Positions 1 to 64,000 of a DNA stretch of 64,000 bases are shown piece by piece. The stretch lies in assembly GCF_009914755.1 (NCBI RefSeq), contig NC_060936.1. One strand, given 5' to 3'. Source of the DNA: the human T2T-CHM13v2.0 reference genome, Homo sapiens. Numbering within the stretch: position 1 is the stretch's first letter; every line of letters starts with the position of its first letter. A model generated the notes under the pieces. That model did no database searches. It was given only the letters and a program-made list of their open reading frames with translations, and was not told where the DNA came from. A program made the translations under genes and the position numbers.

Positions 1-1890
1 TGAAAAAGAAATCAAAAAGCAATCCAATTTGCAATAGCTATAAAGAATATAAAATACTTAGGAATCAATTTAACCAAGAAGTGAAAGATGTATACAAAGA
101 AAACTATAAAACACTGATGAAAGAAATAGAAGAGGACAAAAAAAAAGAAGTATATTTCATGCTCATAGATGGAAAGAATTAATATTGTTAAATACCCAAA
201 GCAATTTACGGATTCAACGCAATCTCTTTGAAAACACTAATGACATTTTTCACAGAAATAGAGATAACAATCATAAATTTTAGATGGAACAACAGAGGGC
301 CCCCAATAGCCAAAGCTATTCTGAGCAAAAGAACATAGTTGGAGGCATCGCATTACCTGACTTCAAAATATACTACAAAATTATAGTAACCAAATCAGCA
401 TGGTACTAAAACAGACACATAAACCAGTGGAACAGAATAGAGAACCCAGATATAAATCCATGCATTTATAGCCAAGCCACTCTCTGCAAATACACCAAGG
501 ACATACATTGGGAAAAGACAGTCTCTTCAATAAATGGCACTGGGAAAACTGGATAACCACATGCACAAGAATGAAACTAGACTCTATCTCATACCATATA
601 AAACACCAAATAAAAACAGATTGAATAACTAAATGTAAGACCTGAAACTATGAAACAATTAGAAGAAAACACTGGGAAACACTCCAGGATATTGGTCTGG
701 GCAAAGATTTTTGGGTAAGACCTCAAAAGCACAGGCCACCAAAGCAAAAATATAGACAAATGGGATTATATCAATCAAAAATCTTCTGCCAGCAAAGGAA
801 ACAATCAACAAAGTGAAGAGACAACCCACAGAGTGGGAGAAATATTTTTAAACTATCCAACTAATAACGGGTTAATAATCTAAATATATAGAGCTCAGAC
901 AACTCAATAGAAAAAAACCAACTAATCTGATTTTAAAAAATGGGTGAAAGAACTGAATAGACATTTCTCAAAAGAAGACATACAAATGGCCAATATGTAA
1001 ATAAATGCTCAACAACACTAATAATCAGAGAAACATAACTCAAAAAGAAAATGAGATATCATCATACCTCAGGCAGAATGGCTTTTATCAAAAAGACAGG
1101 AAATAATGGATGCTGGCAAGGATATGAAGAAAGGAGAACCCTCATACACCATTGACAGGAATATAAATTAGGATAGTCATTATGGAAAACTGTATGGATT
1201 TGCCTCAAAAAACTAAAGATAGTATTACTATACAATTCAGCAATTCCACTTCTGGGTATATATCCAAAAGAAAGAAAATTATATATCAAAGTGATAGCTG
1301 CACCATGTTTATTGCAGCACTATTTATAATAGCCAAAATATGGAAGCAGCCTAAGTGTCCCTTGATGAATGAATGGGTAAGAATATGTGGTATATATACG
1401 CACACATTTTTAGCCATAAAAAATGAAATCATGTTATATGTAGTAACATGGTGGAACTAGAGGTCATTATGTTAAGTGAAATAAGCCAAGCACAGAAAGA
1501 CAAATATCCATGTTCTCATTCATATGTGGGAGCTAAAAATGTTGATACCATTAAGATAGAGTGTAGATTGGTGGTTATCAGAGGCCGGAAAGGGTAGGGG
1601 AAAGGGAGGATAAAGAGAGGTTGATTGAGTACAAATATACAATTGTAAGAAATAAAACCTAGTGTTTGATAAATCAATAAGGTGACTATAATTTACAATA
1701 ATCTATACATATTTCAAAATAGCTAGAAGAGAATAATTCAGATGTTTCTGGTATAATAAAAAGACAAATATTTGAAGTGACAGATATCCCAATTTTACTA
1801 ATTTGATCTTTACAAATTATATGAATGTACTAAATTATCACATGTACCTAGAAACTATGTACATCAATACAAAAACAAAGTTTAAAAACA
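1..1890 (+). mobile_element. L1 (L1MA-type) ORF2 3' portion and 3'UTR, decayed
   Basis: L1 ORF2 C-terminal remnants (MFIAALFIIAKIWKQPKCP), 3'UTR motifs, A-rich end. Confidence 0.9.
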
Positions 1891-2581
1891 ATGTTAATTA
1901 AAATAACAATGAGATGCCACTTATCAAATACTAAATTAGCAACATTATAAAAGATGAAACTATTTAGTATCAGTGATTATTCAGTAAAATACATTCTCAT
2001 TTATAACTCAGAGGAGTAAAATTTGTTATAGCTATTGGAAAGTCACTTTGCCAGATGGTGTTCATTGTATTGTCACAGTAATTCCATTATAAGTTATTTC
2101 CAAAACAGATTGAGTTTTATGCACTGTTTTGTCCACACTGTATATCATAATAAAATTATTTTAAAAATAATTATAAATGTACAAATATAGATAAGATTCA
2201 AGGAACTTAGCCACCATATTAAAATAGAATGTAAGGAAATTGGAAAACAATTATTGTTTATTGGGTTTGTAATGAAACTGTGGACCAGGTATTTGACTGA
2301 TTATTAGAAGAAACAATACTTTTTATTTTAGTCTTCTTTGCTTGGTGCCTCTGCCATGAACTAAATATGACACTGAGGATGAAATAAGTGAGAATGTATA
2401 TTCCAGTTTTCTTAATTTTGAGTCATATTTTATTTTATCTATTCCCCGTTTGTTTCCCTTTCGCGTATTTTGTATAAGAGGCTGAGACACATCTCCATCG
2501 AGTGGGAGTTCCTAAATATCAGCGGTATTTCCTCATATTCCCACCCTCTCCATGGAGTGCGGCCCCTGGAGTTGCACAGAC

Positions 2582-2677
2582 CTGAGGTTCTTGTCCCATG
2601 TGGGTCCTCTCTCTTGAGGCAGGTCTCCATCTCATGGAATAAATTCTCCTCGAGAGAACCCCTCCTTCTGGTTGAAA
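2582..2677 (-). CDS. CD163L1: CD163L1 cytoplasmic exon (VSTRRRGSLEENLFHEMETCLKREDPHGTRTS), 96 nt
   Basis: tcag acceptor, G|gtctgt donor; 32 codons, matching the recalled difference between the long and short M160 tails. Confidence 0.93.
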
Positions 2678-2889
2678 CTGAGAATGGATGCTTCATGGTT
2701 AGGATTCAAATTCAAATGGCCTATCCCTTATATTAGGACACTTAATGCTAAGGTTTGACACATATTAATCCCTCTGAGCTAAAATCCAATGGCTCTTTCA
2801 GCACCTACCCCTGCTAGTGAATTTTTTACATTTTTAAAATTTATCCTCCTTTTTCTCCCTTGATATTCTTCCACTTTTATTACCAAGTT

Positions 2890-3110
2890 CTTTACATAGT
2901 ATTTACTATGTGCTGGCCATTTTTCATACAGATGATTAATTTATTTAACTATCTTAACCTGATGAGGTAAGACTATTATTATCTTTACAAATTAGGAAAT
3001 TGGAGTTTGGAAAGGTAGTTTCTAGCCAAAGGCCACACAGCTAGTAAGTTATATAAGTGGTGTTCAAACCCAGGAAACTCTTGTTCTTAATCCTCCACCA
3101 TGCTTCTACA
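2890..3110 (-). mobile_element. MIR fragment
   Basis: MIR-like core (attattatctttaca...ggaaattggag...aaggccacacagctagtaag...ttcaaacccagg). Confidence 0.6.
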
Positions 3111-3432
3111 TTTTCTATTGGCTATTTCTGCAGTCTAGATTCTGAACCAAAACATACAATTACCTTCCTTCTATCAGCTAAGATATTTGCCTATCTGACT
3201 CATCGTCTGTATGGCAAGCTACAGCTTCTAAAAGATTACATTTGTGTAAATGGAAATTGTGGATTGGCTGATTCTTGATCATTCCACATGTTTCTGCATT
3301 TGGCCTGGCACTTTCCAATCCATCTCACTCAAAGTGGCAAGTGCATTTCTTCCATTCTGCAAGAATCCCCCATCCTGTGTGCCCTTGGTGGCAGGTAACT
3401 CACATTTTATACAATCCTAGTGGGGCTCTCAC

Positions 3433-3543
3433 CTCTGAGGGGCAGATGTTTTTGTTTCTGAACTCGGCACCACGTGAGAAATAGAATAAACAGAACCAGG
3501 AGAAGGAGCCCAAAGATACTGGATAAAATAAGTGCTAAATGAC
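3433..3543 (-). CDS. CD163L1: CD163L1 transmembrane exon (GHLALILSSIFGLLLLVLFILFLTWCRVQKQKHLPLR), 111 nt
   Basis: acag acceptor, G|gtgaga donor; hydrophobic stretch followed by basic residues; translated by hand, not in ORF track. Confidence 0.95.
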
Positions 3544-3868
3544 CTGTATAGAAATTAAGCATTGATAAGTATTAAACTAGTAGATATCAATTGTGGGTTT
3601 ATACATTGTAAAAAAAACTGGTTCCCTAGTTGCTGAGAAGAATAATGGCTATACATTTCAACATATTCATGAACAGTACGTAATCTTTGAGAGCTATTTT
3701 AGATGAAAACTATCTTGGAACAACTGAATCCAAATCTTTCCATAATTCTATTGCCCTAAATTACTTCCAATTTTATACAAGAGATTTGATAACTAAACCT
3801 TTCCTCTTGCATTGCATTCACTACTAAAACACCAGAATCAGAAAATACTAGGGCTTGAGCTGAGCTGT

Positions 3869-3986
3869 TTCTTTCTTTTTTTTTTTTTTTTGAGATGGAG
3901 TCTCATTCTGTCACCCAGGCTGAGTGTACTGGCACGATCTCGGCTCACTGCAATCTCTGCTTCCTGGGTTTAAGTGATTCTCCTGA
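3869..3986 (-). mobile_element. 5'-truncated Alu (3' end of right arm)
   Basis: poly-T then gagatggagtctcattctgtcacccaggct; flanked by direct repeat tgagctgtttct. Confidence 0.9.
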
Positions 3987-4278
3987 AGCTTGAGCTGTTT
4001 CTGCCAGTCTCATAAAGAATATTTGAGAATCTAGAAAGATTATCTATGAGGGTACCATGAGAGTCTTATCCTTCTCTGCATGTAAAAAGGATTTTTCTAG
4101 AGAGAAGGACTGCATAGCAAAGCAGTCACAGAGCTATTGATACCACTGGCTGCGACCCACAGACTCATATTTCTGCAGTCCCCAGTCTTCTTTGATTATC
4201 ATAGCAGTTTCTGCCCTCCCTTGACCTTCCATGTAGCCTTAGGTATTTGTGTCAGCACTGATAGGCAGAAGACTATAC

Positions 4279-4311
4279 CTGAGGAGGCATTCAGTGATTT
4301 CAGCGACTGTC
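4279..4311 (-). CDS. CD163L1: CD163L1 stalk micro-exon (GQSLKSLNASS), 33 nt
   Basis: (tc)n-ag acceptor, G|gtatag donor; not in ORF track; joins SRCR12 to the TM exon in frame. Confidence 0.9.
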
Positions 4312-4313
4312 CT

Positions 4314-4337
4314 GAGAGAGAGAGAGAGAGAGAGAGA
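4314..4337 (+). repeat. (GA)n microsatellite forming the polypyrimidine tract of the 33-nt exon
   Basis: 12 GA units directly abutting the acceptor. Confidence 0.95.
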
Positions 4338-4622
4338 CGTAAATGAACGAAAAGGAACTGGGTATTTCTTTTTACATCTCCTGCGATTATCGGATGTCAT
4401 TTAAATATCCTTTTAACATCTCCTGTGAATACTGGATGTCATTTAAAATATCAGTCAGAATCCTCTTGCTTCAAAGTCTAAGGCCAAATCCACCTTTCTT
4501 CCCTCAAAATTATGGGGGCTATTTTAGATAACAGTGGAACATTATCTTATTTAGTTGTGGAAAAACGTTAGTTTAACATAGCCTTTCATTCTTCAACAAG
4601 AAATCCTAGTATCTTCAGCTCA

Positions 4623-5204
<582 letters not shown>

Positions 5205-6235
5205 CTAGTCACACTCAAGGGGTGAAACATCTCCAGCGAGGCCAAACCAGATATTCATTTTCTACTCTAGATGTTTGAAAACAAAACATATTGATTTCAT
5301 TTTCCAAATTTCAGTGTCCTATCTGACCCAAACATCCTATCTTGCCCCTCTCATTTTCACAATTTCTCCAAATATAACTAATGTTCATTTGGCTCAAGTT
5401 TGATCTATATAAGACCATTGCTGCTTCTGTGCCCTCCAATTATCAGTCCTTTCTTGCCTTCACTTTACTCCCTGTAAGTATGTATACTAAGATCATAACT
5501 ACAAACACTCTCTTTCCCAAATGAACAATGCTTTGGCACTAGTGACCTCTCGTCACATGGCTGTGTACAAATGCAGGATAAGCCCAACTCTCTACCTCCT
5601 TTAAGCCGGTTCCTGAAATACTGAGTTTCACTGCAGATAATTATAACCGGGGTCATTTTAAACTTGCTGCCAAAAAAGTCTGCAGGATCCTCAATATTTT
5701 AGAATGATCTTATCATTTTTATGTTTCATTCTTTATTATTTTGTTAAATGTTTTTTCATATTCTAAGCCTCTGCCTTACCTCTGCCCACCAACCACATGA
5801 AGACCAAAAGAGAATCTCGGGATTTCTCTATTGGATTTTAGTTCCCGTAATAGTATAGGAAAAGTTACAGTTTCAGTAGATAATTAACTTTTAGGTAATT
5901 TGGCTTCTATTCAAAAGGGTTTTTTTGATCTAAACGTCTCATCCCCCGGTCTGATAAGTCATCCCCAAGTCCTCAAACCTGATAACTTTCACATGCACCC
6001 TTTAAAAAATTTCCTTTCTCCTTGTCATAAGAGCCCCTCTCCAGTTACCGTGTTAACTCTTTTCTCTCTCTCATAGCCAAACATCTTGAGTTTATTTTTT
6101 CTCGTCATTTTTGTAAATCTCCTGCTCATTAATAAATACTTTTAGACTAGCTTCTACCTCCTACCAATACAGAGTGCATCATTGAATGGCCTATATAATA
6201 ATAAATTCAGAGTATGGTTTTTAATCCTACTTCTT

Positions 6236-6594
6236 TGCTATGGTTTGGCTGTATCCCCACCCAAATCTCAAACTGTAGCTCCCATAATTCCCACGTGTTG
6301 TGGGGGGGACCTGGTGGGAGGTAATTGAATCATAGGGGTGGGTCTTTCCTGTGCTGTTCTTGTGATAGTGAATAAGTCTCACAAGATCTGATGGTTTTAT
6401 ACATGGGAGTTCCCCTGCACATGCTCTTTTGCCTGCCACCATGTAAGACGTGACTTTGCTCCTCCTTTGCCTTCAGCCATGATTGTGAGGCCTCATTAGC
6501 CATATGGAACTGTGAGTCCATTAAGCCTCCTTCCTTTATAAATTACCCAGTCTCTGGTATTTCTTTATTAGCAGCATGAGAACTGACTAATACA
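6236..6594. mobile_element. THE1-type MaLR solo LTR
   Basis: tgctatggtttggctg...gactaataca termini; 5-bp TSD ttctt at 6231-6235 and 6595-6599. Confidence 0.92.
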
Positions 6595-8665
6595 TTCTTT
6601 CATCCTTTCACAAAATTGACTCAAGAAAATGAGAATAAGCCAATAGTCCTGGACATTCTTTTTAAGTATTAACAAATTACTACCCAAAATAGCTATAGTT
6701 ATTCTCTTTCAAATATTGAAACACAATGATTTTATTCCATATACTATTAAAGATCATAAAAGCTGGCAGAATTCATCCTAGTTTATATTTCAACAAATCT
6801 CCAATGCTAATATCAACAAATATAAAAAGAGCGCTAAATAAGATCTACTGCATAGTATCATTCATATACATATAGATGCAAATTTTTAATATAAAATATT
6901 GATAAATTAAAACTTAAGATAGTTGAAATCCAAAATTTCAGGTAATATAATTGATCAAATAGGAAAATAGATTTTGGGAAGAAAATATTGAGAAATATGC
7001 TTAAAATAATTTTCTATATATTTAAGGATATTTAATGTGATGTTACTTAAAATGGAAAAATAACTTGAATTTTCTAGATGGCCAATGACAGGGATTTGGT
7101 GCATAAGATTATAGTATATCATATGGTAAAAAATATATATGCTTTAGCTTGAGAAAATATTGCTAAATCAAAAGAGCAGGGAGCACAAATATGCAAGCAT
7201 AACATTTTGCAATAAAATATATGAATATATATAAAATATATACACACATATGATACTCAAGAGTGTAATATCAGCTAATATATCATCAACTGATCATGGT
7301 ATTATAGGTGATATCTGTGTTTTTTTCCATGATTTCTGGGTTTTTTTCAAATTTTTTGTTTGGGGAATGATATTATTTTGTGATACAATTACAATAGTAA
7401 AAAGAAGCAAAATGCTTAAAAATATGAACCACAAACAGACAATATTCATAAATAATGTCCATATCCACTACTAACCAAACCCATGCAAATTATGTTGATT
7501 TAGGTGAAATTTTAATTTGGGAAGGTATGTGTATGTCTGTGTATATGTTTCTCTCTGTGTGTAACATTGGTGGGAAGGGTGAAATAAAATCAATGCTCTC
7601 ATATACTGGGGATAAGAATGAAAACTAATACATAGGCTTTCTGCTGGAGCAATTAACTACTACATATAAAGAATCATAAAAATGTTCACTCATTTTACCC
7701 ACTCATTTTGGGACTAGAAATATAACCTTCAGATATAATCAGAGATTCACCGAAAATGAATAAGGATGCTTATAATGGCATTATTTATACTAGTTTGACA
7801 TTGAGAAATAGCCTTAATACCAATAATCACATGGTTATTTATGTTCACATGATAAAATATTGTATGCCATTTGAAGGCTATTCATTGAAATTAGAATATA
7901 TTTACAGTATACTTTTACATATAAAAGTAGGATACAGATATCCTAAATATAGTGTAACACTACATTACATGCATATATATCATACTATATATACATATAC
8001 ATATATAGTATCTATATTTCATATACACATTTCATATACACAATCATAACTTTAAGTTTTTGTACAAAAGGAAGACTAATAGTTAATGTTTCTGAATATT
8101 AGTAATGGTTATTTTTGATAATCAGATTAAACGTGGAATGCATTTTATTATTTATAATTGTACAATTTCTAAAATCTCTACAATAAACATATTAAATTTT
8201 AATCAAATAAGACAATTTACAAGTGTCTTATAAATAATCAACTAACTTCCCATAGTAAAATGTTCTGCAGGAAAAAATAGAGCTGCTTAATCTCCATAAT
8301 TAATTCACATTTCCTCAAAAGTTCTGAGCTTTCTAGAATTTCTAAGACAGTATACATATTATATTTTTCATTTTTTAAAACACTGTAATTTTTTATGTGT
8401 TGTTATCCTTTTATGTGCTTTCATCCAGCTTCTCACAAGGAGCTTAAAGGAATCAAAAGAGACAATATACATTTTTAAATACCCTGTAAAATACTAAACC
8501 AAAATAATAAAATTTCAATATAGAACAGATGCGATAAATCAGCACTTATTGTCATGCACTTTTCAGTGAGTCTGCCATGTGCTCCTGAATGGAAAGATTT
8601 GCTATTTATGGTAAGTTATATTTCACAGGGCTTCAGTGACAGCTGGTGTTTAGAAAGATACCCAC

Positions 8666-8986
8666 CTTCACATGTGATCCAGGTCTCTTCTGCTGGGCTG
8701 GAGATTCTTCGCTCCCATGGGGCAGACAGGCACTGCCATATGGAGATATGCGTTTTAGGACACTGAATGTCATCCACCCACATGAAACCAGAGCCTGTCT
8801 TAGATAAAGGGGCGAGGCTGACAACTCCATTCTCCCCACAGCCCAGCTGCCTGCACACAATGCCTGCTATGGCTGTGGTGATGTTCCTCCTGCCGACGCT
8901 GCCCCAGGTCCCGTTATAGAAGACTTCCAATCTCCCAGCACAGCTCTCTGTTTCAGTTTCACTGTAGAGCCTCAAGGCTGTGAATT
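8666..8986 (-). CDS. CD163L1: CD163L1 exon, SRCR domain 11 (EFTALRLYSE...ETWITCE), 321 nt
   Basis: gtag acceptor, G|gtgggt donor; 6-Cys variant domain like CD163 SRCR8. Confidence 0.96.
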
Positions 8987-9300
8987 CTACAGAGAAATAC
9001 AAAACTTAGTATTAAATATTTCCTTTGGAGTTGGAAAATCCCTCCCCAAGGAATCCATTTTTCCCATGGAAATAATACATTAGGGCTCACAATACAATTT
9101 CATAAATCACTCTAACATATTAACAGCATAAATCTGATGGAAACTAAGGGTCTTGTAAGATTTCAGGATGAGTGTGGGTTTCCCAAGAATAGTATTTGAG
9201 CTTTAAATTTGTATCAACTTAAGTTAAAATGCAACCTTCTACATTCTACTCTCGAACATAAATTCAATTCAGAAAATAATCAGGAGGTTAACCTCATTTG

Positions 9301-9493
9301 CAGGGGTGTCCAAGGGAGAGGATACAGTTATGGGTTCTTAGTTTCTGCTTCTGGTCAGGTTAGTAAAGACCCTTCCTCATCCCTCTTTCCTCTTACCACT
9401 AGAGACAGAAACTAATAACCATGGCTTCAGGCTACTAAAAGCCTAAAATAAAACAAAACAAAACAACAAAATAAGGCAGATTGGACACGGTTG
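9301..9493. mobile_element. Short hAT-like DNA transposon (MER-type MITE)
   Basis: Imperfect terminal inverted repeats caggggtgtccaa / ttggacacggttg; family not identified, no clear TSD. Confidence 0.5.
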
Positions 9494-9787
9494 ACAGTGT
9501 GTTCTCAGAGCCAGAGTGGATGTCATGTAAGGTCCCTTTCTTGGGGTCTAACATTCTCTGACAGTAAGACCAATCTTTTATTCTTCTCAGTTATGAATGA
9601 TACCCAGACAAATGTAATATGACAAGGGTATTAAGAAATCAGTATAAGAGAATAGGATTAAAACCAAGTGGATTTTTTGTTTGTATTCCTAGGCCATACA
9701 CTTTTCACTACACTTTACAATTGTGTTGTGTGTGTGCAAGTGTGTGCACGTGTGTGTAGAGGAGGGTGAAAAGGTAGCAGCACAGAC

Positions 9788-10102
9788 CTGAGCAGATGAC
9801 CCCTGCGTCCTCCTTGTGCCTGCAGTCGTGCTGCCCCCAGCCGCGGGAAGGGCACTGCCACAAGTGGGACTCCATTCCTGTGCAGTTCAGGTCATCCAGC
9901 CAGATGGGCCCTGACCCCTCCCCAAAGTGAGCAGAGACCGTGGCATTGAAGGCCACTCCACAGCCCAGCTTTTGACACACCACGTGGGCATCGCTCAGGT
10001 CCCAGCCGTCATCACAGATGGTGCCCCAGAAGCCGTCGTGATAGATCTCTACTCTCCCGGCACAGCGGCTGTCCCCATCCACTAGGCGGAGCCGTTTGTC
10101 CT
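9788..10102 (-). CDS. CD163L1: CD163L1 exon, SRCR domain 10 ([10 protein letters not shown]...DAGVICS), 315 nt
   Basis: taag acceptor, G|gtctgt donor; canonical SRCR motifs [22 protein letters not shown]. Confidence 0.97.
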
Positions 10103-10176
10103 CTTAGAGGAGAAAGTCCAGTTAATAGGTCACATTCTTTAGAGTTGCAGTGTTTCCTAAAACTGATTCTGCTTAC

Positions 10177-10269
10177 CTAAGCAGATCAAAGCACTGCCCT
10201 CTGGAACTGCAGACAAATATGGGTCAGATACATTTGCGAGGCATGGAAACAGTGGCTGGGTCAGGCTTC
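10177..10269 (-). CDS. CD163L1: CD163L1 interdomain linker exon (GSLTQPLFPCLANVSDPYLSAVPEGSALICL), 93 nt
   Basis: ccag acceptor, G|gtaagc donor; 31 codons at the position of the CD163-family Pro/Ser/Thr linker. Confidence 0.95.
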
Positions 10270-10626
10270 CTGGTGGAGGGTGCAGGAAATGGGGCAAAAG
10301 TAAGACCAAAATACATGGAAAAGGTTGAAGAGTTCTGTAACAACATGGAATCTGCAATTGTGATAAGGACTTTTCAAACCCTGTCGTCTATTGAAATCAT
10401 TTTTATTAATGATGTCTACTCGTAAATCCCAAACACAGAGGTGTTAACTTCCCCTTAGGAATGGTCCTAGTTATCATTATTTCTTACATGTTACTCTTTG
10501 ACTGTCATGCCTATCCCCCCTCCACCTGCACCCCCATTTTCTTACTCATCTTTCCTTTAATCCCAACTCCCTCTACCATGTCTGGGCTATATTGACAGTA
10601 GTTAACCATAAGCACTATTCTCTTAC

Positions 10627-10941
10627 CTGTGCAGATCACAGAGACAGTATTTCCATGGATACAGGGAGGTGCTCCAAGAACTGTCATTTGACAGTTATCC
10701 AGAAGTGACTCATTCCCTAAGCAATGAAACCTGTGTCCCCACACACGAACACTTCTTTCTCCAATATATTTTCCTCCTGTGGTTGAGAGAGCAGTCCCAC
10801 AGCTGAGCTGTCTGCATAGAACACGGGCATCTTCTGGGTCCCAGTGGGTGTCACACAGTGAGCCCCAGTGTCCAAGCACGTTGATCTCCACTTGCCCGTC
10901 ACACTGGGATTTGCCATTCACAAGTCGGACATCTGTATATC
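10627..10941 (-). CDS. CD163L1: CD163L1 exon, SRCR domain 9 (RYTDVRLVNG...TVSVICT), 315 nt
   Basis: cctag acceptor, G|gtaaga donor; frame continuous with previous exon (C|GA = Arg). Confidence 0.97.
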
Positions 10942-11045
10942 CTAGGAGGAGACAAGGCCATAGAAGAGACATCATGACTTATCAGCTCCAGCCCCAAACT
11001 CCCCATCTCTAGCCCCAGCCAATTAAGATTATTTAAAAATCTCAC

Positions 11046-11360
11046 GGGAACAGACAACTCCAACTTCTCTGCTGTGGATACAAGTGTCTTCCGGATGTTG
11101 AACAATGGGGCATAATGCAAGGTGAGTTTCACTCCCTTCACACTGGAACTTTTCGGCCCAAGTTAGACCATTCCCTTTTCCAAAGTGATCTCCCACAGAA
11201 AGAGATATGGCATCTCCACAATTTAATTCTCTGCACAGCACATTGGCAGCATGAAGAGAGAAATCAGAATCACAGACAGAGCGCCATGTGTCTGCATGTT
11301 TCACTTCAACACGTCCAGAGCAGGGCATATCAGCTCCAACCAGCCTGGGCTGCCTGTGGG
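11046..11360 (-). CDS. CD163L1: CD163L1 exon, SRCR domain 8 ([10 protein letters not shown]...EVGVVCS), 315 nt; paralogous to CD163 SRCR5
   Basis: atag acceptor, C|gtgaga donor; AHRxPRLVG start as in CD163 SRCR5. Confidence 0.97.
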
Positions 11361-11829
11361 CTATAAAATAATATTTCAAAGGTTAGTTTTTAGGGTTTTC
11401 CAATATCTATCCCTGTCTCCAGTCTCCATATCTAACCCCAGAGCAATTTTTCTCCATTCATCATTAGAACATCCCATTCGTAGGGGCTCAGAGGACAAGA
11501 TTAGCAGTACAGACTTAAATTCACAGATCTGGATTACATACCTATTTTCTATGTCTTGGTGACCCACCAATCCTAGATTTAGAACTCATCAGAAGGAAAT
11601 GAATTGCACAATTTGTTTACATTAAAAAAATACTAAGTAACCTCAGCATTAAACAACACGTGAAGATTTGTAGTCATCTTAAGAAGATGGTGTAATATAA
11701 GAATAGAAAGACTTCTACTTACTGGTTAGATCCCAGCAATCCATCTAAATGAGTAATTTATAAACAACAAAAAAATACTGCCCATTATTCTGACTCTATT
11801 CTTTGCAGCAAAACTACTTATATTAGTAA

Positions 11830-14280
11830 TGTATGTTATCTGTCTCCAACCCAGGCATTTTTCCAAACTCCTGACTCATTTATCCAATTTCTACTTAGCA
11901 TTTCCATTTGGATTTCTTATAGATATCTCAATGTGAATTCTTTGGAGTCCTTTCAAACATCTATCTAAGGCTGCAGACTTCCATATTTCTATTGATGGAA
12001 CTCCATCATTCCAGACATTCAAATATTTTGAAATAATTCTTGACTTCCATTACATACTATATCTCGCCTTTCAGAAAGTTTTGTTTTCTGTATTTTCAAA
12101 GTATGCCCATAATCCCAAAACTTCTCACCCCTTCAACCCTAGCGCCTTGATTGAGCCACCATCATTACTTGCCTGAGTTACTATAATAGATTCCTACAGA
12201 TTCCCTGTTTCTATAATTATTCCTCTATAGTTCATCTTTTAAAAAAATAAAAATCCAGAGAGGTTATTTAAAATGATGTATCAGGTTAAATCAGTATTCT
12301 GCCCCAAATCCTCCCATGACTCCATATTTCACTCAGAGTAAAAATCTAAACTCCTACGAAGACCTGCTTGTCCCTGAGTGACCTTCCCCTGCTCATTTAC
12401 CCCTTTTGGTGCCAGGTCCTGATGTTTTACTTATTGCTCTTCAGCTGCATTGGATTCCTTTCTCTTCTTCAAACATATCAGGCATAATCTTGCCCCAAGG
12501 CTTTTGAACTGGCTGTATCTCTATTTGTATTTTCCTTCTGCGTATATGCATATAACTGACTCTCCCATGACCTTCGAGTCTTTGTCTATGTTTCACCTTT
12601 TCAGTAAGGCCTACCCCAGTCATTTTATTTGGAATTTCATTCTGTCCCATAAACACTCTGGATTCTATTTTCTAGTTCTATTTTTTCCTATAGCCTCTAA
12701 CATCAGCTAATAGCATATATTTTACTTCATCACAGAAAGTGATGTTCTTTTGAACAGCACTACTCTAGAATCTCCTATCAATAAAAAAAATTGAGTAACT
12801 CCCCTGAAGATTATATTCCTTTTTAGTCATCACCTTATTTATTTCTTCCCCTTAAAATACAGCTTTTTGGAAATAGTCTATGCCTATTATCCCAACATCT
12901 TTACCTCCCATTTCCTTCTCAACTTGAAATGATCTCCTTTTTCTAATGTGACATAACTACTTTTATTAAATTTATTCATGACTTCTCTGTAGCTAAGCTT
13001 AGTGGAAATTGTTCAGTTTCATCTATATTGGCCTCTTAGGGCTTTTTTGGAATTGATGTCCCCATCTTTTTGAAACATCTTCCCTTGGCTTTAGCGATGT
13101 GACATTCTGCCACCACTGTTCCTCAGTATGCTTTTCCAACTTCTTTTATGTCAATAAACTATTAAATACTATTGTTCCTCAGGGCTAAGAGCTCCTCTTT
13201 CTTGAATCTAGGCTTTAAAAATTCTCAATTTACATTTTATTCCTAGATTTAGTTTCCGTCTACATATGTAGGACTCTAATAGTTATATCTCCATTCAATA
13301 CAAGTCTTCTGATCATCTAAATCTCATATCCAATTTCCTCCAACCCTCTTCATTTGATGACTGCTTTACTATTACCTCATATTTCACACATACAAAATTG
13401 GACTCATCATCCCACCCTCTCTAAACTGCTCCTCTTCCAAGATTATCTTTCCAGATGATGACACTGCAGTGCACCCATCTGCTTAGTCTAGAAACCTTTA
13501 TCTTTATTTCCACATTCAGTGTATTCAGTTCTGCTGGTTTCAGCTACTAAATATTTCTGAAATTTGGAAGCTTTTCACCAGCTCCACAGTGAGCATCCTA
13601 ATCAAAATTCCGTATCTTCCCTAGAATTATTCAACAGCATGACTCCCGGCATCCAATAGCCTCCTCTCTCCAATGCACACACAGACACACACATAAACAC
13701 ACACACACACCCCACACTGCAGCCAGAGTGCTGTCTTTGAAATGCAAGTTGTATCATGCTTACAACCTTCAATGATTTATCATTCACTTTAGAATAAAGT
13801 TCACAATTCCTACTCCATAAATAACCTTTCCCTTGCCTACATATCAAGACTTTATTATAAGTTTTCCCCCTTCTTCACTTGGATCTAATACCTCTTCTTT
13901 CAACCATCTTTTAGTTCCTGGAATAACACAAGCTTATTCCCAGGTGTGTTACTCGAATAAAATACTACTGTTTAAATTAATCTTCCCAACACTTCTTCAT
14001 ATGATTAAATCTTACCTGTCCTTCACATCTTTCCTTAACTATCACTTCACAGAAATATTCTCCGACTCTGCAAATAGGTAATATCTTCTAATTATGCCTT
14101 CTCATTTCATCTTGTGCTTCTACTTCACGCAATTTTAAATAAACAGTTATTTAATTATATATTTTTATTATATACCTGTCTTCTAGATAGAGGGTAGGAT
14201 TACTTTTATCTAGTTCATTTACTTTTGACCTAATACTGTTAAATAGCCACTTCATAAACACGTATTAAATAAGTGCAAAA
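11830..14280 (+). mobile_element. L2 LINE fragments (at least two pieces), highly decayed
   Basis: Pyrimidine-rich L2 3' motifs (atttccatttggat...tatctcaa; ccaccatcattacttgcctg; gagtaaaaatctaaactcct); boundaries approximate. Confidence 0.65.
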
Positions 14281-14323
14281 ATAAATAATTAAATAAATGT
14301 GTTTATCTTTGTCCAGAAATTAC

Positions 14324-14644
14324 CTGAGCAGATCAAACTTGCTTCCATATTTAAATGACACGCAGTCTGTTTCCACTCCCATCGTATACAATCCCAGAGA
14401 GAGGCTTCCCCTCCAGTGCAGCCAGAATTCGACATTAAGATGTGTAATGTTCTTTCTGTGAAATGAGGCTCTCTGGAGACCCTGATTGCAGACCCACATT
14501 CAAGTTGCCTGCAAACAACTTCAGCAATGTTCATTCCCCAGCCATTAGCACACAGAATTCCCACGGCACCCTGGACATTCACCTCAACTTTTCCAGCACA
14601 CCTGCTGCTTCCACCCACAAGCCTCAGCTCCATATCCGATGCAT
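14324..14644 (-). CDS. CD163L1: CD163L1 exon, SRCR domain 7 (DASDMELRLVGG...EASLICS), 321 nt
   Basis: ttcag acceptor, G|gtaatt donor, 8-Cys SRCR. Confidence 0.97.
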
Positions 14645-15227
14645 CTGAAACCAAATACCACAATGATTTTAGAGAAGCACTCTATGTGAGACATTAAAGA
14701 TTCTTATCCATTCCTGTACACTAACATAGACCAGTGGCCAAAAGTTGAGAGATTGTTTAGGTCCCGGCTTCACCAGTGTTTAATTTTATTTTTTACTTTC
14801 CTTCAAACTTAATTTTCCTTTTTATTGGATAAAAAATAAAATAACAAAAGTACACCAAGGTATGTTTCAATCCATGAACATTTCTGGCTTACAAAGCAAG
14901 GATATAGTTTTACTTACAAAATCTTATCAGAGACTTAGGATAAAAAATAGTGTTACTTAATGGCCCTAATTCTTGCCTGAATATTTGAAGAATTACATAT
15001 TACATGTTAGATACTAAAGAGAATGTTAGGAAGAGGTGATATAATTTAATGAAAAGTCAAGGAAAAACTGCATAGGGCTGTGATATTACCAAATCCAGAA
15101 AAATGGAGAAACTTGCCTATTAGTGATGCCAAATGAAGTAATTCTAAAAAGAAATTGGAGCTCGGGAAAAGAAAACACAAAATTCACTGTATGTGAGAAG
15201 AGGAGTAGGTAAGTTTTTTTTTTTTTA

Positions 15228-16137
15228 ATGAAAAATGCTCATCATCACTAATGATCAGGAAAATGCAAATCAAAACCACAATGCAATGCCACTTTACTCC
15301 TGCAAGAATGGCCATAACCAAAAAATCAAAAAAGAATAGAGTTTTCATGGATGCAGTGGAAAGGGAACACTTCTACACTGCTGGTGGGAATGTAACTAGT
15401 ACAACCGCTATGAAAAACAGTGGAGATTCTTTAAAGAACTAAAAGCAGAGCTACCATTTGATCCAGCAATCCCACTACTAGGTATCTACCCAGAGGAAAA
15501 TAAGTCATTATCTGAAAAAGATACTTGCACACGCATGTTTATAGCAGCATAAATCGCAATTGCAAAAATATGGAACCAGCCCAAATGCCCATCAATCAAC
15601 AAGTGGATAAAGAAACTGTGGTGTGTGTGTGTGTGTGTGTATACACATATACATACATATATGTATGTATACACGTATACATACATGTATGTGTGTATAC
15701 GCGTATACATACATGTATGTGTGTATATGCGTATACACACATGTATGTGTGTATATATATACACATGATGGAATACTACTCAGCCATAAAGAGGAATGAA
15801 TTAATGGCATTCACAGCAACATGGATGGAATTGAAGACTATTATTCTAAGTGAAGTAACTCAGGAATGGAAAACCAAATATTGTATGTTCTCACTCATAA
15901 GTGGGGGGCTAAGCTATGACGATGCAAAGACATAAGAATAATACAATGGACTTTGAGGACTCAGGGGAAAGGGTACGAGGGGTTTGAGGAAGAAAAGACT
16001 ACAAATTGGGTTCAGTGTATACTGCTTGGGTGATGAGTGCATCAAAATCTCACAAATCAAAACTAAAGAACTTACTCATGTAACTATTACCATCTGTTCC
16101 CTAAAAACCTATGGAAATAAAAAACTTTTTAAAAAAT
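15228..16137 (+). mobile_element. L1PB 3' fragment with internal (TG)n/(TA/CA) microsatellite at about 15620-15765
   Basis: [17 protein letters not shown] remnant; L1PB-type 3'UTR (gctaagctatg...actaaagaacttactcatgtaac). Confidence 0.9.
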
Positions 16138-19100
16138 AGGAAACGAAGAATTAAATCAGAAATTAATTCTGAGCCTAATTGAAAGAGTCAGCTTTTGAAG
16201 GAAATTTTTAGCAGTATTGACATAAAATGAAATGAATCTCATTCTAGAAAGGTTACTTTATCTTTTTAGGGCAGTTTGGTAGCTTTGAGTGTGCTGTGGC
16301 ATAGTCTGTGAAACACAAATAATATTGCCTACTAATTTGAGAATATATCTAATTATATAACAATGTAATACTTCTTTATCTAATTAAAAACTATAAATGG
16401 TATCAGCTTCTTTTCTATTGTTTTAGTTAAAAATAAAAATTCACATTATTAAATGTCTATGTGATATCATACTATTTTTCTACTTTATATACTAAATTAT
16501 ATTAATAGGTTTATTAACTGCCTAATGTTGACAGATCTGACATGTCAGAAAATCAACTCTGACTTTGACCAGATCAAACCTGACCAAGTTACTTCCTATT
16601 GGCCTTGAGAAGAAGAAAAATATAATTAACGTGGTCTAGAGGACCTGGAAAGTCTGTCCTTTCCTATCACTTCAGTCCCACTTCCTGCCACTTATAAAAC
16701 AGCTGAATGAAATTTTACTACATTGGTTATTTTGATATAATCTTGTGTAGATATGAGATGATTCTCTAAATAAAACTCCCATTCAGCAGAAAAATAGAGT
16801 TGTAATGTATTTCCATTTTAAGCCTATTTGTTACTCTGTGTCTTTGGAGCTCAGTGACAGGGTTTGTGAAACATGAGTCAAGATCTGTTTGTAATTGGCA
16901 GGAGTTTCAAAACAATAATCATGTGAGGGTGGTAGATCAGTCTTAGCAACTTTACCATAAAAGTAAAAAGAAATTTTTTTAAATGGGGTTTATTTTAGAT
17001 ACTGACGTTTAGAGAGCTATAATTTTGTGTGTGGTGGTGGGGAGGGTGGGGAGAATAAACATATATATCTTGTAGGAATCTCTATCAAAATTGAGATTCC
17101 CTGAAAAGGTGTCTAGAAACAGATGAACTTTCTTCATTAAATGAACTACTCTAAATATAAGGGAAAAACATATTTCACTGCTTTGTAGCAACATATTCCA
17201 CTCTGAGAGAGAGTCTTAGGTGGAAAAACAGTTGCTGTAGGTGATTCAGCATAAAAAGGTGACATCATATTGACTTTTAGGTTTTTCTGAATTAAAAAAA
17301 TATATATTTATATGTAATTGTTTTATATACATAATTATATATTTATATATAATGGTTTTATATAGAATTGTTTATATATAATTGTTTTATATATATAATT
17401 ATTTTAAATATATATATACACACATAGAGATATATATATAATTCTCAATATGTAAAACAATTATTACCAATAAGAAAGTCTGTAGTTTACAATACAGATA
17501 CAAGGACAGAGAAGAAAGGTGTGGGTAGTTTCTATGGATTGGAGTTGGGTCCCGTGTTCAGGAATCCTCAACTCTCTTATTGAAAGACACATTGATATTC
17601 ATGATTATGGAGAGAAGAACTTTCCCTTAAAAGAGAATAGCTCAAGGGGGAGGCTTCAAGACGGCTACTAGAGGCACCCAACACTCACCACCAAAAACGA
17701 TCAAAACAGCAAGTAGATAATTTCACAACGAATAGTGTCTAAGATAGAACACTGGAATCCAGCAGGGAAGTGATAGGGAACAGATCCTTCTGAGGCACAG
17801 AGAGAGAAAGAAGTGAAGCAATTGTCTGGCTAGGATTGACTGGAAGCCTGGTATGGATCCCCACTGTAGAAAAAGAATAAATGAGAGATTCCTAGCAGTC
17901 CACATTCCCACTGTGGGCCCTTGCAATCCTAGCCATGGGAGAGCCCCTCAGCTTCTGTGGGCTCTGAGACTAGTACAGGGAGCTGCCTAGAGTTTGCACA
18001 ATAGCGTTGTTCCAGAGGGGGAGTTTGTGCTGGGTCCTACATCCCAATCCCCAACCCCAAGACCCAGGTAACTCCAGCATGGCACCATTTTGAGAGTCCA
18101 GCTCCCACAAGATTGCATCCTGTCCTGGGCCCCAGTAAGCCCTACATCTCTACATGTCTAGAGCCCCACTGATAACCTCCCTTATCCATCTGGAGGGCTG
18201 CAGTGGTGCCATGCTGGCTGGACTGGCAGTGTGTCTAGGTCCCCAGCCATCTATTCCACACAGTGTCTGATGTACTGGGAAATGGGTAGTTCACAGAGGA
18301 GTGTTCCCCCATGATAAAGAGAGCTGAAGCATCTCCCCAGAGCCTGAGAGCCACCTGTCTGGGGTCACTATCACTGATAGCAACCCCACTTCCTCGCAGC
18401 AGCAGGGACACTGTGCACTTTCATGAGCCTTCAGTGAGCCTGAAAATGGCTTGCCAGGATGCCATACAAGGACCTACATGGAGGTTTGCCCCACCTGCTA
18501 CCACCTAAGCATGCCACCCAAAGGTCTGGAAATTGCCCTATTCCACTCACCATAGTCTGTCCCTGTGTGCAACATCAGTAGCCTTGAGGACAGACCTGCA
18601 CTGCTGGGTGCCACCACTACCTCCAGCACCCACCTACATGTGCCACCTGGGGGCCTGGAGAATTGCCTGCCCAGCACTGCTAGCACCAGTGTATACCGGC
18701 TGGGAACCTGACAGTTGGCCTGACACCACTACTGCTATTGGTGACACCAGTCATGTTACCTAGGGGCCTGAGAACTTTCCCACCTGCCTAACTCAATGCT
18801 GCCACTGCTGGTAGATAAGCAAGCCACCTGGAAGCCCAAGAATTGACCCACCTAGATCAACTCACATTGGTGCTTGCATATGCCACCTAGGGTCCCATGG
18901 ACAGTCATGGTCAGCCTGCTGCTACCACCACCACTGAGGCTCAAGGACTGGCTTGTCTGATGTCCTTATTCCTAGCAAAGCTTCACAACAGCCTTAACTA
19001 ATAGCCACAGTCTAAGCCAAAGAGGAAATCCCAGACACTCTTCACACTGATTATCACTGAAGAAATCATGGAGATTACACTATAGCATGCACCCAGGATC

Positions 19101-22100
19101 AAAGATAAACTGCCCTACCCAACCAACACTATAGCTATATCTACAACAAAAAGTTTTCCTCTATGAAAGCCAACCCCAAAATATGAAAGCAACGATTTTA
19201 TACCAGATGCACAGATATCAATGTAAGGACACAAGAAACATAAAAAGGCAAGGAAACATGACACCTTCAAAGGAACACAATAATTTCTGCAGCACCACAT
19301 TTCAGCAAAAAGAAAATGGATGAACTGCCTGAAAATAATTTTAAATAATGTTATTAAAGAATTTCAGTGAAACACACAAAAAAACACAGATAAATAATAC
19401 AAATAAATTAGAAAAACAATTTAGGATGTTAATGAGAAATTCAACAAAGAAATATCATAAAAAAGAAACAAACAGAAATCATGGAATGAAATAATTCAAT
19501 GAAAAACATAAAAAAAATCAAATAAAGCAGAAGAAAGAACTGCAGAACTTGAAGATAAATCTTTGAAATAACCTAGTAAAAGAAAAAGAAAGAAATTTTT
19601 TTTCAATTAAAAAACCTTTGCAACACATGGGACACCATAAGGTGACCAAATACTTGGATTCTGGGTGTTCCAGAAGGAGAAGAGATGGACAATGGCATAG
19701 AAAACTTATTTAATAAAATAATAGCTGAAACTTTCCAGGTTTTAAAAGATACTTAGATATCCAGATACAAGAAGCTGAAAGATCTCCAAATTGATACACC
19801 TCCTCCCACAAAATGTATTCTCCAAGGCACATTATACTCAAACTGTGAAAAGCCCAAGATAAAAAAATAATTTTAAATACAAGAAAAAGATGGCCACTCA
19901 TGTGTGCAAGGAAACCCAGATCAGATGAATGGGGATTTCCCAGCAGAAATCTTACAGGCCAGGAAAGAAAGGTATGGTGTATTCAAAGTGCTAAAAGAAA
20001 AAAATGCCAGCCTAAAATATAATACCCAGCAAAGTTACCCTTCAAAAATGAAGGAGATATAAGGTCTTTCCCAGATAAGCAAAAAATGAGGAAATTCATC
20101 ACCACTAGATTGGTCATACAAGAAACACTTAAGGAAATCTATATCTGGAAGTGTATATCATCATGAAAGCACATGAAAGTATAAAACTAAGCAGACAAAT
20201 GAGAAAAAAAGGACCCAAATGTTACCACCATAGAAAACCACAAAACAGCAATAATAAATAATGAGAGAAGAAAATAAAGGATATATAAAACAACAAAAAA
20301 CAGTGAATATAATGACAGAAATAAGTCCTCACCTATCAACAATAACCTTGAATGTAAATGAATTAAATTGTCCACTTAAAAGATATAGATTGGCTGAATG
20401 GATTAAAAAAAACAATGACCCAAATATATGCTTCCTAGAAGAAACTGACTTCAACTGTGAAAACAGACATAGACTGAAAGTGAAGGGATGGAAAAAGATA
20501 TTCCATGTAAATGAAAACCAACAGCAAGTAGAAAAGTAGAAATAGCTATATTTATATCAGATAAAGTGAACTTTAAGTTAAAAACTGTAAAAAAAAAAAA
20601 AGACAATCATCATATAAAGATAAATTGATCAATTTATTAAGAGGCTATAACAATTCTAAATACATATACACCCAACAATGAAGCACTCAGACATATAAAG
20701 CAAATATTATTAGACCTGAAGGGAGAGAGTGACTCAATTACAATAATAGTTGGCACTTCAACTATTCATCTCAATATTGAACATATCATCTAGACAGAAA
20801 ACCAATAAAGAAACATCAGATAGAAACTAGACTTTAGACCAAATATACCTAATGGACATTTACAGACTGTTTCACTCAACAGCTGTAGAATATACATTCT
20901 TTAAATCAGCACATAAAACGTTTTCCAGAATAGACCATATTCAAGGCCACAAAACAAGTCTCAACAAATTTTTAAAAATTACAATTATATAAAGTATCTT
21001 ATCAGACCACAGTGGAATAAAATTGGAAATCAACGACAAGATAAATTTTGGAAACTGTAAAAATACATGGGAATTAAACATGTTCCTGAATGATCATTGA
21101 GTTAATTAAAAAATTAAGAAGGAAATGAAAATATTTCTTGAAACAAATGAAAATAGAAACACAACATACCAAAGCCTATGGGATACACCAATAGCACAGT
21201 TAAGAAGGCATTTATAATAAAAAAAGCAAAAAAGTAGAAAGATTTCAAATAAACAATCTAATGATGTATCACAACACACTAGAAAAGCAAGACCAAACCA
21301 AACCCAAAATGTGTAGGAAGAAAGAAGTAATATAGATCAGAGCAGAATTAAGCAAAATAGAGCCTAAAAGCCAGTACAATCAATGAAACAAAAAGTTGAC
21401 TTTTTGAAAAGATCAAACTTTTGCTAAAAGAAGAGTGAAGATTCAAATAAAAATCACAAACAAAAAGAGAAACATTACAACTGATAACACAGAAATACAA
21501 AAGATTATAAGAGCCAAATATGAGCAACGATACACTCACAAACTGGTAAATCTAGAAGAAAGGATAAATTCCTGTACACATACGATCTGCCCAAGATTAA
21601 TCAAGGAAGAAATAGGAATCCTGAACAGATCAATCATGAGTAATTAGATTAAATCAATAATGAAAAGTCTCCAGACAAAGGAAACCCCAGGACTAGATGG
21701 CTTTACTGCTGACTTCTATCAAACTAATAAAGAAAATCTAACATCAATTCTTTTCAAACTATTCCAAAAAAATCAAAGAGGAGGGCATTCTTCCTAACTC
21801 ATCCTAGGAGGCCAGTATTACCCTGATACCAAAACCAGAAAAGGAAGCAACAGAAAGAGAAAAATACAGGCCAATATCCTTGATGAACATAGATATAAAA
21901 ACCCTCAACAAAATACCAGCAAGCCAAATCCGTCAACATATCAAAAAAAAAAAAAAAAAACAGTATAGTCAAGTGGGATTTAGTCCAGGCATGCAAGGAT
22001 GATTGAACATATGCAAATCAATAAAAGTGATACATTATATCAACAGAATGAATGACAAAAACCATATGATCACCTCAATAAATGTAGAAAAAGCATTTGA

Positions 22101-22748
22101 TAAAATTCAACATCCCTTCATAATAAAAACTCTCAACAAACTAGGCATAGAAGGAACATACCTCAACATGAGAAAGGCCATATAGGACAAGCCTACAACT
22201 AACAATATAATGAATGGGGAAAAGTTTAAAGTCTTACCTATAAGAACTGGAAAAAGACAAGGATGCCCACTTTCACCACTGTTATTTAACATAGTACTGG
22301 AAGTCCTAGCCAGAGCAATCAGACAAGACAAAGAAATAAAAGTCATCCAAATCAGAAAAGAGAAAGTCAAATTGTCCATCTTTGCAGATGACATAATTGA
22401 ATATTTAGAAAAACCTTAAGACTCCATAAAAATCTCTTAGAACTAATAAACAAATTCAGCAAAGTTACAGCATACAAAATCAACATACAAAAGTGAGTAG
22501 CATTTCTATACACCAATAACAAACTACTGAGAAAGACACCAAGAAGGCAATCTCATTTGCAAGAGCCACAAGAAAGAATAAAATAAAATATCTAGGAATA
22601 CATTTAACCAAGGAGGTGAAAGACTTCTATGATGAAAATTACAAAACATTGATGAATGCAATTAAGGAAGACACAAACAAATGAAATGAAGAGACATCTC
22701 GTGCTTTTTGATTGGAAGAATTAATATTATTAAAATGATCATACTACA

Positions 22749-23135
22749 TGATATAGTTTGGATGTTTGCCCCTCCAAATCTCATGTTGAAATTTGATTCT
22801 CAATGTCAGAGGTGAGGTCTAATGGGCAGTGTTTGCCTCCTGGTGGTGGATTGCTCATAATTGACTTGGGGCCATCCTTTTGATAATGAGTGAGTTGTTG
22901 CTCTATTAGTTCTCTTGATATCTGGCTGTTAAAAAGAGCCTGGTACCTCCTCTTCTCTCATCATGTGATGCTGGCTCCCCTTCCCCTTTTGCCATGCTAC
23001 CTGAGGACCTCACCAGAGGCAGAGGCTGATGCCATGCTTGTTCAGTATTCAGACTGTGAGCCAAATAAACCTCTTTTCTTTATAAATTACCCAGCCTCGA
23101 GTATTCCTTTATAGCAATGCAAATGTACTAAGACA
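22749..23135. mobile_element. MST-type MaLR solo LTR inserted in L1 ORF2
   Basis: tgatatagtttggatg...ctaagaca; TSD ctaca/ctacc. Confidence 0.88.
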
Positions 23136-23726
23136 CTACCCAGAACCTGAATAACCACAGCAACCCCAAGCAAGAAGAATAAATCTTGAGGCACATCATA
23201 CTATCTACCTTCAAAATACACTACAAAGCTACAGTAACCAAAACAGCCTGCTATTGGTATGAAACAGACACATGGACAAATTAAACAGAATAGAGAACCT
23301 AGAAATAAGTCCATGTATTTGTAGCTGACTGATTTTTGACAAAGGCACCAAGAACATACATTGAGAGAAGGATCCCTCTTCAACAAATGATGCTGGGAAG
23401 ACTGGATATCCACATGAAGAATGAAACCATACCCCTCTCTCACCATACATAAAAATCAAAGGAAAATGGATTAAATACTTAAATGTAACACATCAACCTA
23501 TAAAACTACTAGAAGAAAACATTGGGAAAATACTCCAAGACATTGGTGGGCAAATATTTTATAGCTAACATTTCAAAAACACAGGCATCAAAACGAAAAG
23601 GAGACAAACTTTTAGACAAACTAAAAAGCTTCTACACAGCAAAGGGAACAATTAACAGAGTGAAAAGACATCCTGTTGAATAGGAGAAAGTATTTGCAAA
23701 CAAACTCTTCATCTAACAGAGTGCTA

Positions 23727-24172
<446 letters not shown>

Positions 24173-24250
24173 CTAAAAATAGAACTTAATCATATGACCC
24201 AGAAATCCTATTTATCCAAAGGAAAGGAAATCAGTACACCAAAGGAATAC

Positions 24251-25179
24251 CTCCATGTTGTTGCAAATCATTGAATCTCATTCTTTTTTGTCTGAATAGT
24301 ACTCCTTTGTGTATATGTACCACATTTTCCTTAACCATTCATCTGTTGATGGACACTTAGATTGCTTCCAAATCTTAGCAATTGTAAACAGTGCTGCAAC
24401 AAACATAGGAGTGCAGATATCTCTTTGATACATAGATTTCCTTTTTGGGGGTATATACCCAGCAATAGGATTGCTGAATCACATGGTAGCCCAATTTTTA
24501 GTTTTGTGAGGAACCTCCAAACTGTTCCCCACAGTGGTTGTACTAATTTACATTCTCACCAACAGTGTTCAAGGGTTCCCTTTTCTCCACATCCTCACCA
24601 ACATTTGTTATTGCCTGTCTTTTGGACACAAACCATTTAACTGGGGTAATATGATATCTCATTGTATTTTTGATTTGCACTTCTCTGATGATCAATGATG
24701 TTGAGCACTTTTTCATATGCCTATTATGTTAAGTGAAACAAGCCAGGTACAGGAAGGCAAACATCGCATGCTCTCACTTATTTCTGGGATCTAAAAATCA
24801 AAACAATTGAACTCATGGACATAGAGAGTAGAAGGATGTTTATCAGAGGCTGGGAAGGGTAATGGGGGGCTGGAGAGAAGGTGGCAATGGTGAATGTTTA
24901 AAAAAAACAGAAAAAATGAATAATACCTACTATTGATAGCACAATAGGGTGACTATAGTCAATAATAACTTAATTGTATATTTTTAAATAAGTTAAAGAA
25001 TGTAATTGGATTGCTTGTAACACAAAGGATAAATGCTTGAGGGGATGGAAACCCCATTCTCCTCAGTGTGCTTATTTCACATTGCACACCTGTATCAGAA
25101 TGTCTCGTGTACTCCATAAATATCTATACCTAGCATGTACCCACAGACATTTTTAAAAATAATTTAAAAAATTAAAAAA
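24251..25179 (+). mobile_element. 5'-inverted (twin-primed) L1MA 3' insertion: about 24251-24722 minus, 24723-25179 plus
   Basis: Adjacent L1 segments in opposite orientation; flanking repeat caaaggaata at 24240-24249 and 25180-25189. Confidence 0.8.
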
Positions 25180-26303
25180 CAAAGGAATAAATGTACCCCC
25201 TTGTTTGTTGCAGCACTATTCACAATAGCCATGATATGAAATCAACCTAAGTGTCCATCAAAGGATGAATGAATAATTAAACATTTTATATATATATATT
25301 TATATATATATATATATATATATGCACACACACAATGGAATACTATTCAGTCCTAAAAAAGAATGAAATCTTACTATTTGCAGCAACAGGGATGGCTTGG
25401 ATGACATTATGTTATGCAGAATAAGCCAGGCATGGAAAGACAAATATCACAAGTTCTCACTCATATACGGGAGCTAAAAAAGTCATCTCATGGAGACAGA
25501 GAGTAAATGATAGTTACCAGAGGCTGGGAAGGGTGTGCGTGTGGTGGGCGGGCAGGATGAAGACAGGTAGGTTAATAGGTACAAACATACAGTTAAACAG
25601 AAGGAATAAATTCTAGTGTTCAATAGCACAGTAGGGTGACTATAGTTAAAAAACAATATATTGTATATTTTTAAATAGCTAGAAGAGAAGATTTGAAATG
25701 TTATCAACACAAAGAAATGAGAAATATTTGAGGAGAAGGATATCCTAAATACCCTGAGTTGATCATTTACACTCATGCAGCATTCCATGCTTGAGTTAAA
25801 ATGTCACATGTACCCCATAAATACGTACACATATTATAGATCAGTAAAAATAATAAGAGAATAGTGCATTGGAAGAACAAGCTTCCAGAAAACAACAGGT
25901 AAAATTCAAATTGGAAGATCTTCTCTGAAGAAAGATTGTGATAATTTGTAAATGATAACTCTACGTCTACCTACATTAAAAGGGAGAATAGAATTATGAA
26001 AATTTAAAAGGAAAATTTCAAGTCTATATCAGAGCTTAATGATTCTTTAAAATATAATTTAATATCTTATTCATTCATCTTAGAAAAGAATGTATAGACT
26101 AAGGAATAAATATGTTGAAAACAAGGAAGCCCAAAGACCAATGATGTATCTGAGTCAGGGAGTCCAACTCTTTTAAAATTGTACTACATGGGTGGTTGTA
26201 TATCAAATTTTTCTTTGCACCATTTTAAAGTTGTCTAATAAAAACTTTGGTCTTAGAGAAGGAATCTACAAGGCAGTTCTTGACATCTTTAAAATTATAT
26301 AAA

Positions 26304-30940
<4,637 letters not shown>

Positions 30941-31434
30941 AAAATTATATAAACCATAAACCCAGACCTCTGGATGAAGTTTATTTGTTCTAATGCTATT
31001 GGATTTATCTTACATAAATAAGTCTTTCAGGTAACAATGAGTATTTGAGTCATCTTGGGTACCAATTTTTGAGAGACTGGGTGATTCAACACAAGGGTTT
31101 ATTTATTTAAATAAATAACTGAATTCTCATTATTTTTTCCTAAACTATTTGACTATGGATAATGTCTTTTTGTAGAATTGTATTGACTAGTGGTTTGATG
31201 AAACTAACTTTGGGAAAATTTGGGTAGATATCAGAAAATGAAGTTTCATTTCTTGAGAAAACAGTTTTGATCCCATAGAAAGATATTAAAAATGAATGAG
31301 AATATGAGGTATGGTTAGCTCTAAAAAAGTGAGCAATGAGCACTCGGTCATAAATGTACTGACTAAGAAGAAAGAAGGTATGTTAGAGAACCCAGGCAGT
31401 TTCTTTTAAGGAAGCCCTGGTTTGGGTATCTTAC

Positions 31435-31755
31435 CAGAACAGATCACTCCAACATCTTCACTGTGACTGCAGTCATTATTTCCCCACCCACTGTTCCTGC
31501 ATGACCAGAGATCTGACTCATCTCCATCACAGGAAACATCATCGAGCCAAATTTTTCCATATCCTGTAGAAGCGTTTCCCAGACCCATGCCAATGATAGA
31601 AGATGGGCAGTCCAGCTGGCTACACACCACAGCTGCAGCTTTACTGTTCCAGCCGTCATCACACACTGTGCCCCACCGTCCTTGAAAGTACACCTCCAGT
31701 CTTCCCGAGCAGCGGTTGCTGCCGCCCACCAGCCTCAGGCCCCATGTTGCATCAC
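31435..31755 (-). CDS. CD163L1: CD163L1 exon, SRCR domain 6 ([12 protein letters not shown]...DVGVICS), 321 nt
   Basis: tgcag acceptor, G|gtaaga donor, WGTVCDDGW and IWLDDVSC motifs. Confidence 0.97.
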
Positions 31756-31790
31756 CTGCACCAAGAACAATGAAGCAAGTAGTTAATGGG

Positions 31791-32185
31791 TGTGATGGTT
31801 TATTTTATATGTCAACTTGGCTGGACTATGATACCCAGTTATTTGGTCAAACACCAGTCTAGATGGTGCTGTGAAGGTATTTTTTCAGATGTGATTAACC
31901 TTTAAATTAGCAGACTTTGAGTACAGCCAATTATCCTCCATAACGTGGGTGGGCCTCATCCAATCAGTTGAAGACCTTAAAAGAAAAGACTGAAGTCCCC
32001 CAAGAAAGAAGGAATTCTACCTCCGCACTTTCTTGAGATTCAAGACTGCAACATCAGCTCTTCTCTGCAGTCTGCTGGCCTCCTCTTCAGATTTTGGACT
32101 TGCAAGCCCCGATAATTGCTTATAAAATTGATGAACCAATTCCTTAAAATAAATCTCTGTCTCTCTCTCTACATACATACATATG

Positions 32186-32218
<33 letters not shown>

Positions 32219-32270
32219 GAGAGGCTCACGTTCTATTGGTTTTGTTTTCCTGGAGAACCCTGAATAACGC
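31791..32270 (+). mobile_element. MLT2 (ERVL) LTR
   Basis: tgtgatggtttattttatatgtcaacttggctgg start; tttcctggagaaccctgaataacgca end; internal CA/GA microsatellite typical of MLT2. Confidence 0.9.
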
Positions 32271-33420
32271 AGATTTTGGTACTAATAGTGGTTCTAGAGG
32301 AACAAAATCTTAAGGATGAGTTTTATGAATTGATGCTGTAATTCATAAATTGATTCTAGAATTGGTTCTCTAATCTGATAAAAATTTAATGACACTAATG
32401 ATTCTGTATCCAGTAGTAAAGAGGGCACTGATAATCCATGGCATGATGTGGCAATAGATATATACAAAATCTCATCATTACATATTCCTAATCAAATACT
32501 TACAGTAGGCAAAGTTCTGAGTGAACATATATTTGATAACCTAGGACATTTTTGTCAAACTTACAAGCATAATTAGATTGGCTGGCTGCTCCCCATTGCA
32601 CTGGACAAAGTGGGAAAAGAAAAGGATGAGCTTAGAGATTCAAATTCCCAGCTGAACTGCAATATGACCTGCAAGTTTTGATGTCTTCCCGGAAAGAAAC
32701 TCGTGTCTCTTATAGCCACAGAACTGAGATTACTGAAAACCTTCACCTGGTAAGGTACTGAATTCTCAACCTCACAAGATGTCTGCTGTCTAAGTGAGGG
32801 ATTTAATTGGGATGGAATAGAATTCTGAAAATTAGGATGGGGCCATAGGGGAAGACCTGATGAGGTTGGGAACATTGAAACCCTAAATTCTACTGTTTCT
32901 CCTTTAACAGTAGAGACAACCATCCACCTCTGTGTGAGAATATTAATCCTACTTTGCTTGAAGAAATTGAATCTCTCCTGAGATAACTGCCTTGAAAGGC
33001 ACTCCTGATTCTCCTCAGCACCCATCCCATCAGCCCTCTTTACATCTAGACTCAAGTCCCAGCAGGCTCCAAAATGTGAGGTACAAAGTGTCTTATGTGG
33101 AAGTGCACACAAACAACCATGATTTTTCCAATTTACACAGACAGAAATCAGAATATATGTGGGAATGAATATTAAGGATGTGAGATAATGCTGGAAGGAA
33201 CATAAAGTTGGGTCAGGGTGAATTTACTGATATGAGCCCTAAGCAGAGATTCTAGATTTAATGATGCAGCTAAGGGTTAGAAAGGCTCTAATAGTTTGTT
33301 GGACTGGTTGGGTGAAACATGTATCCAAAGGTGGCCTACACTTAATGAAGTTAAAAGGCCAAACTGCTTCTGTATATGGTAGGGGAAGGGATCCAAAGGA
33401 TCATAGTCAGGGTTGTCTAC
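32271..33420 (+). mobile_element. ERVL internal fragment (leader and decayed gag-like region)
   Basis: gattttggtactaatagtggttctagaggaac directly after the LTR; ERVL-like ggaaggaacataaagttgggtcagg motif; end approximate. Confidence 0.75.
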
Positions 33421-33607
33421 TAATTTCTTACTTTACCTGTATAAGTGGAAGAGTTCCAGGTGAAGTGAACTGAAGTCTAATTTAAAGACAAGAGTCATGG
33501 CCCCTCAATCAATTCCCACATGTAAGCCAGTTTATAGACCCAGAAGCCCTTCCTATGAGGAATACTATTTCTCTTATCAGGAAATAATAAACAAGAACAA
33601 GTCTTAC

Positions 33608-33928
33608 CTGAGCAGGTTACAATCACATCCTCTCTGTGTACACAATTATGCTTTCCCCATCCACTGTGTTCACAGTCCCAGATATTTGACTCATTTCCAA
33701 TGCAAGAAACGTCATCCAGCCAAATAGGTCCTGATGCTTCTTTAAAATAGGTCATACCAAACACATGCATAGGCTTTCCACATCCCAATTGTTTACACAC
33801 AACAGCTGCATTCCTTGTGCTCCATCTGTCATGACACACAGTCCCCCACTCTCCTTGGTATTTCACCTCCAATCTCCCATAACAGGGGCTATGAGCCCCG
33901 ACAAGCCTTAGGTCCAGATCTGCCTTAT
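33608..33928 (-). CDS. CD163L1: CD163L1 exon, SRCR domain 5 (DKADLDLRLVGA...DVIVTCS), 321 nt
   Basis: gcag acceptor, G|gtaaga donor, 8-Cys SRCR. Confidence 0.97.
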
Positions 33929-34447
33929 CTGCAAGCAAGACAAAACCACATATTTGAGATCAAATGAGAGAGTCTTTTCAGAAGACTGAAAAGACTCTCT
34001 AAATTCACGACTATAAGGCTTTGCCTAACAGGTGATATATTAGGCACACTTTTGAATGAAAAGTTTGGTTTTCTTTCTTTTGACAATTTTTTATTCAATT
34101 TTTGGAGAGAAGGTGTCTCTAAAGCATGAAACGACGACAGCAAATTTACTGAAGTAAAGCCTGGGGAATGTTATGAAGCCTCCAAGAATGACGGATTTGG
34201 ATAAGATGAGCAACGTGGAAGCATGCAGAGAAGTTCTTTGAGGTATGGATACATTCAGGAGATAGCACTGGCAGGTTTCTGCAGTGGAGTCCAGCATTAG
34301 CACCAAAGCTTATCCCCTCATAGTCGTCATTTTAGTTTGTCCACTCATGTTTTATAAGATAAAGGGAGGCATATGTATATGAAACTGCCCTTTCATAAAA
34401 TAAATTCCTTTTTAATTCTTAATTTTTCCACTGTTCAAAGCACTTGA

Positions 34448-35237
<790 letters not shown>

Positions 35238-35855
35238 AAGAAATATTTTACTATGTAGGTACTATTATGATATAGGAAAGGTATAATATTTTATAATGGG
35301 TCACTTTAAAAATTCTAAAAGTGTTCAATTTCTTTACTTGCTATCCAGTATGACAACTCTTCCATGTGTATATAATAATCTTACATTCTATTCAACCTAG
35401 TATGTGTGTGTGTGTATTTTAAAACATAACATTTAATGATTGCATAGGATACCATCATATAGAGATATAGAGATTCTGTAAGTTATTTAATCAAGACACA
35501 ATTCTTGGTTACCTATGTTATGGTTAATTTTTCATTTTCACAAATTACACTGCTACGGACATCCTTACACATAAAGTTTTGAGTATGTCACCAAGTGCTT
35601 CCACAATATAATGGAAACCAATGTATTCAATGTAGGTTAAATGTGTGGGGGTATGAACAGATATATGACGCATGTATATATAATATGTATCATTTCCAGA
35701 TATACTAAATAAAAATTCATAGAAACAAAGCAAAGAAAAACTTTTAATTCCTGATGCAAACAAATATATAAATGAAGTAGTGTATCCTGTTCTAGTATAG
35801 GATAACTGGATAGTATAATGATATAATTTCTGCACAAATCAAACCAATTTATATT

Positions 35856-36027
35856 TATATTGTATTTTAATAGACTGGGTTTTGCTATGTTGCCCAGGCT
35901 GGAGTGGAGTGGCTATTTACAGGTGCAATCATAGCACCTTACAGTCTCTATCTCCTGGGCTCAAGTGATATTCCTGCCTCAGCCTCCTGAGTTGCTGGGA
36001 CAACAGGCATGTGCCACCATGCCCAAC
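35856..36027 (-). mobile_element. Monomeric Alu (FAM/FLAM-like)
   Basis: Single arm: ttgctatgttgcccaggctggagtggagtggctatttacagg ... gccaccatgcccaacc. Confidence 0.8.
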
Positions 36028-36394
36028 CAATTCATAGGTTTAATATTACCTTAAAAACAATTCCAATGTCAATTCATATTTAGAAGAACAAAAAGGAAAA
36101 AGTAGCAAGGAATTTTATGAAAAATAAGAATACTTAGGCAATATATATCTCAGTAGGTATTAGCCTATAGAAAGCTACAGTAGTTAAAATGTGATGGTTC
36201 TAGAAATAGAAGAGGGGGATTATGTATTTTATAAAGGGACTCTATAAAATACACAGAGTTCTTACACATTATGAAGACAAAGACATCACACAGCAGAAAA
36301 ATGGCCAAAGAAGCAGAAATGCTAACACATAAACAAATACAAATAAGTTGCTAATAAAGAATTAGGAAAAAGCTGTCATTTGTTATCAAGGAAG

Positions 36395-36650
36395 TAAGAT
36401 TTTTGAACATTGACTTTGGAGTTAAATCAGTTCATATCTGAACTCCAGCTTCACTACTGCTCTGATAGGTGAGTGACCTGGGTGAGTTACTTTCTCTCAG
36501 TACCTCTATTTCCTCACTGTAAAATAGAGATAGAATAGTAACCCCCTTCTTGGGATTCCATGAAGATTCCATGAACCCATATACATAAACTAATAGAACA
36601 CTGCCTGGCACACCATAAATATTCAATAAATGTTAATTAATATTATTATA
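36395..36650 (+). mobile_element. MIR
   Basis: gtgacctgggtgagttactt...cagtacctctatttcctcactgtaaaatagagatagaatagta; cctggcacacc...tcaataaatgtt. Confidence 0.8.
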
Positions 36651-37413
36651 TTTTAAAAATCAGATTCAGTTATTCTAAAATATGAAAATATTCAGTGTTA
36701 ATATGATATAGTGGAATAATAGGGAACTGAAATTGAATAGAAGAAAAAAACACAATTTATAGATGATAATTTGTTAATATGTATCCAAGACTTTAAAAAA
36801 AGATGCATATGGTTTTACATGACAATTTCATTTTTAAGTATTTGGCAAACTATATAATCAAGTGTGAAAAATGTATTTCTCAGTATATCAAATAAAATCA
36901 TATTTTTAACAGCAAAAATTTGAAAACCTTTTAAAACTTAACATTATGAGGTAGTTAAATAAATTATAGTACATTTATGCAATATAGTAAGTAGCCTTTA
37001 ACATTAAGATAGATTAGTAATGGCCATGTGGAATATGTCTGTGGTATATTGTTCAGCACAAAGGGTACACACATACACACACACAATCCAGAAACATAAA
37101 CAACAAAAAAATCACAAAAGATTTGAATGAATGGTAGCGTTGCATGTGGATTTAAAAAATTATTTTTTTTTTGTATTTTGACCTTTTCACTGGGTTTATA
37201 ATTTGAAAAAGTAGTTTCCAAAAAGCAAAAAGTAATTTTTATAATGTTTTATATCAATCTATAAAAAAGAGAAAAGTAAAATAAAATTAAAGTGTACAAA
37301 AGAATTGATAGTTAACTTTGTCTACCAAATTGATCACACTAAATGTGAACAGAATACATAGATAAATAGATTCATAAAACAAATTCCACTCTGCAATTTC
37401 TGGATACCATTAT

Positions 37414-37491
37414 ATATTATACTAACCTGACATTCTTGAATATAAGATATATGTAAGGTGTACATTCAAGAATGTCAGGTTAGTATAATAT
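37414..37491. repeat. Perfect 28-bp inverted repeat with 22-nt spacer
   Basis: atattatactaacctgacattcttgaat (37414-37441) and exact reverse complement (37464-37491). Confidence 0.97.
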
Positions 37492-37967
37492 TAATAGTGA
37501 AAAATTATCCAACAGCCTAAACACCAAGAATAGAGATCAGGCTAAATTTACTGTACACATATGATAGAATAACATAAAGTTTTTTAATTTTAATTTTTAA
37601 GTAATTAGTTTAAGGGTGTGGGAAAATGCAAATGTTATAGCAAGTGAGAAACAAGATACAAAATAAGGAGTTGCATTATTTATATTTCTATCTTTCCATC
37701 CACATATAAGGTATTTGTGTGTGTGTGTGTGTTTCATTTACAAGAACATCATTCTTCATTTATCCTATATCTATCATCTATCAGGCTTTTAGGATATCAA
37801 TAAATAACAAGACTATCAGGTATACCTTCATGTAAACAGCATCGTTGGAAATGGTTATGTAGGCTCACAATACTCCCCAGACACCTGTGCACCCTCCCAC
37901 TTAGGACTCTCTAGATATTCCTTTTTTTCCCTTCATAAAGTGCCACAGAGAATAATGCTGTCTCGAT

Positions 37968-38277
37968 TTTATTTATTTATTTCATTTTTTTTTTTTAACA
38001 AGATGAGGTCTCACTCTGTTGCCCAGGCTGGAGTGCAGTGACCCAATCACGGCTCACTGCAGCCTCGAATTTCTGGGATCAAGCAATCCTCCCGCCTTAG
38101 TCTACTGAGTAGCTAGGACCACAGGTATGCACCACCACACCCAGCTAATTTTTAAATTTTTTGCAGAGGGAGTCTTGCTATATTACCCAAGTTGATTGTG
38201 AATCTTGGCCTCAAGTGATCTTCCTGTGGTAGTCTCCCAAAGTGTTGGGGTTACAGGTGTGAGCCACTGCACCTAGC
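37968..38277 (-). mobile_element. AluJ-type element
   Basis: poly-T, gtctcactctgttgcccaggctggagtgcagtg, cactgcagcctcga, gagccactgcacctagc. Confidence 0.92.
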
Positions 38278-38879
38278 TTTGTTTTTTAAATATCTAACCT
38301 GTTTTTTCTGTTTAAAAGTTCTTGGAAATGTTTTATACTTAAAATATTTCATAAGTATTATACACATAGATTTTCTTTGTTTTCAATTCTACTAATGACA
38401 TTCTAGATGCTTACAGAATTATACATCGTATCAACATATGCATATAAATATATCTATATCAGCTATTTGGATTTGTATATATTCCTAATTCTCTATAATA
38501 AGCCTTAATTTATAATCAGAAATAAACAATGTATATTATTAAATAAAAAAGTTAAAAAGCAGCAGAAAAGCTGTTAAGAAAACTGTAAATTAGTACAACT
38601 CATTAGTTTTCTATGAAGAGAGGTTGCCCAGTTATTTTAGAGATACAGATTATACTCATGCAGTGGTAGCAGCTGCATCTGATTTCAGGGGAGACTGCTA
38701 GTGAGAAGAAACTCTCTTTTTACAATGTGCATTTGAAAAGTTCTTTGTGCAGCTTAAGAGTATTTTGGGTTTTTTTTTAAGGTCCAGAAAACCTTTTCTT
38801 CAAGCTATTGTTTCTAACCTCCCAACAGATTATTTCTAAAAATTCAAATGTGTACACTCTCATGATCTTTGAACCTTAC

Positions 38880-39200
38880 CAGAACAAATTACTCCAGCAT
38901 CTGATCTTCGGAAGCATGTTCGCTTTGCTTTTCCATCATATGTGCAGTCCCAGAGAGCTGACTCATTCCCAGTGCAAGATATGCTGTTTATCCAAATGTC
39001 TCTAGCTTCATTACTAGGTTTAGCACGACGACTGCCAAAGACGCTGAACGGACATCCTAGCTGCTTACAAACCACAAGGGCTTGTTCATTCTTCCAGTTC
39101 TGGTCACATATTGTCCACCACTGTTCATGAATTCTCACCTCTACTCTCCCTGAACAATTGTTACTTCCATCTGCTAGTCGCAGTTCCAAATCTGCTCCAT
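38880..39200 (-). CDS. CD163L1: CD163L1 exon, SRCR domain 4 (DGADLELRLADG...DAGVICS), 321 nt
   Basis: cctag acceptor, G|gtaagg donor, 8-Cys SRCR, phase 1-1. Confidence 0.97.
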
Positions 39201-41736
39201 CTAGGATGAAGTCACAGAGAAACGTCTGAATTGGGTTTGGGACAATATCATCAGCATCCCTCTCCTCCAACCCCTCCAATGTGAAGATTAGATGTATCCT
39301 TCACATACTGAGAAAAGTAAAGACTAAAGACTGGAAATCATTTTGTTTTAAAATTTTAAAGATTGAAATTTTAAAGATTTTAAAGATTGAAATTTTAAAG
39401 ATTGTTTCATAACGACTTGTCAGTCTTTATGAAAACAATCTTCTTTTAAATATGAAAATTGAAATTATAATCCTAAGAACCTTGCTTTAGCCTTACTAAA
39501 ATTTAAGAAACTAAACATTGCAATAAAAAGCCATATAAACCTATATATCATTAATTACATTAATTTTCAAAATATTAGAGTGGTTATTTTTAACACCGTA
39601 AAATAAAATAGTGTTGGGAAATACTTGCATTTCAGTAACTTCAGAAAGAAAAGGGACAAAAGGAATGCACAATTAGCAAAAAGTCTCTCTTGGATTTAAA
39701 TAGAAATATGTTCTTTCTCATACTGTTTTCTACGAAGAAGCAAGCCTTTGCTTATTAAACATATTTGTCATAGGAAATGAAATTTGTTCAGTGGTAATTT
39801 TTGAAGAAACTGTGTGTTTTTGCTCCATCAGCATATACATCACGTTACTTCTTTGTGTTCCTGTGACTCTGCTTTTTCATGCATACAAATAAATATATTA
39901 AATAACCCCAAGAAAGTAAAAATGTGGAGAACTTTTCTTGAAATAATTGAGGAAAGGAGATATAATTTCTATGTCTCATCTCCTCCCATTATTCAAGTTT
40001 TTCATACATCATTACAAAAATATAATTTGCTATCTAGTGAGAAATCTGGTTCACATTGAATAGGTTAGTCTTCGGAGATTTGGAGGTTTATTTTCCTATA
40101 AATAATGTAGGTCATAATGATAGTTCTCAACCTATACCTGTTGAGAACTTCCTGGTTGCCAGGCACATTTTAGGTATTTTCCCTGCACTATTTTATTTAA
40201 TGCTGTTATCCTAGTCATGATATAAGAAATCTGCAACTTGGAGATTGATTTATACAGGGTCACATAATTATCAAGTGACAGATTTTAAACTGTGAAACTG
40301 TGAACTGTTTTTGTTTGGGAAAAAAAAATCCTCTGACTACAGGGCTGAAGAGAAGGCCAATGTATCTAACTACCCATTTTCCTGTGGGTTGGCCATACAC
40401 ATCTGTTTTCACTGTTGGGACGGTTTTCCAACCTTATTTTCACATCTGCATCATTCTTCATGGCCCTTCCTTACTCTTCCAGAGGCAAATAGTTCCAGAA
40501 GTCCCAGAGTTTGAATAGCAACTGGTCTGACAGTTAAGGATGTTATATCAAGTCAGAAGTACACAGTTATGAATTCACTTCATTGTAAGAAAATTTATCA
40601 AAATGATTAAGATTCTCTCTGTTTCCTCCCCCCTTCTCTCATCTCTCTCATCTTCTCATGTCTCCCTCTTTTCTCTCCTAACTTTCGTCTACCTCTCTTT
40701 TCTGTTATGTGGAGAAAAATTTTTCTTATAAAATGATGGATTGATTAAATATACTATGGGAAACTCTTTTGAATGGTGAAAGTGGTTGGTCCCCAGATAA
40801 AACTTGCAAGCAAACTAGTATAAACAGAAAGAAAAGGATTAAAAGATGTTCTGAATATATTATCTTTCCCAAAAGTCCTATAAGGATGGCATAAATCCCG
40901 TGGCTAAGGTACAGCTAAACCCATAAACCTCTTCGTCTACATATGTTTTTCTATGTATATCGTTCCCTGCGGCATACTCTAGACTTAAGAAAAACTCTTC
41001 TTAAAAGATGTGACCTGATCTCAAATTCTATAGGAAATAAGATTAAGGCATCCTGTGTAAGGCTGGTAACGTAAGGTCAGTAATAATTTACGAAAGAAGC
41101 CTCTTCCATCAAGACAAACTGACTCTCAGAGGAAAATCGTTGGCTCTACATCTAGGGATTCTCCTTTCGTAAGAATATTAGAAGGTGTGGGTTTAATCTT
41201 ATTAAGAGAGTGAACAGGTTTCATTACATCTTTGAACATAAAATACTACTGTGAGAGAAATATGAAGGATATTTTAATCCCTGATATACAAAACTATAAA
41301 TAAACAGCGAGGGGTAACTTGCTTGTAGTTGAAAGTTGCAAACTAGAAAACAAATGGCTGCAGACAAAAATTTTACTAGTATAAGGTACAAAGTAATTAG
41401 CAAAGTCATAAATTTTTAGATAGGTACTCTTTGGAAATAGTTTATTTTAATGAAAGGAAGTGCTAAAACAAACTCAGTTATAACCTAGAAAAATATAGTT
41501 GTGTCTATGAATATGCAAAGTGATTACACATTTTAAAATTATACTGAATATTAATATAAGCCATGCACTTGTATAGATTAACAGCAATTTTGACTAGATT
41601 GGACATTTTGTTGCACCAATTAGAATTAAGTAAAATGGTGTGTTGGGGGTGGGTAAAAACCTTATTCCCATGAGGCTTACAATGTAATATGCTGCATAAA
41701 ATGCAGACATGTTCCCTAAGGAAACATTGAAAGTGT

Positions 41737-41810
41737 CAATTCTTACACATCACAATTGGTTGTAACTTCTTCACAATTCTTACACATCACAATTGGTTGT
41801 AACTTTTTCA
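41737..41810 (+). repeat. 37-bp tandem duplication (2 copies)
   Basis: caattcttacacatcacaattggttgtaactt(c/t)ttca x2, one mismatch. Confidence 0.95.
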
Positions 41811-41876
41811 GGGTTTGGTCCTAGTTCTCCAAAAAAGAAATTTTATCTGATGTAATCATGTGGATGTAAGTCTTAC

Positions 41877-42197
41877 CTGAGCAGATCACAGACACATCGT
41901 TTTGATGAAGACAGTCAAAATTGACGGTTCCGGAATGTCTGCAGTCCCAAAGAAAAGATTCATTACCGGAGCAGGAGACACCATCAAGCCATACAACATC
42001 AGACCCTGACTGCAAATGAGGCAAGCCAGCGAAGTGAAGTGCGGTTCCACATCCCAACTGCTTGCATACGACATCAGCTGCAGCATTGTTCCACTTATGG
42101 TGGCATACGGTCCCCCACCTTCCTTGGATTTTCAGCTCTACTCTCCCCATACAGCGGTTAGTTCCACCTACAAGCCTTAGTTCAAGATCACTACTAT
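41877..42197 (-). CDS. CD163L1: CD163L1 exon, SRCR domain 3 (DSSDLELRLVGG...DVSVICS), 321 nt
   Basis: cag acceptor at 42200-42198, G|gtaaga donor at 41876; 8-Cys group-B SRCR pattern; matches recalled CD163L1 protein. Confidence 0.97.
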
Positions 42198-42840
42198 CTG
42201 AAACAGAGATATAAACACAAAGCCCAGGTGAAGTTTTGATCAGAAACTTCAGATTCCAGATCCTGCTATCCAAATAAACACAAATATATAATAAATTGAG
42301 ATTCAATGAATGTCTAACTCTTGCTTTTTAAAATTCTTGTACAAGTTTAATGTAATAGAATCTATCCCAGGAAAGGATCATACTATGATGTTGACAATCC
42401 ACCAGAATCTCTGGCATTTGGGGAATAAAGCACAACAGAGAGTAGAAATGCCCTTTCTGATTGTGAATCACAATAAATCAATCAAAGGTCAATAATGCAT
42501 GTAAATTTATTGTCAAAACATGAGCCTTTGCTGGCTCTGAGTCTAGCCAGCAAACATTTTAGAACTTAATAACTGTGTATAAGCAGTGGCAATAAGATAT
42601 CATTGTCATCACTGTGATCATCCTCTTTTTCCTATTTCAAAAATTTTTCTTCCTTTAAATGAACATTTAACTCCAACTTCTTGCAATATAACTTCCAATT
42701 ATTCATCTTACAGGAATTTACTCTTGAATGAAATGGAACAAACGAAACAAATGAAAAAATAAAACTTCTAAAGGTGAAAGCAAGTGTGACCAGCCATAAA
42801 TTATGGGCTTGTTATATTATTAAAATGCTCTGTTGATTTA

Positions 42841-43096
42841 ATTCAAAGTCTCAGCCTTTCCTTATTTCCTTACTTCTTTACATCACTTAGCAAAATTGAC
42901 CACTACGTATATGTATCATATGTAGTGGTCAATTTTACTAAGTGATATAAAGAAATAAGGAAATAAGGAAAAGCTGAGAATTTGGATATATATATACACA
43001 CACACACATATATATATACACACACATATATATAGTGATCAATTTTGCTAAGTGATATAAAGAAATATGGAAATAAGGAAAGCCTGAGAACTTGAA
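42841..43096. repeat. About 65-70-bp unit in inverted plus direct copies separated by TA/CA microsatellite
   Basis: 42841-42910 is the imperfect reverse complement of 42918-42987; 43029-43096 repeats the latter. Confidence 0.9.
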
Positions 43097-43127
43097 GATA
43101 TGTGTATATATACACACACACATCCAT

Positions 43128-43159
<32 letters not shown>

Positions 43160-43187
43160 ACACACACACACACATACACACACAAAA

Positions 43188-43378
43188 TCACCTCACCTTA
43201 TCCACAGGGGTGTGGTTCCCAGACTCCCATGGATATTAAAATCTGCAGATGCTCAAGTCCCTTAGTTGGCCTTCTAATCTGCTGGTTTCACACCCACAGA
43301 TTCAACTAAATGCAAAGTTTTAATCAGCGGTTGGTTGACTCCATGGATATGAAACCCACAGATTCTAAAGGCCAACTG
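43188..43378 (+). mobile_element. MER2-like (Tigger family) DNA transposon remnant
   Basis: ttatccacagggg...cagatgctcaagtccctt...ggatatgaaacccacagat...ggccaactg. Confidence 0.75.
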
Positions 43379-43547
43379 TGTGTGTACATATATATTTTTA
43401 CACTTAGCAAAACTGAACACTACATATATATATATATATATCATATATATGCCTAGGTCTTCCAAGAATCCAAGAATACATTGTCTGTCTGTCTCTCTCT
43501 CTCCAATTGCTTGTTTTGTCCCCGTATCTCTCAGTTAAATGAATGAG

Positions 43548-44000
43548 ATTTTTTTTACAGATTATTTACCTTTATTTAATAAATTAACAAAGTAAAATTA
43601 CTGGTTTTGTATGCATTTGTGTGTGTACAGTTCTTTGAGTTGTAATACAGGTATTAATTTGTGTAACTATTACCACAGTAAGAATATAGAACTTTGTTAC
43701 CCCATTCACTCATTGAAAGACAGTTAGTCACAGTGTATTATTATTTTAATATATTGCTAGATTCAAGAAATAGAATGTCACATTAGCAATATTTTTAAAC
43801 TATTTCCACTTTTGTATTTTTATCGATACATATCAGTTGTATGTATTTTGGGGATACATGTGATATTCTGATACCTATATACAGTGTGAAATATTCAAAT
43901 TAGAGTAATTTGGATATCCATCACCTCAAAAATGTGTATTTTATTTGTGGCAAGAACACTCCAAATTTTCTCTTCTAACTATTTAGATGTTCTTTTCTTA
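43548..44000 (-). mobile_element. Old L1M 3'UTR fragments
   Basis: gtatgtattttggggatacatgtgatattctgatac...ggatatccatcacctcaaa; boundaries approximate. Confidence 0.65.
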
Positions 44001-44683
44001 ATCTAATAATTGATTCAGGAAATAGATTCCCAGAAATAATGTGGAACCTTGGATCTAGGCATACTCCAAGTGATTCACAATTGGGCACGCCAGCTCTTTG
44101 AGTCAAAACACTGCCTCTGCTTTTGTTATTTTGAGCTGAGATTCTGTTCTTTGCAAAAGCCTTTCCCTGCTTCAGTTTTGTACTTGTACTTTTTTGACTA
44201 CCATGTCTAGGAAAGAGCATAGGATAAAAAGGGAGATAGCCAACGCCCAACATGGTTTGTTTTCCTTTTTCTCTCCTTGGTGCCCAACATCCAACCAGTC
44301 ATCCAAGGGAAAAAAAGAAGAAATAAAGAAGAATCATACTTCTCATTGCTATTGCATGTGTATATGACTTCTATGGAAGGTGAGATCATTGAGGCCATAC
44401 AGTAAGTTTATAAACCTACAGATGGAATTAGCATTTTTCCAAGAAGAGATTATCACAGTGTTATGTATTTTAAAAGAGACAGTCAATAGATAAGGAATAT
44501 TAATTCAAAATGTGTTTTTTTAAGTAAGCATAAGAAAGGAAGCCATGTGTCATTTGTAAATATATTTAAGTGTATTCAAAATCTCCTCATAAAGTAAGTT
44601 TTATTTTTGTATACTAATTTATGTAAAATCTGCCTAAATGTAGCACACAAAGTTCAGAACCCACCAAAGGAGACCCTCAATAA

Positions 44684-45032
44684 CAGCATTTCCCAACCTT
44701 TTTGGCACCGAAGACTGCTTTTGTGGAAAAAAATTTTTCCACGGGGGTCGGGGGGAATGGAGGGGACAGCGATGGTTTCAGGATGAAACTGTTCTGCCTC
44801 AGATAATCAGGCATTAGATTCTCATAGGGAGTGAGCAACCTAGATCCCCCAAATGCACAGTTCACAATAGGGTTTGCGCTCCTGTGAGAATCTAATGCCA
44901 GCCCTGATCTGAGAGGAGGTGGAGCTCTATCAGTAATGCTCTCTTGCCCGCCTCTCACCGCCCACTGCGTGGCCCAATTCCTAACATACCGTGACCGGTA
45001 CCAGTTTACAGCCCGGGGGTTGGAGACCCCTG
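44684..45032 (+). mobile_element. MER1B-like hAT-Charlie element
   Basis: cagcatttcccaacctttttggcacc ... ggggttggagacccctg terminal inverted repeats; aggcattagattctcataggga core. Confidence 0.88.
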
Positions 45033-45670
45033 TCGTAAAGGGTACATTTCGAGAAATAAGGACTAGAACAGACTAGCCTTTGTAGAAACTGAAGCCAAGA
45101 TTTAATCTCTAACTGTGACTGAATTAAGATTATCTGAGATTGCCTTCTGCCAAAAACATAAGATTATACTACACCTCCAATTGGCTTTATAATTTTTCAT
45201 GAATTGTGCATCTTACTCTCTCAGAAATAAAAAAACTATGGAGAAGATAACATGATTAAAAGCCAAGAGGAAAAAAAGACACAATCAACAGGAGGTGTGA
45301 ATTACCAGAAATAGACTGTAAATTACCATCCTTAATATATGTACGACAAAATAAAAGGCAAGACTGAAAATTTTGGCAGAAAAATAAATATAAAAACTAT
45401 AAAAATAAACCAAATGAAGGTTCTAGAACTGAAAAATACAGTAATTAAATTAATAACACAATAGATTAACAAAATTCATCAAAGAAAAAAGTATTAGCAT
45501 ACTGTAAAATACAAGCATAAAAAGACAAAATCACAGGAAATGCAGGAAAAAAAGGTTTCAAGAGGAACAAAGTAGGGAATAAGAAGACAAATATTTGTGT
45601 AATTGGAGTTCCAGAGAGTAAAAAGATAGAGAATTCAGCAGAAGAAATATTTGAAAATATAACAGTTAAA

Positions 45671-46229
<559 letters not shown>

Positions 46230-46642
46230 TTAAGAATTTGCCAAAAATTGAGACTCTTCAAATATAGCCAAAATTCAAGCATTGCCATAAACTACAAGTG
46301 CAGGAACACAAAGAAAATGACATCTAAGCACATAATGGTAAAATAGCTGGAAACTAAAGAGAGAAAAAAGAAAACAAAACTTTAAAAGCACACAGAGACT
46401 AAGGTGGATGTCCTTCAGAGAAAATTAAATAAAAACAACAATTCTCCCTTTTCAAGAGAAAAGGGAAAGTCATAAAACATGGAACAATACCTTCCAGACA
46501 TTAAAAGGAAAACAGAATAGCCTAAAATTCTGAGATAATGCTTAAAGATGATATTGCTCGTTTCCTTTTTAAAGAATAAATAATTATGAAAAATTTGAAC
46601 ATAGATTTTCTTTTTAAAATTTCCATTTGTTCAAAGTCTTAC

Positions 46643-47375
46643 TAAAACAAATAACTCCAGTACCCAAATTATGATTACCATTATTATTCCCCTGATATGG
46701 TTTGGATGTTTTGTCCCCTCCGAATCTGAGGTTGAAATGTGATTCCCCAGTATTCAAGGTGGGGCCTGTGGGAGGTGTTTTGGTCATGGAGGAGGATCTC
46801 TCATGAATGGCTTTGTGCCCTCCCTGCAGTAATGAGTTCATAGGGGAGCTGGTTGTTTAGAGAACCTGGCACCTGGCACCTCCCCCACCACCTTGCTCCC
46901 TTCTCTCTTGCTTCCTCTTTCCATGTGATATGCTGACTTCCCCTTGGCCTTCTGCCATGATTGTAAGGTTTCTGAGCCCCTCACCAGAAGCAGTTGCTGG
47001 TTCCATGATTCATGTACAGCCTGCAGAACCATGAACCAAACAAACCACTTTTCTTTATAAATTATCCAGTCTCCGGTATTCCTTCATAGCAATGCAAATG
47101 GACTAACACATCCCCCAACCATAGTGTTTGCATACCCATAGAGCTGATTTATCTCCAAAGCAGGATGTATGAAACATCTATATATTCTTGGATTAAGCAC
47201 TAACATTAGGAGGAAAATTTGTGTTGACTACAAAGTGTTAACCCAGTTAATTACAAACAACTATTAGCATCCCAGTTCTGATGACACACAGTTCCCCACT
47301 GATCCTGGACATTGACATTTCCCACTTCTTCACATTGGTTACTTCCATTCACTATCTTTAACAATTCCTTCCTAT
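46643..47375 (-). pseudogene. Decayed SRCR pseudo-exon in the intron upstream of SRCR3, interrupted by an MST LTR
   Basis: Hand translation: DRKELLKIVNGSNQCEEVGNVNVQDQWGTVCHQNWDA / IVVCN*LG*HFVVNTNFPPNVSA*SKNI*MFHTSCFGDKSALWVCKHYGWG [LTR] NNNGNHNLGTGVICF; ttttgaag acceptor and gtaaga donor retained. Confidence 0.9.
46693..47110. mobile_element. MST-type MaLR solo LTR inserted into the SRCR pseudo-exon
   Basis: tgatatggtttggatg ... gactaacaca; perfect 5-bp TSD tcccc at 46688-46692 and 47111-47115. Confidence 0.93.
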
Positions 47376-48009
47376 CTTCAAAATAGACAAAAGTCTGGGT
47401 CATAAGTGAGACCAAGGAGAAAAAGTCTTCCTGGATTTGAAAACATCATTTATCTACTTATTTCTATAGGACATTCCTTTTTGAATCAACGGACTCATGG
47501 CTTTAATGCTAAAATATTGTCCTCACAATTCATTTTACTAGGAACAATTGTTCATTTCTAGAACAAAAGGAATTCAATATATGATGTATTCCCTCACTTA
47601 AGGTCACATAAATCTTTTGGCTGAAACTTTTAAGATTTGTTGTTTATTAGAGTAAAATAGACTCCCAGGAAATGGGTTTGAAGATGTATCTGTGGGACAC
47701 TCTCATATGCTGTATTACGCAGGACACCAAAATTACATAAGCAATTAAAGAATCTGGTCAAAAGAGAAAAACAGAATTGAAACAATCTTCCCATAAAGAA
47801 CCATTTGAAATGGAACATAAAATTTCCATGGAATAAAAGTTGACAATTTGTATATGCATAATAAAAACATTTTAGAAACATGCAAATTCTAATCACAATG
47901 ATATGGTTGTAATCTTAAAGGAGAGGATAAATCATAGATAAAAAATATTGCACACTATCTGGAGAGCATAAAAAGAGGAAGATCACAGGAAAAAAAAAAT
48001 GTGTATTAC

Positions 48010-53237
<5,228 letters not shown>

Positions 53238-53345
53238 AAAACAGTGTAAGATAATTAACAAAATAGCATCAATAGGTCCTTACCTATCAATAACTGCTTT
53301 AAATGTAAATTGATTAAATTCTCTAATGAAAAAACAGAGTGTAGA

Positions 53346-56300
53346 GGTAAAAATGGCAAATAAGAGGCAGAACAAATGGACTTAACACACTTTTACAGAA
53401 AATTTTACCCAACAACTGCAGAATATGCATTCTATTCATCAGCACATGGAATATTCTCTAAAATAGACTATATGTTATGCCACAAAACGAGTCTCCACAC
53501 ATTTAAGAAAACCAAAATTATATCAAGTACACTCTCACACCACAATGGAAGAAAATTGGAAATCAACCCCAAAAGAAACCCTCAAAACAATGCAAATACA
53601 TGGAAATTACATAATCTGCTCCTGAATGAGCATTGGGTCAACAATGAAATCATGATGGAAATTTAAAAATTCTTTGAACTGAATGATAATAGTCACACAA
53701 CCTATAAAAACCTCTGGAATACAACAAAGGTGGTGCTAAGAGCAAAGTTCATAGCCTTAAATGCCTGCATCAGAAGGTCTGAAAGAGTATAAATAGACAA
53801 TCTAAGGGCACACCTAAAGGAACTAGAGAAACAATAACAAACCAAACCCAAATCCTGCAGAAGAAAATTATACCAAAGATCAGAGCAGAACTAAATGAAA
53901 TTGAAAAACAACAACAAAAAAGATGAATGAAACAAAAAGCTGGGTCTTTGAAAAGATAAATAAAATTGATAAACAATTAGTGAGATTAACCAAGATAAAA
54001 GAGAAGATCCAAATAAGCTCAAATAGAAACAAAATAAGAAATATTACAACCAATATCACAGAAATACAAACAATCATTCAAGGCTACCATGAACATCCTT
54101 AAATGCATAAACTAGAAAACCAATAGGAGATAGGTAAATTTCTGGAAATATACAATTCTTCTAGATTAAACCAGGAAGAAATAGAAACTCTGAACAGACC
54201 AATAGCAAGCAGTGATATTGAAATGGTAATTTTTAAAAATGAGAACAAAAAAAGTCCAGAACCAGATGGATTCACAGCTGAAATCTATCAGATATTCAAA
54301 GAAGAATTGATACCAATCCTATTGACACTATTCCACAAGATTCAGAGAGAATCCTCCGTAAATCATCCTGTGAAGCCAGTATCACCCTAATACCAAAACC
54401 AGGAAAGGACATAACAATAAAAGAAAATTGCCTGATAAATCTAGATGCAAAAATCCTTAACAAAACACTAGCTAATTGAATCCAACAACATTATCAGAAA
54501 GATAATCCACCATGATCAAGTGGGTTTCATACCAGGGATGAGGGATGGTTAAACAAACACAAGTCAATAAATGTGGTACACCACATAAACAGAATTAAAA
54601 GCGAAAATCACATGATCAACAGATGCAGAAAAAGCATTTAACAAAATCCAGCATCACTTTGTGATTAAAACCATCAGCAAAATCAGCATAGAAGGGATAT
54701 AACTTAAGGTAATAAAAGCCATCTATGGCAAACCCACAGCCAACATTCTACTGAATTGGGGAAACATTGAAAGCATTCCCCCGAGAACTGGAACAAGACA
54801 AGGATGCCCACTTTCACCACTTCTATTGAACATAGTACTGAAAGCCTTAGCCAGAGAAATCAGACAAGAGAAAGAAATACAGAGCATCCAAATTAGTAAA
54901 GAGAAAGTCAAGCTGTTGTTGCTTGCTGATATGATCATATACCTAGAAAACCCTAAAGACCTCCAACAAAAAGCTCCTAGAACTGATAAAAGAATTCAGC
55001 AAAGTTACAGGATACAAAATTAATGTATACAAATCAGTAGCTCTGCATACAACAGCAGTGACCAAGTTGAGAATCAAATCAAGAACTCAACTGTTTTTAC
55101 AATAGCTGCAAAAAAAAAATTTATTATACTGCCAAAGGCAATCTAAAAATTCAATGAAATTCCCACCAAAATATCTTCATCATTCTTCACAGAACTAGAA
55201 AAAACAATCCTAGAAATCATATGGAACCAAAAAAGAGCATGTATAGCCAAAGCAAGACTAAGCAAAAAGAACAAATCTGGAGGTATCACATAACTTCACT
55301 TCAAACTATAAGGCAATAGTCACCAAGACAGCATGGTACTAGTATAAAAATAGGCACATAGATCAGTGGAATGGAAAAGAGTACCCAGAAATAAAGCCAA
55401 ATATTTACAGCCAACTGATCTTTAACAAAGTAAACAAAAACATAAAGTGGGGAAAGGACACCCTATTCAACAAATGGTACTGGGATAATTGGCAAGCCAC
55501 ATGTAAAAGAGTGAAAACGGATCCTCATCTCTCACTCTATACAAAAATCAATTCAAGATGGATCAAAGACTTAAATCTAAGACCCGAAACCGTAAAAATT
55601 CTAAAAGATAACATCGGAAAAACCCTTCTAGATGTTGGCTTAGGCAAAGACTTCATGACCAAGAACACAAAAGCAGATGCAACATAAAAAAAGATAAATA
55701 GATGAGACTTAATTAAATAAAAAAGCTTCTGCACAGCAAAAGAAACAATCAGTAGGGCAAACAGAAAACCCACAGAGTTGAAGAAAATCTTCACAATCTA
55801 CACATCCGACAAAAGACTAATTTACAGGATCTACAAGGAACTCAAACAAATTAGCAAGAAAAAAAACAAACAATACTATCAAAAAGTGGGCTAAGGACAC
55901 AAATAGACAATTCTCAAAAGAAAAAATACAAATGACCAACAAAGATGAAAAAACTCTCAACATCACTCATGATCAGAGAAATGCAAGTAAAAGCCACAAT
56001 GCAATACCATCTTACTCCTGCAAGAATGGCCATAATCAAAAAGTAATAGATGGTTTCAATGTGGTGAAAAGGGAAAACTTTTACACTGCTGGTGAGAATA
56101 TAAACTAGTACAACCTCTACGAAAAACAGTGTGGAAATTCCTTAAAGAACTAAAAGTAAAACTATCATTAGACCCAACAATCCCACTACTGGGTCTCTAC
56201 CGAGAGGAAAAGAAGTCATTATCTGAAAAAGGTATTTGCACATGCATGTTTATAGCAGCACAATTTGCAATTGCACAAACATGGCAACAGCCCAAATGCC

Positions 56301-57199
56301 CATCAATCAATGACTGGGTAAAGAAATTGTGGTATATATATACATATATATATATACGTGTATATATATACATATATATATATACGTGTATATATATACA
56401 TATATATATATACGTGTATATATATGTATATACGTATATATGTATATATACGTATATATATACGTATATATATGTATATATACATTTGGAAGAAAATGTA
56501 TATATACGTATATATGTATATATATGTGTATAAATGTATATATATGTATATATGTATATATATGTGTATATATGTATATATATGGGTATATATATGTGTA
56601 TATATATGTATATATACATTTGGAAGATATATATGTATATATCTTCCAAATGTGTGTATATATATATGTGTGTATATATGTATATATACATTTGGAAGAT
56701 ATATATGTATATATATCTTCCAAATGTATATATACATATATGTACATATATACATATACATATATGTACATATATACATATATATACATATATGTACATA
56801 TATACATATATACACATATATGTACATATATACATATATGTACATATACACATATATGTACATATACATATACATATATGTACATATATACATATACGTA
56901 CACATATACATATACATATATGTACATATATACATGTACATATATACATATACATATATGTACACATATACATATATGTACATATATACATATACGTGCA
57001 TATGTACATATACATATATGTATGTGTACATAAATACATATACGTATATATGTATATATGTGTGTGTGTATATATATATATATATTTTTTTTTCTTCTAA
57101 GTGAAGTAACTCAGGAATGGAAAACCAAACACCATATGTTCTCACTCATAAGTGGGAGCTAAGCTATGAAGATGCAAAGGCATAAGAATGATATAATGG
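53346..57199 (+). mobile_element. L1PB ORF2 and 3'UTR; 3' end continues at about 61790-61960
   Basis: ORF2 remnants; 3'UTR breaks at aatgatataatgga and resumes at ggactttggggacttggg. Confidence 0.87.
56332..57083. repeat. About 750-bp TA-rich compound micro/minisatellite with palindromic units
   Basis: (TA)/(TATG)/(TACA) arrays; catttggaagatat...atatcttccaaatg twice. Confidence 0.95.
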
Positions 57200-58069
57200 A
57201 GAACAGAGCAGCAGATCCTGACAAGGAGGGTTCTACTACCACAGTGCTCGAGCTCTGCTAAGGGAAAAACTGCCTCCTCAAGTGGGTCCCTGAACTCCAT
57301 GACTCCTGACTGGGAGAGAACTCCTAACAGGGATTGACAGACACCTCATGCAGGAGAGCTCTGGCTGGCATCATGCCGGTGCCCTCTGGGACAAAGCTTC
57401 TAGAGGAAAGAGCAGGCAGCAATATTTGCCGTTCTGCACACTCCGCTGGTGATAACCAGGCAAATAGGGTCTGGAGTGGAGCCCAAGCAAACTGCAGCAG
57501 ACCTGGAGAAGAGGGGCATGACTGATAGAAGAAAAACTAACAGACAAAAAGCAATAACATCAACATCAACAAAAGAATGTCCACACAGAAACCCCATGCA
57601 AAGGTCTTCAGCCACAAAGATCTAAGGTAGATAAACCCACGAAGATGAGGAAAAACCAGCGCATAAATGCTGAAAATTCCCAAAACCGGAATATCTCTTT
57701 TCTTCCAAATGATTGCAACTCCTCTCCAGCAAGGGCACAAAACTAGAGAGAATGAGTTTGATGAAATGACAGAACGAGGCTTCAGAAGGTGGGTAATAAG
57801 AAACTCCTCTGAGCTAAAGGAACATGTTCTAACCCAATGCAAGGAAGCTAAGAACCTTGAAAAAAGGTTAAAGAACTACTAACTAGAATAATCAGTTTAG
57901 AGAAGAACATAATATGCTTTTCATATATATATGAAAAAAGGTTATTTCATATATATATCTCATATATATTCATATATATCTCATATCATAACTATCTCAT
58001 ATATATTCATATATATACATGTATATATGTGTATATATGTATATGAATATATATAAATATATATACATA

Positions 58070-58103
<34 letters not shown>

Positions 58104-61100
58104 CACACAGGTGCACCCAATACAGGAGCACCAGATTCATAAAACCAGTTCTTTAAGACCTACAAACAGACTTGGACTTTGACACAATAATAGTGGGAGA
58201 CTTTAACACCCCACTTCCAATATTAGAAAGATCAACGAGACAGAAATTTAACAAGGATATTCAAGAGTTCAACTCAGCTCTGGACCAAGCAAACCTAATA
58301 GATATCTACAAAACTCTCCACAGCAAATCAACAGAATATACATTTTTCTCAGCACCACATAGCACTTATTCTAAGCTCGACCTCATAATTGGAAATAAAC
58401 ACTCCTCAGCAAATGCAAAAGAACAGAAATCATAACAAACAGTCTCTCAGGCCACTGTGCAATCAAATTAGAACCCCAGAATTAAGAAGCACACTCAAAA
58501 CCACACAACTACATGGAAACTGAACAACTTGCTTCTGAATGACTACTAAGTAAATAACAAAACTAAGGCAGAAATAATGAAGTTCCTTGAAACCAATGAG
58601 AACAAAGAGACAATGCACCAGAATCTCTGGGACACAGCTAACACAGTGCTAAGAGGGAAATTTATAGCATTAAATGCCCACATCAGAAAGCAGGGAAGAT
58701 CTAAAATTGACACCCTAACATCACAATTAAAAGAACTAGAGAAGGAGAGCATACAAATTTAGAAGCTAGCAAAAGTCAAGAAATAACTAAGATAAGAGCA
58801 AAACTGAAAGAGACAGAGACAGAAAAAAACCTTCAAAAAAACAATCAACCCAGGAGCTGGTTTTTTGAAAAGATTAACAATATAGATAAACCACTAGCCA
58901 GACTAATAAGAAAGAAAAGAGAGAAGAATCATATAGACACAATAAAAAATGATAAAGGGGATATCACCACTGATCCCACAGAAATACAAACTACCGTCAG
59001 AGAACACTATATCCACCTCTACACAAATAAGCTAGAAAACCTAAAATATTTGGATAAATTCCTGGACACATACCCCCTCCCAAGACTAAACCAGGAAGAA
59101 GTTGAATCCCTGAATAGACCAATAACAAGTTCTGAAAATGAGGCCCTAATTAATAGCTTACCAACCCAAAAAAGCCCAGGACCAGATGGATTCACAGCCG
59201 AACTCTGCCAGAGGTACAAAGAGGATTTGGTACCATTCCTTCTGAAACTATTACAAACAATAGAAAAAAAGGGACTCCTCCCGAACTCAATTTTATGAGG
59301 CCAGCCTTATCCTGATTCCAAAACCTGGGAGAGACATGACAAAAAAGGAAATTTCAGGTCAATATCCCTGATGAACATCAATGCAAAAATCCTCAATAAA
59401 ATACTGGCAAACTGAATCCAGCAGCACATCAAAGCTTATCCACCACGATCAAATCGGCTTCATCCCTGGGATGCCAGGCTGGTTCAACATACACAAATCA
59501 ATAAACGTAATCCATCACATAAACAGAACCAGTGACAGAAACCACATTAGTATCTCAATAGATGCAGAAAAGGTCTTCAATAAAATTCAACATCCCTTCA
59601 TGGTAAAAAAAAAAAAACTCTCAATAAACTAGGTATTGATGGAAGACATCTCAAAATAATAAGAGCTATTTATGACAAACCCATAGCCAATATCATACTG
59701 AATGGGCAAAAGCTGGAAGCATCCCCTTTGAAAACCAGCACAAGACAAGGATGCCCTCTCTCACCACTCCTATTCAACATAGTGTTGGAAGTTCTGGCCA
59801 GGGCAATCAGGCAAGAGAAAGAAATAAAGGGTATTCAAATAGGAAGAGAGGAAGTCAAATGGTCTTTGTTTGCAGATGACATGATTGTATATTTAGAAAA
59901 CCCCATCGTATCAGTCCAAAAACTCCTTAAGCTGATAAGCAACTTCAGCAGTCTCAGCATACAAAATCAATGTGCAAAAATCACAAGCATTCCTATACAC
60001 CAATAATAGACAAACAGAGAGCCAAATCATGAGTGAACTCCCATGCACAATTGCTACAAAAATAATAAAATACCTAGGAATACAACTTACAAGGGACATG
60101 AAGGACCTCTTCAAGGAGAACTACAAACTGCTGCTCAAAGAAATCAGACAGGACACAAACAAATGGAAAAACATTCAATGCTCATGGATAAAAAGATTCA
60201 ATACTGTGAAAATGGCCATACTGCCCAAAGTAATTTATAGATTCAATGCCATTCCTATCAAGCTACCATTGACTTTCTTTACAGAACTAGAAAAAACTAC
60301 GTTAAAATTCATATGGAACCAAAAAAGAGCCCATATAGCCAAGACAATTCTAAGCAAAAAGAACAAAGCTGAAGGCATCATGCTACCTAACTTCAAAACT
60401 ACACTACAAGGTAGTAAACAAACCAGCATGGTACTGGTGCCAAAACAGAAATATAGACCAATGGAATAGAACAGAGGCCTCAGAAAGAACACAACACATC
60501 TACAACCATCTGATCCTTGATAAACATGACAAAAACAAGCAATGGGGAAAGGATTCCCTGTTTAACAAATGATGCTGGGAAAACTGGCTAGCCATATGCA
60601 GAAAACTGAAACTGGAACCCTTCCTTACACTTTATACAAAAATTAACTCAAGATGGATTAAAGACTTAAATGTAAAACCTAAAATCATACAAACCCTAGA
60701 AGAAAACCTAGGCAATACCATTCAGGATATAGGCACGGGCAAAGACTTTATGACTAAAACACCAAAAGCAATGGCAACAAAAGCCAAAATTGACAAATAG
60801 GATTTAATTAAACTACAGAGGTTCTGCTCTGCAAAAGAAGTGAACAGAGTGAACAGGCAACCTACAGAATGGGAGAAAATTTTTGCAGTCTGTCCATCTG
60901 ACAAAGGGCTAATATCCAGAATCTATAAGGAACTTAAGCAAGTTTACAAGAAAAAAAACAACCCCATCAAAAAGTGGGCAAAGGATGTGAACAGACATTA
61001 TGTTGGCCACATAAATGTCTTCAACAAACATTTGAAAAAAAGCTCATCATCACTGGTCATTAGAGAAATGCAAACCAAAACCACAATGAGATACATCTCA

Positions 61101-61790
61101 CACCAGTTAGAATGGCAATCATTAAAAACTCTGGAAACAACAGATGCTGGCGAGGATGTGGAGATGTAAATTAGTTCAACCATTGTGGAAGACTGTGGTG
61201 ATTCCTCAAGGGTTTAGAACTAGAAATACCATTTGACCCATCAATCCCATTACTGGGTAAATACCCAAAGATTATAAATCATTCTATTATAAAAACATAT
61301 GCACACATATGTTTATTGCAGTACTATTTACAAAAGCAAAGACTTGGAACCAACCCAAATGCCCATCAATGATAGACTGGATAAAGGAAACGTGGCACAT
61401 ATACACCATGGAATACTATGCAGCCATAAAAAAGAATGAGTTCATGTTCTTTGCAGGGACATGGATGAAGCTGGAAACCATCATTCTCAGCAAATTAACA
61501 CAAGAACAGAAAATCAAACACCACATGTTCTCACTCATAAGTGGGAGTTGAACAATGAGAACAGATGAACGCACAGAGGGGAACATCAGACACTTGGGCA
61601 TGTCTGGGAATGGGGGGCAAGGGGAGGGAGAGCATTAGGACGAATACCTAATGCATGTGGGGCTTAAAACCTAGATGACAGGTTGATAGGTCAGCCAATC
61701 ACCATGGCACATGTATATCTATGTAACAAATCTGCATGTTCAGCACATATATCCCAGAACTTAAAGTAAAAATAAATAAATAAATAAATA
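57200..61790 (+). mobile_element. L1PA (approx. PA8-type) nested in the L1PB 3'UTR; ORF1/ORF2 junction replaced by TA-rich repeat (about 57912-58108)
   Basis: Partial 5'UTR, ORF1 start atgaggaaaaaccag, ORF2 fragments ([25 protein letters not shown]), 3'UTR and (aaat)n tail. Confidence 0.9.
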
Positions 61791-64000
61791 ATAAAAAGGA
61801 CTTTGGGGACTTGGGAGAAAGGGTGGGAGGTGGGTAAGGGATAAAAACTACACATTGGATACAGTGTACACTGCTCAGGTGATGGGTGCACCAAAATCTG
61901 AGAAATCACTACTAAAGAACTTATTCATGTAACCAAATACCACCTGTTCCCCCAAAACCAGGTTGATAGGTGCAGCAAACCGCCCTGGCACATGTCTACC
62001 CATGTAACAAACTTGCATGTTCTGTACATGTATACCAGAACCTAAAGTAAAAAATAAATAAATAGACAGAGTGGTTGAATGGATTAAGAAAAAACATGGT
62101 CCAAATATATGCTGCTTACAAGGGACTCACTTCTTTAGTTTTAGGACACACATAGGCTGAAAATAGAGATGGAAAAATGTATTTCATGTAAATGGCAACC
62201 AAAAGTAAGCTAGAGCACCTGTGCTTATATCTGACAAAACAGATTTAAGTCCAAAATTGTAAAAAGAAACAAAGAAGTCCATTATATAATGATAAAGGGG
62301 TTAATTCATCAAGAGGATATAACAAGAAAAAATATATATGAGCCCCTGTCAAAGCACCTAAACATATAAAGCGAATATTAAGAGATTGAAAGGGAGAAAT
62401 AGTAATACGTAATAGTAGGGATTTTAATACTCCACTTTCAAAAATGGACAGATAATTCAAACAGAAAATCAATAAGGAAATAGCGGACTTGAACAACACT
62501 ATAGACTAAAGGAACCTAACAGACATATATGTAACATTCCATCTAAAGTAGCAGAATATAGCTTCTTTTAAAGGGCATCAAATATATATTCACTTTCAAT
62601 GTTCTTTAGATGGCATGTCTTCATATCGTTTGCCCAGTAGATTCTGAAAACCAGAAGTCATTGATAAAAATCATGGAAAGATATCCCATGTTTATGGATT
62701 AAAATAATTAATATTGTTAAAATGTTCATTCTACCTCAAAAGACCTACAGGTACTGTATTGCATGCTTAAAAGCAGCTACGAAGGTAGATACTATGTTAA
62801 ATGTTCTTACCATCAAAAAATTAATAATAAAATGAGTGGGAAGAAACTTTGGGAGGTGATGCATATTCTTATGGCCTTGATGGTGGCGATGGGCTCATGG
62901 GTTTACAGTTTTTCTCAAACTCATCAGGTTGTGTATATTAAATACGTACAGCTTTTTACATGTCCAACAAACTCATTTAAGGGCTTTAATAAAATGATAA
63001 AGGCAGGTCAGATAGCAAGAATTTGACAATGTCATACTTGCAAATGTGATTCTTGTTCAGTGAACCTAACAATCCATTCCCCTCATGTAGGTATCCTTCC
63101 AAATTATAGAGGTTTCAGATTGTCTGTATTTAATGGTACTGGTCAATGATTAATTATAACTTACTTCCCTTGCTTCTTTTGCTCTTAGTTAAGTCTCATC
63201 AAACACATTATACAATTATATAATAAATTTCCTATGAAGAGTGTATATTCTGACCAATTTTCAAAAACATTCTGGCCTACTTGGTAGTTATATTGCTAAT
63301 TGCAAAACAATAATTTGAAGCTTTGTTTATATGTCATTCTATTATAAATTTAGTAACAGATAAATCCTGCTGAATCAGATAATTTCTGGTTGCCCTTGGC
63401 AAAACTGGGTTTCTATAACTGAAAAATCTGTAACTGAAGCCAAACAACTTTAAATAAAACTATAAAATCCTAGCTGTTTTGATTGCCAAGATATCCCCTT
63501 TATGGTTTTAACTATCATCCAGAAACTAAAATACGGAGTAAAATTAGGGAATATATTTTATTTAGCTACATAACATAGTCAATTGTACTGATAAAAAAAA
63601 TTTTTTTAAGTCAATGGAATCTATTTAGTATGAAATATACATTCACTTTCAGTGTTCTTTAGATGGCATGTATTCATATCGTTTGCCCAGTAGATTACTA
63701 GTTCCTTGAGGATAAAATATGTAACACATACTTTTTTCTTATTTTTCATAGAATCAGTCATTGTGTCTAGTACACAACAAGAAAAAGCCCTAGAAAAATC
63801 ACCTCTTTGTCACTTATCACTTATCTCTTTAGTTCCTTTCTCCACTCAGAGTAGTATTCTCCCACTGTAAGCCAGTATTTTGATATGATTTACCAGCTTC
63901 TGGACTAAAGCCCCGTTCCTCACTTCTTCATTCTCCCATTCAGCTGTACTGTATCAAACCTAGACTTGACTTCCCTTTGTTCTCTTTTGTTTCTATACCT

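What the first reader, a model, noticed from the sequence alone, without database searches (positions are those of the whole stretch)
46643..47375. Fossil 13th SRCR exon of CD163L1, split by an MST LTR
Seen: minus-strand sequence between the SRCR2 and SRCR3 exons encodes a recognisable SRCR domain (IVNGSNQC, QWGTVCHQNW, VVCN*LG*, I*M, SCFGDKSALWVCKHYGWG, GVICF) with phase-1 acceptor and gtaaga donor still present. Removing the LTR (46693-47110) and one tcccc TSD rejoins GWG-NNN in frame and gives a 310-nt exon versus 321 nt for its neighbours, with one frameshift, four stops and loss of Cys4 and Cys7. It is invisible in the ORF track except for the last few codons. Inference: ancestral CD163L1 had at least one more SRCR domain; HF after the Cys4 position and QNW resemble SRCR4 (CPF, DQNW). 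Loss was tolerated because exons are symmetric, and the LTR gives a minimum age for inactivation.
Basis: partly seen in the sequence, partly recalled or inferred. Interest (0 to 1): 0.82.

Follow-up and report, generated by a model that had tools for sequence, protein, structure and literature searches.

The report
Dead SRCR exon inside CD163L1 intron
An intron of the human macrophage receptor gene CD163L1 holds the decayed remains of one more domain-coding exon, split by an old retroviral LTR, so the receptor's ancestor probably had thirteen domains, not twelve.

Summary
On the minus strand, 47375-47111 plus 46692-46643 is a decayed SRCR-domain exon in the 25.5-kb intron between the SRCR2 and SRCR3 exons of CD163L1. 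A 418-bp dispersed LTR (46693-47110) with a 5-bp TCCCC target duplication splits it.

A DNA profile of the 21 real CD163L1 and CD163 SRCR exons finds the 10 annotated exons in the window and exactly one more hit, this one (E 1.3e-17). With the LTR and one duplication copy removed, the alignment runs ungapped across the junction (71.6 bits).

The exon has four stops and one 8-nt frameshifting deletion, lacks Cys4 and Cys7, and keeps its AG acceptor and gtaaga donor. No RefSeq model uses it.

Trees place it, with moderate support, beside CD163 SRCR1 and CD163L1 SRCR4.

Its substitution pattern (synonymous 0.66, non-synonymous 0.20 at conserved codons) argues that it was a constrained coding exon for a long time, not a dead-on-arrival copy.

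I could not test orthologues in other mammals. The "ancestral 13th domain" reading is therefore likely but unproven, and "MST" is unverified below the MaLR-like level. This is an ordinary kind of event (exon death plus transposon insertion), and I found no report of it in print.

The parts
47111..47375 (-). 5' part (265 nt) of the fossil SRCR exon. It runs from the phase-1 start to the GWG codons and includes one TCCCC/GGGGA duplication copy at 47111-47115.
   Evidence: nhmmer E 1.3e-17, profile positions 22-288; tblastn with CD163 SRCR1 E 1.3e-11; Pfam SRCR E 6.8e-4 on 47254-47373; translations.
46643..46692 (-). 3' part (50 nt) of the fossil exon, coding ...NNNGNHNLGTGVICF. It includes the second duplication copy at 46688-46692. 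Cys7 is replaced by GGT at 46677-46679.
   Evidence: After excision the profile alignment continues ungapped to position 317 of 321, and the score rises from 57.8 to 71.6 bits.
46693..47110 (+). Solo LTR of 418 bp, a dispersed repeat with TG...CA ends. Its MaLR (MST/THE1-like) type, and its sense on the + strand (antisense to the gene), are recalled and not tested.
   Evidence: 6790 first-look candidates; 39 scored non-self copies at 73-79% identity, all spanning at least 19-395 of 418; junctions and TCCCC duplication.
47376..47377 (-). AG of the former acceptor, preceded by the pyrimidine-rich ttttgtctattttga.
   Evidence: Splice context printed beside the 12 real exons.
46637..46642 (-). Former donor gtaaga. 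The 10-nt context gtaagacttt compares with SRCR3 gtaagactta and SRCR5 gtaagacttg.
47262..47263 (-). Site of the 8-nt frameshifting deletion relative to the real exons, between the WDAN and VVC codons.
   Evidence: nhmmer and MAFFT alignments.
47178..47249 (-). Stretch holding the four in-frame stops: TAA 47247-47249, TAA 47238-47240 (Cys4 position), TAA 47193-47195 and TAG 47178-47180 (Trp of IW).

Best explanation
This is a dead exon. It once coded an SRCR domain of the CD163 SRCR1 / CD163L1 SRCR4 type, which Herzig et al. 2010 call type 'h'. It lay between today's SRCR2 and SRCR3 of CD163L1.

Inferred history:
1. The N-terminal extension of CD163L1 grew by exon duplication. SRCR3 is the sister of SRCR5, and the fossil belongs with SRCR4. 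Fossil plus SRCR3 therefore looks like a two-exon copy of SRCR4 plus SRCR5.
2. The fossil was kept under purifying selection as a coding exon for a long time.
3. It then dropped out of the mRNA. This cost no reading frame, because every SRCR exon is a multiple of 3 in phase 1-1.
4. The cause was either the LTR insertion itself or an earlier point lesion.
5. Since then it has decayed neutrally by about 0.15-0.25 substitutions per site, picking up four stops, an 8-nt deletion and the loss of two cysteines.

Today it is inert intron DNA.

Shown here: homology, lesions, LTR split, absence from gene models, the selection signature. Inferred: inclusion in an ancestral 13-domain protein, the two-exon duplication, the order of lesions.
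For: Homology and collinearity.

Lesions and splice sites.

LTR and duplication.

Not in any of the 13 RefSeq/Gnomon CD163L1 transcript models, and no other annotated feature at 45500-48500 apart from masked repeats.

Single copy in the genome: only a self-match.

Placement:
- DNA tree: inside a 94/93 clade with CD163L1 SRCR1, 2, 4 and 6 and CD163 SRCR1 and 3.
- Protein trees: with CD163 SRCR1 (86/71 and 83/63), and with SRCR4 added (83/81 and 80/80).
- SRCR3 pairs with SRCR5 at 90/87, and at 92/92 on DNA.

Neutral decay:
- It differs at 13 of 60 bases that are invariant in the 11 N-terminal-type exons, and at 4 of 27 bases invariant in all 21 exons.
- Real exons left out in turn differ at 1-9 of 61-69 and 0-3 of 27-30.
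- GC is 36%, against 43-62% in real exons.

Past constraint:
- At the 35 codons identical in CD163 SRCR1 and CD163L1 SRCR4, the fossil differs at 14.3 of 21.7 synonymous sites but only 16.7 of 83.3 non-synonymous sites, stops counted (Fisher p 8.4e-5).
- 0 of 2000 neutral simulations reached so low a ratio.
- In a dead-on-arrival model copied from the SRCR4 lineage, both values were met in 0-3 of 300 runs at each of four ages.
Against: - No orthologue from any other species could be examined, so an intact or transcribed 13th exon has never been seen.
- The Pfam match is below the curated cut-off (20.4 against 26.1 bits), and 2 of 3 pieces gave nothing.
- The genome-wide PF00530 scan missed the site.
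- The type assignment is not significant. AU p values: 0.27 as sister of SRCR4 alone, 0.08 with the SRCR1/2/6 plus CD163 SRCR3 group, 0.08 with the SRCR3/5 plus CD163 SRCR2 group, 0.20 with SRCR2, 0.09 with SRCR3, 0.07 with the SRCR7 plus CD163 SRCR4 group.
- The ratio of the fossil's end branch at codon positions 1+2 to position 3 is 0.70. That lies inside the range of real exons (0.46-0.87), so this measure does not separate the models.
- The selection test assumes that codons shared by two saturated paralogues (dS about 1) are ancestral. It ignores gene conversion, and its simulations are simple.
- No intron similarity supports the two-exon duplication: 0 hits in 5 comparisons.
Confidence: 0.75

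Rival explanations
1. Dead-on-arrival duplicate. A tandem exon duplication inside CD163L1 made a copy that was never spliced into a working mRNA, and it decayed neutrally from birth.
For: - No transcript model and no orthologue evidence for use.
- The position-partitioned branch ratio of 0.70 is not clearly below 1 once the real exons' range of 0.46-0.87 is considered.
- The tree placement is weak.
Against: - Synonymous sites are near saturation against every extant exon: third-position difference 0.51-0.62 and NG86 dS at least 1.
- Conserved codons show only 0.20 non-synonymous difference, and invariant bases only 13 of 60.
- No single neutral age fits both. The joint fit was met in 0-3 of 300 simulations at x = 0.15, 0.23, 0.35 and 0.50.
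- There is no close parent anywhere in the genome.
Confidence: 0.15
2. It is still in use: a poison exon or regulatory element whose retained splice sites are occasionally recognised, so that CD163L1 output is tuned by inclusion of a stop-bearing 733-nt exon.
For: An AG acceptor with a pyrimidine tract and a strong gtaaga donor are both still present.
Against: - It is used in 0 of 13 RefSeq/Gnomon models, and no functional element is annotated there.
- Decay at otherwise invariant bases, and a GC content that has fallen to 36%, look neutral.
- With the LTR, the exon would be 733 nt long.
- Splice sites can survive by chance: they are only 2 + 6 bases at about 0.2 substitutions per site.
Confidence: 0.05
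3. Relic of a different, lost gene. The exon belonged to a neighbouring CD163/WC1-family gene whose remains were swallowed by the long CD163L1 intron, so it was never part of CD163L1.
For: - WC1 genes are reported absent from primates but present near CD163 in other mammals (PMC12235456, passages).
- A second, weaker SRCR-like relic lies 3' of CD163L1.
Against: - Only one fossil exon lies in this intron and in the whole 64-kb window, on the gene's strand and in the gene's phase.
- Its type (with CD163 SRCR1 and CD163L1 SRCR4) is one that Herzig et al. tie to CD163A/CD163b and not to WC1 (PMC2906472, section 8).
- Its position next to SRCR3, the sister of SRCR5, fits an internal duplication.
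Confidence: 0.05

Closest known systems
CD163 SRCR1 exon and CD163L1 SRCR4 exon (domain type 'h' of Herzig et al. 2010)
   Same: - One-domain exon in phase 1-1 with the same length class.
- 45-46% amino-acid identity to CD163 SRCR1 over 98 columns, and 56% DNA identity.
- Best tree neighbours.
- Shared features such as IW-M..SC, SALW.C and GWG.
   Different: It carries four stops, an 8-nt deletion and an LTR insertion. Cys4 and Cys7 are gone, and it is 310 nt instead of 321-324 nt. It is not in any transcript.
Pseudoexons (exon death) in genes built of symmetric domain exons
   Same: It is a homologue of the gene's own coding exons, lying in an intron with disabling lesions. Its loss leaves the frame intact because the flanking phases match. 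Other SRCR matches with internal stops exist in the genome, for example in the DMBT1 region on chromosome 10.
   Different: Here the exon is physically split by a transposon. It also keeps both splice signals, and its past constraint can be read from its substitutions.
Solo LTRs of ERVL-MaLR (MST/THE1 group) in human introns
   Same: About 420 bp, TG...CA ends, a 5-bp target duplication and thousands of dispersed copies. The search listing of PMC1794541 says intronic LTRs are biased to the antisense orientation (abstract start only). PMC10735291 describes all MST and THE1 members as primate-specific (passages).
   Different: Subfamily and orientation were not tested against a repeat library. 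The MaLR assignment rests on recall. This copy landed in an exon, not in plain intron.
Loss of WC1 and erosion of the CD163 family in primates
   Same: Lineage-specific loss of SRCR coding capacity in the same gene cluster (PMC2906472 and PMC12235456, passages).
   Different: Here a single internal domain of a retained gene was lost, not a whole gene.

Membership tests
SRCR domain, group B (Pfam PF00530) | Profile match above the curated cut-off | tested here: not met
   The best stop-free piece scores 20.4 bits (E 6.8e-4) against a cut-off of 26.1, and 2 of 3 pieces gave no match. The SRCR3 control scores 106.8 bits. The genome-wide six-frame scan did not list the site. This is expected for a broken exon, and homology is shown at the DNA level instead.
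SRCR domain, group B (Pfam PF00530) | Eight conserved cysteines | tested here: not met
   6 of 8 are kept. Cys4 is a TAA stop and Cys7 is Gly. It is a relic, not an intact member.
CD163-family SRCR exon | Significant DNA similarity, collinear over the whole exon, to the family's exons | tested here: met
   nhmmer E 1.3e-17 as it stands and 1.6e-21 (71.6 bits, positions 23-317 of 321) after excision; tblastn hits from 16 of 21 domains.
CD163-family SRCR exon | One domain per exon, phase 1-1, on the gene's strand, with splice signals | tested here: met
   for the AG acceptor, the gtaaga donor and the phase; for the gene's strand.
Domain type 'h' (CD163 SRCR1 / CD163L1 SRCR4) | Forms a clade with those domains to the exclusion of other types | tested here: inconclusive
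   The clade is recovered at 83/81 and 80/80, but AU tests do not reject five other placements (p 0.07-0.20).
Unitary pseudoexon (once coding, then lost) | Signature of past purifying selection on its own lineage | tested here: met
   pS 0.66 against pN 0.20 at 35 conserved codons, Fisher p 8.4e-5; 0 of 2000 neutral runs; 0-3 of 300 dead-on-arrival runs. The result depends on the model.
Unitary pseudoexon (once coding, then lost) | Intact, spliced orthologous exon in another species | not testable with these tools
   No other eukaryote genome is on hand. The protein word search is limited to 0.55-1.75 times the query length. With the 179-aa SRCR2 open frame it returned 51 short SRCR proteins, mostly fish and bird sequences, and no mammalian CD163L1 N-terminal fragment.
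Unitary pseudoexon (once coding, then lost) | Absent from current transcripts | tested here: met
   Used in 0 of 13 RefSeq/Gnomon models. RNA-seq could not be consulted.
ERVL-MaLR solo LTR (MST) | Dispersed multicopy element with full-length copies, TG...CA ends and a 5-bp target duplication | tested here: met
ERVL-MaLR solo LTR (MST) | Best match to an MST subfamily model in a repeat library | not testable with these tools
   No Dfam or Repbase is on hand. The assignment to MaLR/MST is recalled from the element's ends and size.

The most novel reading that the evidence does not exclude
The exon was still coding when the LTR landed in it in the primate stem. CD163L1 of non-primate mammals (horse, pig and others), and perhaps of some strepsirrhines, would then still make a 13-domain receptor. 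In that case a transposon insertion removed one whole ligand-binding-type domain from a macrophage receptor in our lineage. The fossil would also reveal the two-exon (h-i) duplication that built the so far unclassified N-terminal half of CD163L1.
Probability: 0.25. Interest if true: 0.55.

Novelty: new member of a known kind. Interest (0 to 1): 0.4.

Why it matters
- It gives a concrete, datable example of how a receptor made of repeated domains loses a domain without breaking its reading frame.
- It helps to order the N-terminal six domains of CD163L1, which Herzig et al. 2010 could not classify. On my trees the order reads: SRCR1 and SRCR2 near SRCR6, then fossil plus SRCR3 as a copy of SRCR4 plus SRCR5.
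- For annotation, it is a site where exon-finding or homology-based gene models in other primates might wrongly add or drop a domain.
- No effect on present human biology is shown.

Tried and rejected
- Genome-wide six-frame PF00530 scan. It did not list the site, so it gives no support. A DNA profile of the real exons was needed instead.
- Pfam on three stop-free pieces. Only the first piece matched, below the cut-off.
- Cross-species check through the protein word search. I used the 179-aa open frame around the SRCR2 exon, scoring region 38-143. It gave 51 hits among 53 candidates, with 50 further candidates of unnamed source left out by the tool. All hits were short SRCR proteins, mostly from fish and birds, plus one human CD163L1 fragment of another domain.
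- Residual intron similarity between the fossil-to-SRCR3 interval (and the stretch upstream of the fossil) and the SRCR3-4, 4-5 and 5-6 introns, after masking 20,591 annotated repeat bases. There were 0 hits at E <= 0.01 in 5 comparisons.
- Partitioned branch lengths. They did not discriminate between the models.
- Pairwise dS. It is saturated, so it is no use for dating.
- Literature searches. I found no paper mentioning a 13th SRCR domain, a pseudoexon or an exon remnant in CD163L1. Supplements were closed, so I could not see the additional files of Herzig 2010, which may hold domain tables.
- The weak second hit 3' of the gene was only partly followed.

Full report
**Where it lies.** The window is chr12:7378001-7442000 of T2T-CHM13, inside CD163L1 on the minus strand. 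In the RefSeq table the SRCR3 exon is window 41877-42197. The SRCR2 and SRCR1 exons lie beyond the window, at 67732-68052 and 68690-69010. The finding (46643-47375) therefore sits in the 25.5-kb intron between SRCR2 and SRCR3. None of the 13 RefSeq/Gnomon transcript models of the gene uses it. Nothing else is annotated at 45500-48500 except masked repeats.

**The observation.**
- One frame reads RKELLKIVNGSNQCEEVGNVNVQDQWGTVCHQNWDAN.
- After a shift, a second frame reads VVCN*LG*HFVVNTNFPPNVSA*SKNI*MFHTSCFGDKSALWVCKHYGWG.
- A foreign stretch follows, and then GNNNGNHNLGTGVICF.
- The exon begins just after an AG in phase 1 and ends one base into a codon before gtaagacttt. These contexts look like those of the 12 real exons: SRCR3 has gtaagactta and SRCR5 has gtaagacttg.

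**The foreign stretch.** 46693-47110 has TG...CA ends and is flanked by TCCCC on both sides. One look at the genome gave 6790 first-look candidates, of which 40 were scored. The 39 non-self copies lie on many chromosomes, are 73-79% identical and all span at least positions 19-395 of 418. It is a complete solo LTR of an old dispersed family. I recall its ends and size as typical of ERVL-MaLR (the MST/THE1 group), with its sense on the + strand and so antisense to the gene. No repeat library was on hand to test this or to name a subfamily.

**Is it more than chance?** I built a DNA profile from the 12 CD163L1 and 9 CD163 SRCR exons, without the fossil.
- On the whole window, both strands, it found 11 hits: the 10 annotated exons and 47357-47099 (minus) at E 1.3e-17 and 57.8 bits.
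- Over 164 kb covering both genes it found the 21 real exons, this hit (E 3.3e-17) and one weak hit elsewhere.
- With the LTR and one TCCCC copy left out in a script, the piece is 310 nt. The profile alignment runs without a gap across the junction to position 317 of 321, and the score rises to 71.6 bits. The split and the rejoining are therefore real.
- tblastn with the 21 real domain peptides gave HSPs here for 16 of 21 at E <= 0.01. The best was CD163 SRCR1 at 1.3e-11. No HSP fell outside the annotated exons and this site.
- Pfam SRCR matched the first stop-free piece (E 6.8e-4, 20.4 bits, below the 26.1 cut-off) and not the other two pieces.
- The genome-wide six-frame PF00530 scan found 107 matches, including all 12 CD163L1 exons, but not this site.
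- At the DNA level the fossil has no other copy in the genome.

**Lesions.** Relative to the real exons it lacks one codon near the 5' end and 8 nt at 47263/47262, which is the frameshift. It carries four stops (three TAA and one TAG). One stop is at the Cys4 position and one is at the Trp of IW. Gly stands at Cys7.

**What kind of domain?** By exon sizes and trees, CD163L1 SRCR4-12 run parallel to CD163 SRCR1-9.
- In the DNA tree the fossil falls in a 94/93 clade with CD163L1 SRCR1, 2, 4 and 6 and CD163 SRCR1 and 3.
- In protein trees it joins CD163 SRCR1 (86/71 and 83/63), and then CD163L1 SRCR4 (83/81 and 80/80).
- SRCR3 pairs with SRCR5 (90/87 on protein, 92/92 on DNA). SRCR1, 2 and 6 group near CD163 SRCR3.
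- AU tests do not reject other placements (p 0.07-0.27), so the type is the best estimate and not a proven one.
- Herzig et al. 2010 left the first six domains of human CD163b undesignated (PMC2906472: abstract, passages and section 8 read).
- On my trees, fossil plus SRCR3 looks like a copy of SRCR4 plus SRCR5. No intron similarity survives to confirm this.

**Was it ever used?**
- All paralogue pairs are saturated at synonymous sites (dS about 1-2), and so is the fossil against each of them.
- Yet at bases invariant in the 11 N-terminal-type exons it differs at only 13 of 60, and at 4 of 27 bases invariant in all 21. Real exons left out in turn differ at 1-9 of 61-69 and 0-3 of 27-30.
- At the 35 codons identical in CD163 SRCR1 and CD163L1 SRCR4, the fossil has changed 14.3 of 21.7 synonymous sites but 16.7 of 83.3 non-synonymous sites, stops included (Fisher p 8.4e-5).
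- 0 of 2000 neutral simulations gave a ratio as low.
- In a model where the fossil is copied from the SRCR4 lineage and is neutral from birth, both values were met in 0, 2, 3 and 0 of 300 runs at ages 0.15, 0.23, 0.35 and 0.50.
- This argues that its lineage was under purifying selection for most of its history, so it was a coding exon.
- The argument is model-bound: it rests on saturated sites, possible gene conversion and simple simulations. A partition of branch lengths did not help, because the fossil's ratio of 0.70 lies within the real exons' 0.46-0.87.

**Dating (inference).**
- Post-death decay is about 0.15-0.25 substitutions per site.
- The LTR's 21-27% difference from its nearest copies implies roughly 0.12-0.16 per lineage.
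- The two ranges overlap. I cannot say whether the insertion killed the exon or landed in an exon that was already dead.
- PMC10735291 (passages) reports all MST and THE1 members as primate-specific. [quoted passage not shown] If the element is an MST, non-primates lack it.

**Comparison with other species.** This is the decisive test, and I could not run it. No other eukaryote genome is available here. The length-bound protein search returned only short SRCR proteins, mostly from fish and birds. A review gives 12 SRCR domains for human CD163-L1 (PMC8721182, passage). Seven literature searches found no mention of a 13th domain or a pseudoexon.

**Verdict.** The feature is real: a fossil SRCR exon of CD163L1 split by an old solo LTR. 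It was most likely once the coding exon of a 13th domain, of the CD163 SRCR1 / CD163L1 SRCR4 type, and it is now inert. The kind of event is well known, and this instance appears to be unreported. Interest is moderate.

Noticed in passing
L013:5444-5674 (chr12:7363444-7363674, minus strand), outside the window and about 4.6 kb 3' of the CD163L1 mRNA end: A second, much weaker SRCR-like relic. nhmmer gave E 2.4e-4 and 7.3e-5 (15.5 bits). tblastn gave E 1.3e-4 with CD163L1 SRCR9 and 0.022 with CD163 SRCR6. The translation reads ...RCEG*FKIHILGLGNLCDS...GAANIL*LQ, which resembles the start of those domains. It may be a relic of a lost neighbouring family gene, or it may be chance.
   Followed up: partly
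window 38880-39200 (CD163L1 SRCR4 exon): SRCR4 has a long branch (0.75-0.90 in the protein trees). It has lost the GWG motif (DGKAKRTC) and has WW in place of WG. It looks like the fastest-changing of the N-terminal domains.
   Followed up: no
G000:C1:157066639-157066929 (+), G000:C10:123464474-123464767, 123499604-123499873 and 123639400-123639690 (+): Other full-length PF00530 matches with one or two internal stops. They lie near the CD5L region on chromosome 1 and in the DMBT1 region on chromosome 10, so broken SRCR exons are not rare in the human genome.
   Followed up: no
L002:4563-5293 (CD163 SRCR5 and SRCR6 exons, chr12:7501062-7501790): The 99-nt intron between these two exons is open in frame, giving a 257-aa open frame across both domains.
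   Followed up: no
window 47009-47113: The reference's repeat mask, as listed for stretches of 100 bases or more, covers only about a quarter of the 418-bp LTR. A mask-based view would understate the insertion.
   Followed up: no
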